From Anaerolineales bacterium (GTDB lineage Bacteria > Chloroflexota > Anaerolineae > Anaerolineales > E44-bin32): DNA of 58,552 bases. The stretch covers positions 1 to 58,552 of the forward strand of contig JARRJK010000014.1 of NCBI GenBank assembly GCA_037379555.1, given 5' to 3'. Positions 1-58,552 of the stretch are shown one piece after another. The number at the start of each line of letters is the position of its first letter. The first letter of the stretch is position 1. The notes below the pieces were generated by a model that was not told the DNA's origin, searched no databases, and saw nothing but the letters and a program-made list of their open reading frames with translations. The position numbers and the translations under genes were made by a program.

Positions 1-1
1 G

Positions 2-2521
2 CCGCCGGCAGCCTTCGAAGAGGCTGCGCAGGCGATCCAGCAGGCATTCCTCGAGCACCAGCCGCCCGCCCCATTCCCCGCCGAACTGCGGCAGGCCATC
101 CGCTGGCTGGGGGCAGGCGGACTGGCGGTGCGCTCCTCCGCCACTGCGGAAGATCTGCCGGGGGTGTCCTTCGCCGGACAGCAAGCCACCTTTCTGAACG
201 TCGTGGGAGATCAACCGCTCCTGCAATGGGTCGTGAAGTGCTGGGCTTCGCTGTGGACCGCCCGTGCGTTGAGCTACCGGGAGAGAAACGGCATTGACCA
301 CCGGACGGTCGCACTGGCGGTCGTTGTCCAGGCCATGGTGCCCAGCGTCTCATCCGGGGTGATGTTCACCGCCAACCCGCTGACCGGACTGCGGTACGAG
401 ATCACGATCGACGCCTCCTACGGCCTGGGCGAAGCGCTGGTCAGCGGCCAGGTGGAACCTGATCACTATGTTTTCGAACGTCGCTCCCGAGAGCTCATTG
501 CAAAGCACCTGGGCGGCAAAGCCATCCTGATGCGCGGCGCGGTGGGCGGCGGCGTGGAGACGCTTCCGAGCGAAGCTCCTGGGAAGCAGGCTCTCCCTGA
601 CGAAGCCATCCTCGCCCTGGCCCGGCTCGGCGAGCTCGTTGAGGGCATCTACGACTTCCCCCAGGACATCGAATGGGCCTACCTGCCGGACGAGTCCGGC
701 CCTGCACTCGCCTCTGGAGAATCGCGCAGCGGCGACTTCTACATCGTGCAATCGCGCCCGATCACCTCCCTCTACCCTCTGCCTGATGGGATGGCCCTCT
801 CTCCCCCGCGTGTCTTCCTGTCTTTCGGTGCGGTACAGGGCATAACGGATCCATTTACGCCGCTGGGGCAGGACACCATCCGGCTGCTCATCGCCGGCGG
901 CGCCTCATTATTCAGGATCCGCGCCGACCAGTACTCGCAGAGTGTGATCCAGATTGCGGGTTACCGGCTGTGGGCCGAACTGACCGCCGTCCTGCGCAAC
1001 CCGATTGGCGCACGCGTGGTGCCGCGCATCTTCGCCGGTGTTGAACCGGGCTCGATACCGGCGCTGAAAACCCTGATGGCGGATGAGGCCCTGGGCGCAG
1101 GTTCTGGACGGATCCGGCTTTCAACGATCCGGCATGTCGCTGGTTTCGTCCTGCGCATGCTGCGGAAGGTCATCTACTGGGCGCGGGTGCCCGAGGGCAA
1201 ATCAGCCCTTCTCCACCAGGCTATCCAGGCTCGAGTCCAAGAGTTTAAGGCGCACAGCCGTCCACCTGGTGGGGAAAATGTCACCCTCGCACACGCCCTC
1301 CATGTCCATCGGGAGCTGTACGACCTCTTTCCCTATGCGATTCCCGAGATTGCCAGCGCGCTGATCGTCGGACTCGCGCCGCTGATCCCGCTGAGCCGGA
1401 TATCGCAGCGCTTGACCGGGTCGCAGGATACCGCGCTGGAGATCACGCGCGGGGTGTCCGGAAACGTGACAACCGATATGGATCTGGCACTGTGGCAGAC
1501 ATCGCGCGCCATCAAAGCGGATCCTGCTTCGCAGGCGGCTTTCCAATCGACATCGAGCGCAGACCTGGCTCAGATGTACCTGCGCGAGTCGCTCCCGGAG
1601 ACAGCCCAGCATGAGCTGGCCGGATTTCTCGACCAGTACGGCATGCGCGGCCTGGGCGAGATTGACATCGGCCGCCCCCGCTGGGCGGAGAACCCCACGC
1701 CGATCGTGCAGACGCTGCAGAGCTACCTGTTGATCGAGAGTGGACCCCTGGCGCCGGATGCCGTGTTCCAGAGAAGCGCCCAGAAAGCCGAGCATGCAGT
1801 CCGAACCCTGGAGGAAGCTGCCCGATTCAGCTCCGGGGGTTGGTTGAAATCCCGCATCGTGCACGCCCTCGCTCGCAGAGTGCGGATCTACGCCGGCCTG
1901 CGCGAGAGCCCCAAGTACTACATCGTCCAGATCCTGAGCATCGTCCGCCGGCTGCTGATGGAGGCCGGGGAGAACCTGGTCAGAGAAGGCCTCCTCTGGC
2001 AGCCGGATGATGTCTTTTACCTTTACATCGAGGAGCTGGAATCCCTGGCTCGGGGCGAGGTACGCGAATGGAGGGAACTGATCAAAGAACGCCGGGAACG
2101 GTACGTGCGCGAATTCCTCCGCAGGCAGATCCCGCGCCTGCTGGTGAGCGACGGCCGGGCCTTCTACGAAGGCATGCTGCCCGGCGAAGGCGACCAGAAG
2201 GTATTAAAAGGAAGCGGCGTCTCGCCCGGAGTGGTGGAGGGGCTTGCCCGGGTTGTGCTCGACCCACACGCGGCGAACCTGCAGCCGGGCGAGATCCTGG
2301 TCTGCCCGGGGACGGATCCATCCTGGACACCGCTGTTTCTCGCCTCGGGAGGGTTGGTGATGGAGCTGGGGGGCTTGATGACGCACGGCGCGATCATCGC
2401 CCGTGAGTACGGCATCCCAGCCGTCGTCGGCGTCGACCGGGCGACGGAACGGATCCAAACCGGGGTCCGCATCAGGGTTGATGGAAGCCAGGGGATCGTT
2501 GAATTGCTGGATGAGGATTGA
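2..2521 (+). CDS. PEP/pyruvate-binding, rifamycin phosphotransferase (RPH)-like enzyme, 5'-truncated by window edge
   Basis: Frame is open from base 2. ATP-grasp motifs AVRSSATAEDLPGVSFAGQ, VVVQAMV, DIEWA and IVQSRPIT. Central NVTTDMDLALW and YGMRGLGEIDIGRPRW. C-terminal phospho-His swivel domain GGLMTHGAIIAREYGIPAVVGV. Confidence 0.85.
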   Translation, partial: PPAAFEEAAQAIQQAFLEHQPPAPFPAELRQAIRWLGAGGLAVRSSATAEDLPGVSFAGQQATFLNVVGDQPLLQWVVKCWASLWTARALSYRERNGIDHRTVALAVVVQAMVPSVSSGVMFTANPLTGLRYEITIDASYGLGEALVSGQVEPDHYVFERRSRELIAKHLGGKAILMRGAVGGGVETLPSEAPGKQALPDEAILALARLGELVEGIYDFPQDIEWAYLPDESGPALASGESRSGDFYIVQSRPITSLYPLPDGMALSPPRVFLSFGAVQGITDPFTPLGQDTIRLLIAGGASLFRIRADQYSQSVIQIAGYRLWAELTAVLRNPIGARVVPRIFAGVEPGSIPALKTLMADEALGAGSGRIRLSTIRHVAGFVLRMLRKVIYWARVPEGKSALLHQAIQARVQEFKAHSRPPGGENVTLAHALHVHRELYDLFPYAIPEIASALIVGLAPLIPLSRISQRLTGSQDTALEITRGVSGNVTTDMDLALWQTSRAIKADPASQAAFQSTSSADLAQMYLRESLPETAQHELAGFLDQYGMRGLGEIDIGRPRWAENPTPIVQTLQSYLLIESGPLAPDAVFQRSAQKAEHAVRTLEEAARFSSGGWLKSRIVHALARRVRIYAGLRESPKYYIVQILSIVRRLLMEAGENLVREGLLWQPDDVFYLYIEELESLARGEVREWRELIKERRERYVREFLRRQIPRLLVSDGRAFYEGMLPGEGDQKVLKGSGVSPGVVEGLARVVLDPHAANLQPGEILVCPGTDPSWTPLFLASGGLVMELGGLMTHGAIIAREYGIPAVVGVDRATERIQTGVRIRVDGSQGIVELLDED

Positions 2522-2837
2522 ACAACGCCCGAAGACCTAACCCGCTCCTGATGGGACGACAGCATTTGAATCTACCATCTTGGTAGCCGGTGAGTTGTAG
2601 AGCGCAAAGGATCACGAGGCGTAGACAACAGATATCCTTTTGACGCTCTTCGCTTATCGTACGGATGGATCGGATCCCTCTCAGGGATGATTGAGCACCT
2701 CCTCGCCGCCGGCAGTTTCAAGCATTTAACCCACCCGTATCGTCGAACTCAGCGAGAAGGAGATCATCTGAAGCAAACACGCGCTTCACTCCAGGTCATA
2801 TTTACGATCGCAGTCCACTCAGATGAGTAATATGTAG

Positions 2838-3851
2838 TCAGCAACACGAGGCGCTCACGGCATGCAGAACGCACCATTCGAGCTCGGTAGGTGCAACTGG
2901 AAGCCCGTCGGCCCTTGCGCCCTCGAAGATCACGCTCTCCGGTGTTGGCTCCGCCGCGCTGACGCATGTGTTTTCAATCTGAAGATCCCAGCCCGCCGCA
3001 CGAAAATGTTCGACGGCGGATTCCCGGTAGAGCAGCGCGTCAAGGCTGATTTCCTCAATGAGTCTGCGGTTGGCCATGTCTTCAGTCGGGAAGAAGTGCG
3101 AGATCGCCAGCAGGTCGCCCTCGAGGATCCTGTGTAACTCTTCCAAGAGGCGCCCCGGCTGCTCGATGTTCGGGAGGCCCAGATTGGTCGTCATCGTCCC
3201 GATCGAACCATCGCGGAAGGGGGTCAGCCGGGCATCGAACGCCAGCAAGCTTACGTATTCGCTCAAGCCCAGGAATTCGAAGAAGGCCTTGTCACGGCGC
3301 AGGATGCTGAGACTGAAATCGGTGGCGATCACCGGTCTCTTCAGCTCTCGGGCGATCCGCTCGACCAGGTAGCCGCGCCCGGACGCCAGATCGACGATTG
3401 GCCCGTCCATCCGGGCGGCTTGCTCGAGCGTGTATTCGATCTGGCTCAGCCAGCAGCGGTTATAGGCATCGGTGTAGAGATTCTGCCGGGCAAAGTCCTC
3501 CACCCTGCGGGCTTCGTCGAACTCGCCGCGCTCCTCCAACAACTGCGCCCGAAACTGCTGGTCTGTCGCCGACAAGTCCTCGATCGGTGAATCCATCAGA
3601 CGCATTTCGAGGTCAGGGTGATCACGCAGATAGATGCTCAGCCGGCTCTCAACTTGCTCCCACAGATCATTCCTTGGCAGCTCCGGGGTGAGGAAGATGC
3701 CGATGCCCTCGCGGACAGGGTACTTCGTCCGGCAACCTGTGCAGATTGAAATCGCTTGCTCAATTTGTGATTTGGATCCCTTGTCGATCTTCCATTCGAG
3801 GGCTTGATGGCAGATTGGGCACTCGAACAGGTCGATGAGAATTGGATTCAT
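2838..3851 (-). CDS. Class I SAM-dependent methyltransferase with N-terminal Trm112-like Zn-knuckle
   Basis: N-terminus has CPIC...CTGC...YPVREGI. SAM motif IVDLASGRG, then TDFS and FDARLTPF. Start moved to the ATG at 3851 (MNPILIDLFECP). Confidence 0.75.
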   Translation of the reverse strand: MNPILIDLFECPICHQALEWKIDKGSKSQIEQAISICTGCRTKYPVREGIGIFLTPELPRNDLWEQVESRLSIYLRDHPDLEMRLMDSPIEDLSATDQQFRAQLLEERGEFDEARRVEDFARQNLYTDAYNRCWLSQIEYTLEQAARMDGPIVDLASGRGYLVERIARELKRPVIATDFSLSILRRDKAFFEFLGLSEYVSLLAFDARLTPFRDGSIGTMTTNLGLPNIEQPGRLLEELHRILEGDLLAISHFFPTEDMANRRLIEEISLDALLYRESAVEHFRAAGWDLQIENTCVSAAEPTPESVIFEGARADGLPVAPTELEWCVLHAVSASCC

Positions 3852-4029
3852 CACGAATTCTCCCTGGGGGCGACCGGTTTGAAAGTTCCCGGCTGAAGAC
3901 CACAGGCGTTCAATACACGGCGCTTCAAATCCCACATCATTCTGGTCTGACAGGTATGGGCTATGGCTTTCCGCAGGGATGAGCGAGATCGCAAATCAAA
4001 GATGGAGCGGTATTATGCGTTCTTTCGGG

Positions 4030-4482
4030 TCACCCGATCAGGCCCAGCACACCCGCCAGCCCGAAGAGCAGGAAGGCAAGCCCCAACGCCAGGAAAAGAT
4101 AGCTGATCCAACTCACGCCCGGCACAAGCACGCTGGTCGAGGGCTTCTGCGGATCGTAGTAGACCGTGACTGAACCGCCCTGCGGATACGTCGCCAGGAT
4201 TTTCTCCGCACGCGCGCGGGAGCTGGTGTTCACGTCGGTGAAAGTGCGCCGCGTTCCCTGGAGTTCCTGGCCACCTACGGAGTAGCGGTATAACAGCGCG
4301 ACGCCGTAGCTCGTCGTCGTTGACCCATCGTCATCCGTGCTCTCGTGGACGGAGATGCTGGATGAGAGGATGCTGCCGCTGGCGCTCGGCCAGCCGCGGC
4401 TTTTCTGCCCCCGCAGTATCGAGTAGCCGACCACGATGACTGTGATCAAACCCAGGCCGAGGATGATGAGATGCCCGGTCAT
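4030..4482 (-). CDS. DUF3592 family membrane protein
   Basis: N-terminal TM, WPSASGSILSS, Y..YRYSVGG, VTVYYDPQKP, C-terminal TM. GGAGGG SD. Confidence 0.8.
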   Translation of the reverse strand: MTGHLIILGLGLITVIVVGYSILRGQKSRGWPSASGSILSSSISVHESTDDDGSTTTSYGVALLYRYSVGGQELQGTRRTFTDVNTSSRARAEKILATYPQGGSVTVYYDPQKPSTSVLVPGVSWISYLFLALGLAFLLFGLAGVLGLIG

Positions 4483-4653
4483 TTCGCGTCCCTCCCTCTT
4501 TGCGCGTCACTTAAATTATGCTCGCTTGGTTTTTCCCTGATACAAACCCGTGATGTCCACGTTGCCTGAACACCCACCCCGATGGACTGCTCCTCATGGT
4601 GACAGCAGACTGTCTAGCAGGCTCAAATCCAGCGGAAGGTCGCTCCCTATGGA

Positions 4654-5874
4654 TCAACCGGAGAGAAAGTTAGGTGGCTCCCTCAGCCGGAACGAGAGGA
4701 CCAGCGCCAGAATCATCAAGCCGATGAGCAAGCTCAAAGGCAGGGTCATGGAACCGGTCTGGGCCGCTTTTAGGCTGTCCATGCCCAGGATGAAGAGTAT
4801 CCCTGAAACCTGGCCCATGAGCAGCAGCATACCATTAGAGGTCCCCTCGGGGGTTGGGTGTGTCACCTCGGCGCCGTATTGGAAACCGATCGGGCCTGCG
4901 CTTAACAGGAAGAAGCCGAATACGAATGCGGAAACCAGCAGCAGGCCATAGCCCCTGAAGAACGTGACTCCCGACAGGCCAGCGGTGGCTCCGAGGATGG
5001 CCAATATCAGGTATGGCGTGCGTTTGCGATTGCGATCGGAAAGGATAGGCATGATGAGGGCGCCTACGATCCCGCCCAGAATCATCAAACCTCCGACGTT
5101 GCCAGCTTCAACGATCGACAGGCCTCTCGGCCTGAGAATGTCCTCAATCCATGTCGTCACGGCATTGAACACACCTAAACCGACAAAGAAGATTGCGAGC
5201 GTAAGCTGGAAATCGCGCTGACGCAGCGAATCTCTCAGACCATCGAAAACCAGCGATCGTACTTCCTCCTCAGCAGGTCCAGGCGGAGTGGCCGGCCGTT
5301 CCCTGACGAAGATGAAAAACTGAACGGCGGCCACGGCGGCCAGCAAGCCGTATCCAATCAGCATGTTGCGGATGCCGAATTGAAGGGCCAGGTAGGGAGT
5401 CAAAGCCACGCCGGCGATGATGCCCAGATACATCGCCAGCGTGCCCAGGCCAGAGGCCGTGGCCCGTTCGCCGGCCGGAAACCAGCGGGCAGCGATGGTC
5501 GTGATGGCATTCAGAATGAAGGGTTGCCCGATGGCGATGCCAATCTGAGCCAATAAAACCAGCGAATAGCTATCCGAGAAAAAACCCCGCAACAAGCCAA
5601 ATCCACCCGTGAGCAACGCTCCGGCACCGACCCCGGCGAGCACTCCATAGGTATCAATCGTCCAGGAAGCCGGGATCGAAACAAAAATGTAGACAATCAT
5701 GAAACTCATGGAGAGCAGCCCGATGCTCAGGTCGGAGACACCGTAATAGGAGGCCGCGCTTCCGGTGATGGCGGCAAACGTGATCCACATCAGCTGGTTG
5801 ACGGCGACGACGAACATGAAAGCCGCCAGCACTACCCAGCGGTAGCGGTAAATTTTAACTTCCGATTGAGCCAT
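4654..5874 (-). CDS. MFS transporter (FLVCR-like family)
   Basis: YRYRWVVL start, about 12 hydrophobic segments, AARWFPAGERATA. GGGAGG SD before the ATG at 5874. Confidence 0.85.
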   Translation of the reverse strand: MAQSEVKIYRYRWVVLAAFMFVVAVNQLMWITFAAITGSAASYYGVSDLSIGLLSMSFMIVYIFVSIPASWTIDTYGVLAGVGAGALLTGGFGLLRGFFSDSYSLVLLAQIGIAIGQPFILNAITTIAARWFPAGERATASGLGTLAMYLGIIAGVALTPYLALQFGIRNMLIGYGLLAAVAAVQFFIFVRERPATPPGPAEEEVRSLVFDGLRDSLRQRDFQLTLAIFFVGLGVFNAVTTWIEDILRPRGLSIVEAGNVGGLMILGGIVGALIMPILSDRNRKRTPYLILAILGATAGLSGVTFFRGYGLLLVSAFVFGFFLLSAGPIGFQYGAEVTHPTPEGTSNGMLLLMGQVSGILFILGMDSLKAAQTGSMTLPLSLLIGLMILALVLSFRLREPPNFLSG

Positions 5875-6070
5875 CGGCGACCTCCCACGCAGCGCGATCA
5901 GCAGGTTGAAGGATCCTGGTTTGTCCTCCGTAAACTCTAGCACCAGGGGCTGTTTCTTGCGACTCACCCGGCACGTCACTCCGCGATAAGCCGCAGCCCG
6001 GGGGCAAGTCCGCCTGGAATTTCAAACGTTAATATTGACAGGGGGGAAGATTAGGGGATCGAAGGGTGGC

Positions 6071-6325
6071 TCACTCCAGGGTGATCGCGTCCTCGGGGCA
6101 CTGGAGGACGCAAGCTCCGCAGGCAATGCACCACTCGGGATTGTGAAAGATGACCACCCTATTCGGCCGGTCCGGCAACCAGCAGCCGACAGGGCAGACT
6201 TCGTAACATTGCCAGGTGCCTTTGCATTTCTCCGCATCGAAGTGAATCTGCAGTTTGCGCAGCGTCCGCGCCAGCTCAAGATGCTCCGTCAGGGAGCTCC
6301 AGAGTGTTGGATTGGCTTCGCTCAT
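6071..6325 (-). CDS. Dicluster-type ferredoxin (HgcB-like position), 84 aa
   Basis: Motifs CKGTWQCYEVCP and CIACGACVLQCP. The ATG at 6325 overlaps the upstream stop (ATGA). Confidence 0.85.
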   Translation of the reverse strand: MSEANPTLWSSLTEHLELARTLRKLQIHFDAEKCKGTWQCYEVCPVGCWLPDRPNRVVIFHNPEWCIACGACVLQCPEDAITLE

Positions 6326-7968
6326 CCCAACCATCCAACTGCGCGTGGGATCACCCAGTTCAGCGCGATCAGGGTCACCCCGATAATGGCTTCCCAACTC
6401 CAGTTAGCCTGCTCGCCGCGCATCAAGGGCGACATGCCCTGCAGTTCAGCGGCTGTGAACACGGATAATCCAGTCAATCCAACGATCCAGTGGAAGAACG
6501 ACAGGCGAGGCAGCGGGTTGAACAGCAGGGCATAGAAGGACAACCCGATCAGCGCGATCAGCGTGAGCGGGATGGCCTTGAGCAGCCCATCTCGTCCTGG
6601 CAGCCAGGGGTGCACGATGGCGTAGAAATACGACAGCCCCAGCAGGCTCCCCGTTATAGGCCAGAAATTCTCCCGCCAGAAGATGAGCACCGGCAGAAGA
6701 ATTAGCAGGGCGTAGAAGCCGAGCGTTACGGTGACCATCTCCAGGCGGTCCTTCAGCGGGAATTGGACCCAGCGCATCGCATCGGTCTTCTTCCGCTTGC
6801 GCTCCAGATATGCGGGAAGATCTCTGGCTTTAGCCGGACCCCAGAATACGCCCCAGCCGGTCTCATGCCGGATGCGCCACCCATCGACGCCGTTGGCACA
6901 AAGCTGCGGCAGGATCAGGGCATGATGGTCAACCTTCCCCTCGAGCTGCGCGGTCTTGACCGCGGCGATGACCTTCTCCGCTGTGAAATAACCCCCTCCC
7001 GCAGCGCACCAGACATTGATACCCGCCGAATCGGCAACCAGGATCCAGGCGTCCACCACGCCGTCGAGGGCCTTGACCAGGCGCCGCACGGTCAGGTCGA
7101 AATTCCCCGTCACCAGCACGGGCGATTTTCGGTTGGGATTCCCCACAGCGTACAATCCTGTTGCCACTTTCGGGTATGGCGGGATGATACGGAAGAAAAG
7201 CAGCCAGAGATCCATGAGCATTGTACGCAGCGTCACGCGGTGCTGCAGCTTCGGAACAAACCCGGCGTGGAGCTCGGCTGCCTCAAGCGGAGTTGCGCTC
7301 GATGGCTCCATCCCCGGCAGGCTGGCTGAGTAAACCACCAGGCTGCCCCCGAGGAACGATGCGCCGGTGCCTTCAACAAAACCGGCTTGCATCAGGGCTG
7401 CTTCAAAGTCGCGTAGCGGAGTCGTGGATGTGCGGGTTATCAGCCAGGTCAGGATCACCAGCGGTATGCGTATCAGACGGTAAACGAATCGCCTCAGGGC
7501 GGAATCCGGAATCACTTCGTCGGCAAGCATGAGCCGGCCACCTGGAGCCAGAAGGCTGGCGCACTTCCTCAGGACATACTGGCGTACTTCAGGGGACAGC
7601 TCACTGAACACCAGCGTTGAGACGATCAGGTCGAACCCCCCTTGCGGAAAATGATCCCCGACCTGGGTTGCGTCCATCCGCTTCAGGGTTACCTGGTCAT
7701 CAAAATCCAGCGCCTTGATTCTTTGCTGCGCGACAGCCAGCATCGAGGCCGAGGCGTCGATGGCGGTCACGATGGCGCCGCGTTCAGCCAGCAACGCAGC
7801 CAGCGTACCCGTCCCGCAGCCGATTTCGAGCACACGCACGCCGGGCCCTGCGGCACGTTCCGCGATCCACTGATGGACCCGCCGGATCCGGCCTAAGGTC
7901 AGCAAGCGAATCCCCCGATCGTAATCGGAGGGATTCGTCTCGAGCCACTTCATGAAGACTGTTGCCAT
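6322..7968 (-). CDS. Fusion of a class I SAM methyltransferase (CpaM-like) with an HgcA/CdhD-like corrinoid domain and about 5 TM helices
   Basis: VLEIGCGTG at about 7807-7833. GLYAVGNP..SPVLVTGNF.LT, cap helix GINVWCAAGGG (about 6991-7023), LILPQL, WGP..A.DLP. Hydrophobic C-terminus with PWLPGR. Confidence 0.85.
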   Translation of the reverse strand: MATVFMKWLETNPSDYDRGIRLLTLGRIRRVHQWIAERAAGPGVRVLEIGCGTGTLAALLAERGAIVTAIDASASMLAVAQQRIKALDFDDQVTLKRMDATQVGDHFPQGGFDLIVSTLVFSELSPEVRQYVLRKCASLLAPGGRLMLADEVIPDSALRRFVYRLIRIPLVILTWLITRTSTTPLRDFEAALMQAGFVEGTGASFLGGSLVVYSASLPGMEPSSATPLEAAELHAGFVPKLQHRVTLRTMLMDLWLLFFRIIPPYPKVATGLYAVGNPNRKSPVLVTGNFDLTVRRLVKALDGVVDAWILVADSAGINVWCAAGGGYFTAEKVIAAVKTAQLEGKVDHHALILPQLCANGVDGWRIRHETGWGVFWGPAKARDLPAYLERKRKKTDAMRWVQFPLKDRLEMVTVTLGFYALLILLPVLIFWRENFWPITGSLLGLSYFYAIVHPWLPGRDGLLKAIPLTLIALIGLSFYALLFNPLPRLSFFHWIVGLTGLSVFTAAELQGMSPLMRGEQANWSWEAIIGVTLIALNWVIPRAVGWLG

Positions 7969-8104
7969 GACCGCCTGGCCTGCCCGCTTCCTGCCTGAGT
8001 TCTACAAACCGCCCGGTCTTATTCTACTCCCCCAAGCAGCAAACGCCGCTTAAAACCATCCGCTGTCCAACGCCCTGCTCCTGCAGGCGGTGGATATTTG
8101 AAAT

Positions 8105-8129
8105 CAAAAACTCGCTGTTGCCAGCGAGT
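8105..8129 (-). terminator. Intrinsic terminator of the marR-ABC-HlyD operon
   Basis: Minus strand reads ACTCGCTG-GCAA-CAGCGAGT-TTTTG: perfect 8-bp stem, GNRA loop, U tract. Confidence 0.8.
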
Positions 8130-8145
8130 CCTTCATTCCAGACGG

Positions 8146-8171
8146 GCGATTGCCGCGTACGTGGCAATCGC
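8146..8171 (-). other. Stem-loop just after the HlyD-family stop codon
   Basis: Inverted repeat GCGATTGCC...GGCAATCGC. Confidence 0.5.
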
Positions 8172-8177
8172 AGGGAT

Positions 8178-9359
8178 TCAGTTGCTGGAGGAAACCTCAA
8201 TGTACGCTGTCATTCCCCAGCGCACCGCATCCGGGAAGATCTCATCCGGATGGACCTCAACCAGGTAGTTCACCCCCGCCCCTGGATCTGCCTTGGTGGC
8301 GATATAGGTGATCGCGCCCGGCAATTCAACCTCGGGCAGCGCATCGAACGTGATTACTACCGCCTCCCCGGTCTCGATCCGGGCCACATCGATCTCGTTC
8401 AGGTCGGTCGTCTCGACGACGAGTTCGGTCAGGTCCGCCAGCAGGGCGATCGGCTGGCCGGGGCCGACAAACTCCCCTGCCCGCACATAGACCTCGCTGA
8501 CGGTGCCCTCGAAGTCAGCGCGCAACTCGGTGTCAGCCAGCGCGCTTTCAGCTGCGCGCACAGCCGCCTGTGCGTTCGCCAGCCTGGCCTCTGCCAGCGA
8601 TACCGCCTGCGGATCGGGTCCGTTTTCAACCTTGGCATATTCACGCTCTGCCGAAGCCAGCTGTGCTTCGGCCTGCGCCAGCTTGGCATCCTCGACCGCT
8701 TGATCGATATCGGTCGGCGATCCGAGGTACCAGTTCAGGTTGCGCTGGATCGAATCGCGCTGCTTCTTGGCAGCGATCAGGTTCGAAAGCGCCAACGCTT
8801 TGCCGGCCTCCCCGCTGGCGCGGTCGTAGGCTTCCTGCGCCCGATCGACTTCTTCGTTGGCCAGGATCAGATTCGCCTCGGCCGCATCGATCGTATCCGA
8901 ACTGGCGCGGTAGCCCGGCTGCAGGACCTGCCAGTCATACTGAGCATCATCCAGCGCGTCGCGCGCGTTGGCCAGCACAAGCTGCGCCTGCGCTTTGGCG
9001 ATGTCCGCATTTTCAAAGAGCGCATCATACGCCTGCTGGGCGGTTTCAAGTTCTAACTGTGCCGCCGTGAGCGTCGCCTGCACCGCGTCCACGTTCCCCA
9101 GGCGCACCAGCACCTGCCCTTCTTCCACCCGGTCACCGCGTTCGACAAGCACTTCCCTGACCAGCCCGCCCCCGGGGAAGCTGAGCGTGGCATAACGGGT
9201 CGGTACGACAACCCCGGTTGCGCTTACGGCGGGTTCAAAATTCGCCAGTGTGTCCGGAGTGGTCGGGGTTGCGGCATCCGATGTCGAGCACCCTGCTAGA
9301 AAGAGTGCCAGCATCAGTGACAACAGCACCCAGATCGATTTCCTTCGTTCAACCTTCAT
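8178..9359 (-). CDS. HlyD/MacA-family efflux adaptor lipoprotein
   Basis: Lipobox LAGC, biotinyl-like GGLVREVLVERGDRV, long Ala-rich coiled coil, LRADFEGTV, VRWGMTA. AGGAG SD. Confidence 0.85.
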   Translation of the reverse strand: MKVERRKSIWVLLSLMLALFLAGCSTSDAATPTTPDTLANFEPAVSATGVVVPTRYATLSFPGGGLVREVLVERGDRVEEGQVLVRLGNVDAVQATLTAAQLELETAQQAYDALFENADIAKAQAQLVLANARDALDDAQYDWQVLQPGYRASSDTIDAAEANLILANEEVDRAQEAYDRASGEAGKALALSNLIAAKKQRDSIQRNLNWYLGSPTDIDQAVEDAKLAQAEAQLASAEREYAKVENGPDPQAVSLAEARLANAQAAVRAAESALADTELRADFEGTVSEVYVRAGEFVGPGQPIALLADLTELVVETTDLNEIDVARIETGEAVVITFDALPEVELPGAITYIATKADPGAGVNYLVEVHPDEIFPDAVRWGMTAYIEVSSSN

Positions 9360-9455
9360 CTTCAATCTCCTGAAACGCTTCCAGCGGTGCAGATCGACTC
9401 CACAGCGGAAAATCGTTTGAAATACGTTGCAGAACTGGAAGTACCTACCCATCGA

Positions 9456-11879
9456 TTACTCATAAGAAAGCACTTCCTGAATCGTCAGCCGGGCGGCATT
9501 GCGCGCCGGCAGGATGCTGGCGAAGAATGACAGGGCGACGACGGTGCCCAGCCAGATGGCGATGCCGAGCGGGGTGAAGACGAGCACCAGCTTCGACCCC
9601 ATCATCGCCTCACCGATGATGCGCAGCAGAAAGGCGCTGATCGGGAAGGAAAGCCCAATCGCCAGCACCCAGGTGATCAAGCCGATGATCAAAGCCTCTA
9701 CCACAACGGCCTGCATCACCACCCGGTCCACGGCGCCAATCGCCCGCATCACGCCGATCTCGCGCGTGCGTTCGAGCACGTTCATGCCCATCGTCCCCGT
9801 CAGCCCGATGCTGCCGACAAAGGCCGTTAAAAGGGCCATGATCAGCAGGAAGACGACCAGGATGTTGATCGCCTCGGTCGTGTCCTTGCGCAGGGTCTCG
9901 CCCGTCGCCACGCTGCTGACCTCGAAGCCGCGATCCCTCAGGTAGTCATCGATCGCCAGGCTGAGGCCTCCCAGGGCCTGCACATCGTGGGTGTCGGTGA
10001 CCAGTTTGAAAGAGGCTGCCTGGTTGGGGAGCTTGACCAGCTGGGAGATCTGGTCGAAATCGGCGTATGCGATCGGGTCACCCAGCATGCTCACAAAACG
10101 GAATACGCCCACAACCGTGAACGGACGCTCCCGGTTGCCCGGAATCTTGATCCTCAGCGCATCGCCAGGCTGCAGGTCCGGATACCACTCGTAGATCGAA
10201 TCTGACACCACGAGCGCATCGCGCTCACCCGCCTGGATCCAGCGCCCGGCAACCAGGTCCGGATTGAGCAGGAAGGTGTCCGAGGGCGGCGCGATGATCG
10301 AGATGTTGACCACCAGCTCGTCGTGCGCATCCAGGATCTCGCCTCCCGCCCCACCCCAGGCTTCGATTCCGGCCACGCCCGGGAAGGGCTCCAAGACCTG
10401 CTTCACCCGGCCGATGGAGTATGGCTGGCTGAACCCGATGGTGATATCGCCCATGAAGTACTGCATCAACTGGTCCATGAAGTTGTCGAGTGAGGCGCGC
10501 ACGTTGAACACGCCGATGAATACGCTTCCTGCAATCGTAAGCGTGAAGATGGTGAGCAGCAGCCGGCCCTTCTTGCGGAATGTATTGCGGATGGAAAGCA
10601 AGAGCGGCCTCGAGGTCCAGCGCATGCGGGCGACGATCCGGTTGAGCACATCGAGCTCGGTCGGCTTGTCCCCCGAGCGGTCGTCGCTGATCGCCCGGCG
10701 CACATTGATGCGTGAACCCTTATTGACCGGGAAAAAGCCCGCCCCGAGCGGCAGCAGGAACGCGATCAGCGCCTGCACGAAAATAGCCAGGGGAACGATG
10801 CGGAAGCCCTGCAGTTTAGCGCCCATCATATTCGCGACGAATTCAGCCAGCCCGTAGCCGGCGATCGCCCCCAGCGGGACGGTGATCACCAACGCGATCA
10901 GGCCGTAGGCCAGGATCAGGGCAAGGTACATCGCCATGATCTGCCGGCTTCGGCCGCCGACGAGCTTCATCACGCCAATCTGGCGCAGGTGTTGGGTGAG
11001 CAGTGCGTTGAGCGTGTTGATGATGAGCGAACTGCTGAGCACTGTGATCAACCCGCCCAGCACGCCCAGCACGCCCAGCACCGCCAGCACCGTGGAGGCC
11101 ATCGAGTTTTCGGTCGACAGGTTGGTATCGGTGCGGTAATGGGCGATCCCGTTGCGGTCCAGCCGCTCCTCGACCGTCGCCGCTACCTGGCGGATGTATT
11201 CCTCATTCCCGCCATCGCCCTGGACTGTCGCCAGCAGGTGGTTGTACGCTTCAGGCACGCCGTATTGGCGCAGCGTATCGAAGGTGACATAAGCGTTGGC
11301 GCCCGATTCGGGGTCGATGCCGCCGTTGGTCCCCAGGTCTGTGACCACGCCGACCACGCTGAGTTCATGACGGGTGCCGTCCGGCAGCTCGATCTCGACC
11401 CGGTCGCCAACCTGGAAGCCGGTGTCATTCAGGAAGTCCTGGCTGACGACAAGCTGGTCCTCGTCGGGCACAGTCACGCCATCGATAGCCGTCAGGGTGT
11501 TGATGACGCTGCCCTGATAATCACCCTTCGCCACCAGGTTGACGTGCTGCCACTGCCCATCAGGCTTACGAGCACGGATCGCCCACACCAGCTGGCCTTC
11601 GACATCTTCCACCCCCTGCGTACGGGCGATGATCCGGACCAGGTCTTCGTGGAAGGGTTCTGTTGCGACGTCAATGTTGACCGGGTTGACAGCCGCGTAG
11701 CTGATGTTGATATCCGAGCCGAGAATGTCATAGGTGGCGATGACCATGCCAATGGCGAATACGCCGACGGCGATGGAGGCGATCACCAGCAGAGTGCGCA
11801 GCTTGCTGTCCCACAGGTCGGACAGCACCTTGCGCCAGCGCGGTTTCAAGCCGCCGGGCAGCTGGCCTCCGTTCAGCAT
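9456..11879 (-). CDS. MacB/FtsX-like ABC permease (duplicated)
   Basis: RWRKVLSDLW..KLRTLL; two FtsX segments (RQIGVMKLVGG and ERTREIGVMRAIGA); PARNAARL. Confidence 0.9.
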   Translation of the reverse strand: MLNGGQLPGGLKPRWRKVLSDLWDSKLRTLLVIASIAVGVFAIGMVIATYDILGSDINISYAAVNPVNIDVATEPFHEDLVRIIARTQGVEDVEGQLVWAIRARKPDGQWQHVNLVAKGDYQGSVINTLTAIDGVTVPDEDQLVVSQDFLNDTGFQVGDRVEIELPDGTRHELSVVGVVTDLGTNGGIDPESGANAYVTFDTLRQYGVPEAYNHLLATVQGDGGNEEYIRQVAATVEERLDRNGIAHYRTDTNLSTENSMASTVLAVLGVLGVLGGLITVLSSSLIINTLNALLTQHLRQIGVMKLVGGRSRQIMAMYLALILAYGLIALVITVPLGAIAGYGLAEFVANMMGAKLQGFRIVPLAIFVQALIAFLLPLGAGFFPVNKGSRINVRRAISDDRSGDKPTELDVLNRIVARMRWTSRPLLLSIRNTFRKKGRLLLTIFTLTIAGSVFIGVFNVRASLDNFMDQLMQYFMGDITIGFSQPYSIGRVKQVLEPFPGVAGIEAWGGAGGEILDAHDELVVNISIIAPPSDTFLLNPDLVAGRWIQAGERDALVVSDSIYEWYPDLQPGDALRIKIPGNRERPFTVVGVFRFVSMLGDPIAYADFDQISQLVKLPNQAASFKLVTDTHDVQALGGLSLAIDDYLRDRGFEVSSVATGETLRKDTTEAINILVVFLLIMALLTAFVGSIGLTGTMGMNVLERTREIGVMRAIGAVDRVVMQAVVVEALIIGLITWVLAIGLSFPISAFLLRIIGEAMMGSKLVLVFTPLGIAIWLGTVVALSFFASILPARNAARLTIQEVLSYE

Positions 11880-13834
11880 CCGCCGTTCACCTTGCGGCGG
11901 TTTTCTTCGAAGCGGGCGTTCGCCACATCATTCAAGCGGTTGCGTGTCAGCGGCGATCCGTCGATCAGGTCGAAGAAGGAGGCGCGCGGCAGCATCGCCA
12001 GCGTCGCACCTTTCGCAGAAGCGCGCACACCGGCGATCGAGTTCCCGCCGCGCGTGAGCTCAACCTCGCCGAAGAACTGACCCACGCCCAGTGATGCCAG
12101 GCTGATCTCGCCGCAGCTTGTATTCTGAACAATGATCTCGACCGCGCCCTCCACGACCATGCAGAAGTGTTCGACCGGTTCCCCCTGGCGCAGGATCAAG
12201 CTGCCGGGAGCGAATTCTCGTTTGGTTGCTGCGTGAGTGGCCGCCAGCATCTCCGGATGCGACAGCTGCGGCAGCGCACGGGCGATCGCCGAATCGATGA
12301 TCTCGCCATCGGAGAGAATCACGGTCTGGTCAGTGCGCTTGGTGATCGCCGGATCGTGGGTGACGATCAGGATCGTCTTGCCTTCGTCCGCCAGCTCTTC
12401 GAACAGGTCGAGCACAACGTCGGCCGAGCGCGAATCGAGATTGCCGGTGGGCTCATCGGCCAGGATGATCGAGGGATCGTTTGCCAGCGCACGGGCTACG
12501 GCGGCGCACTGCTGCTGCCCGCTGGAGACCGAGCCGGGAAGCTTGTGCACGTGGTCCTCGAGCCCGACCCGCTTCAGCAGCTCCAGCGCGCGATCCATGC
12601 GTTCCCCGAACGGATACACGTTGCAGTAATCCATCGGCAGCATCGTGTTCTCAAGCAGCGTCAGCGTCGGCAGCAGCTGGAAGAACTGAAAGACCACGCC
12701 CATGTTGCGCCCGCGCCACAGCGCACGCTGGCTCTCGGTCATGTCATAGATCCGTTCATTTCCGACGACGACCTCGCCGCCGGTTGGATGATCGATGCCA
12801 GTGATCATGTTGATCAGCGTCGACTTTCCGCTGCCCGACTTGCCGACGATCGAAATGAACTGCCCATACTTGAGCTGCATGCTGATCGATTTCAGGGCCA
12901 CGAACTTCCCGGCCGGGCTTTCATAGACTTTATCGACAGCTCGCATCAGAACCGCCGGGTAATCCCCGTGCCCGTTGGACCTTGGGCTTTTTGCGTTCAC
13001 CCTCTGGATTGGCTTGGCTGTAGGCTGCTCGTCCGAAAGATCGATGGCTTTTCCAGCCGGGTCATCCAGAACACGGGCGCCCGCATAACGTCCGCTTGCC
13101 GTGCCATTTCCGTTCGGGCTTCCGAACGCGCCGTCAATGATGTGCAGGCGGCGCGAGAAGCGCGGCGCAAGGCTTTCATCGTGGGTGACCATCACGACCG
13201 TCTTGCCATCCCCGACCAGGCGTTCGAAGATCTGCAAGATGGTCTCGGCCGTGACAGTGTCCAGGTTGCCTGTGGGTTCATCGGCGATGATCAACAGCGG
13301 ATCATTGACCAGAGCCCGGGCGATCGCTACGCGCTGTTTCTGCCCACCGGAGATATGCGCCGGGATCTTATAGGCGTGCTCGGCGATCTCGACCTGCTCG
13401 AGCAGTGAGAGGGCCTTCTCCTTGCTGATCACCGGATGGTAGGTGCCGAGGAAATCGGGCGGCAGCATCACATTTTCGAGCAGTGTCAAGGATGGCATCA
13501 GCTCGAAGGATTGGTAGACGATGCCCACGTTTTTCCCGCGCCAGCCCGCCCGCGCATCCTCGTCCAGGGAGTGAATGGAGACGGCTGCGTTGCCATTCCC
13601 GTTGTGCCCAAAGTAGGTTACCTCGCCGGCCGTAAGCCGGCTGACACCCGAGATCATATTCAGCAGCGTGGTCTTCCCGGCGCCTGATTTTCCGGTGATT
13701 CCGAGGAATTCGCCCTGGTTGATCTCGAGATTGATGTCACGCAGCGCGACGAAAGGTCCATCGCCGGTGGCGTAGGCTTTCTGTACATTCTTCATTTGTA
13801 TCAGTACGTCGTGCGGTTCGTTCTTGAGATTCAT
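11873..13834 (-). CDS. ABC ATPase with two tandem LolD/MacB-type NBDs and a C-terminal cNMP-binding-like domain
   Basis: Walker A GKSGAGKT and GKSGSGKS; ADEPTGNLD twice; C-terminal ILRQGE..FCMVVEG.V..FFGE. Confidence 0.85.
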   Translation of the reverse strand: MNLKNEPHDVLIQMKNVQKAYATGDGPFVALRDINLEINQGEFLGITGKSGAGKTTLLNMISGVSRLTAGEVTYFGHNGNGNAAVSIHSLDEDARAGWRGKNVGIVYQSFELMPSLTLLENVMLPPDFLGTYHPVISKEKALSLLEQVEIAEHAYKIPAHISGGQKQRVAIARALVNDPLLIIADEPTGNLDTVTAETILQIFERLVGDGKTVVMVTHDESLAPRFSRRLHIIDGAFGSPNGNGTASGRYAGARVLDDPAGKAIDLSDEQPTAKPIQRVNAKSPRSNGHGDYPAVLMRAVDKVYESPAGKFVALKSISMQLKYGQFISIVGKSGSGKSTLINMITGIDHPTGGEVVVGNERIYDMTESQRALWRGRNMGVVFQFFQLLPTLTLLENTMLPMDYCNVYPFGERMDRALELLKRVGLEDHVHKLPGSVSSGQQQCAAVARALANDPSIILADEPTGNLDSRSADVVLDLFEELADEGKTILIVTHDPAITKRTDQTVILSDGEIIDSAIARALPQLSHPEMLAATHAATKREFAPGSLILRQGEPVEHFCMVVEGAVEIIVQNTSCGEISLASLGVGQFFGEVELTRGGNSIAGVRASAKGATLAMLPRASFFDLIDGSPLTRNRLNDVANARFEENRRKVNGGC

Positions 13835-13850
13835 ATGGCTCAACACGGAT

Positions 13851-14324
13851 TTATGAGGCCCACTCCGAATTCTTTTCGGCCAGGGTCTCAAGATATACAA
13901 TCATCGCCGACATCAATCGAATGAGGGTTCGACTGTCCTCTTCTCCCAGATGATCAACAACCCCCACCAGGCTTTCATGCGCTTCGCGCAGCAGCACCTC
14001 CGCCAGTTTCTTCCCCTTCGGCGTCAGACCGACCAGCACCATGCGTCGGTCGTTCAAGTCCGGCAGGCGGTGGATGTAACCTGCTTCCTCGAGCGGATTG
14101 ATCAGATGCGTGACTCCGGCCGGGGTGATCTGCATCTGATTGCTCAGGTCGGAAGGCGTCACACCCTGCGCGCCGTCGCTCAGCATCAATTCCAGCGTGA
14201 CGAGGAATTCGAACTCGCTGCGCTTCAAGCCTTGAAAATCCTTCTTTTCCCACCGCAGTCTCGAAAACTGCTTCAAGAGCTGGAACAACTCGCGCGTGAT
14301 CTCGGTTGACGATGAATCGAGCAT
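13851..14324 (-). CDS. MarR family transcriptional regulator
   Basis: wHTH TPSDLS...VTHLINPLEEAGYI.R..D..DRR..V.LTPKG. Confidence 0.9.
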   Translation of the reverse strand: MLDSSSTEITRELFQLLKQFSRLRWEKKDFQGLKRSEFEFLVTLELMLSDGAQGVTPSDLSNQMQITPAGVTHLINPLEEAGYIHRLPDLNDRRMVLVGLTPKGKKLAEVLLREAHESLVGVVDHLGEEDSRTLIRLMSAMIVYLETLAEKNSEWAS

Positions 14325-14685
14325 GCGTGCTCCGCCTTTAATTGAGGGGATAAATATTTGACCGACTAAAGCATTGTAACCTCATGCGCGTGGAGTTTCC
14401 AGATGCTCTCACCTTTTGTTAAGAAATCGTAAGGGTTCGAGGAAAGCACGCGCGAAGGCAAACAGCAGCTGCTCTTTGGGTTCATTCAGGTCCGGTTTGT
14501 TGTTCGTACAGCAGTCCGGACGCGAGCAGCACCACTTCGAATGCGGGTAGATCGCCAGGTTCCTGCGGGGGCTCGCCAGAAGCTCCCCGAGGCGAAATGC
14601 CCCCTCTAGCCTGCCGCTGCGACCTCAGGTGGGGAAGCAATCCTGTCAACTTCGCATGCAGTATATCTGCGCCAGGAATGCGAAG

Positions 14686-14694
14686 TGGTACAAT
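14686..14694 (+). promoter_or_regulatory. Extended -10 promoter candidate for the carD-like gene
   Basis: TG-G-TACAAT about 120 nt upstream of the ATG. Confidence 0.5.
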
Positions 14695-14731
14695 TAAACT
14701 AATCGTGTAGCCGGTTCCGTGCGCATCGACT

Positions 14732-14767
14732 GCCGCCAGATCCTCCTATGAGATCGGCGGCCTTTTC
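14732..14767 (+). promoter_or_regulatory. Terminator-like hairpin in the carD leader
   Basis: GCCGCC-a-GATC...GATC-GGCGGC followed by CTTTTCT. Confidence 0.45.
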
Positions 14768-14814
14768 TATCAGCGTGGAACCTCCCAAACAGTTCGGAGA
14801 ATTGAAGGGCTGGC

Positions 14815-15318
14815 ATGGAATTCGAGATCAATGAATGGGCAGTCCATCCCCGGCACGGCGTCGGGCGCATCGTTAAGGTGGAGGCGAAACACTTCGACGG
14901 AGGTCCTGAACGCCAGTATTACCGGCTCGAGATCCCAACCGGGACTGTCTGGATTCCGGTCGATAGTTCGCCCGGCGGGCTGCGAAGACTCTTCGCGAAG
15001 AAAGACATCGCCGCCTACCGAGATCTCCTTCGCAGCCGTCCGACGCCTCTAGAGACCGATCACCGGCAGCGCCAGATCACCCTGACAGCCCGTCAGAAGC
15101 AAGGTTCTTTTAAATCCCGATGCGAACTGGTGCGTGATTTAACGGCTTTCGGCTGGAAGAAAAGTCTGAACGAAATTACGAGCGTCATGTTGCAGGGCGC
15201 TCGCCACGCGCTTTGTGCAGAGTGGGCCGCGGTGGAGGGATTGTCAATCGATAAAGCCAGGATGGAAGTCGATGCATTGCTGCTGGAGGGCAGGAAGACC
15301 TACGAGCAGAGGAGCTGA
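14815..15318 (+). CDS. carD: CarD family transcriptional regulator
   Basis: VHPRHGVGRI, YYRL, VWIPV, GLRRL, C-terminal helical domain ending L.AEWA. Confidence 0.8.
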   Translation: MEFEINEWAVHPRHGVGRIVKVEAKHFDGGPERQYYRLEIPTGTVWIPVDSSPGGLRRLFAKKDIAAYRDLLRSRPTPLETDHRQRQITLTARQKQGSFKSRCELVRDLTAFGWKKSLNEITSVMLQGARHALCAEWAAVEGLSIDKARMEVDALLLEGRKTYEQRS

Positions 15319-15399
15319 CCACGGGCCAGCCCCGCTGCATCCCTCGCGCCTCAGTTCATCCCCGGCCAATACACCGGACACACCGAAAAGGTTATCAAG

Positions 15400-16599
15400 T
15401 CAGTCTGAATAATGCGCCGACCGCTGTTGTATTCGCGCTCTTGGCTGCCGGGCTGGCTGTGGATAATCAGGTTTCGGGGTACCGTAGTTAAAATCGGGCA
15501 GTGTCGTCCGAGGAAGTTTTGCCTTCATGATCTTCTCGATTTCACGGACCATGGCCTGATCGTCTGGTGTGACGAGAGTAAAAGCCTCCCCCGTTCGTTC
15601 AGCCCTGCCGGTTCGGCCGATGCGGTGAATGTACGCATCAGCTGTGTCGGGCATATCGTAGTTGATCACGTGCGAAATGCTCTCGATGTCCAGACCGCGT
15701 GCAGCAATATCCGTCGCTACCATGATCTGGAACCTGCCTTTCTTAAAGCCGCTCAGCGCTGATCGGCGCTGGCCCTGAGTCCGATCACCATGCAGTCCGG
15801 TTACCCGGTAGCCAGCAGCCGCGATTTGCTTCGCCAACCGCTGGGCGCGGTGTTTCGTGCGTGTGAATATCAAGACCGAATCCGTCTCGGTCTGTCTGAG
15901 CAGCCTGAGCAGCAGCCCCTTCTTCAGATGCTGTGGTACTGGATAGAGGGTGTGCGAGACCGTGTGCGCAGGCCGGGCATGTCCGATTGCAACCCGTTCA
16001 GGATTACGAAGGAACTGTGCGGCGAGCTCTTCGACTTTGCTTGGGAAGGTCGCTGAAAACAGCATGGTCTGGCGCCGGGCAGGCACGTAGCGCAGGATGC
16101 GCTTGATATCCGGCAGAAAGCCCATGTCCAGCATCCGATCGGCCTCATCCAGCACCAGGATCCCGATGTTATCAAGCCTGGCGTGCTTGTTCTGAATGTG
16201 ATCCAGGAGGCGTCCCGGGCAAGCCACGACGATATCCACGCCACGACGGAGTGCCTCGATTTGAGGTGCTGCGCCGACGCCACCGTACATCGCGGCACTT
16301 CGGATCTTCGTGCCGCGTGAGAGGATAGCGATGGTCTGGTGAATTTGATCGGCCAACTCACGCGTGGGCGTGATGACCAGGACTCGTGTCCCCTTGCCAG
16401 GGCTCGCAAGCAGCTTGTGCAGGATCGGCAATACAAAGACCGCTGTCTTTCCGGTGCCGGTCTGAGCAGTTCCGATCAGGTCGTGCCCTGCCAGAGCGAG
16501 CGGTATAGCTGCTGCCTGGATCGGGGTCGGGTTCTGGTAACCTGCGGCGTTTATGCCCGCAGTTAAACGGGAATCAAGATTGAACTGTTTGAAGTTCAT
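15400..16599 (-). CDS. DEAD-box RNA helicase (RhlE-like)
   Basis: Q motif PTPIQ, AQTGTGKT, PTRELA, DEAD, SAT, ARGLD, HRIGRTGR. Confidence 0.95.
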   Translation of the reverse strand: MNFKQFNLDSRLTAGINAAGYQNPTPIQAAAIPLALAGHDLIGTAQTGTGKTAVFVLPILHKLLASPGKGTRVLVITPTRELADQIHQTIAILSRGTKIRSAAMYGGVGAAPQIEALRRGVDIVVACPGRLLDHIQNKHARLDNIGILVLDEADRMLDMGFLPDIKRILRYVPARRQTMLFSATFPSKVEELAAQFLRNPERVAIGHARPAHTVSHTLYPVPQHLKKGLLLRLLRQTETDSVLIFTRTKHRAQRLAKQIAAAGYRVTGLHGDRTQGQRRSALSGFKKGRFQIMVATDIAARGLDIESISHVINYDMPDTADAYIHRIGRTGRAERTGEAFTLVTPDDQAMVREIEKIMKAKLPRTTLPDFNYGTPKPDYPQPARQPRARIQQRSAHYSD

Positions 16600-16708
16600 A
16601 ACGTTCTAATTACCTTATCTTCAGAAGTCAAGCGGATGTTAGGGGGATCGAGCGGAGCTCGAAGGAAACAGCGGCAACGACTGCTGGCTAGTGGGGTTGA
16701 TGGGTGGA

Positions 16709-16737
16709 ACGATAACCGATCATACCCCGCTTGTCAA
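16709..16737 (-). promoter_or_regulatory. Sigma70-type promoter of the DEAD-box helicase
   Basis: Minus strand TTGACA-17 bp-TATCGT. Confidence 0.7.
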
Positions 16738-16996
16738 GAAGCATCCTGGCCGCATGGGGGGAGGTGGAAGGGGATCGCAAGGAAGCAACCTGGCCACAGC
16801 GGACTCGAGTTCTACAAAGCTTGCGGTGTTCATTTCGCATCCTTTGCGACATGATCGACGGGAAGTATAGTTGGACCAAGGAGGGCGAACATTTGGAAGT
16901 CGAATTGGTACGAAATAGTTCCCTGCGGCAAGAACAACGGCGGCCGGGCTTGCATGCACACCGCCTGAGAATCCCGCGTCGAATGCCTGGTGTCAG

Positions 16997-17962
16997 ATGA
17001 AGGGATGCGGTTCAAAGTCTTTTTATCACATCATGCTGCTTGCTGGATGCATGATGATGTCCGCATGCGGCGGCTCGACTCATTCCCCACCAGCCGCTTC
17101 CCCGATCGCGTCAAAGGATGCACCCGAAGCAGCGGCCGCTGGCATCACGCAAACCAAGCCCACAGCTTCAACCCCAGCAGCCCCCACTCCAACGCAAATT
17201 CCTGCTTCCGCTTCTCCGACGATCTCCCCCTCCCCAACGATCACCCCCACGCCGACGCTGCTGCCCGGACCGGCCCCGTCGATGGAGCCGATCGGCGTCC
17301 ACTTCATCGAACACGGCGATCGGGAGAAGCCGCTGGTCGCGCTCACGTTCGACCTGTGCCAGGCGCCTACAAATCCGTCGGGGTTCGATCAAGGGATCTA
17401 CGCGGCGCTGGTTGAAGCCGGCGCTCCGGCGACCTTCTTTGTGGGCGGCGATTGGGCGCGCACCCACCCGGAAGAGACCCGGCAGCTGGCCGCCGTGCCG
17501 CTATTCGAGCTTGGCAACCACTCCTGGAGCCATCCCGATTTCCGTGAACTGGAAGAGCTCGATATGTCGCTGGAGATCCTGCGCACCCAGACGATGCTCT
17601 ATCAGCTCACAGGCAGCCAGCCGGCGCTCTTCCGTTTCCCGGCCGGAACCTACAACGCGCTCGCGCTGAGTGTCGCCGCCTGGCATGGCTTGCGTGCGAT
17701 CCAGTGGGATGTCGTCACCGCCGATCCGGTGCCCGACAACACGGCCGAGATGATCCTGGCCCGAGTGCAAGATCAGGTGCAGAATGGCTCGATCATCATC
17801 ATGCACGCGAACGGCCGCGGCTGGCATACGGCCGCGGCGCTGCCCGGTATGATCAGCTACCTGCGAGCTGAAGGCTACTGTCTGGTGACCGTCTCGCAGC
17901 TGCTTGGCCTGGAACCGCTCCCCGGCGGCTGCCCGGTGAGTTCACCGAAGTCCGCAAAATGA
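16997..17962 (+). CDS. Polysaccharide deacetylase (CE4/NodB) lipoprotein with Pro/Thr linker
   Basis: VALTFD, ATFF, GNHSWSHP, FRFPAG, W.V...D, IIIMH. Lipobox-like MSAC. Confidence 0.9.
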   Translation: MKGCGSKSFYHIMLLAGCMMMSACGGSTHSPPAASPIASKDAPEAAAAGITQTKPTASTPAAPTPTQIPASASPTISPSPTITPTPTLLPGPAPSMEPIGVHFIEHGDREKPLVALTFDLCQAPTNPSGFDQGIYAALVEAGAPATFFVGGDWARTHPEETRQLAAVPLFELGNHSWSHPDFRELEELDMSLEILRTQTMLYQLTGSQPALFRFPAGTYNALALSVAAWHGLRAIQWDVVTADPVPDNTAEMILARVQDQVQNGSIIIMHANGRGWHTAAALPGMISYLRAEGYCLVTVSQLLGLEPLPGGCPVSSPKSAK

Positions 17963-18120
17963 ACGCCGCTTAAGGCAGCGTGAGTCCCCCTCATTCTTAC
18001 CCGGAATCAGATCACTTTCTGGTTGGATGCGGGGCTGCTGCAGGCAAACCAGGCTTATGGGGTTATGTAAAGCGCCTGCAAATGTCGGTGTCGCAGTCTT
18101 TGTTTGACGGTTGAACTGGA

Positions 18121-18405
18121 TTACAGATCCTCAACCAGCTTGTCGAAGGCCTCGACCGACACCGCCGGCGCCGTCGTGAAACCGATGCCAAGCATCTTCG
18201 AAAGCGCGACGGAGGTCTTGATCGCCTCGTCTTTGCCCGGAAGTTCCACGATCAGGACCAGGTCCACATCGCCCAGCAGCGCGTAGGCTGAGACCAGCCT
18301 GCCGCCTTGCTTCTCGATCAGTTCCTTGGTCTTACCGGTCCTCTTCGCGCTGATGTCCTTGATCGATTCGTGCGTGTAGCGCCCAAACATGAAGAATGTA
18401 CCCAT
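18121..18405 (-). CDS. GYD domain protein
   Basis: 94 aa; YALLGDVDLVLIVELP. AGGAGG SD. Confidence 0.8.
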   Translation of the reverse strand: MGTFFMFGRYTHESIKDISAKRTGKTKELIEKQGGRLVSAYALLGDVDLVLIVELPGKDEAIKTSVALSKMLGIGFTTAPAVSVEAFDKLVEDL

Positions 18406-18685
18406 GCCCTCACCTCCTGGTATGTATGCTGTCCTGCTGGCTCATCCGTTGGTCGTCCTCGAGAAGAGCCTCTTCTACACTATACCGTTAATTCCTCATC
18501 GCGGAACCGGCATGGGGCAGCCTGTGCGCTGCTCTGTCAGCGGCCCACTCCCGCTCGCCGCGCTGATCAATTGGTTTTGCGAGAAATCACCAGCTGATGG
18601 GCAGGAATTCTTTGCTGCCCGGTGATTCACGGATTGCCCGTAAACACGGGAAAGCAGGGCAGGGCACGGAATAAGCAGGAGGCTT

Positions 18686-19840
18686 TTACACGCGGCGGAC
18701 GACGATCACGGCGCTGTCGTCGAACTGCGGGACATCGACCACAAACGAATCGATGTCCACAAGCAGGGCATCATGGACCGCCTGGGCCGCACTGCCGTGC
18801 TGGTGCTTCACCACTTGCATCAGGCGCTCGATCCCGTAGAAAGTCCCATGCTCATCGCATGCATCTGTCACCCCATCGGTGTAAAGCAGCAGGAGGCTTC
18901 CGGATTCGAGAAGCGCTTCACCCTGCTGCCAGGCCGCATCCGCGAGCACGCCTAGTGGTGGGCCGGTATTCGCCAGCATATCGATCCGCCCCACCTCGCG
19001 CTGAATGAGCAACGGCCCCGGATGGCCGGCATTCACATACTTGAGCTGGCCATTCTCCGGGTTGAGCACGCCGTAAAAGCATGTCAGGAACTGGTTGCCG
19101 CCCAGGTGCATGAGCAGGCGCCGGTTCACCTCCACCAGGACTTGCTCGGGGGAATCGGGATGCTGGGCGGCGTAGCTCCACAACAGGCTCCAACTCAGCG
19201 CCATGAGCAGCGCCGCCGGTACGCCTTTATCGACAACGTCGGCGACCAGCAGTCCCAGGCAACCGTTGGCCAGCCGGATGACATCATAGAAATCGCCCGA
19301 TGTCTCGCGTGCTGATCGCAATGAGGCGGCGAATTCCCATCCCGGCAGCCCTGGCAGGCTGCCGGGCAGGAAGCTGGACTGTACCTTACCAGCCAGCGTA
19401 AGCTCGCGCTGCATGCGTTCGTTGATTTTCTCCAGGCTGGATTGCAATCGATGTAAGGAAAGGTGCGTCTCTGTCCGCGCCAGGACTTCTTCGATCTGGA
19501 ATGGTTTGGTGATGTAATCCAGGCCGCCGGCAGTAAAAGCCTGGACCTTATCCTCCACGTGGTCTAACGCGCTGATGAAGAGGATCGGGATGTGCGCCGT
19601 CCGTGCGTCTCCCTTGAGCTGCGCGCAGACTTCATATCCGTCCATTCCGGGCATGCGGATGTCGAGCAGGATCAGGTCGGGTGGAGACGAGCGGGCAGAC
19701 TCGAGAGCCCGCATCCCGCTCGTGACTGTCCTGACGCCGTAGCCCTTTTCAGCCAGCGTCTGGGACAGCAAGCGTAAATTCGCCGGCTTGTCATCGACAA
19801 CCAGGATATCGGCAATCTTCCGGTCAGATTTTGCCTTCAT
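18686..19840 (-). CDS. Response regulator receiver fused to a PP2C/SpoIIE (RsbU-like) phosphatase
   Basis: [20 protein letters not shown]; then SGDFYD, ADVVDKG, NAGH, YTDG, DD. ATGA overlap with the kinase stop. Confidence 0.9.
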
Positions 19841-22800
19841 CGGCCACCCTCGGCCTGGCTCAGGAGCGACAGGATCGTCTGGTGATCGTAATCTTCCGCC
19901 CTTTGCCGCAGGTATTCTGCGAGTTTCGCTTCCCCCTCCTTGATCTCATCCAGGAGCATCAGGAGTCGGTCCTGATATCCGAGCAGCGCCGCCTGGCGCA
20001 AGTCAGTTCGCCACTCCTCAGGCAGAGCGGATAGCTGGGCGACGTAACCGGCCAGATCGGCCGGAGCATCATCCGCTTCCGGCCTCTCCACCTCTTCGTA
20101 GATGAACTCGACCCCCAGATGCGTTTCCAGCGCGCCAAACAGCTCGTCGTTGCGGAAGGGCTTGCGCACGTAGTCATCGCAGCCTTCGGAGAGAATGACC
20201 TGCCGCTCTTCTTCCAAGGCGCTGGCGGTCAGAGCGATGATCACCGTGGCCTGGCCTTTGGTCGTGGCTTTGATACGCCGCGTAGCTTCATAGCCATCCA
20301 TGACCGGCATGCGCATGTCCATCCAGATGACATGTGGTGACCACTCCTCCCAGGCTTTCACGGCCTGCTGGCCATCGCTGGCCTCGCGCAGCTCGAACCC
20401 GAGTGGTTCGAACAGCCGGACCAGCAGCTTTCGATTCGCGGCGTTGTCGTCCACGACGAGCATGCGATATTCCCGTTGGCCCGGGGCGAGTCCGGTGACG
20501 ATTCGCAGTGGGCTTTCATCTGCGGGTTCTACAGCCTCCGCGTGATGGACCGGAATTCGCAGGGTGAAGGTGCTCCCATTGCCGGGTTCGCTTTGCAGCG
20601 TGAGCTCTCCCCCCATGAGCCGCGCATACTGCTGGCTGATCGAGAGACCCAGGCCCGTACCTTCGGTCAGTTGCCGGCCGGCATCCGCCTGGACAAAGGG
20701 CATGAAGATCGAGGTTTGTTCTTCCAGCGCGATCCCGGGGCCGGTGTCCTCAATCTCGAAGTACAGCGTCTGGTGATCGCTCCCGAGCGGGACTTCCTCT
20801 TCCACCCCAACCCGGAGAACGATGCCTCCCTGCGCGGTGAATTTCACCGCATTGCCCAGCAGATTCATCAGGATCTGCCGCAGCTTGCCCTCATCGGCCA
20901 TGACATATTCGGGCAGCCCTTCACCAAGCTCACTGTCCAGGGTGAGCCCTTTCTGCTCAGCGCGTAATCCGAACATCTCTACGAGTCCGGTCAGCAGGCG
21001 GCGCAGGTCAAGAGGCCCCTCGCGCAGCGACTCCCGACCGGCTTCAATCTTCGACAGCTCGAGCACCTCGTTGATCAGGCCCAGCAGGTGCTCACCGCTG
21101 TGCTGGATGACTACCAGGTTCTCCCGCTGCTCCTGGGAAAGCGCAGCTTCCCGCTTCTGCTGGGCCCCGCGGATCATCAACTGGCTGAAGCCGATGATAG
21201 CGTTCAGCGGAGTCCGCAGTTCATGGCTGACATTTGCCAGGAACACGCTCTTCGCTCGATTCGCTGCTTCGGCGGCCTCCTTGGCCATGCGCAGCTCATG
21301 GGTTCGCTCGTCGACCTGGCGGGCGAGCTCCTGCCGCTGGCGCTCGATCATCCGGATCCGCAGGGCGAGCGAACCCACAACACTGCCGGCGATCACCAAT
21401 CCCACCAGGCCGATGAACCACCATGTCTGCCAGAAGGGGCGCGGGATGATGACTTCGATCGTGTCTCCAACCTCGTTCCATATACCGTCGCTATTGGAGC
21501 CGATCACGCGGAAGGTGTAGGTCCCGGGTGGGATCCCCGTGTAGCTGGCGAAGCGGCGGTTTCCGACCTCGTTCCAACCACGATCAAAGCCCTCCATCTG
21601 GTATGCGTACTCGAGCTTTTCTGGTGACGAGTAGTGCAAGGCGGCATATTCGAAGGTCAGGAAATCATCGCCGTAGGAAAGTTGAAGTCGATCGGATTCC
21701 GGAACCGCCTGAGCCAGCTTGCCGTCAACGCCGATCTGCAGCGGCTGGTTGAAGAGCAGGATGTCGGTGATCACGACCGGTGGCACGAAGGGATTGTCGG
21801 CAATATCCTGCGGCTGGAAGACGTTGAAACCATTGATCCCGCCGAAGTAGAGCTCGCCGCCCGGGCCACGGAACACCGAACTCTGATTGAACTCGATATC
21901 CTGCAACCCGTCCGTAGGATCATAATTTCTAAAGCGCTCCTCGGAGGGGTCGAAGCGCGAAAGGCCCCGATTGCTCGTCACCCATAACATGCCTTGATCG
22001 TCTTCGATGATGCTGTAGATCGTTTCGTTCGGCAGGCCGTCCCTCGCCCCGTAGGTGCGAAATGCACCGGTGGATTCATCAAGCCTGGACAATCCGGCCG
22101 TACTCGCAACCCATAGCGTGCCCTGACGATCTCGATACAGGTAGAGGATCGTGTTCTCGGGAAGCGAATCCGGATCGTCGGGCTGACTTAGAAAGTGTGT
22201 GGAGACTCCCGTCGCCGGATTGAAACGGTTCAAACCCGCCGTGAAAGTACCGACCCAGAGCGTGCCGTCCGGATCCTCGACCAGCGCTGTAACAAAATTT
22301 CCGGACAGGCTGGTAGAGTCCTCCGGCTGATTGACGTAGGTCTGGAGAGCCCCGGTCGAGCGGTCCATCTTGCTCAGACCACCACCGATCGTACCCAGCC
22401 AAAATTGCCCATCACCCGTTTCCAGCATTACAAAAACCGGCGGGATATTGAAGCGGGTGAAGGTTCCCGATGAGCGATTCAGCCGATCGAGGCCGGCACT
22501 GGTACCGATCCAGAGTTCGCCGTTCGAAGACTCAAAGATCCTCCACACCTGGTTGCTGCTGAGCGACTGCGGATCGGCGGGGTCATTCATGAAATGCTCG
22601 AAACCCCGCGCGCCGGCATATGCAACGTTCAATCCACCGGTGTTTGTCGCAAGCCACAAGTTCTGTTCTGAATCGACAAGAATCGACCACACACACCCAT
22701 CATTCAAACCCATCGGGTCAGAAGGATCCCCCGTGATGTTCAGGAATTTCGCTTTCCATCGATCGTAGCGATCGACACCCCCGCCGAAGGTGCCGAACCA

Positions 22801-23934
22801 GAGAATGCCAGAAGCATCCTGGTACACCGTGACGACGTTGTCGTTGGCCAGGCTCTTCTGATCGAGTGCGTCGTGACGGAAATGGATGAAATGGTTTGAG
22901 CCAGGCGTCAATCGGCTGAGTCCGTCGGATGCCGTTCCGAGCCAGAGCGTTCCGCTATCGTCTTCGAAGGCCGCGTTGATGTTGCTCGGTGGGAGGCTGT
23001 TGGGGTCGGTCGGATCACTGATGAAATGGGAGATGTCACCTGACCCGAGATCCAGGCGGTTAAGACCGGCGGTCGTCGCCGCCCAGAGCACATTCCCCTC
23101 GCCAAGCGCGATCGAATTGACGGTCGTTCCGAGCAAGCTGTTCGGATCCGATGGATCGGGCGCGAAGTGCTCGAACGATCCGCTGCGCGGATCAAGCCGG
23201 TCGAGGCCCGCCGTCGTTGCAATCCACAAATATCCCTGATGATCCAGCACGAGATCATTAATGATGTTTCCAGTGAGCGATTCGGGATCCGATGGGTCGT
23301 TCTGGAATCGCAGGACCGCGCCGCTCTCCACATCCAGCCGGTTGAGGCCTGCTCCGGTTCCAACCCAGAGAAATCCTGTGGAGTCAGCAGCCAGTGCCGT
23401 GATTGGATTGGCGGTAAGAGAAGTGGGATCCTGCGGATCGCTCAGGAAATGAGTAAAGGTCTCAGTAGACCGGTCGTAGCGGTCCAGTCCCGCGGTGGTT
23501 CCAACCCAAAGCGCACCCTGGTGGTCAATTGCCAGCACCGTGATCAGGTTATGGATCAGACTCTGCGGATCACCGGGCGCATGCCGGAAGATCCGGAAGT
23601 TATACCCGTCGAAGCGGTTCAAACCATCCTGCGTCCCCAGCCAGAGAAAACCGCGTCCATCCTGGACGATGTCGCCAACGACGCTCTGCGAGAGGCCGTC
23701 TTCAAGCGAAAGGTGGTCGAAGCTGATTGGATTGCGGATCTGCTCCGGAAAATTCCGCAGCCAGGCGGGCAGCTGCCAGCTGGTGAGATCGGGGGGCCGC
23801 TCCTGGAATGTGGGCTTGACAGAAGGCTCGGGGGACGGAGTTCCGCCGGCGCATCCCGCGCCAAAGACTGCCAGAAGGGTGAAAAGAACGAGGGGGTGAA
23901 GGATGGTGTGTAAACCTGACACACGGCGCATCAT
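19837..23934 (-). CDS. Hybrid sensor histidine kinase with Reg_prop beta-propellers, Y_Y_Y, TM, HisKA, HATPase and REC domains
   Basis: Repeated D..G.LW.GT..GL blades; YTF.V.GSN.DG.WN; [11 protein letters not shown]; N, G1 and G2 boxes; [11 protein letters not shown]. Confidence 0.9.
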
Positions 23935-24332
23935 TGGGTCTCTGCCCTCCGTCGCGGACTCCGATTATGGCATAGGACGAAAGCGGGAACAATCAGACCG
24001 CTGTCGGTCACTGTACAATCTCATCAACTCTTCCGGGATGCTTTGATCTCCTCGCTGCCGCCGCTGAGGCAACCCACGCGCATGGACGGCGCGTTCGTTC
24101 CGATACTGGCCTCACCAGCGGGATCAGGGGCTTCCAGGCTCTGAACAGCTTCCTAGCCTCGGCCCTAGATGTTCCTCTGACTTGCACAGGGGTTTCATTC
24201 CCTTCACAATTGTCCTTGACGAGTTTCCTATGTCACATAGTGCAGGAAAGGCCGTTATCTTGAATAGACCCCAGTGTGGAACTCGACATCGTTCCAGACT
24301 GAGTAATGATGGATAGCGCATCGGAGGATCAT

Positions 24333-25958
24333 ATGTCCCGCCGCCCGGTAATGCTTCTCACCGCTGTCGTCTTGCTTTCATCGCTGGCCGCCTGCGGCGC
24401 TCCCACGAGCCCAGCCCAGGCGACCGAACCACTGGCCAGCGAACCACCGCCCCCTGCGGCTACGACGATCTTGCCAACCGAACCAGTTGAACGTGTCCAG
24501 CTCGATCCGTGCACGCTGCTCAGCGCGGCTGAAGTTGAGCCCATCCTGGGCGGTCCGGTGGAAGCACAACCAGCCATCGGCACCGGCGGCTGTTCGTACG
24601 TCTTGAGCTCGGGCGACATGGCCGGGATGGTTCAGCTGGCGCTGACAGCCGCGCAGGGCGAGGAAGCGAAAACGCTCACGCTGCTGGGCATCGGCTTTCT
24701 GGCCGGCTTCAGCGGCGATCCCAACATCAGTGCCGAGTTCGAAGCTCTCAACGACGAACTGCCCGAACTCTCGCTGCTCGAGCTTGTGAACCGCCTGGCC
24801 GACCTGTTCCAGGGCACGGGCGTTGACGTCACCCGCATCGAAGAACCGTATGGGGACGGCGTGTGGCTGCTTTACCAGACGGAAGCCTACGCTCAGGGGA
24901 CTCTAATTCTCGTGCGGGGCAACGAGTATGTCTCGCTGACGCAGATCGGCGGTGACATGACCAGCGCGGCTGAACGACTCGGCGGATTGGGCGACCTCGT
25001 CTTCGAGCGTCTGCCGGCGAATTTCTACCTGCTCGACGAGGACGGCGACGGATCGTTCAGCATCGAATTGGGGGGAGAAGAGCAAGAGGCCAACGAAGGA
25101 CCAACAGCCACCGCGAAACCCACCGAGGCTGTCAGCGGATTGGTATGGGTCAGCGCCTCCAACGCGGGCCAAGTCTACGCTATCGATCCGAATTCGAATG
25201 ATCTCATCGCCACGATCGATGTCGGGCGCTTCCCAGGCGACATCGCTGTTTCCGCAGGCAGAGTGTGGGTCGTGAGTGAGACCGAGGGCACGGTTTGGCG
25301 GATCGATCCTGAGACCTTGTCCGTGGTGGAGACAATCCGCATGAACGGCAACACGCTCAATATCGACGCGAGCGCGGAAGCACTCTGGGTAGCCGGAGGG
25401 CTGGGTGTGAGCCTGGTGGATCTGAATACGGGTTCACGCTACGGGGTTGTGACCAACCGCTGCTATGACATCACCATCGGCGGGGGCTCGGTCTGGGTCA
25501 GCCAGACCCAGGATCAGCAACTGCTCCAGATCGATCCGGTCAGCAGGCGAGTAGTGGCTACGATTAAACTCGAGGGCCAACCTGTCGGGATCCTCTTCGC
25601 CCACGGATACCTGTGGACGGTGCTCTCCGACCCCAAGGAATTGCTCGTGATTGACCCCTCCAGTGGAGACGTCGTGCACACGGAGACATACCGCTACATT
25701 GTTCACGCTATGACGGCAGGACCCGACCGCGTGTGGTACACAGGGCCCACGGCCCTGTACAGCATCGAGCCGGATTCCTGGTTGGGCGATGCCTTCGCAG
25801 CTGCCAGCCCTCCGGGCGGGATCAGCTACTACGCCGGCAGCCTATGGGCGACGAGCCCCAACGAGGGCTCCATCACGCGCTACGACCCCCAAACCGGTGA
25901 GATCCAGGCTGTGATCGACCTCGCGACCGACCCGGGTGGGATCGCCGCCGGGGAGTGA
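24333..25958 (+). CDS. Lipoprotein with N-terminal DPC.LL (DUF3558-like) domain and C-terminal YncE/YVTN-like beta-propeller
   Basis: GGAGG SD, lipobox LAAC, DPCTLLSAAEV, repeats of VWV...G.V.RIDP....V..I. Confidence 0.7.
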   Translation: MSRRPVMLLTAVVLLSSLAACGAPTSPAQATEPLASEPPPPAATTILPTEPVERVQLDPCTLLSAAEVEPILGGPVEAQPAIGTGGCSYVLSSGDMAGMVQLALTAAQGEEAKTLTLLGIGFLAGFSGDPNISAEFEALNDELPELSLLELVNRLADLFQGTGVDVTRIEEPYGDGVWLLYQTEAYAQGTLILVRGNEYVSLTQIGGDMTSAAERLGGLGDLVFERLPANFYLLDEDGDGSFSIELGGEEQEANEGPTATAKPTEAVSGLVWVSASNAGQVYAIDPNSNDLIATIDVGRFPGDIAVSAGRVWVVSETEGTVWRIDPETLSVVETIRMNGNTLNIDASAEALWVAGGLGVSLVDLNTGSRYGVVTNRCYDITIGGGSVWVSQTQDQQLLQIDPVSRRVVATIKLEGQPVGILFAHGYLWTVLSDPKELLVIDPSSGDVVHTETYRYIVHAMTAGPDRVWYTGPTALYSIEPDSWLGDAFAAASPPGGISYYAGSLWATSPNEGSITRYDPQTGEIQAVIDLATDPGGIAAGE

Positions 25959-25959
25959 T

Positions 25960-26893
25960 GGGGGAAGCCGGATCGGTCTCTTCCTGCGCCTCCTCGGCCA
26001 ACCCGCGGATGACCGCCAGCGGCGTCTTGACGTCGTGGACAATGCCCACGGCTCCGACCCGGGATGAACGAACGATCATTGGCGCATAATGGATCTGATA
26101 ATCACGGGCGTGGAAGTCGAATTTACGGATATCAAGCGGGTCGGGCAAGCAAGCTTCCTCCCGAGTCAGGCGCAATGCGCTCAGGACTTCCACCCCGCCG
26201 GCAGTGTAGTTTGTATCACCTCCTCATCCTGATTCAACCGGACAAGATCGGCCAGGATCAGCCGCTTGATGTCAGCCAGGATCTCTTCCACCCGGCTGCC
26301 GACCATCAGCACGCCAGTGATGTCTTGGTCGAGCATAACCGGGGCCGAAGTCACCAGGCAGTAGCCATAGGAGGTCTCGGTGATCCCCGCGTACTTGTCG
26401 CCGATCCCATCGCTGGCCTGCTGCAGCGTGCTCGTGATGAGTTCGAACTGGGAGAGGTCGCTGCCCTGAGCGGATGAGTGCTGCTGCTCTCCCGGCTCTC
26501 GGATCAGGCTGAACAGCTCGGTTCCTGAATCATCTGTTGCTGTGACAAGCTCGAACCCTGGTTGACCGCGACAGGGTGCAGAAGGGTTTGAGGACCTTCG
26601 CGGTCACGCACTCGCACCGCATCTGGCACGCCCTGGGTGAATGTCATCAGGCGGAGCCTGTCAAGCTGAACCTGCTCTTGAAGCACCAAGCTATCGGCTA
26701 ACGCCCGGCGGCCTCCAGGAGCTGGTGAACGAAGCGCTCCCGCAGGCTTGAAGTTACCAGACGTGTAACGATGAACATGCCGGTCAGCGAGAGAATGAGC
26801 GTCAATTTCAAGTAGGGTCCAATCAGCCTGACGCGCGATCCGCTGAGACGTGTTCGCCAGCCGTCGCCAGACTGTGTTTGACCTCGATTCCAT
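25960..26893 (-). pseudogene. Degraded membrane sensor histidine kinase (Cache-like sensor plus HisKA remnant)
   Basis: Fragments in shifting frames: LIGPYLKLTLILSLTGMFIVTRLVTSSLRERF; LRLMTFTQGVPDAV; GDKYAGI..SAPV..GVLMVG; H-box HDVKTPLAVIRGLAE. Stops and frameshifts present; no ATPase domain. Confidence 0.65.
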
Positions 26894-26906
26894 CGAGATT
26901 CATGCC

Positions 26907-27062
26907 CTACGTGAATGTGCCATCCGAGTTGGAATGGAAGAGCGGCTGGACGTCCCTACCCTTAGCATCGATCCTTACCTTCTCGGCTTTTTCGGGCGGA
27001 CCGGGCGCCAGGACGGCAAGTGCGATGAGGAGTGCTCCGAAGATGAGAAACGCTTTCTTCAC
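26907..27062 (-). CDS. Small secreted/membrane peptide, 51 aa (below the ORF track cutoff)
   Basis: AAGGAGG SD and GTG start; MKKAFLIFGALLIALAVLAPG reads like a signal peptide. Could be a truncated remnant. Confidence 0.45.
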   Translation of the reverse strand: MKKAFLIFGALLIALAVLAPGPPEKAEKVRIDAKGRDVQPLFHSNSDGTFT

Positions 27063-27262
27063 GACTGCCTCCTTGATTCCTGAAGCAGGAACGCCACAAA
27101 TCCATCACACATCGATTTAAGGCCAAATCGAACTCATGCCCATTGAGGGCATTACAGAAAATACAGGATCTGTTGGGTTTTGAGATGCCCTGCTCCATCT
27201 CATATTGTAGAATGGCCATAAGTTCAACCCTGACGAACTGAGCCAAAGTCCATGGTGTGTGG

Positions 27263-29868
27263 ATGGGACGGAATCCCGAACAGCCCTCCCAAAATGAACC
27301 GCTGCTGCGCACGAAGATCTTCGTTCCGGCGGCACGGAAGGATGTCATCCAGCGCCCGCGTTTGATCGAAACCCTGCAATCCAACCTGCTGCAGCAGGAC
27401 TCCTTCACACGCAAACTGACCCTGATATCCGCTCCCGCCGGCTACGGCAAGACGACCCTCACCAGCCAGTGGCTCGGGGAAGCAGGCCTTCCGTCGGCCT
27501 GGCTTTCGCTCGAAGCCGGCGAGAACGATGCCTCCCGCTTTCTCACCTACCTCCTCGCTGCCGTTCAGCGCTTATCGCCGCAGCTCGGTGCATCAATCCG
27601 GGGGATGCTCATGGCACCGCAGCGCCCGCCAACGGAGATCCTACTCACACCGCTGATCAACGAACTGGCTGCCCTCGAAGAGGCCATGTTGATCGTCCTC
27701 GACGACTACCACGTCATCCACGGTCAACCGGTGCACGAGATCCTGAACTTCCTCGTCGATCACCTGCCGCCGAATGTCCACCTGGTCATCTTGTCCAGAG
27801 AAGATCCCCCGCTCCCGCTGCACCGCTTGAACGCCCGGCGCCAGATGCTCGGTCTCCGTCAGGCCGAGTTGAGCTTCAGTGCCGAGGAGGCGGTCGACTT
27901 CTTCCAGCGGATCTCCGGGCTCGAGGTCACACCTGACCAGGCCGCTCGCCTGACTCGCCGCACGGAAGGATGGGTGACCGGCCTGCAGCTGGCCGCGCTG
28001 TCGATGAGAACCGCCCTCGACCAGGAAGCATTCATCGCCTCCTTTACCGGCAGCAATCGCTTCGTCCTCGACTACCTGTTCGAAGAGGTCTTCAACATCC
28101 AGCCAAAGGAGATCAGGTCCTTCCTGCTCCAGACGGCGGTCCTCGAGCGGGTATGCGCAGGCCTGGCCGACGCCGTGACGGGAGGCGAGGGATCTCAGGC
28201 ACTGCTCGAGGAGTTGGAGCACGCCAATTTCTTCATCGTCCCGCTCGACCAGTCGCGCCAGTGGTACCGCTACCACCGCCTGTTTGCTGACCTGCTGCGC
28301 CACCGCCTCGGACAGAGCTCCCTTGATGTGAAGAAGCTTCATGAGCTTGCTGGCCGCTGGTACGCGCAGCACGGCTACCTGGAAGAGGCGATCGAACACG
28401 CACTTCAAGGAGAGCATTGGGAGCCGGCATGCCGATGGATCGCCGAGGTAGGCGATAAATGCCTGCGGCGGGGCGAGATCTCCACCTTGCTGGGCTGGTG
28501 CCGCTGACCTTCATCTGGGCCTTGATCCTGGCGGGTCAGCTTGATTCTGCCGACCGTTTGCTCGAGCAGTTCAAAACTGACACTCACGACGAAACCGCCA
28601 GGGTCCAGGGTGAGATCGCAGCAGCCGAGGCGTACCTCAGCCGCAGCCGCGGCGATGTGCAGAAAACGATTGAGCGGTCCAAGACGGCTCTGTCCTTGAT
28701 CCCGGAGGACGATCGCGTGAACCGCGGCAACATTGCGCTAAATCTCGGCTTGACCACCTGGCACCTTGGCCGGTTGGATGAGACGCAAAGTGCGCTGGAA
28801 GAAGCGCTCGAGGATACACGCGCTACAAGGAACCATTATGGCCACCAGACGGCGCTGCTATTCATGGCGCGTACTCTCGGCGCACGCGGCCAGCTCGCCG
28901 AGGCGCATGACTACCTGGAACAAGCACTGACCATCGGGGAGCATGTTCCCACCGCCGTCCTCGTCCACACCGACCTCGCCGCGCTCGCCTTTGAGCGGAA
29001 CCGGGTTGACTGCGCGTGGGATCATCTCGACCGGGCTGAAGCGACTGCCGAGGCCACGCACAGCACCGAGTTCCGGACAGCTTGCGCTGTGCAGCGAGCG
29101 CTGTTCCACCTTGGATTGGGGCATGCAGCGGCGGCCGCACGAGCCCTCGAGCCTGCGCTGGCCATCCTTCATGAGCAGGACTTCGCTCCCACAACCCAGG
29201 CACGCATCGCTGCCTGTCAGGCACAAATCGCCCTCGTCGCCGGGGATTTGGATCAGGTGCAGACCATCCTCGAGGCCATCCCTCTTCCCCACGATGCACA
29301 GACGTTCTTCCGGTTCATCGATTTGAATCGAGCCAGGCTTCTCCGAGCGCGGGGAGAGTTGGAACAGGCGCTCCGGGCACTTTCAGCAGTCGCAAAACAG
29401 GCTGGTGAAGCTGGCTGGGGCTATGCGTCGCACGCGATCCGACTGCTGCAGGCACTATCGTCGCAGGATATCGACTACGCCATAGACTGCCTGAAGCCCT
29501 CGCTGCAGCAGGCCGAAGATGCTGGCTTTCTGCGGATTTTCCTCAGTGAAGGTGATGACATCCTCGATACGCTAAAGGAGGCGGCCCGGCGTGGTATCGC
29601 GCCCGAATATGTCGGTCGGATTCTCGCGGCTCATGCGGTGGCTGATGGGAAATCCGCCGGTTCAGAGAAGCTCATCGAACCCCTCTCCGACCGTGAACTC
29701 GAGGTGCTGCGCCTGGTCGCTGCCGGCCTTACCAACCGTGAGATCGCCGAGCAGCTGGTCGTGAGTCTCGGCACCGCCAAAGCACATATCCACCACATCT
29801 TCGGCAAGCTCGGCGTCAACAGCCGTACGCAGGCCGCTTCCCGTGCACATGATCTCGGCCTGGTTTAG
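27263..29868 (+). pseudogene. MalT-like LuxR (AAA-TPR-HTH) regulator, frameshifted near 28500
   Basis: 5' part has LLRTK..P, APAGYGKTT, LDDYH, TEGW, WYRYHRLF and ends at TGA 28507. The 3' frame resumes LTFIWALIL and ends with a LuxR HTH (EPLSDRELEVL...KLGVNSRTQA). Confidence 0.8.
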
Positions 29869-29890
29869 CCTCCCCTAAGTCTTCATCGAG

Positions 29891-29959
29891 TAAACCTCCT
29901 TTTAAACCCCCAAAATCAGCCGTTCGGTCGATGACGCTCGCCCAATTTGCCGCTATCGT
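29891..29959 (+). promoter_or_regulatory. Candidate activator-dependent promoter of the ABC-2 operon
   Basis: Direct repeats TAAACCTCC (29891) and TAAACCCCC (29903), then ATGACG-17 bp-TATCGT. Confidence 0.45.
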
Positions 29960-30007
29960 TATCACGATATGGGATCGCCGAAATTCATCCATGCAAAGGA
30001 GAGACCA

Positions 30008-30589
30008 ATGGACAAGGGAAAAATCGCCGCCGGTATCATTTGCCTGGTAGTAGCCGGCCTGCTAGCCGTCATCAACCTCCGGCTCCCCGCCGAGGATTTG
30101 ATGTTCATGGTTGGGGATGTGAACATGCCGTGGGCGCCGCCCATCGTATTGGGCGTGATAGGGGTCGTCTTCCTGGCATCCGCGGCTGTCGGAAAGCCGC
30201 AGGAGCCGCAAGCCCCACGTTCGGAACCCGTGATCGATACGGATAAGGCTGCGCTCAACAAACGCCTCGAAACGATAGCCTGGGGGTGCTTCCTGATCCT
30301 GGTCGGGGGTTTCATGTTCGTTCCCGAGGAGATCGTGCGGGGCGGCTGGTGGTCGATCGGGGTCGGCACGATCTTGCTGGGGCTGAACGCGGCCCGCTAC
30401 CTCAATCGTCTGAAGATGAGCGGCTTTACCACCTTTTTGGGTGTGCTTTCCGTTATCGGGGGCGCACTCGACCTGGTGAGTCCGGCCGACCTCGACGGAG
30501 CCGTACTCTTGATCGTGCTCGGCTCCTACCTGCTCATCAAGCCCTACCTCGAGAAGCGTCCGTTGTTCGGGAAGGCGGAGGAAGCCTGA
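30008..30589 (+). CDS. Hypothetical integral membrane protein (about 6 TM)
   Basis: AAAGGAG SD; hydrophobic segments; WG.FLI..G and ILLGLNAARY. Confidence 0.75.
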   Translation: MDKGKIAAGIICLVVAGLLAVINLRLPAEDLMFMVGDVNMPWAPPIVLGVIGVVFLASAAVGKPQEPQAPRSEPVIDTDKAALNKRLETIAWGCFLILVGGFMFVPEEIVRGGWWSIGVGTILLGLNAARYLNRLKMSGFTTFLGVLSVIGGALDLVSPADLDGAVLLIVLGSYLLIKPYLEKRPLFGKAEEA

Positions 30590-30681
30590 TCGCATTAGAT
30601 CAAAACCGGGGCGCTTTACAGACCGTCTCTTGAGGGGTTCCAGCACAACCCTCAAGGCTCGAGACTCGAAAGGAAAATACC

Positions 30682-31692
30682 ATGCCCGCTGTCCTTGAAG
30701 TCGAAAAGCTGGTGAAGAAGTACGGTGACTTCGAAGCCGTGAAAGGCATCAGCTTCGAAGTCCAGGAAGGAGAGGTGTTCGGCCTGCTCGGCCCGAACGG
30801 CGCCGGCAAGACTCAGACGATCTCGATGCTCACCGGCGTGATCGCCCCGACTGCCGGCACTGCCCGCATCGGCGGACACGACATCCATGATGAGATGAGC
30901 ACGGTCAAGAAGCTGAACGGGCTTGTACCGCAGGACCTGGCGCTCTATCCAACCCTCAGCGCCCGCTCGAATCTCGAGTTCTTCGGGCGCATCTACGGCC
31001 TGAGCGGCCGTGAACTGAAGGAGCGCGTGGCGGATGTCCTGCGTATCGTCGCGCTCAGCGAGCGCGCCGATCAAGCCGTCGAGACCTTCTCGGGCGGCAT
31101 GAAACGCCGGGCGAATATCGCCGCCGGGCTTTTGCACCAGCCGCGGCTTCTTTTCCTCGACGAGCCCACTGTGGGTGTGGATCCACAGAGCCGCAACCAT
31201 ATCTTCGAGAGCGTGATGCGCCTGAACCGGGAGCGCGGCATGAGCATCGTTTACACCAGCCACTATATGGAGGAAGTCGAATTGCTGTGCAACCGGGTGG
31301 CGATCATCGACGAAGGGCGCATTATCGCCATGGACACGATCAAGAATCTGATCGCGCTGCTCGGCGGCGGGATCATCCACATCGGGCTTGAGCATGTCAA
31401 TGAAACACTCGTGCGACAGCTGTCAGCCCTGCCCGGCGTCGAAAGCGCCGAGATTACCGCCCCGGCCGTCCCACCGCCCCCGGCCGGCGAGGGTGATCTG
31501 GAGCTGGCCGAGCGCGAGCCGGTGACTGCCGAACCTGTGATCAAGTTGGTCGCAAAAAACTCTCAGCAGGCGATCGTGAACGTAATCAACTTCCTCAATG
31601 ATGAGAATCTTACCCTCACCTCGCTCAAGATCCTCGAGCCGAATCTTGAGAGCGTTTTCCTGCACCTGACCGGCAAGAAGCTGAGGGAGTAG
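30682..31692 (+). CDS. ABC-2 exporter ATP-binding protein (DrrA-like)
   Basis: GPNGAGKT, FSGGMKRR, LDEPTVGVD, C-terminal LESVFLHLTG. Confidence 0.9.
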   Translation: MPAVLEVEKLVKKYGDFEAVKGISFEVQEGEVFGLLGPNGAGKTQTISMLTGVIAPTAGTARIGGHDIHDEMSTVKKLNGLVPQDLALYPTLSARSNLEFFGRIYGLSGRELKERVADVLRIVALSERADQAVETFSGGMKRRANIAAGLLHQPRLLFLDEPTVGVDPQSRNHIFESVMRLNRERGMSIVYTSHYMEEVELLCNRVAIIDEGRIIAMDTIKNLIALLGGGIIHIGLEHVNETLVRQLSALPGVESAEITAPAVPPPPAGEGDLELAEREPVTAEPVIKLVAKNSQQAIVNVINFLNDENLTLTSLKILEPNLESVFLHLTGKKLRE

Positions 31693-31696
31693 CATC

Positions 31697-32941
31697 ATGA
31701 GTGCATGGAGCATTGCCTATAAGGACCTGCAGATCCTGCTCAAGGATCGCGGATCGTTGTTTCAACTGTTCATGCTGCCGCTGGTGTTCATCCTGGTCGT
31801 CGCCGGCGCCTTCAGCGGCATGGATACAAATACCGCAGACACACGCGTTCCACTGTCCGTAGTGGATCTTGACGGCGGCCAACACGCTCAAGCGCTGATC
31901 GAAGGGATTGGTCAGGCTGGCGGCGTCTCCGTCAAGCTGACGAACCCTTCGGAGGGACAGGCACAACTCGAGGCGGGCGAAATCCAACGCCTGCTCACGA
32001 TCCCCGCCGACTTCAGTTCCTCTGTCGACCAGAACATCTCAGTCATCCTGCGGCTCACAAATCAAAACGATGCCGATGCCCAGCAGACCGAGGCGGTAAA
32101 ACTGGTTGTGGAAGGCGCGGCGCAGGATTTAGCGCTGGAGTTCCAGATCCTTGCCAGCCTGCAGCAGATGGGCGAAATGATGGCAAGCAGCCCGCCCGAG
32201 TTTCAGCGGGCATTTACGGTCGAACGCATCCAGCAGCAGGCCCGAACGCAGTTTGAAGCCGCGCATATGCAACCGCTGGTCGACGTCCAGCAGCGCGTCC
32301 CTCTCGCCGGTGGCGAGCGGGAGCAGGAACCGAGTTTCGTCCAGACAAGCGTCCCCGGCTTTACGGTGCTGTTCGTCTTTCTAGCCGCGCAGAGCACCGC
32401 TCGCTCGATCCACGACGAGAAGAAGAGCGGTTCATTCCGGCGGCTGCTCGCCGCCCCGATCAGCAAGGCATCGCTTCTGGTCGGGAAGACCCTTCCCAGT
32501 TTCATCCTGGCTTTAGTCCAATTCGGTGTGATCTTCTTCGTCGGCAGAGTCGCTTTCGGATGGCTTGGGTTCCCGCCGATCAGCCTCGGCCACGATGCGA
32601 TCGCCCTCATCCTGACGGCGGTCGTGATCGCCTTCTGCGCCAGCACGATGGGCATCCTGATCGCATCGCTAGCGCACACCGAAGCACAGGTCGGCGGCGT
32701 GAGCACCCTGCTGCTCTGGGGATTGGGCATCATCGGGGGTTCGATCATCCCAACCTTCATCCTGGACCGCATCCTGGGGCCGCTGCCGCGCATCGCACCG
32801 CACTACTGGGCGAATCGGGCGCTGGATGATCTCATGCTGCGCAACCTGCCGCTCCCCGACATCCTGCCTGAGCTCGGTTTCTTGCTCGGGTTCGCAGCGC
32901 TCTTCATCGTCATCGGCCTCTGGCGCTTTGATTTCGAGTGA
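31697..32941 (+). CDS. ABC-2 type permease
   Basis: IAYKDL..LLKDR, EKKSGSFRRLLAAP, PHYWA. Confidence 0.9.
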   Translation: MSAWSIAYKDLQILLKDRGSLFQLFMLPLVFILVVAGAFSGMDTNTADTRVPLSVVDLDGGQHAQALIEGIGQAGGVSVKLTNPSEGQAQLEAGEIQRLLTIPADFSSSVDQNISVILRLTNQNDADAQQTEAVKLVVEGAAQDLALEFQILASLQQMGEMMASSPPEFQRAFTVERIQQQARTQFEAAHMQPLVDVQQRVPLAGGEREQEPSFVQTSVPGFTVLFVFLAAQSTARSIHDEKKSGSFRRLLAAPISKASLLVGKTLPSFILALVQFGVIFFVGRVAFGWLGFPPISLGHDAIALILTAVVIAFCASTMGILIASLAHTEAQVGGVSTLLLWGLGIIGGSIIPTFILDRILGPLPRIAPHYWANRALDDLMLRNLPLPDILPELGFLLGFAALFIVIGLWRFDFE

Positions 32942-32953
32942 GGGAGGGGAAGC

Positions 32954-34213
32954 ATGAATACACTGTCAACGATGCTCGCCGTCGCCTGGAAGGAACTGAA
33001 GGTTATCGTCCGGGACCGCGGCAATCTGATCCTGATGCTCCTGCTCCCCCTGCTGCTGAGCAGTGTGCAGAGCGCAGCCAACCTCTCAACGCAGGAAGAA
33101 GGCGAAGCGGCCATTCTGCTTCACGTCGGGCTGGTAAACGAGGACGCCGGCGATTTCGGCCGCGAATCCATGAATGCAATCATGGACATCGATGAACTCG
33201 ACGTTCAACTCTTCGGCGCCCTGGAGAATGCGGAGGCACTCGTCGCCCGGGGTGAACTGGCTGCCGTGATCCACTTCCCGGCTACCTTTACGGATGATAT
33301 CAACGCCCACCGGCAAACCACAGTCGACGTGATCGTCGACCCGGCGCAGCCGGAGAGTGCCGGAATCGTCACCGGGATCATGAACCAGGTCGTCGACGAG
33401 GTCACGATCTGGGGCGAAGTGGGATACGGCATCCATACAATGTTCGAAGCCTCCGGCCTGCTGGCGAACACCAGCGAGGAAGAACAACGCGGATTGGAGG
33501 CGATGAACCTGGGCGTGATCATGACCCGTCTGGGAGAGATGCGCAGCAACCCGCTGATCAGCCTGATCAGCGAGGACCTCGAAGGCGTTCAGACCGAAGA
33601 CTGGTTCGCCTCCTTTATGGCATACATCTTCGCCGGCTATGTGGCGATGTTCATCTTCTTCATCGTCCCGCTGTCCGCCGAATCGATCGTACAGGAACGC
33701 GATTCCGGTACGCTGCGGCGCCTGATTGCAGCCCCGATCGCACCTGGAGCGGTGATAGGCGGCAAGCTCCTTGCATACATGGTCATCCCCTGCGTCCAGG
33801 CGGTGCTGATCTTTGGCCTGGCCTCGATCGCCTTCGACATCCCGCTCGGAAATTCGCCGCTTGCATTAGCCGTGGTGACAGTCGTAGCGGCCATCACGGC
33901 GGCAGCTTTCGGCTTGGCGATCGCCAGCGTGGCGAAGACCTCCAGCCAGGCGTCCAACCTGGGAGTCGCGGCAGGCTTCATCCTGGCAATCATCGGCGGA
34001 GCGGTGCCAATCGGAAGTCAACCGTTTTCACGTGCTGATGGCTTTATCTCGATCATCGCCCGGCTGACGCCGCAGGCGCACGCTCTGGAGGGCTACCTGA
34101 GAGTGATGGCAGATGGCGAAGGCCTGATGGCGGTCCTGCCGGAAGCCGGCATCCTGTTCGCATTCGCGGCGGTTTTCCTGATCATCGCCGCCCGCAGGTT
34201 CCGCTATGACTGA
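32954..34213 (+). CDS. ABC-2 type permease
   Basis: VAWKEL..RDR, ERDSGTLRRLIAAP, TPQAHA. Confidence 0.9.
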   Translation: MNTLSTMLAVAWKELKVIVRDRGNLILMLLLPLLLSSVQSAANLSTQEEGEAAILLHVGLVNEDAGDFGRESMNAIMDIDELDVQLFGALENAEALVARGELAAVIHFPATFTDDINAHRQTTVDVIVDPAQPESAGIVTGIMNQVVDEVTIWGEVGYGIHTMFEASGLLANTSEEEQRGLEAMNLGVIMTRLGEMRSNPLISLISEDLEGVQTEDWFASFMAYIFAGYVAMFIFFIVPLSAESIVQERDSGTLRRLIAAPIAPGAVIGGKLLAYMVIPCVQAVLIFGLASIAFDIPLGNSPLALAVVTVVAAITAAAFGLAIASVAKTSSQASNLGVAAGFILAIIGGAVPIGSQPFSRADGFISIIARLTPQAHALEGYLRVMADGEGLMAVLPEAGILFAFAAVFLIIAARRFRYD

Positions 34214-34433
34214 TGAGCTAGAGAACAGCGGGAGGAAACGCGTCCGGATCCACATCCGCGGTCGGATCGATCCGGAGTGGATGACCTGGTTTGAGGGCCT
34301 GGAAATTGATCCCGACGCAGACGAGACGACTATCCTTCAGGGCGAGGTCGCCGATCAGAGCGCGCTGTACGGGATCCTCGCCCGGCTGCGCGACCTTGGG
34401 ATCGAACTGCTTTCGGTCGAGCAGATCAGCTGA
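34206..34433 (+). CDS. Small conserved hypothetical protein (ACT/ferredoxin-like fold suspected)
   Basis: IHIRGRIDPEWMTWFEGL...DQSALYGILARLRDLGIELLSV; overlaps the permease stop. Confidence 0.75.
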   Translation: MTDELENSGRKRVRIHIRGRIDPEWMTWFEGLEIDPDADETTILQGEVADQSALYGILARLRDLGIELLSVEQIS

Positions 34434-34479
34434 TCACGCGAATGTGAGCTGAAGTCCGACTGTATGGACTGAGCATCAT

Positions 34480-34509
34480 CATCGGGGCGACCGGCCGGTC
34501 GCCCCGATG
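34480..34509. terminator. Perfect 30-bp palindrome after the ABC-2 operon (probable terminator)
   Basis: CATCGGGGCGACCGG|CCGGTCGCCCCGATG. Confidence 0.55.
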
Positions 34510-34854
34510 CATATGTTCCCGGGACGTAATGATAATCATGACGAACCTGCAAACCTGAGTTACCCGCTTGTCGCCGGATGACTGCAGGGCAGCCTTGCCT
34601 GCAGACGATGATTCATGGATTTCTGTACGCTGCCCAGAGACTTACATTTACACCCATAAGAGCACCAGGTGAGGCATTGGGCCTTCAGCGAAATTAAGGC
34701 ATTTCCCGCGCTCTTGATACAACTTCACGATGGAAATTCAACCTGAATTATGGATCATTCGTGACATAAATTTCGCCAATTGAGCTGCACACACCCAGGG
34801 CAAACTACGCGTTGCGTGCGTCCAATTGGCAGGCATCACGAGGAGGATGCATCA

Positions 34855-35473
34855 ATGAAGTGGAATACTCTCAAACTCTCAGGTGCACTGGTACTGATGG
34901 CGGTCCTGGCTGGTTGCGGATCTGTCAACGGAAACGCGGCTGCGCCTTCCTATTCCATGGCCGATACGCTCACCGTAACGGGCTACGGCGAGGCGCGCAG
35001 CGACCCGGATATGGCCACCATCTCGGTCGGAGTCAACATTTCCGACACCGAGATCAGCACCGCGGTGGAGAGGTCAAATGAGCTGATCGCCGACATACCA
35101 CGTCGACAGCACAATGCAGGTCAACATCCGCACGATCGGGAACGTCGGCAAGGTGCTCGAGACCGCGCTCAGCCATGGGGCCAACAATGTCTATGGTCTG
35201 AACTTCGGTATCCAGGAGACCGGACCGCTCACGGCCGAAGCCAGGACGGCTGCGATCGCCGACGCGCGCCAGCGCGCTCAAGCCATGGCCCAGGAACTCG
35301 GCGTGACGCTGGGCGACGTGAGTTCAGCCAGCGATCAGTCCGGAGGCGTTGTCTACCCGAACTTCGTCGGCGCCGGCTACGGGATCGGCGGCGGTGCGGG
35401 CGAGCCCCCGATCAGCCAGGGCCAGATGTCGGTCAGCGTTTCGGTGAGCGTGACTTTCGAAATCACACATTGA
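34855..35473 (+). pseudogene. SIMPL (DUF541) lipoprotein with internal deletion/frameshift near 35095
   Basis: GAGGAGG SD, lipobox LAGC, LTVTGYGE...PDMATISVGV. The second frame reads TYHVDSTMQV...GANNVYGLNF...AIADARQRA..LA..LG...VSVTF. Confidence 0.8.
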
Positions 35474-35488
35474 TAAAGCCCAGTTGAA

Positions 35489-35515
35489 GCAGGGGCGGCG
35501 TCATTCCGCCCCTGC
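35489..35515 (+). terminator. GC hairpin after the SIMPL gene
   Basis: GCAGGGGCGG-7 nt-CCGCCCCTGC, 10-bp stem, no U tract. Confidence 0.5.
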
Positions 35516-35911
35516 GCGGACCGATCAGACATTCACCCAGATCCTTCGAACCCATCCAGACTCTCGCCGCCCATTTGGATACGGGGTTGCAAGCGCGCTC
35601 TGCCCCTGCAACCCCCCATTGAGATGCTTTGGGAGAGGTCAACGCGAATTGTCCTCAACACAGCGAGTGATCGCCCCTGCTTTCGTCCCTCAGCTGATTT
35701 CATTGCATGGATAATCCCTTGGGGTTGTCATCCAAACGTCACCCTGCCGATCGATCCGGCAACCCGATTTCGAGCAACCCGGCCGGCTCGGCACTGAGCT
35801 GTCTCCTCTATAGACGTGCTCCAACTTGATGCTTAATCAGCTTCAGGAGTAATACAGATCAGGAATGAGCTGTGTGTGTCGGCTGAGCGCCAACCCTGAT
35901 CCTCCAGAACA

Positions 35912-35962
35912 TACGCTGAATAACGCTGGCTCCTACGCTGGGTAACGATGATTCTGTACAGT
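35912..35962 (+). promoter_or_regulatory. Four phased heptamer direct repeats (SARP/OmpR-type operator) plus -10 candidate
   Basis: TACGCTG 35912, AACGCTG 35922, TACGCTG 35934, AACGATG 35944; TACAGT at 35957. Confidence 0.6.
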
Positions 35963-36017
35963 GTGGTCAAATCACGAGCCGCTCCCAGTGGATGCGGACC
36001 AGGAAAAGGAGCCGATC

Positions 36018-36557
36018 ATGTTGCAGAAGCAGTCCATCTCCCGAAATCAAGTCGTCTACCTCATCATAGCCGTCAGCGCCCTGGCGCTCATCGTATCCGT
36101 CAGTCTGATCCATCGTGCAGGCTACATCCAATTCTCCAATTTCATCTCCGGGCCAGCAGCCGTGGACGGCACGCTGCTGGGCAACCCCCGCGTAATGCAA
36201 GCTGAGATCAACCGTCTCAATGGGCTGGCGGGAGAAACCCTCAACCTCTACGGGAGCACGGCCCGAATCAACGCTGAGAACTCGACCTCGATGACGGTCG
36301 ATGCGCAGCGCCTGAACGCGGTCGCGGGCCGGTTGTTCAATCTTCACGGCAGCACAGCCTGGGTGCATGCAGAGCTGACGGCCGCGATGCGGGTCCAGGC
36401 GGATCGCTTGAACAAGGCCGCAGGACATTACCTCAACCTGTACGGAAGCACCGCATGGGTGCGTGGTGGATTGACCCCTGCGCAGAAAGTCGAAGCCCAG
36501 CGCTTGCAAGGACTGGCGGGGGAATATGTCAACCTCTTCGGCACCACCGCCCGCTGA
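36018..36557 (+). CDS. Membrane-anchored protein with about 3.7 tandem 32-aa repeats, unknown function
   Basis: AAAAGGAG SD; one N-terminal TM; NL(Y/H/F)G(S/T)TA motifs start at 36243, 36339, 36435 and 36531 (exact 96-nt period). Confidence 0.8.
   Translation: MLQKQSISRNQVVYLIIAVSALALIVSVSLIHRAGYIQFSNFISGPAAVDGTLLGNPRVMQAEINRLNGLAGETLNLYGSTARINAENSTSMTVDAQRLNAVAGRLFNLHGSTAWVHAELTAAMRVQADRLNKAAGHYLNLYGSTAWVRGGLTPAQKVEAQRLQGLAGEYVNLFGTTAR
36198..36554 (+). repeat. 96-nt degenerate coding tandem repeat
   Basis: Consensus V.AQRLN..AG...NLYGSTAW......M. Confidence 0.8.
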
Positions 36558-36886
36558 ACTCCGGTGGGAAAAGACAGAAGCATCCGCCATTGATTGGGAG
36601 ACAGGAGGAGTCGAAGCGCCTAACAGCCGATGCGTAAGGATAGCTCCCCGAGAAGCCCTGGACCAAGCTAAACTGGTCCAGGGCTTGATCTTCACTCTCG
36701 AGTGGATTGCTTTCAAAGCCAACCCCCGCCTGTCTCCTGATCCTGCTGCAGCCCTGTGATCCCCGAAGGCCCTTCTGGTTCAGGTTGGCTGATCTGCGCC
36801 CCTTCTTGCTATAATCTAGGCGCAAGCCAATCTTGGTCAGCGCCTCTGGGCCCTTGTTTGTTCTCCCCGGGAAATGGCAGCGGGGT

Positions 36887-39800
36887 ATGACCCTTAAAAT
36901 ACATCTCCTCGGTCAATTCAAACTTGAACACCTGGAGGCCCCTCTCGAATTGCCCTCCAGACCGGCTCAATCGTTATTTGCCTATCTGGTCCTCAACCCA
37001 GACATCTCCCATCGAAGGGAAAAACTTGCCGGCCTGATTTGGCCGGATTCCGACGAAACCAATGCACGGAATTACCTGCGTCAGGCTTTATGGCGGATAC
37101 GGAAGAGTCTCGAAGGATCTGAGATCGAGTGGGAGCAGTATCTGAAGATCGACAGGATCAACGTCAGCTTCGACTCGAGTTCTGATCACTGGCTTGACGC
37201 AAGCCTTCTTCTTCGACAGGCAGAAACGCCGTCTCACGATGAGTTGATCGAAGCTGCGGCTGCGTACCAGGGCGAACTGCTGCCGGGTTTTTACGACGAA
37301 TGGATCGGGATCGAGCGCGATCGCCTCAACTCAGCCTACCATCAGAAAATGAATTTACTCCTTCAGGAGCTGCGGAAATCGCGCGCATGGGATCAAGTGC
37401 TGGAATGGGGCGAACAGTGGATCCGGTTCGGGAACTCCCCCGAGCCTGCTTTCCGGGCTGTGATGGAAGCGTACGCCGAACTCGGGCAGACGAGCATGAT
37501 CAGGACGGTATATGAACGATGCTGTGAGGCTCTCGAACGTGAGCTCGGGCTGGAACCATCTGCGGCGACGCGCAGCTTGCTTGAACGCCTGGAGAGATCA
37601 ACCCGGGATGTCGATCGCAAGCCCGATGTCACAGTCCCGGGCTGGTCGCCGATGCTGCTTGATGAAGCAATCCCTGATCCCGCCGAATCTCCCGCCTTCG
37701 TAGCCCGCGAAGCAGAGCTGGCACAGCTCGACCATCATCTTCAATCAGCCCTGCAGAGAGATGGCAGAGTTGTCTTCGTCATCGGTGATGCCGGCAGCGG
37801 CAAGACGGCTCTACTCAAGGAATTCACCCATCGTGCACTTGAAGGATATCCGGCGCTGATTGTGGCGAGTGGCAACTGCAATGCACAAACCGGGATGGGT
37901 GACCCCTACCTGCCCCTGCGGGAAATCTTGGGCATGCTCACTGGGGATATCGAAGCCCGTTCCAAAGCCGGGGTCATAACTCGGGACCATGCACTTCGAT
38001 TGTGGAACATCATGCCCGAGACAGCCCGCATCATGGTCGAATGTGGCCAGGGTTTGATCGATACATTCGTAACCGGGACCAGTCTCCTTCAACGCACAGG
38101 GGCATCCATGCCGGATGAAGCCGGTTGGCAGGCTGAACTACAGAATCTCGTAGGCTTCGACAAATCGAGGCTCCCCGATCCCGTGCCCGTTCAGAATGCG
38201 CTCTTCGAACAGTACACTCGCGTGCTTCAAACACTCTCACGGCATGTGCCTCTCATGCTTGTCCTGGACGACCTGCAGTGGGCTGACACCGGAACAATCG
38301 GCCTGCTTTTCCATATCAGCCGGCAGCTTGCCGGCTGCCCGATCCTGATCGTAGGAGCATATCGACGGGAGGAGGTCGCGGCTGGCCGCCGTGGCGAACG
38401 CCATCCATTGGAAGCCGTGATCCATGAAATCCAGCGCGAGTATGGAGCGATTTCTGTCAACCTGAGTGATGCGGACCAGCGGGCTTTCGTCGATGCCATT
38501 CTGGACTCGGAACCGAACCGGCTTGATCCACCCTTCCGTGAGATGCTTTACCGGCAAACCCACGGACATCCGCTCTTTACGGTCGAGCTGCTGCGGGGGA
38601 TGCAGGAGCGCGGAGACCTCACAAGAGATGATCAGGGATGCTGGTTCGCCGCTTCGAATTTGGATTGGGAAACCATGCCGGCGCGCGTGGAGGCAGTCGT
38701 TGCAGAGCGGATCGCCCGTCTTGATCCTCAACTCCAAGCTATCCTGCAGACCGCGAGTGTGGAGGGAGAGGTTTTTACGGCGGAGGTCATCTCCAGGATC
38801 TTAGGGGTTGAAGAGGGGAAAATGCTTTCCCTCCTGAGCAACGAGCTGGATCGCAAGCACCGGCTCATTTCTGCTGAAAGCATACAGCGCGTCAATGGTC
38901 ATTTCCTCTCCCGATACCGGTTCCGGCACATCCTTTTTCAGAAATATATGTACAGCAGTCTTGACGAAATTGAGAAGACCCACCTGCACGAGAGAGTCGG
39001 CACCAATCTCGAATCGCTCTACGAATCCGGCGAGGAACTCCTGCCTGATGCATTGCAGCTGGCCCGGCAATTCGAGCAGGCGGGGGACATCAAGAAGACG
39101 ATCCGCTATCTGTACGAGGCAGGCAGAAGGGCGATTCAGCTCTCCGCATATGAGGACGGCAGCGCCCACCTTTGCAAAGGCTTGGAACTGCTAAGCAGGC
39201 TCCCCAAAAACAGCGAGCGCGATGAATTGGAACTCAGGCTCCAGTTGGAGATCAGCCTCACCTGGAAGTACAACTGGGGCTCGCCGGAGGGGATTAAGGC
39301 CATCGAACGTACAAGCGAGTTGTGCCGCCAGCTGGATAAGCCGGCTCCGATGTCGCGTGCCATGGGGGAACTGGCGACATACCACTACGTGAAGGCTGAA
39401 TACAAGTGGGCCGTCGAATATGCCCGGGAGGCGCTTCGCCTGGCTCGGCAAGCGGAGGATCCGCTTCTTGTTGCTGAGGGTCATTGGCTGCTGGGTCTTC
39501 TGCATTTCTGCCTGGGTGACTACCTGAAAGCCAGTGATCACCTGGGGGAAATTTCCGAATTCTACATACCCGAAGAACACCATCACGCGATCATCCAGCT
39601 GCGCGGTGTCGACAGTGGACTCAGTGCCATGGCTTACCATGCCTGCTGCCTCTGGTGCCTCGGTTACCCGGACCAGGCGCTGGAGCGCAGCCAGCAGGCA
39701 ATCTCACTCGCCCGCAAATTCAACCACCCCTTCACACTGGCGGATGTTCTCTGCTATGCGGGTTGTATGTTCAACGCGATGTATCGGGATGCCCAGGCCC

Positions 39801-40384
39801 TGAATCAGCACGCGGAGCAGTTGGTACAGCTTTCAAATGAGAAGCTGCTCTCCTTATCCGGGTGGCTGGGAATGGGCACTTGTTTCCAGGGCAGTGCGCT
39901 GGCCATGCTGGGCAGGCCGCAAAAAGCGATCAAAGAGATTCGAACAGGCATCGCGATCAGCGAAAAAAGCGGCATCCATCTCTATCGCCCCGTCGCCCTC
40001 CGTTTTCTGGCGGCGGCGCAGATGGAAAACGGCCAGGCACGGGAAGGGCTTGAATCTCTGGTTGAAGCGATTTCGCTCGTGGAGGAAATTGATGATCGCA
40101 ACTGGGAAGCCGACCTCTACCGGCTGCAGGGAGAATGCCTCGCAATCCTGGGCGACATTGCTGAAGCTGAGAACAGTCTGAGGCAGGCGCTCGATATCGC
40201 CCGCAAGCAGAACGCGAAGTCGTGGGAATTGAGGGCCTCAATCAGTTTGGCTCGTCTCTGGCAGCAGGCTGGCAAACGGGATCAAGCTCGCAAGCTTATG
40301 GAAGAGATCTTGAGCTGGTTTACAGAAGGTTCCGGCACGCCCGATCATCTCGAAGCCAGAAGGCTTCTCGACGAGCTCTCCTGA
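36887..40384 (+). CDS. SARP/BTAD-AAA ATPase-TPR transcriptional regulator (STAND-like)
   Basis: IHLLGQF..LFAYL..RREKLAGLIWPD (wHTH); YQGELLPG..ELGLEPS (BTAD); FVAREAEL, GDAGSGKT, LDDLQWAD; TPR tail AKSWELRA. Confidence 0.9.
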   Translation: MTLKIHLLGQFKLEHLEAPLELPSRPAQSLFAYLVLNPDISHRREKLAGLIWPDSDETNARNYLRQALWRIRKSLEGSEIEWEQYLKIDRINVSFDSSSDHWLDASLLLRQAETPSHDELIEAAAAYQGELLPGFYDEWIGIERDRLNSAYHQKMNLLLQELRKSRAWDQVLEWGEQWIRFGNSPEPAFRAVMEAYAELGQTSMIRTVYERCCEALERELGLEPSAATRSLLERLERSTRDVDRKPDVTVPGWSPMLLDEAIPDPAESPAFVAREAELAQLDHHLQSALQRDGRVVFVIGDAGSGKTALLKEFTHRALEGYPALIVASGNCNAQTGMGDPYLPLREILGMLTGDIEARSKAGVITRDHALRLWNIMPETARIMVECGQGLIDTFVTGTSLLQRTGASMPDEAGWQAELQNLVGFDKSRLPDPVPVQNALFEQYTRVLQTLSRHVPLMLVLDDLQWADTGTIGLLFHISRQLAGCPILIVGAYRREEVAAGRRGERHPLEAVIHEIQREYGAISVNLSDADQRAFVDAILDSEPNRLDPPFREMLYRQTHGHPLFTVELLRGMQERGDLTRDDQGCWFAASNLDWETMPARVEAVVAERIARLDPQLQAILQTASVEGEVFTAEVISRILGVEEGKMLSLLSNELDRKHRLISAESIQRVNGHFLSRYRFRHILFQKYMYSSLDEIEKTHLHERVGTNLESLYESGEELLPDALQLARQFEQAGDIKKTIRYLYEAGRRAIQLSAYEDGSAHLCKGLELLSRLPKNSERDELELRLQLEISLTWKYNWGSPEGIKAIERTSELCRQLDKPAPMSRAMGELATYHYVKAEYKWAVEYAREALRLARQAEDPLLVAEGHWLLGLLHFCLGDYLKASDHLGEISEFYIPEEHHHAIIQLRGVDSGLSAMAYHACCLWCLGYPDQALERSQQAISLARKFNHPFTLADVLCYAGCMFNAMYRDAQALNQHAEQLVQLSNEKLLSLSGWLGMGTCFQGSALAMLGRPQKAIKEIRTGIAISEKSGIHLYRPVALRFLAAAQMENGQAREGLESLVEAISLVEEIDDRNWEADLYRLQGECLAILGDIAEAENSLRQALDIARKQNAKSWELRASISLARLWQQAGKRDQARKLMEEILSWFTEGSGTPDHLEARRLLDELS

Positions 40385-40506
40385 ACCAAATCGCATCCAC
40401 CCCGCTGATCAACCAATCAATGGAGCACATACCTGGATTGTCCGGGGGCTGCAAGCAGGGGCGGGCTAGTGGAAAATTCTACACGCTGGTGACGTTCTGC
40501 CGATGC

Positions 40507-41733
40507 CTATGAATCGGCGTCAAGGCAAACGGAACCAGCCTCGTGGGCATTTAGCCGCAGCATGGCCAGGATGCCCAGCAGGGGCCCCGGGACGAGGAAG
40601 GCGAAGGCCCAGCGCCAGCCGAACAGCGCTTCGAGTTGCGGGATCAGCCAGATCGTCGCCACCGTCACCGTGAACCCGGCTGCCAGCTGTACGGTGAGCG
40701 CGGTGCCGACATAGGATTGATCGGCCAGTTCCGTGACCAACGTGGAGAATTGCGCCGAGTCGGCCACGACCGCGAACCCCCATACCAAACCCACCGCAAG
40801 CACGAGCCAGGGCGAAGCCTGGTAGAAAAGGCCGATGACCAGCGCACAGGTCCCGGAGATAGCCATCATCAGGATCGTCGTGCGCGCCCTGCCCCAACGA
40901 TCAGCCAGGACCCCTCCTGCCCAGCATCCAAGGGATCCAGCGCAGAAGATCCCGAAGGTCGCATAAGCAGCTAGGGAACTCTCCTGCAAGCCGTTGTAGC
41001 TCAACACTGCGGTGAAGAATACAAGAAACCAGGCATACATCGCGAACAGCTCCCACATATGGCCGACATATCCGAGCGCAGCCAACCGTACGCCGCGATT
41101 TGAGAACACGCGGCGGATCTGGCGTGGGTCAAAGACCGCTGATGGGAAGGGATACGGACCCTCACGGATCGAGATCTCCGTTACGACACCGCCCAGCAAG
41201 GTCATGGCGGATGTGGCGAAGATCACCAGCTGCCAGTCGAGGCCGCCAAGCCCGTTGACGAGGTGTGGCAAGCCGTTTCCGAGCACAATCGCTGCCGCCA
41301 AGATTCCGAGCGCCAGCCCGCGCGCCTCGCGGAACCAGGTCGACATGAGCTTGAACGCCGGCGGATAAACTCCGGCTAGAAAAAACCCGGTTGCAAAGCG
41401 GAGCGCGATTCCCGCTGCCGGTCCACCGGAGAAGAAGAGCAGCAGGTTCGCCAGGGCGCTTCCAAGTGCTCCGGCGAAAATGACGTGGCGCGGCGCGATC
41501 AGATCTGCCAGGTTGAATAAGCTCGATACCACGGCCCCGGTTACGAAACCGATCTGGACCGCAATCGTCAGCCAGGCGGAGGCACCCGGTGAAAGGTTCC
41601 AGAGTTCTCGCAGTTGCGGAATGACAGCGGAGGCCGAGAACCAGGTGGACATGGAGAGAACGAGGGTGATGGCCAGCAGAGTCAGTGCTCGCCAGCGATT
41701 GGATTTACGGGGAATGGAGACGCTGCTTTGGAT
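40507..41733 (-). CDS. MFS transporter, probable non-canonical ATC start
   Basis: WFSASAV, LAGVYPP, GHMWELFAM and DSAQFS motifs. TM1 (RWRALTLL...) lies upstream of the first ATG (41652). SD AGGAAAGGAG is 7 nt before the ATC at 41733. Confidence 0.85.
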   Translation of the reverse strand: MQSSVSIPRKSNRWRALTLLAITLVLSMSTWFSASAVIPQLRELWNLSPGASAWLTIAVQIGFVTGAVVSSLFNLADLIAPRHVIFAGALGSALANLLLFFSGGPAAGIALRFATGFFLAGVYPPAFKLMSTWFREARGLALGILAAAIVLGNGLPHLVNGLGGLDWQLVIFATSAMTLLGGVVTEISIREGPYPFPSAVFDPRQIRRVFSNRGVRLAALGYVGHMWELFAMYAWFLVFFTAVLSYNGLQESSLAAYATFGIFCAGSLGCWAGGVLADRWGRARTTILMMAISGTCALVIGLFYQASPWLVLAVGLVWGFAVVADSAQFSTLVTELADQSYVGTALTVQLAAGFTVTVATIWLIPQLEALFGWRWAFAFLVPGPLLGILAMLRLNAHEAGSVCLDADS

Positions 41734-42201
41734 GATGATGCTCCTTTCCTAATTCGCATTGGGACGGAAATGATCCCTGCAGGTGATTTCTGTGCAGGGC
41801 CTGGTTCCAAGCTTGGTTGGACAAACCCGTAGAGGATTTACGTGTCAAATCGGCTGGTAGAGATCCGCCGCATCTAAATATACCACTTTTAGTCCGAATA
41901 TCTGGACGCCCAGCCCGGATTTCGACGAGAGGTGGCACTGGTACCTGTCAAGCCACGAGCTCAACCTGTAAGTGAAGTACCCTGGGAGTCCCTAGGTTGG
42001 GCTCGGGACGACAAACGAGATCGTGCCTTCCGGAGGCATCTACTACCGAGAGACTCACGTAATGCTTGCTTGCGGACCTGCGAGCAAGGCGTTCGGCACT
42101 CATCGGGGATGCGGTACGGTGCCTCTAAATGCAATCGGGACGGTACATACAGCTGTCGCCCTGCGAAGATGATGTTCTGGATCTGTGGTATGTCCGGCAG
42201 G

Positions 42202-43197
42202 TTACTTCCGCACACCGAAGGTCTTCGAACTGCCTTCCTCACTGCGGTCAGTCGCCGGCGGCGGTTCAGGCGACAGGGCCGAGATCTCCGCCCGCAGCTC
42301 GTCGGTCATCTCGATCTCGACCGCCTGAAGGCTCTGCTTCAGCTGCGCAAGCGTGCGGGCACCGAGGATCGGCGCAGTTACAGCAGGATGGCTTCCGACC
42401 CAGGCCACGGCCAGCGCTGCGGGGTGGAATCCATACCGCCCAGCCAGGGCGGTGAATTCGCCCGCTGTCCGATATACCCAATTGCCGCTGTAACGCTCCT
42501 GATACATCTCGTTCTCGACCAGGCGTCCGGCGTCCGGCCGTTCATCCGCGCCGTATTTACCGGACAGCAAGCCACCCCCCATCGGGCTGTACGGGAAAAC
42601 CCCCAGCCCCTCGGCCGCAGCCATCGGCAGCAGCTCAACCTCCGCCTGGCGCTTGATCAGGTTGTACATCGGCTGGATGCATTCGAAGCGGGACCAGTGG
42701 TGCAGGGCTGAAATGCCGAGCGCCTTCTCCACCTGCCAGGCGGCAAAATTGCTCGCGCCAAGGTACAGGATCTTGCCCTGCTGGATCAGGTCGTCCAGCG
42801 CCCGCAGCGATTCCTCCAAGGGCGTCGTGTCGTCGAAGCGGTGCAGGTAAAAAAGGTCGAGGCGGTCCGTGCCCAGCCGTCGCAGGCTGCCCTCGACCGA
42901 CAGCATCAAATGCCGGCGCGATGATCCGCCCGCGTTGACATCCTCACCGGTCGAGAAATAGGCCTTCGAGGCAATGATCACCTCATCGCGATGGTCGCGA
43001 ATGAGTTCGCCGAGTATCTCCTCCGAACGCCCGCCGACGTACACATCGGCGCAGTCGAAGAAGTTGACTCCGGCCTCCCGGCCGTAGTGGTAGACCTCAG
43101 CCGAGGTCTTCTCATCCGAATCGCCTCCGAAGGTCATCGTGCCGAGGCAGATCTCCGAAACTTTCACCCCGGTCTGGCCCAGAAACTTGTACTGCAT
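42202..43197 (-). CDS. Aldo/keto reductase
   Basis: LGQTGVKVSEICLGTMTFG, D.A.VY, SLRRLGTDRLDL, GASN, Q.MYNL, PYSPMGGGLLSGKY. Confidence 0.95.
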   Translation of the reverse strand: MQYKFLGQTGVKVSEICLGTMTFGGDSDEKTSAEVYHYGREAGVNFFDCADVYVGGRSEEILGELIRDHRDEVIIASKAYFSTGEDVNAGGSSRRHLMLSVEGSLRRLGTDRLDLFYLHRFDDTTPLEESLRALDDLIQQGKILYLGASNFAAWQVEKALGISALHHWSRFECIQPMYNLIKRQAEVELLPMAAAEGLGVFPYSPMGGGLLSGKYGADERPDAGRLVENEMYQERYSGNWVYRTAGEFTALAGRYGFHPAALAVAWVGSHPAVTAPILGARTLAQLKQSLQAVEIEMTDELRAEISALSPEPPPATDRSEEGSSKTFGVRK

Positions 43198-43372
43198 GCT
43201 CTACCTCCGGCGCTTGAGGAATGCAAATGGCTGACAGGAGAAATTATAAGCTACTTCCCTGGCTCAATCCGTCTCACCGCAAGCCAGGTACCGCAGAACC
43301 CTTTGAGACGGACCTGCTTCTCGATATGATGTAAACAGAAGGGATCTTCCCTGACGGATTGCGTGTACGACA

Positions 43373-43951
43373 ATGGAAGCTAAAGCGAAACGGCCAATCA
43401 AGCGCCGCACGATCATCATCGGTTTGGTCCTCACGATCCTGCTGGCCGGCCTGGCGTTCACCGCCGGCCGCGCGCTGGATTACTGGCAGGTGGTCGATTG
43501 CTACTTGAGCGTGCTAGACGAGCACTTGCAGGCAACCGTTGGCGTCCGCTAGTTCATCGATCTCTTCTGGCAGCACAACTACGAGCTCTGCATGCTCATC
43601 GTCGACCACCCGCAGGTCATGGATAACGGGCGCACGATCATCCTGGAGTTCGAATCCGGCCTGCACGCGCTGGTTGAGGGACACGGCGACGAGGTGTACC
43701 TGACCGCCGGGATGATCGATCGCGTACAGGCGTTTCTCGATCTGCTGGTGGCTGTAGGCAGCCCGGAACTGGGTGCCGCCATCCAGGCTGAGCGCGCCCG
43801 GACGCCGCTCGACCAGTTCAAGGGCATGACTTTCGAACAGGCGCGCCTGCTTGTCGTGGGTCCTCCCGAGGAAGGGCCGATCCCCACGCCCATCGATTGG
43901 GCCTTCCCGCGCGATCCGAATCCAACCCCCTACAGCACGGGTACGCCCTAG
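43373..43951 (+). pseudogene. Secreted/membrane hypothetical protein interrupted by one in-frame TAG (43550-43552)
   Basis: MEAKAKRPIKRRTIIIGLVLTILLAGLAF is in the same frame as the 43592 ORF; sequence reads ...GVR*FIDLFWQH... Confidence 0.6.
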
Positions 43952-44117
43952 ACCTCAGCCGGCGGGATTCACGAAGACACATTGCACTGGCAGGAGCGCC
44001 GCAGCTGAGCGAGCCGCCAGCCACCCTTCTGGATTCTCCTCCGTGTGGGTCAACAGAAAAATCCCCGGCGCCCCGGGCCGGTTTCGCTGCATCACGCTTA
44101 CAGGGTGAAGGGGGATG

Positions 44118-45221
44118 CTACTCGCCGGATCCCTTCTTCAATCCCAGCGAGCGGCGGAACGCATCCAACAGCTGGCGGCGCCCACGCCGGAGGTCGAATG
44201 AGCGCATGCGCCATGTTCCGACGATTCCATAGGGGAAGAACAGCACGATCAAAATATAGATGACGCCAATCAAGACCTGCGAGAGTTCGCCGAACTCACG
44301 TTGAAAGAAGAATGATAGCAGCGTGTACGAGGCGGCGCCGATGATCGCACCGCTCAGCGTCCCAATGCCGCCGATAAGCACCATCAGCAGCGCGGCGATG
44401 GTGAATTCCGATCCGGTGATGCCGGGCCGGATGATCGGCGAAAAAAGCGCATGGAAGGAGCCGGCCAGGGCTGCCGTGATGGCGGATATGGTCATCGCCG
44501 CCAGTTTAAAGTAGAAGGTATTGAACCCCAGCATTGTCGCCCGGTCCTCATTCTCACGAATCGCAATGCAGACATGCCCGGTGGGGGAATCGACGAATCG
44601 CCTGTAGAGCAGGAAGATCAGGATCATGAACGCCAGCGCGACGAAATAGAAACGCAAGCGTTCTTCGATCGGGTTGATCCAAGCGGGCGGTGTGAGCCCT
44701 TGCAGGCCGATCTCACCCCCAGCGTAATCTACCAATTCACGCGACTGGATGACAATATGGAAGACCTGGGCCAGTCCGAGCGTGACCAGGGCGAAGGTCA
44801 TGCCCTTCACTCGCGGCAGGACGACGCTGAACAGCAAGGCCATCAGGATGCCCGCCAGCACGACCAGGCCCAGCGTTGGTGGAAGACTCCATCCAAAACT
44901 CCGGATCATGATGCCCGTCAGATAGGCACCGACACCGAAGAACATCGCGTGCCCGAGGGAGAGCAAACCCGTGATGCCGAAGAGCAGGTCATAGCTTAAG
45001 GCGTAAACTGCCAGGATGAAGATCTCGATCGCAACCCCCTGATAGAACTTCGCCTGTCCGGTTTCGTTCGCCAGCAGGCTGGCCATCGGCTGCCCCGTCA
45101 TAAGGGCGAGCACGAAAGGCAATGCGGCGAGAGAAGCGGTAAGCAGCATGAGGCCGCGGTGGTTCTTCCACCACGTGCCCAACAAGGTCTGCCCTCCTTC
45201 CTTCCCGGCTGCCTGAGACAT
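44118..45221 (-). CDS. livM: Branched-chain amino acid family ABC permease (LivM-type)
   Basis: GITGLLSLGHAMFFGVGAY, AIRENEDRA, IGGIGTLSG. Confidence 0.85.
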   Translation of the reverse strand: MSQAAGKEGGQTLLGTWWKNHRGLMLLTASLAALPFVLALMTGQPMASLLANETGQAKFYQGVAIEIFILAVYALSYDLLFGITGLLSLGHAMFFGVGAYLTGIMIRSFGWSLPPTLGLVVLAGILMALLFSVVLPRVKGMTFALVTLGLAQVFHIVIQSRELVDYAGGEIGLQGLTPPAWINPIEERLRFYFVALAFMILIFLLYRRFVDSPTGHVCIAIRENEDRATMLGFNTFYFKLAAMTISAITAALAGSFHALFSPIIRPGITGSEFTIAALLMVLIGGIGTLSGAIIGAASYTLLSFFFQREFGELSQVLIGVIYILIVLFFPYGIVGTWRMRSFDLRRGRRQLLDAFRRSLGLKKGSGE

Positions 45222-45224
45222 CGG

Positions 45225-46811
45225 CTACTCTCTCCTTCCGAGCAGCCCGTTGGGCATGATCAGCAGGATGACGACCATCAGCAGCACGGTCGTTGCAGGT
45301 ACGAGCGGCGGTGTGGGTTTGAACGGTTCTTCGAGGAATGGGATATTGATCCCCAACTGTCCGTATTTAATGATGAACTGCTGCAGCAGACCGACGATCA
45401 GCGAACCGAGAGCTGCACCGGGGTAGCTCGTCAGGCCGCCGATCGCCAGGGCGATCAAGACGTTCAGCAGCAAGCTGATCCCGAGTTTCGTCGTCAGTCC
45501 TGTCGAGGGGGCGCCGATCAACCCGCCGAAGGAGGCCAACCCTACACCCAGCGCAAAAACCAGCGTGAAGACGCGCCGCACGTTGATCCCCAGCGCCTCG
45601 ACCATCTCGCTGTCCTGGACGCCGGCGCGGACGATCATTCCGAGCTTGGTTCGCTGCAGCAGCAACCACACCGTGATCAAGACGATGATGCCAAGCAGCG
45701 GGATGAAGATCTCGTTGTATGTCCGGACACGCCCGCCCAGGATGCTCACGGTTGAACACTGATAGCGGATGAGATCCGCCAGGCTCGTCGCCGGGCAGCC
45801 CTCACCGGTACCGTCGAAGATCGAGGGGCGCGGCATGGTGAACTCCTGCAGCCCCCAGATCGCACGCACCAGCTCGACGCCAATCGCGCTCAATCCCAAC
45901 GTCAGCATGATCTGATAGATTGTCCGCTCATACAGCGGCCGGATGAGCGTGATCTCCATCACCGAACCCAGCGCGATGCCCACAAACAACGTCACAAAGC
46001 CTGCAATGACGAAGAGCCAGGTTCGATTGAGTCCGAAGATGACCTCCGTGATCGGATTGTTGTAGATGAAAACCAGCAACCCCCCCGCTAAAAGTCCGAG
46101 ACCGAGCGCCAATGCGCCGGCGGGCGGCCTCTTCCCCCGCCCTCCCTCACCCCCGGTCCCGGGATCGTTTCGGGCGTTGAAGAGCGCGATCCCCAGACCA
46201 ATGGCCAAGCCCCCGAGAATGATGCCTCCGATGACTATCAGCGGCGAGACCCTCGGTCCGAAGCCCACCGGACTGGGAAGCGCCAGGATCCCCTGGCCCG
46301 CTTCAAACGAATTCGTCACCGGGCTGTTCGCGTACACGCCGGGATCCCATTTTGTGACCGGATAATGCGCGAGCGCCAGCCCCAGCATGACCCCACCAGC
46401 AAGAAGCCACAACCAGGGTCCAAATCGAAGTGCCGCCGCGCCGGCTTTAACCGACCGGGTGAGATGCCTCCAGAGGGGAATCAAAACAATCCCGCAGCCA
46501 ACTAACAGGACCGGAGGAACGAGGTCAATGAACGTATCTGGCCGCACCACGACCGTCCAGCCGACGTACGCACCGATCATGAAGAACGTCCCATGTGCCA
46601 TATTGAGGACGTCCATCAATCCAAAGATCAGAGAGAATCCCGACGCGACGAGGAACGTGATCGCTCCGACGGAAAGGCCGCGCAGCAGCGTAATGACCCA
46701 ATCCTTCGTTTCCATGCCGCGAATCGCTGCCAGAAAGAGCAGCAGCATGGCGAGGATCGTGATCCAGAGCGTCCGGTTGCGGCGCCACCTGCGTTGGAAT
46801 TGGCTCATCAT
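45225..46811 (-). CDS. livH: Branched-chain amino acid family ABC permease (LivH-type) with large membrane insertion
   Basis: GFSLIFGLMDVLNMAHG, TKLGMIVRAG..D, IGGLTS; 528 aa. Confidence 0.85.
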   Translation of the reverse strand: MMSQFQRRWRRNRTLWITILAMLLLFLAAIRGMETKDWVITLLRGLSVGAITFLVASGFSLIFGLMDVLNMAHGTFFMIGAYVGWTVVVRPDTFIDLVPPVLLVGCGIVLIPLWRHLTRSVKAGAAALRFGPWLWLLAGGVMLGLALAHYPVTKWDPGVYANSPVTNSFEAGQGILALPSPVGFGPRVSPLIVIGGIILGGLAIGLGIALFNARNDPGTGGEGGRGKRPPAGALALGLGLLAGGLLVFIYNNPITEVIFGLNRTWLFVIAGFVTLFVGIALGSVMEITLIRPLYERTIYQIMLTLGLSAIGVELVRAIWGLQEFTMPRPSIFDGTGEGCPATSLADLIRYQCSTVSILGGRVRTYNEIFIPLLGIIVLITVWLLLQRTKLGMIVRAGVQDSEMVEALGINVRRVFTLVFALGVGLASFGGLIGAPSTGLTTKLGISLLLNVLIALAIGGLTSYPGAALGSLIVGLLQQFIIKYGQLGINIPFLEEPFKPTPPLVPATTVLLMVVILLIMPNGLLGRRE

Positions 46812-46875
46812 CCCCTCCCCGAACCGGGGTTATACGTGAGCCGATAGCGTACAACGGCACGGTTCGTCCTGGATC

Positions 46876-47580
46876 TCACGCCGCCTCCAGATATCGCCGG
46901 ATCGTCTCCTGATCATGAACCAGATCTTCCATCCGGCCGGCTTTCACCGATCGCCCTTCTTCGATGATCACATACTCTTCGGCAAGATGGGATGCCACGA
47001 CGAAGTTCTGCTCCACCAGCAAGATCGTCGTCTGCGCAGAAAGCTGCATGATCGCCTCGATCAACTGCTCGATCAGGATGGGCGCCAGCCCCTCCGTGGG
47101 TTCATCGATCAACAACAACCGGTTATCAGGGACCAGCGCCCGTGCGATGGCGAGCATTTGCTGCTGACCCCCTGAGAGCTGATTGCCCCGCAGCCGCAGG
47201 AAGCGTTTCAGATCGGGGAACAACTCGAAGATGAAATCATCCTTCCGGTCGAGATCTCCCTTGGCGCGTTCGGCGAGCTTCAGGTTTTCTTCCACGCTGA
47301 GATCTCTGAAAATTGCCCGATGCTCGGGCACATAGCCGATGCCCATCGCGGCGATGTCGAAGCTGCGCCGTCCCTGAATTTCCTCTCCGTTGAACACCAC
47401 CCGGCCTTTGCGCGGTGGTGTCAAGCCGAGGATCGACTTGAGTGTCGTCGTTTTACCAGCGCCGTTTCTTCCAAGCAGCGCCACCCGGCTGCCCGGTGGC
47501 ACATCGAGCGACACACCCTGCAGGATGTGAAACTGGCCGATGAAAGTGTGGATATCGTGAACCGCCAGCAGTCGATCCAT
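46876..47580 (-). CDS. livF: ABC ATP-binding protein (LivF-type)
   Basis: GRNGAGKTT, LSGGQQQML, DEPTEGLAP, VEQN. Confidence 0.9.
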   Translation of the reverse strand: MDRLLAVHDIHTFIGQFHILQGVSLDVPPGSRVALLGRNGAGKTTTLKSILGLTPPRKGRVVFNGEEIQGRRSFDIAAMGIGYVPEHRAIFRDLSVEENLKLAERAKGDLDRKDDFIFELFPDLKRFLRLRGNQLSGGQQQMLAIARALVPDNRLLLIDEPTEGLAPILIEQLIEAIMQLSAQTTILLVEQNFVVASHLAEEYVIIEEGRSVKAGRMEDLVHDQETIRRYLEAA

Positions 47581-47646
47581 CAAGTCACTCCCCGGCCAGC
47601 GCTGGTTCGAGAGGATCCGGAATGGTCACGCGGCAACGAAGCAGGT

Positions 47647-48465
47647 TCATGGGCTGCCTTTCAATTCCTGGTACAGGCCGCCCAGATAGGCGTTGCGCAC
47701 GTTTTCGTTTGCGGCGATTTCGGCCGGCGTGCCCTCCGCCAGGACTCGTCCCTGGTGAAAGACCGTGATGAAATCGGAAATGCTCATCACGACGCTCATG
47801 TTGTGCTCGACCAGCAGGATCGTCTTGTTGCCCTCCAGATGGACGCTGCGGATTAATTCGATCAACTCGGGCACCTGCTCGGCAGCCATGCCCGCCGTTG
47901 GCTCATCGAGCAGCAGCACCTCAGGATCTGCCGCCAGGATGATCGCAAGCTCCAGCTTCCGCTGGCCGCCATGGGGGAGCATCCGGGCCGCAAGCAGGGC
48001 TTCCTTCTGCAGGCCGACGCGCGCGATCACCTGCTGCGCACGCTGTTCGTCATCCGGAAAATGGCCGACGTGGCTTAAGAAGTGGAAATTATGCGATCCG
48101 AGCGCCTGGCATGCCAGGCGGACATTTTCCAGCACGGATAAATTGGGGAAGATGTTTGTGATCTGGAAGGACCGTCCCATGCCGAGATGTGCGCTCCTAT
48201 GGAGCGGCAGGTGCGTGATTTCGCGCCCGTAGTAGTACACTCGCCCACCGGTTGGCTCAAGGTTGCCGCTGAGCAGGTTGAAAAAAGTCGTCTTGCCAGC
48301 TCCGTTTGGCCCGATGATGGAATGGATTGTGTTCGCCTGCACGTGCAGGCTCACATCCGCCACAGCCACCAGGCCGCCGAACTCCTTCCGCAGGTCCACC
48401 GTCTCGATGGCCCACTCACCTGCGGGCATTTCAACCCGGGCAACCGGGCCGGGCTTGCGCTCCAT
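47647..48465 (-). CDS. livG: ABC ATP-binding protein (LivG-type)
   Basis: FGGLVAV, GPNGAGKTT, RSFQI, DEPTAGM, VEHNM, AYLG. Confidence 0.9.
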   Translation of the reverse strand: MERKPGPVARVEMPAGEWAIETVDLRKEFGGLVAVADVSLHVQANTIHSIIGPNGAGKTTFFNLLSGNLEPTGGRVYYYGREITHLPLHRSAHLGMGRSFQITNIFPNLSVLENVRLACQALGSHNFHFLSHVGHFPDDEQRAQQVIARVGLQKEALLAARMLPHGGQRKLELAIILAADPEVLLLDEPTAGMAAEQVPELIELIRSVHLEGNKTILLVEHNMSVVMSISDFITVFHQGRVLAEGTPAEIAANENVRNAYLGGLYQELKGSP

Positions 48466-48639
48466 GCTCACCTCACGCTGGCTCAACCGGCGACATTCTG
48501 GGCTCCATCCATCTCGTGAATTGATTGACCAGAACGAACGTGTCGTTATTCCGCAATCTTCGATCTGAGTGGATTATTCCGAGAATCAAGCAGGACAGCA
48601 AGTGCAGACGCCCGCCTCGCTGACCGGTCGGTTTGTCCC

Positions 48640-48682
48640 AACAAATCCGGGAGGTCGAGATCGAGAGATCCCGACCTCCCGG
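48640..48682 (-). terminator. Long stem-loop after the binding-protein gene (partial terminator or mRNA stabiliser)
   Basis: CCGGGAGGTCG...CGACCTCCCGG stem followed by ATTTGTT on the minus strand. Confidence 0.65.
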
Positions 48683-48696
48683 GTAAACATCTCTTG

Positions 48697-50088
48697 CTAC
48701 TCGCCCATCAGGCTGCCATAGGGCAGCATTCCACAGCGGTCTTTGAGCTCCTCCGGCAACAGGCACGGAGGTTCTGGACGAGTGGTGGTGATGTACTCGA
48801 AGAACTTGGCATCCGGATCATCAACGTTGAGCAGTTTCATCACGTACATGTCCTGGATGGCAACGTGGTCTTCAGGGCGAACGTAAACCGTGCCCTTGGG
48901 TCCTTCGAAGCTCATGCCTTCCATGACGTCGATCATCGCATCAGCGCTGGTATCGCCGCCGGTTGCCTTGATCGCTTCGACCAGCAGGACGGCGGCGTTA
49001 AACCCATCCGCATCGAAGAGATCAGGATAGACACCGTAGCGAGCCTTGTCCTCCGCGATCAGCCAATCGTTGATCGGATTGTTGGGCGCGGTGTAGTGAT
49101 ACAGCGTGGATCCGGTCGCACCGATGGAGTTGCCGAAGAAAGCCGGCAGGGCCACGTTGTCGACGAACGACGAGGCCATGTCCATCTCATCCGTGACGCC
49201 CAGGTCGACAGCCGCCTGCATGATGGCGATAAAGCCGCCGCCAGCCCAGGTCGGGATCCAGGCCTGCGCACCCGAATCGAGAACCTGCTCCATGTACGGG
49301 GTGAAGTCGGTCGTGTCGAACGGTGCGAAGATGTCATCGACGGGGAACGTCCCGCCGTTCACGATGCAGGAATCACGATAGGCAGCTGCCCCGCCCCAGC
49401 CGAAGCTGTAGTCAGGAGCGATCTGCACAAAAGTGTCGTACTCTTTCGTGATGTACTCGCAGAGCGCCATCGCATCCTGATAGTTTTCGCGGCTTGTGCG
49501 GAACGTGTACTCATTGAAGTTGACGCCCGTGATGTCATTCGCCGCCGCGGGTGCGACGATCAAGATGATCTGGTTCTCAGCGGCGATCTCCTGCAGCGTG
49601 GCCGTGTTGCCCGAGCTCACCGTGCCGACCAGCACATCAACGCCGTCCACCTCGACGAACTCACGCGCGATGGATGTCGTCAGGTCGGGGTTGGTCTGAT
49701 CATCACCGAGCAAGACCTCAATTTCGCAGTTGTCGAGCATAAAGGTGTTGCTGCCGTCCTCGGCGGTGAAGACATCGCCGACACTGCCGGGCGCGCCAGT
49801 CGCGTATTCCATGCCGAGCATGAAACTGCGGATGATGTGCGCGCCGTAGATGGCGAGCGCACCGGTGGCATCGGTGATCAAGCCGACCTTGATCGGTTCA
49901 TCGCAGGTCAGCCCCATCGGAGCTTCTTCCATCGGCTCTTCCGTCGCCGTGGGTTCCACCATTGGAGCTTCGGTGGGCTCCTCGACCATGGGTTCTTCGG
50001 TTGGCTCCGGCGTTGCCGCCGGCCCACAAGCGCCGAGGACCATCGTGGCGATCAGCAAGAATGTAATGATTCGGAGCGTGGCTTTCAT
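48697..50088 (-). CDS. ABC substrate-binding lipoprotein (Liv/Peripla_BP_6 family)
   Basis: Lipobox LGAC, PTEEP linker, IKVGLITDATGALA, DYSFG, GPKG..RPEDH. Confidence 0.9.
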   Translation of the reverse strand: MKATLRIITFLLIATMVLGACGPAATPEPTEEPMVEEPTEAPMVEPTATEEPMEEAPMGLTCDEPIKVGLITDATGALAIYGAHIIRSFMLGMEYATGAPGSVGDVFTAEDGSNTFMLDNCEIEVLLGDDQTNPDLTTSIAREFVEVDGVDVLVGTVSSGNTATLQEIAAENQIILIVAPAAANDITGVNFNEYTFRTSRENYQDAMALCEYITKEYDTFVQIAPDYSFGWGGAAAYRDSCIVNGGTFPVDDIFAPFDTTDFTPYMEQVLDSGAQAWIPTWAGGGFIAIMQAAVDLGVTDEMDMASSFVDNVALPAFFGNSIGATGSTLYHYTAPNNPINDWLIAEDKARYGVYPDLFDADGFNAAVLLVEAIKATGGDTSADAMIDVMEGMSFEGPKGTVYVRPEDHVAIQDMYVMKLLNVDDPDAKFFEYITTTRPEPPCLLPEELKDRCGMLPYGSLMGE

Positions 50089-50190
50089 CGATTCCCTCCT
50101 CCTACGAACGCGATTGGTTGGGTGGTACGGCTTACGTGTTGAGCTTCGTTCTCGACAGCGAACGTCACCTCCTTCAAAGGATCTCGAAAG

Positions 50191-51252
50191 CTATCCTCCT
50201 GCGATGTGCGTGTGAAACGCCTGGTTGAACGCCTCGGGCTTTTCCAGGAAAGGAACGTGACCACTCTCCTCGATCACGATCTCCTGATACGTGCCGCCGG
50301 CAGCGGCGTAGCGCTCCAGAAATGCCCGGATCTGTTTGATCATCGGTTGCGGCGGATAGGCTTCTTCACCCGGCCAACCGGGCAGCATGCCCAGCCGGCC
50401 GAGGTAACCAGGATCAGAAGCTGCCGTATCCGAAACGGCCATATCGTCGCTGCCTCGAATCCAGAGAATGGATGGCTTGGGATCGGTCCCCAGGATCTGC
50501 TCGACGTCCATCTGGTACTTGGGCGAGGTGGCGTTCGACGCCCCCCACACTCCCGGAGCCATGTGCGGCCAGTTCGGTGACTGCACCGAATCGCCAGGCA
50601 CGTCCTTCTCGCCGATATGCGTGGTGACCATCGCCTGGACGAGTTCGTCCTCGCGTGCGGGGATGAAGGGCGGCTTGACGAGTAGCGTCCGCAGCGCGCT
50701 GCGGGGCGAGAAGGGGCTCTCGGTGCTCAGGTCTCCCTCTTCGAGCCGTTTGATCAGCTCCGGATTGGACAGCCCGCCACCCGATCCGGCAAAGTCAGGC
50801 GTGGTGGCCGTTCCCTGCTCATCGCGCGTTGCCCCAAATCCATAGGGCGAACCCGGATCCGCCATGGTGACCGTCAGCAGCCTTTCCGGGCAGGTGCCGA
50901 GCATATGCCAGATCACCATGCCACCGAGCGAGTTACCTGCCACGTGGAAACGATCGAATCCCAGGTGGTCCATGAGCGCGACCGCGTCATCGGCCAGGTC
51001 ACCCATCCCCCGGCGGGCGTCGATCTTCTGCGCCGGATCGGACTCGCCAAATCCGCGTTGATCTGGCGCGATACCCTGCATTCCCTCCGGTAGGGCAATC
51101 ATGGTCTCTTCCCACCACGTCGCCGTCGAGATGTTTCCGTGCAGGAAAAGAATGGGGGTTCCGATTTCAGGTCCTGAAAAGAGGACACGGGTCTTGATCC
51201 GATCCGTTTCAACCGTCTCCGCCCGGATACCGGGCATCGTGTCAACACTCAT
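50191..51252 (-). CDS. Alpha/beta hydrolase
   Basis: LFLHGN, DQRGFG, nucleophile elbow GNSLGG, GHVPFLEKP. Confidence 0.9.
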   Translation of the reverse strand: MSVDTMPGIRAETVETDRIKTRVLFSGPEIGTPILFLHGNISTATWWEETMIALPEGMQGIAPDQRGFGESDPAQKIDARRGMGDLADDAVALMDHLGFDRFHVAGNSLGGMVIWHMLGTCPERLLTVTMADPGSPYGFGATRDEQGTATTPDFAGSGGGLSNPELIKRLEEGDLSTESPFSPRSALRTLLVKPPFIPAREDELVQAMVTTHIGEKDVPGDSVQSPNWPHMAPGVWGASNATSPKYQMDVEQILGTDPKPSILWIRGSDDMAVSDTAASDPGYLGRLGMLPGWPGEEAYPPQPMIKQIRAFLERYAAAGGTYQEIVIEESGHVPFLEKPEAFNQAFHTHIAGG

Positions 51253-51304
51253 GCGCTTCCCTCACTTCCCGAGCCTGCCTTCAGCAGGCTGTCCGGTTTG
51301 CGAT

Positions 51305-52837
51305 TCAATCGAGGTACTGCTCCTTTAGCTTGACTTTTTCGACTTTGCCATACGCGGAATAAGGGAGGACATCCGCGATAACAAATGACTTCGGGATCTT
51401 GTATCTCGCCAGACGTTCGCCTCCAAACCGTTTCAATTCATCGGGGTCGGGCTCTTGAGCCTCATTGGGCACGAGGATCAGCATTCCCACCTCGCCCCAT
51501 TTTTCGTCCGGCACCCCGATCAGCGCACAGTCCTTAATCGCCGGATGCTCACGGAAGGCGGTTTCGACCTCAGCAGCGTATATATTCTCGCCACCGCTCT
51601 TGATCATGTCCTTATAACGGCCGTCGATGTAGAAGAAGCCGTCTCCGTCCTGGTGCGCCATGTCTCCCGTATGAAACCAACCGTCCACGATGGCCTCATC
51701 CGTCGCCCCGGGGTTACGCCAATAACCCGAACAAACGTGAGGGCCTTTGATCAGCAGTTCCCCGGCCTGGCCGGTTGGTACCTCCTCCCCGTTCTCAGGG
51801 TCGAGGATGCGCATTTGGCTGTGGAAGATCGGCTTGCCTACCGAGCCCGTCTTGGGAACCGATTCCTCGTCCGTCATGCTGAAACAGTTGGCTCCCACTT
51901 CGGTCAAACCGTATCCCTGGCGAAAAACGATTCCTTTGCGATTGCGCCAGGTGTTCATCAGCTCCGGTGGGCAGGTCGCGCCGCCGCTGATGAAGAATCG
52001 CACCGGGCTGAAATCGGCCTCTTCGAAGTATGGTGAATCGAGCCACATGCGAAAGAGTGTGGGGACTCCCAGGATGACGGTGCATCCCTGCTCCAGGATC
52101 CAGCGCAGCGATGTTTCCGGGTCGAAATCGCGGGCCAGGACAATCCGCCCGCCCAGATAGAGCAAGGGGGCGAAGAACGCAAACAGGCCGCCGGCATGGA
52201 AGAGCGGCGTGTAGACGGGCGACACATCGCTCTCCAGCAGCCCCCAGCTGACGACGGTATTGATGCAGTTGAACAGGATCTGCCGGTGAGGGATGACCGC
52301 TCCCTTGGGATTGCCGGTCGTTCCCGATGTATAGAGGATGCAGTAGGGAGTCTCGCCATCCATCGGTGGACGCTCCGGTTCATCAGCCGGGGCGCGGGAT
52401 ATGACCGCTTCATAACGGATCCCTGATTCAATTTCAGCCCCGCGCAGCGTAACGACATGCTCGATCGGGTAGTGCTGCCTCAGCTCTTCAACGGTATCGG
52501 TGAACTCGGGTTCGCAGAGCAGGACCCGGGGTTCGAGGTCCTTAAGCATGTAGGAAAGTTCGCGCGAGGTGAGGCGCCAGTTAAACGGGGCGAAGATGAC
52601 CCCAATCTTCGGCAGGCCATAGAAGAGGTCCACGTAAACGATGGAATTTCTCGCCAGGATGGAGACGCGGTCGCCTCTCTCAAGACCCAGCTCATCCCGC
52701 ATGAAATTCGCCAGCCGGTTGGCACGTTCGTTGAGTTCAGCATAGGTGTAGCGCACGCCGGATTCCATATCGACCAGCGCGATTCGATCCGGCGTGAGTT
52801 CCGCCCGCTTGCTGAGCAAATCCCCCGCGTGAATCAT
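51305..52837 (-). CDS. Acyl-CoA synthetase (long-chain fatty acid-CoA ligase family)
   Basis: YTSGTTGNPKG, GYGLTE, WFHTGD, SGGENIY, YGKV. Confidence 0.9.
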   Translation of the reverse strand: MIHAGDLLSKRAELTPDRIALVDMESGVRYTYAELNERANRLANFMRDELGLERGDRVSILARNSIVYVDLFYGLPKIGVIFAPFNWRLTSRELSYMLKDLEPRVLLCEPEFTDTVEELRQHYPIEHVVTLRGAEIESGIRYEAVISRAPADEPERPPMDGETPYCILYTSGTTGNPKGAVIPHRQILFNCINTVVSWGLLESDVSPVYTPLFHAGGLFAFFAPLLYLGGRIVLARDFDPETSLRWILEQGCTVILGVPTLFRMWLDSPYFEEADFSPVRFFISGGATCPPELMNTWRNRKGIVFRQGYGLTEVGANCFSMTDEESVPKTGSVGKPIFHSQMRILDPENGEEVPTGQAGELLIKGPHVCSGYWRNPGATDEAIVDGWFHTGDMAHQDGDGFFYIDGRYKDMIKSGGENIYAAEVETAFREHPAIKDCALIGVPDEKWGEVGMLILVPNEAQEPDPDELKRFGGERLARYKIPKSFVIADVLPYSAYGKVEKVKLKEQYLD

Positions 52838-52900
52838 GTCTCCTCCCCACGATTGACACACGTGCGCACCTTATCCTAGCACCTGCCAGTTGCACACGGG

Positions 52901-53710
52901 TTACAAGGAATCCTTGGCATGCCTGGCCAGAAAGCCCAGGATGATCTGGTTGAATTCCTGCGGTTTCTCCCAACAGCTGGCGTGCCCGGCTCCAGGGAGG
53001 ACGTGCAGCTCCGACCCCGGTATCGCGTCCTTGAGGATTCTCGCATATCTCGGACCCTTCAGAAGATCCGACTCCCCGACGATGATGCAGGTCGGAATAT
53101 CGATCTCGCCCAGCTGTGATGTGAAGTTGACCTGCAGAAAGCACTCACACAGGGTCTGTACCGCAGGAAAATCGAGCTGGGCGTAGCGCTGCTTCGCATC
53201 CTCCAGCAGCGCTGCGTTCGCAGCGATGAACTCGGGCGAGAAATTCCAGGGGACCGTCGCATGGAAGAAACCCAGCGGATCGCCGGCCTTCAAGGCATCG
53301 ATCCAGCTCAAGACGATCAACTCCAGCTCAGGGCCGACCTCACTGACCGTGTCGATCAGGATCAGGGTCCGCACCTTATCCGGAAAGGCCAGGGCGAATG
53401 CCTGGGCTACTTCGCCTCCATAGGAGATGCCAGCGATGTGTGCCTCCTCGACTTTCTGCGAATCGAGCAAGGCCGCCAGGTCCTCAGCGTGCATGCGCAT
53501 GGTGTAAGGCCCAGCCGGGTGCTCAGATTGCCCCTGGCCGCGGCAGTCGTACTGCAGCAGCCGGTAGTCCTCAGATAGGGCAGCTGTCTGGAAGGCCCAG
53601 CTCGTGGATGCATTCATGATGACGCCGTTGTTCAGCACCAGGACAGGGGCGTGCTCCGGACCGTGCCACTCGTAGAAAAGCGTAACGCCGTTTACTTCGT
53701 CGTAGGGCAT
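52901..53710 (-). CDS. Alpha/beta hydrolase (PcaD-like)
   Basis: YDCRGQGQS, GISYGG, GH..WEKP. Start MPYDEVNG is coupled to the upstream stop. Confidence 0.85.
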   Translation of the reverse strand: MPYDEVNGVTLFYEWHGPEHAPVLVLNNGVIMNASTSWAFQTAALSEDYRLLQYDCRGQGQSEHPAGPYTMRMHAEDLAALLDSQKVEEAHIAGISYGGEVAQAFALAFPDKVRTLILIDTVSEVGPELELIVLSWIDALKAGDPLGFFHATVPWNFSPEFIAANAALLEDAKQRYAQLDFPAVQTLCECFLQVNFTSQLGEIDIPTCIIVGESDLLKGPRYARILKDAIPGSELHVLPGAGHASCWEKPQEFNQIILGFLARHAKDSL

Positions 53711-53711
53711 A

Positions 53712-54137
53712 TCACACCGCAGCCGATGGATGGAAGGCGAGCAGGGTCTTGCGCGCTTCACCCTCCCCCCGCTCGATGAACTCAGCCTGCAGCGGCAATC
53801 CGATCTGAATACTCTCTGGGTCACCGACATCCACGCCGAGTATCTGGGCGCTGATCGAAACTCCCTGCTCCAGTCGGACGATGCCGGAGCAATAAGGGTT
53901 CTCCCGGCCATAGCCCGCCTCGAGCATCGCCGTCGGCGCGATGTAGATGACCGTAAATGCGAGGAGTTCTCCCGTGGGCTTCAGCTCGGTCCATTCCATC
54001 GCTCGTCCGAAGCATTTCGTGCACATCGGGCGCGGCGGAAGGTAGAGCTGGCCGCAATCGCTGCACTTTGAACCCATGATCTTGTGTTCAGCGAGCCTGT
54101 TATAGAACTCAGCCTGGGAAAAGCTGTCTTCCTGCAT
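53712..54137 (-). CDS. DUF35 Zn-ribbon/OB-fold thiolase partner
   Basis: CSDCG..YLPPRPMC.KC followed by an OB fold; directly follows the thiolase. Confidence 0.9.
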   Translation of the reverse strand: MQEDSFSQAEFYNRLAEHKIMGSKCSDCGQLYLPPRPMCTKCFGRAMEWTELKPTGELLAFTVIYIAPTAMLEAGYGRENPYCSGIVRLEQGVSISAQILGVDVGDPESIQIGLPLQAEFIERGEGEARKTLLAFHPSAAV

Positions 54138-54190
54138 ATCCAAGCTCCTTCACAGCTCAGCGGGTGCCGTTCTGGGCTTCCCGGGGCTGA

Positions 54191-55453
54191 CTAGCGCCTC
54201 TCGTAAATATGCACGACGCACGTTTGTCCGGTCCCACCGACGTTGTGGGTCATGCCCAATCCGGGATCGCCCGGCACCTGCCGCTCGCCGGCCTCTCCCC
54301 GCAGTTGCTTCCAGATCTCCACCGCCTGCCCGATGCCTGATGCACCCACAGGGTGGCCCTTGGATTTAAGGCCGCCGGAGGTGTTGACCGGCCGGGGTCC
54401 GATGCGCGTGGTCAGGCCTTCCTCAACGGCGGCGAAGGCTTCTCCCGGCTTGAAGAATCCCAGGTCCTCGGTCGCGATCAATTCGGCGACGGTAAAGCAG
54501 TCGTGGACTTCCACGACCTTAATGTCCTCCGGGGTAATCTGGGCCATCTCGTAGGCCTCCAGGCCAGCCAGTTTTGCCGCCCGCAGGCTCGTCAGCTCCT
54601 CACGGTCATGCAGCGCGACGTCGCTCGCCTGGCCGGAACCGATGATATAGACCGGGTCAGCGCTGAATTCCCGTGCGAGCTCCTCGCTCACCAGCAGTAG
54701 CGCAGCCGCCCCATCCGAAATGGGTGAACAGTCGAAGAGCCGCATCGGCCAGGCGATCATCGGATTGGCCTGACGATCTTGCAGAAACTCCAGTTCGTCT
54801 CTCCAGGCAGGCTCAGGCTTTCCTTTATCCTTCGCTTTGGCGATCTTACCCTCCATCACCTGACGGATGGTCTTGCCGAACTGCGCCTTTTCGTTCAGGG
54901 CGCCGTTCTCGTGATTCTTGATGCCCACCCGCATGAACGCCTCCTGTGGGGCTCCATAGCGGTGCATGTACGCTGAGGCCATCGCAGCATAGAATCCCGG
55001 GAAGGTAAATCCGGCCGGGATCTCGTACAGCACATCGCTCGCTGTCGCCAGCGCATCCGTCACTTCCGAGGTCGGCAGGTCAGTCATCTTTTCGATGCCA
55101 CCGACGAGCACGATGTCGTAGGCGCCAGCGGCGATCGCCAGGATGCCCTGCCTCAGCGCGACGCCACCGCTGGCACAGGCATCCTCGACCCGGGTCGCCG
55201 CGCGCGGTGCGAGCCCGGTCCAGTCCGCCATGAACGGCGCGTTGTGGCCCTGACCTTCAAATAGATCGCTGCTGTAGTTGCCAATGTACAGAGCCTCAAT
55301 TGCCTGCGGGTCAAATCCCTTATCCACGGAACCGAGCAGCTCCTGAAAGGCTTGCACGAACAAGTCGCGTGAGGAGAGGCCGGGGAAGGCGCCGAACTTG
55401 CTCATTCCCGCCCCGACGATGGCTGCACCCCGGCCGAGTTTCGATCGTGTCAT
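54191..55453 (-). CDS. Thiolase (SCP-x/archaeal-type)
   Basis: VEDACASGG, DCSPISDGAA, EVHDCF, SGGLKSKGHPVGASG, HNVGG. Confidence 0.9.
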   Translation of the reverse strand: MTRSKLGRGAAIVGAGMSKFGAFPGLSSRDLFVQAFQELLGSVDKGFDPQAIEALYIGNYSSDLFEGQGHNAPFMADWTGLAPRAATRVEDACASGGVALRQGILAIAAGAYDIVLVGGIEKMTDLPTSEVTDALATASDVLYEIPAGFTFPGFYAAMASAYMHRYGAPQEAFMRVGIKNHENGALNEKAQFGKTIRQVMEGKIAKAKDKGKPEPAWRDELEFLQDRQANPMIAWPMRLFDCSPISDGAAALLLVSEELAREFSADPVYIIGSGQASDVALHDREELTSLRAAKLAGLEAYEMAQITPEDIKVVEVHDCFTVAELIATEDLGFFKPGEAFAAVEEGLTTRIGPRPVNTSGGLKSKGHPVGASGIGQAVEIWKQLRGEAGERQVPGDPGLGMTHNVGGTGQTCVVHIYERR

Positions 55454-55511
55454 GTTGGTTACCTTCCCTTCCGATCGCTGAGAATAACTCCCAGCAGGCG
55501 GCATGGTCCGC

Positions 55512-57062
55512 TCAGCCCTGTTGAAATTGATCCCGCAGCTCGCGCTTCAAGATCTTGCCCATGCCCGACAGCGGCAGCTGGTCCATGATCTCGACGCTCT
55601 TGGGTACCTTGAAGCTCGCCAGGTGGCTCTTCAGGAACTCAAGCAGCTCTTCAGAGGACACGCTGGCGTCCGGCTTGAGCACCACGCAGGCCTTGCCCAC
55701 CTCGCCCCATTTGGGGTCGGGCAAGCCGATCACGGCGCACATTAACACCGCCGGGTGTTGATACAGAACGTTCTCGATCTCGACCGGATAGACGTTCTCC
55801 CCGCCCGAGATGAACATGTCCTTCTTGCGATCCCGCACATAGAAATACCACTCGTCGTCATACTCCACGATGTCGCCGGTATGAAACCAGCCCTGCTCGT
55901 CCACAACCTCAGCTGTCGCCTGCGGGTTCTGCCAGTAGCCCGAGAATGCGCTGGGGCCTTTCAGCAGCAGCTCTCCCCGCTGGCCGGGACCGAGCGGGTT
56001 GTCCTCCTCATCCACCACGCGCACGTCGACAAAGAAGTTCGGCCGCCCAATGCTGCCCGCCTTTCGGATCGCATCTTCCGGCGGCAGTGCGAACAGGCCG
56101 GGCCCATACTCGGTCATGCCGAATCCCTGCTTGAAGCGGATCTTTTTCTCGCGTGTGTACTGCTCGACAAGTGGCACCGGCAGTGGTGCACCGCCGCTGG
56201 TGCAGAAGCGCAGGCTGCTCAGATCCGCACTGGCCCAGTTCTTGGCCTGGGTCATGATCTGGTACATCGTGGGCACGCCGGCGAAGACCGTTACATGCTC
56301 GCGCTCGATCAGGGCCAGCACCTGCTCCGGATCGAACTGCCGGGTGAGGATTGTCGTGTTGCCGAAGACGACCTGGGAGGAGACATAGGCGAAAAGCCCC
56401 CCGGCGTGGAAGAGCGGGAACACGCACAGGTAGATATCGTCGTGGGCGAGGTCGTGGATGACGGTGTTCAGCACATTCCAGCATATCTGGCGGTGGCTGA
56501 TCTTGGCCGCCTTCGGCAGACCGGTCGTCCCCCCGGTGAAGAGCAAGCAGGCCGTTTCTTCTGCTTCGAGTGACTCGCACATGACCGGAGTCTCCGCCGA
56601 GGATTCAATGACGTCATCGAAGAGCAGGCTGCCCGGAATCCCCGGGCCCTCGATATGCAGAAACGCGCCCGGTGCGTGCTCGCCACTGCGCAGCGCGGTT
56701 TCGATTTCACGCACGTTATCGATGAAATCGTCCGAATAGATCAGCACCTTCGGGGTAGTTTGCTCGAGCAGCGCCACCATCTCCCGCCAGTGAAGGCGCC
56801 AGTTCAGGGCGGTGTGGATCGCCCCCAGCTTGGCGCAGGCGAAAAAACAATCCAGATGCTCGACCCCGTCCCGGGCGAGGATCGCCACCCGGTCGCCTTT
56901 TCCCACTCCCTGCTCATGTTTCAGCCAGTTCGCCAGGCGGTTGACACGCCGATTCCACTCCCTGTATGTCAGCCGTAACTCAGGGTCTTTGCCCGCATCG
57001 ATGATGGCCGGCTTATCCGGCGAATAGATCTCCCGCCTGCCCAGATAATCACCGATGTACAT
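55512..57062 (-). CDS. Acyl-CoA synthetase
   Basis: FTGGTTGLPK, GFGMTE, WFHTGD, SGGENVYP, MGKILK. Confidence 0.9.
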   Translation of the reverse strand: MYIGDYLGRREIYSPDKPAIIDAGKDPELRLTYREWNRRVNRLANWLKHEQGVGKGDRVAILARDGVEHLDCFFACAKLGAIHTALNWRLHWREMVALLEQTTPKVLIYSDDFIDNVREIETALRSGEHAPGAFLHIEGPGIPGSLLFDDVIESSAETPVMCESLEAEETACLLFTGGTTGLPKAAKISHRQICWNVLNTVIHDLAHDDIYLCVFPLFHAGGLFAYVSSQVVFGNTTILTRQFDPEQVLALIEREHVTVFAGVPTMYQIMTQAKNWASADLSSLRFCTSGGAPLPVPLVEQYTREKKIRFKQGFGMTEYGPGLFALPPEDAIRKAGSIGRPNFFVDVRVVDEEDNPLGPGQRGELLLKGPSAFSGYWQNPQATAEVVDEQGWFHTGDIVEYDDEWYFYVRDRKKDMFISGGENVYPVEIENVLYQHPAVLMCAVIGLPDPKWGEVGKACVVLKPDASVSSEELLEFLKSHLASFKVPKSVEIMDQLPLSGMGKILKRELRDQFQQG

Positions 57063-57088
57063 TCCGCACCTCCAGAAGGCCGCTAATC

Positions 57089-57967
57089 TCAGAAGTCAAA
57101 ATCGAGCTGTTTCTTGGAGAAGAACTTCTTCAAGCTGGGCCAGAAGATCTCCGGCCGCTCCATATAGGTCATATGACCGCATTCCGGCAGCATGATCTGC
57201 CGGCAGTTGGGCAAGATCTTGGTGAGTTTGGCCTGCTGCCAGGGTGGGATCGCCCGGTCTTGCTCTCCGGTGAGGATCAGCGTCGGTGTCTGGATGTTCC
57301 GGTACGCATCCGGATCCCGGCGGATGTTATCGAAGAAGGGGTTCTGGGCTTCGGTCAGGCGTATCAGACAGTAACGCTTATCCCGGTAGCGGTCGAAGAA
57401 GTTCCGCCGGCCCTTCTCCATCTTCTCGCCGTAGATGCGCCGGGCGAAGGTCTCGCTGAAGATCTTCTCATACAGGTAATAGGTGTAGATCTCGAAGGTA
57501 CGGTCATCGTGCTGGTAGAACATGAGCGAGATGTCCTGGTACATCTGGAACTGAATCTCGTTCGTCAGCAGGATGCCGGAAAGCGTGAGCGTGTGCAGGC
57601 GGTCCTGGAACAGCCGGCCCAGGTCGGCGGCGATGAAACCGCCGTAAGACACCCCGATGGGATGGATCTTCTCGATCCCCAGGTGGTCCATGACAGCGAT
57701 CAGGTACTGGCTGAACTTATCGATGAAGTACGGTTCATCCTCCTGCGAGGATCCACCCTGACCGAAGTAGTCGTACAGCAGCACGTCGAACTCAGGCTGC
57801 AGGATCGGCACGGTGCGGTGCCATGATTTGGTCAGCATGGCCAGGCCGTTCAGCAGGACGACGACTTCCTTCTGGCCCCGGCCGAAGTACTCCCAGTAGA
57901 TTCGGCGCGTCCCTGCTTCGACTTCAATCCAGCCTGTGCGATCCGGGCCAGGTGCTTGATCCGTCAT
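57089..57967 (-). CDS. Alpha/beta hydrolase
   Basis: LLNGL, YDYFGQG, GVSYGG, GEQD, GHM..E.P. Confidence 0.85.
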   Translation of the reverse strand: MTDQAPGPDRTGWIEVEAGTRRIYWEYFGRGQKEVVVLLNGLAMLTKSWHRTVPILQPEFDVLLYDYFGQGGSSQEDEPYFIDKFSQYLIAVMDHLGIEKIHPIGVSYGGFIAADLGRLFQDRLHTLTLSGILLTNEIQFQMYQDISLMFYQHDDRTFEIYTYYLYEKIFSETFARRIYGEKMEKGRRNFFDRYRDKRYCLIRLTEAQNPFFDNIRRDPDAYRNIQTPTLILTGEQDRAIPPWQQAKLTKILPNCRQIMLPECGHMTYMERPEIFWPSLKKFFSKKQLDFDF

Positions 57968-57976
57968 TCGCGCGCC

Positions 57977-58552
57977 TCAATTCCCGCCCGGGGCCGTCCA
58001 GCGCCAGACGGATGCGGCCATGCTGATGCCACCCCCGCTGGCGCAGAAGAGCACGGTCTCGCCCGGCTTCGGGCCGCGGCCGCTGGCGATGGCATCATCC
58101 AGCGCCATCACCACACAGGGGGAACCCGTGTAGCCCCACTTGTCCATCACCCAGTGGGTCTTCTCGATCGGCTGCTCTAGCAGCTCCATCATGGCCTCAA
58201 TCGTTCGCAGATTCAGCTGGGTGAACAGGAACAGATCGACTTGGTCGAGCGTCAAGCCGGCCTTCTCGAGGGCGCCGTGAATGAGTTTGGGCCAGTGCTC
58301 GGTGTTGAAAGTCTTGGGGAATTTCCTGACGAATTCCACGTGAGGCGGGCCATACTGGTTCAGGGTTTCGATAGAACAGGGCCGCCAAGCGCCGCCGGTG
58401 TAGATTCCGAGCGCATCGTGGTACTCGCCGCGCGCCAGCAGATTGCTGGCCAGAAATCCAGGTTCATCCCCCGCTCCCAGCACGGCTGCCCCTGCCCCAT
58501 CCGCGAACAGGTTCGCCGTCTTCTTGTCCTGCAGGTTCAGGAAGCGGCTCAT
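57977..58552 (-). CDS. 3-oxoacyl-ACP synthase III (FabH)-like protein, C-terminal part (5'-truncated by window edge)
   Basis: LFADGAGAAVL, FTQLN, WGYTGS, ASGGG. Confidence 0.85.
   Translation of the reverse strand: MSRFLNLQDKKTANLFADGAGAAVLGAGDEPGFLASNLLARGEYHDALGIYTGGAWRPCSIETLNQYGPPHVEFVRKFPKTFNTEHWPKLIHGALEKAGLTLDQVDLFLFTQLNLRTIEAMMELLEQPIEKTHWVMDKWGYTGSPCVVMALDDAIASGRGPKPGETVLFCASGGGISMAASVWRWTAPGGN

Follow-up and report, generated by a model that had tools for sequence, protein, structure and literature searches.

A CpaM-type SAM methyltransferase fused to an HgcA-like corrinoid membrane protein, with an adjoining ferredoxin gene, in an Anaerolineales genome

The window (the whole stretch of DNA analyzed, 58,552 nucleotides) carries a pair of overlapping genes on the reverse strand. 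The first is an intact open reading frame (ORF) of 548 aa (6322..7968, reverse strand) that joins a CpaM SAM methyltransferase, a linker, an HgcA-like corrinoid domain, and a five-helix membrane domain, as delimited by the ORF call, domain matches, and an AF2 model. The CpaM domain (7324..7959, residues 4-215) belongs to the class I SAM methyltransferases and has VLEIGCGTG as its motif I. It scores 284.5 bits against the CpaM profile NF043040 (cut-off 180; profile positions 3-214 of 216), a check that an earlier note on this DNA had proposed for the N-terminal domain, and 287.5 bits on the genome. Methyltransf_25 matches residues 46-144 (E = 1.2e-20), in agreement with the methyltransferase that the note had read from the motif. 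Foldseek matches for this domain are SAM- or SAH-bound small-molecule methyltransferases, including Coq5 (TM 0.74), PmtA (TM 0.75), and UbiG. The disordered inter-domain linker (7267..7305, residues 222-234) is the only stretch of the model with a pLDDT below 50; a linker had been predicted here, and its description as Pro-rich was generous, as it holds about three prolines.

The HgcA-like part, comprising the corrinoid-binding domain and most of the membrane domain, was delimited with NF043039 and PF03599 (6397..7212, residues 253-524). CdhD PF03599 matches residues 267-386 (E = 2.7e-16), and the two motifs named in the earlier note, GINVWCAAGGG and PWLPGR, are present. The first forms the cap helix (6991..7023, residues 316-326), in which Cys321 is the presumed cobalt ligand. 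W320 and C321 do not vary across the 33 rows of alignment A2, which also shows conservation of PxLPGR and R408. N[VI]WCAAGGG is kept in 18 of 18 readable loci from relatives. Five predicted transmembrane helices, including PWLPGR, occupy 6337..6756 (residues 405-544; DSSP of the AF2 model). They correspond to long C-terminal helices at residues 405-430, 432-455, 461-482, 488-510, and 519-544, matching an earlier estimate of about five. The nearest solved chain by sequence to the corrinoid part is 4djd_C, the CFeSP large subunit (E = 1.3e-13). A partial CFeSP-like protein is also encoded on another contig of the window's genome (G000:C19). The AF2 model of the fused ORF has a pLDDT of 92.8 and a pTM of 0.86, and this pTM for a two-domain chain suggests that the CpaM and corrinoid domains hold a defined mutual placement. 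A predicted complex between CpaM (residues 1-221) and the corrinoid/membrane part (residues 240-548), with both halves cut from alignment A1, scored 0.00 against a mark of 0.32 with no controls, and counts neither way.

The second gene (6071..6325, reverse strand) codes for an HgcB-like ferredoxin of 84 aa (Fer4, E = 4.9e-12). The ATG at 6325 is the likely start codon; it lies within the ATGA in which the 548-aa ORF also terminates, the overlap described in the earlier note. The TTG at 6397 chosen by the ORF lister is not conserved in relatives and was rejected as the start. Motif 2 (CIACGACVLQCP) has the canonical form CxxCxxCxxxCP. Motif 1 (CKGTWQCYEVCPVGC) reads C-x5-C-x3-CP-x2-C, with the second Cys replaced and an extra Cys after CPxx; this form was found in 8 of 24 aligned database ferredoxin parts and, among the fusions of corrinoid protein and ferredoxin, in some only. 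With the second Cys missing from motif 1, the cluster there may be of the 3Fe-4S type or have a changed potential. The protein ends 7 residues past motif 2 and has neither the GVGC Cys nor a C-terminal Cys pair, whereas the HgcB sequences of loci L037 and L039 carry both GVGC and a CC tail in the alignment. The ferredoxin is atypical, as the earlier note had it, and the HgcB model NF040864 gives it 40.9 bits, below the cut-off of 99.

Profile scores for the larger gene point in the same direction. The 548-aa ORF scores 273.6-275 bits with HgcAB_like NF043039 (residues 253-524, profile positions 3-287; below the cut-off of 285) and 180.0 bits with HgcA NF040863 (below the cut-off of 275). Both models were among those suggested for the C-terminal domain, where HgcAB_like wins by 273.6 to 180. 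The shortfall against 285 is explained by the split of the ferredoxin into its own ORF. The ferredoxin matches profile positions 281-350 of NF043039, the HgcB-like tail (70.3 bits), and the corrinoid part and ferredoxin jointly span positions 3-350. On sequence grounds, the window protein is assigned to the CpaM / HgcAB-like family and not to canonical HgcA. Its 180 bits with the curated HgcA model mean that score-only cut-offs would probably count it as HgcA.

The genome is a MAG of 242 contigs, a circumstance in which such a gene could result from chimeric assembly, from a frameshift in the fusion, or from decay into a pseudogene. Contigs from two other marsh runs bridge the domain linker (X2 record 8, 6733-8250; X3 record 16, 7086-8250), and the ATGA junction is bridged in contigs from four runs. 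There are no indels at either junction in the contigs of these other runs, which answers the concern that the two domains had been joined in assembly. A one-frame, full-length fusion occurs in 30 of 60 genomes of relatives (23 of 27 from the same genus, 4 of 9 others from the family, and 3 of 24 from the order). In 17 of 18 relatives' loci with the fused ORF, the ferredoxin has its own ORF immediately downstream (the same 17 by tblastn); frame and spacing at this junction vary among relatives, yet two ORFs are found each time. A 640-aa open frame at locus L023 (G012) is a candidate triple fusion whose junction is masked (X) and unreadable. The high pLDDT of the model also argues against an artefact, the chance of which is vanishingly small. 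The gene pair is real and lineage-wide, and belongs to a Chloroflexota MAG of the Anaerolineae type.

A terminator-like hairpin lies past the upstream HlyD gene (8105..8129, reverse strand; -24.8 kcal/mol, z = -6.75, then UUUUU) and sets the 5' limit of the transcription unit that holds the module. The earlier note called it a strong terminator. The hairpin is missing from the consensus terminator scan and was seen on folding the stretch. Regulators make up 14 of 54 immediate upstream genes (TetR, 6; ArsR, 5; MarR, 3), a scan that covered 54 of 55 genes, with the neighbor of L079 left out for an invalid coordinate. Among downstream neighbors across phyla, no family recurs (at most 2 of 53). 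This absence, and the fusion of the three parts in differing combinations elsewhere, fit the proposal that the module is self-contained. An MFS transporter was rejected as a conserved partner, being downstream in 2 of 19 same-order loci (L018-L036) and convergent in one.

The window's own neighborhood is unlike that of most same-genus genomes. Most operons in the genus include an F420H2-dependent quinone reductase-like gene and a patatin gene, and neither is present in the window. These partners, and the fact that the structures nearest to the CpaM domain (Coq5, UbiG, and PmtA) are small-molecule, quinone, and lipid methyltransferases, would suit a protein whose methyltransferase domain methylates the end substrate directly, such as a quinone or lipid, while the corrinoid domain and ferredoxin carry out reduction or dehalogenation on the same substrate. 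Structural matches of this sort are to be expected for any class I fold, however, and the operon partners do not extend beyond one genus or family. The invariant Cys of the cap helix instead favors HgcA-type methyl-cobalt chemistry, and direct methylation of this kind is improbable.

CpaM forms one module with the corrinoid protein (A) and the ferredoxin (B), present in at least 17 named phyla and in three fusion states: CpaM|A-B, CpaM-A|B (the state found here), and CpaM-A-B. We filtered 150 representatives by coverage; the 87 retained include 5 CpaM-A, 7 CpaM-A-B, 39 A-B, and 6 X-A-B proteins, the last with an unknown N-terminal domain ahead of A-B, and the 63 below the filter were left out of the trees. 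In the best 80 genome loci, a set biased because the query held CpaM, loci with a non-Lys cap helix have CpaM in 73 of 74 cases (28 fused and 45 directly upstream) and those with a Lys-type cap helix in 0 of 6. A sample independent of CpaM was drawn from 301 Desulfobacteria genomes, from which 30 loci were fetched. CpaM is present at all eight loci above the HgcAB_like cut-off (one fused and seven upstream at 15-200 nt) and at 0 of 22 canonical hgcA loci. In a set of two canonical hgcA loci, neither has CpaM nearby (0 of 2). The three parts are coupled family-wide, in a Rosetta-stone pattern that suggests a functional link.

The family already has a name in databases, where NCBI records label Anaerolineae proteins of this architecture CpaM. 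More than 120 clusters cover the full length of the fusion at 66-100% identity, and with these labels the fusion is neither rare nor nameless. Literature searches returned no paper with the phrase 'corrinoid protein-associated methyltransferase', none joining hgcAB, 'SAM-dependent methyltransferase', and 'fused', and none with NVWCAAGG or NVWCAARG. The word 'methyltransferase' has 0 occurrences in the main text of Podar 2015. No paper describing the CpaM/A/B module was found among those searched; the supplementary trees of Lin 2023 and the Hg-MATE catalogue may already list such proteins.

Phylogenetic trees were used to place the window relative to canonical HgcA. The window falls outside the clade of canonical HgcA (100/100) in both careful trees, consistent with the earlier assignment to the paralogs. 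The window and the A-B fusions form a 27-row clade in one careful tree (100/97) and a basal polytomy in the other. A quick tree of 95 rows also assigned the window to a clade apart from canonical HgcA (SH-aLRT 88), but an AU run on it found that a tree with the window clade held with canonical HgcA scored better (lnL 24 higher, P = 0.83), and the quick tree was therefore not relied on. When the AU test was repeated after the careful trees had been built, sister grouping with canonical HgcA was not rejected (P = 0.073).

These AU results bear on the possibility that the protein methylates mercury, as a variant of HgcAB with its SAM-handling domain in cis. The fold family, cap-helix Cys, PWLP membrane motif, and ferredoxin partner are all held in common with HgcAB, and PMC11588087 reports for purified HgcAB, in line with the earlier note, that SAM is the methyl donor (shown in 2024), acting via methylcob(III)alamin with Co-thiolate ligation. 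The scores given above, 180 against 275 for HgcA and 40.9 against 99 for HgcB, count against such an enzyme, as does the position outside the canonical clade. The six high-stringency cap-helix motifs of Capo 2022 (PMC10087281), N[VI]WC[AS][AGS]GK, all contain a Lys that the window lacks; the K-to-G change had been one ground for placing the protein among the paralogs, and it holds against every one of the six. HgcB residues C73, C94, and C95 are reported as crucial in PMC11588087, and the ferredoxin here has neither the GVGC Cys nor the C-terminal pair. Neither of the two fused-hgcAB organisms tested, P. furiosus and Methanococcoides methylutens, produced methylmercury (PMC4646819 and PMC5893877), in accord with the earlier note, although Podar 2015 cautions that non-methylation by P. 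furiosus is no proof that fused HgcAB cannot catalyze the reaction. We judge mercury methylation by this protein to be quite unlikely.

In one of the careful trees, forms that carry CpaM occur on every deep branch: the Chloroflexota clade, the Asgard clade, Poribacteria, and L078/L079. The L078/L079 pair is the nearest sister of canonical HgcA (91/86). It is conceivable, if on balance doubtful, that the CpaM/corrinoid/ferredoxin module is ancestral to the whole HgcA family, as a SAM-driven, Cys-ligated methyl-cobalt donor to a non-mercury metal or metalloid or another electrophile at the membrane, and that canonical HgcAB is a derived branch that lost CpaM. A CpaM-bearing ancestor would then account for the unexpected use of SAM by HgcAB.

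The locus probably, though by no means certainly, encodes a three-part methyl-transfer module distinct from canonical HgcAB, in which a methyl group passes from SAM to a Co(I) corrinoid and on to an acceptor at the membrane, with priming by the ferredoxin. The ferredoxin would reduce the corrinoid from Co(II) to Co(I). The fused CpaM domain would bind SAM and methylate the Co(I) corrinoid on the HgcA-like domain, where Cys321 would be the lower cobalt ligand. The methyl-Co(III) would then hand its methyl group to the acceptor at or through the five-helix membrane domain. We infer the loading of cobalt by CpaM, the role of the ferredoxin as reductant, and the direction of transfer. The invariant retention of the HgcA Cys ligand leads us, within this reading, to a best guess for the acceptor at somewhat less than even chances: an ion of a metal or metalloid, acting as an electrophile, and not a nucleophilic carbon or thiol. 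HgcAB turns over with SAM alone and uses it without a separate methyltransferase (PMC11588087), so the need for a dedicated loader is not obvious.

CpaM and the ferredoxin might instead serve as a repair device that reductively re-methylates oxidized Co(II) with SAM, the working donor being an unlinked methyltransferase. The reactivation of MetH offers an analogy, and the CFeSP-like protein of this genome (G000:C19) indicates that methyl-folate chemistry is present. Co(II) forms also need reductive activation (PMC11588087). A second methyltransferase does not recur next to the module among the scanned neighbors, however, and the turnover of HgcAB with SAM alone likewise speaks against a separate working donor. 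The presence of CpaM at 8 of 8 loci in the CpaM-independent sample, and its repeated fusion, are more in keeping with a central role in catalysis than with a repair factor needed now and then. Repair is thus an unlikely function, and the methyl-transfer relay remains the preferred reading.

A dedicated SAM methyltransferase accompanies the non-canonical relatives (CpaM|A-B, CpaM-A|B, or CpaM-A-B), and canonical hgcAB loci come without one. If this holds, CpaM adjacency would be a simple genomic marker for separating true hgcA from look-alikes in metagenome surveys. The gene pair would offer a tractable two-gene system for SAM-to-corrinoid loading and a hypothesis on how mercury methylation arose, and it would bear on the route of SAM to cobalt and the role of the non-methylating 'fused HgcAB' relatives. 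Anaerolineae from metagenomes of marshes and sediments carry the family in abundance, and Asgard archaea have it too. A methylation reaction of some environmental weight may underlie it.

Several known systems resemble the module in part. HgcAB of the Pseudodesulfovibrio mercurii ND132 type shares the CdhD-superfamily corrinoid domain with its Cys cap helix NVWCAAG, a C-terminal membrane domain with PWLP, and a small ferredoxin gene directly downstream. SAM is the methyl source for HgcAB, and the window has a predicted SAM methyltransferase domain. The window differs from HgcA in its NVWCAAGG, with no Lys after NVWCAAG, and in its N-terminal CpaM, which was not found near canonical loci in any of the three sets (0/22, 0/6, and 0/2). 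It differs from HgcB in a ferredoxin without the Cys tail, and scores with both the HgcA and HgcB models are under the cut-offs. The CFeSP large subunit of the Wood-Ljungdahl pathway (AcsC/CdhD type) has the same corrinoid-binding fold (PF03599), but CFeSP is soluble, carries SVLTAWAAGK where HgcA has its Cys cap helix, and takes its methyl group from methyl-tetrahydrofolate via MeTr for delivery to nickel. In the reactivation module of MetH, SAM and a low-potential electron carrier re-methylate cobalamin; its SAM domain has a different fold, the protein is soluble, and SAM is not the working donor. The same three parts are found in the pair NF043040, 'corrinoid protein-associated methyltransferase CpaM', and NF043039, 'HgcAB-like fusion protein', a family that is the 'fused HgcAB' of Podar 2015 (e.g., in Pyrococcus furiosus). 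CpaM is fused to or directly upstream of the corrinoid gene throughout that family. The named form is CpaM|A-B, whereas the window has CpaM-A|B, with the methyltransferase joined to the corrinoid protein and the ferredoxin separate.

A single-frame ORF of 548 aa (6322–7968, minus strand) joins a CpaM domain, a linker, and an HgcA-like domain with membrane helices. The earlier note had proposed scoring the N-terminal domain against the model for corrinoid protein-associated methyltransferases (CpaM, NCBIfam NF043040), which matches residues 4–215 at 284.5 bits (cut-off 180); the best Pfam class I methyltransferase match is Methyltransf_25 (E = 1.2e-20, residues 46–144). The remainder matches CdhD PF03599 in Pfam (E = 2.7e-16, residues 267–386), the HgcAB-like fusion protein model NF043039 (273.6 bits, residues 253–524, profile positions 3–287 of 350, cut-off 285), and the HgcA model NF040863 at 180 bits, below its cut-off of 275. 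Directly downstream on the same strand is an 84-aa ferredoxin, which starts with the ATG at 6325, part of an ATGA that overlaps the fused-ORF stop; ORF calls confirmed the intact fusion and the overlap. The ferredoxin matches NF043039 at profile positions 281–350 (70.3 bits) and the HgcB model at 40.9 bits (cut-off 99). Taken together, the two ORFs thus correspond to CpaM plus an "HgcAB-like" protein split in two. In ferredoxin motif 1 the second Cys is missing and an extra one stands after CPxx, as in 8 of 24 aligned database ferredoxin parts, so its cluster may be of an altered type.

An AlphaFold2 model of the fused protein, run with an 89-row alignment, has a pLDDT of 92.8 and a pTM of 0.86, with five long helices at the C-terminal end and a sole disordered stretch at residues 222–234. 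Foldseek ranks 9a0b first (E = 2e-14), an entry deposited by Cooper et al. as a model of HgcAB, followed by SAM-bound small-molecule methyltransferases, and the nearest experimentally solved chain by sequence is the CFeSP large subunit 4djd_C. The cap-helix Trp-Cys is invariant in 33 of 33 aligned rows. A largely hydrophobic long helix inside the CpaM-matched stretch, ALRRFVYRLIRIPLVILTWLITR (residues 157–178; 7435–7500, minus strand), may pack on the membrane or on the membrane domain.

Since the window's genome is a 242-contig MAG that is 90% complete, a chimeric join between the two domains had to be excluded. Contigs from other marsh-metagenome runs cross the linker (X2 record 8, 6733–8250; X3 record 16, 7086–8250), four runs span the ATGA junction, and the matching contigs show no insertion or deletion. 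A one-frame, full-length fusion is present in 23 of 27 congeneric genomes; elsewhere in the family it occurs in 4 of 9 genomes, and in other families of the order in 3 of 24. All 18 relatives' loci with a fused ORF keep N[VI]WCAAGGG, and 17 have a separate ferredoxin ORF directly downstream, with varying frames and spacings; the eighteenth ends 100 nt past the fused-ORF stop, and one further locus is masked at the junction. Contigs of other runs, the same fusion in relatives, and the relatives' loci together rule out a chimeric assembly. The fusion is widespread: in the protein database, more than 120 clusters (66–100% identity) cover it in full; the few cluster records that name an organism give Anaerolineales or Anaerolineae.

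We write A for the HgcA-like corrinoid and membrane part and B for the ferredoxin, with a hyphen for fused parts and a slash for separate genes. A search with the HgcA-like part alone against 1.84 billion representatives gave 1176 matches at E ≤ 0.001. The coverage filter retained 87 of the top 150 representatives: 5 CpaM-A proteins, 7 CpaM-A-B triple fusions (582–644 aa), 39 A-B fusions, and 6 that begin with an unassigned domain, the remainder being canonical-type or fragmentary A proteins. Five metagenome proteins of 477–539 aa (P0291, P0293, P0349, P0356, and P0376) form a starred A-B fusion clade with unusual cap helices, e.g., NVWCSSL, and a 150–190-aa N-terminal extension where CpaM would be.

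A scan for the pattern G[IV]NVWCAA in one genome per species turned up at least 598 relatives, of which the 80 best were analysed. In these, CpaM was fused at 28 of 74 loci with a non-Lys cap helix and directly upstream on the same strand at 45 of 74, and it occurred at none of the six NVWCAAGK loci. This set is biased because the query held CpaM, so the test was repeated on an even sample of 301 Desulfobacteria genomes, using only the HgcAB-like model. Matches at E ≤ 1e-40 occurred in 148 genomes, eight above the family cut-off. Of 30 loci fetched, all eight over-cut-off loci have a strong CpaM, as a 594-aa triple fusion in one and 15–200 nt upstream in seven, and a strong CpaM was found at 0 of 22 canonical hgcA loci. 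Four of those 22 (L151, L152, L156, and L157) have weak generic class I methyltransferase matches 1.5–2.4 kb downstream of hgcA, scoring 21–49 bits to the CpaM profile.

CpaM, A, and B form one module with three fusion states, and their genomic coupling is obligate. Repeated fusion of the three parts in different combinations is a classical sign that they work together. CpaM-A/B occurs in Chloroflexota (Anaerolineae, Ardenticatenia), Thor-, Prometh-, and Hermodarchaeota, and Poribacteria; CpaM/A-B in Myxococcota, Thermodesulfobacteriota, Dehalococcoidia, Acidobacteriota, Actinomycetota, Bathyarchaeota, Thermoplasmatota, Heimdallarchaeota, and other lineages; and CpaM-A-B in Desulfobacteria. 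The Asgard CpaM-A/B loci (L080–L090, L093, and L112; Thor-, Prometh-, and Hermodarchaeota) have the cap helix NVWCAARG and often an ArsR-type or MarR regulator directly upstream. One Thorarchaeota genome with the fused form (G361, source of L083) also has a second, stand-alone CpaM-like gene at a separate site (C1:1075530–1076165; 154.5 bits, below cut-off).

Deep branches of the HgcA-like tree are resolved only in part. In a quick 95-row tree the window protein fell with non-canonical forms (SH-aLRT 88), but an AU run then yielded a better-scoring topology, in which the window's clade was constrained to canonical HgcA (p = 0.83), and the quick tree was set aside. A careful 56-row tree has a basal polytomy. 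In a careful 53-row tree that includes more lineages, the window's Chloroflexota CpaM-A/B clade (100/99, starred) groups with A-B fusions (27 rows; 100/97, starred), the Asgard CpaM-A/B clade (98/95, starred) stands apart, and canonical HgcA has as its nearest sister two unclassified CpaM-A/B bacteria (L078 and L079, cap helix NVWCAAGGGKF; 91/86). For these 53 rows, a topology constrained to unite the window's clade and canonical HgcA is worse by 28.4 log-likelihood units (p-AU = 0.073); this grouping is disfavoured, not formally rejected. In a tree without a firm root or backbone, the sister position of L078 and L079, with CpaM-linked forms on all deep branches, suggests a loss of CpaM in canonical HgcAB.

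The upstream operon of the window (8178–14324, minus strand) encodes a MarR-type regulator (13851–14324) and an HlyD-type adaptor (8178–9452), both by Pfam, a 675-aa ORF labeled by clustering with ABC ATPases, and an 807-aa ORF that we take to be an FtsX/MacB-type permease. It ends at a hairpin after the HlyD gene (8105–8129, minus strand) that the earlier note had called a strong terminator; the fold is stable (−24.8 kcal/mol, z = −6.75), and a consensus terminator scan did not report it. The closest relative, G018, shares this MarR, ABC, and HlyD operon and a downstream MFS gene. In 16 relatives' loci, fetched with ~8-kb flanks, a frequent operon starts with TetR (11 loci), fusion, ferredoxin, an F420H2-dependent quinone reductase-like protein (PF04075; 10 loci), and patatin (8 loci), followed by a small membrane protein (90 aa), an ABC-2 exporter, and HlyD. 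Its conserved form, seen in L049–L059, which come from the window's genus and a further family (e.g., L050:5585–15299), is absent from the window. Regulators among 54 immediate upstream genes include six TetR, five ArsR-type (Thor- and Promethearchaeota, Poribacteria), and three MarR; downstream, no Pfam family is common to more than 2 of 53 neighbours. As kin are not independent, this context is a hint that the module may be tied to the sensing and efflux of a small toxic compound.

Purified HgcAB transfers the methyl of SAM via methylcob(III)alamin with Co-thiolate ligation, according to PMC11588087. In the window module, the ferredoxin would be the reductant that turns Co(II) into Co(I), methyl transfer from SAM to cobalt would fall to the CpaM domain, and the membrane domain would present the acceptor. 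Domain identities, the invariant Trp-Cys, and genomic coupling are established here, and the transfer steps are our inference, in line with the relay from SAM through corrinoid to acceptor put forward earlier. Because the Cys ligand is retained, the acceptor might, by analogy with HgcA, be an electrophilic metal or metalloid, which is a guess.

The fused protein is not a canonical HgcA by score, cap helix, ferredoxin cysteines, or clade, which bears out its earlier placement among paralogs from the K-to-G change and atypical ferredoxin. Its cap helix lacks the Lys found in all six high-stringency motifs listed by Capo et al. 2022, and the canonical HgcA clade (100/100, starred) leaves it out in both careful trees. 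Canonical hgcA was not found in the window's own 90% complete genome with the HgcAB-like model. A second PF03599-type match there, at a contig start (G000:C19:40–417, plus strand), has counterparts in relatives (open frames of 443–470 aa, one of 712 aa) with SVLTAWAAGK, as in the CFeSP large subunit, so a Wood-Ljungdahl type corrinoid protein is probably present.

The family has a name in NCBIfam that NCBI annotation already applies, labeling fragments of Anaerolineae fusions "corrinoid protein-associated methyltransferase CpaM"; the gene is therefore not unrecognised, and its interest does not come from rarity. Among the papers that could be searched, none was found to describe CpaM, HgcA-like proteins with a linked or fused SAM methyltransferase, or the cap-helix variants of the non-canonical forms. 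That paralogs have CpaM and canonical HgcAB does not is directly relevant to the supply of SAM methyl groups to HgcA-type corrinoids and to the nature of look-alikes in hgcA surveys. Podar 2015, Gilmour 2018, McDaniel 2020, Lin 2023, and Capo 2022 regard fused hgcAB as an A-B fusion without mercury-methylating activity and take it as an outgroup. Judged by sequence, the window module is a CpaM-A/B architecture variant of this database-named relative of the mercury-methylation system. The internal and C-terminal cysteines of HgcB are reported to be crucial (PMC11588087); HgcB of two Chloroflexota genomes (L037 and L039) has both the Cys of GVGC and a pair of Cys at the C-terminus, whereas the window ferredoxin has neither.
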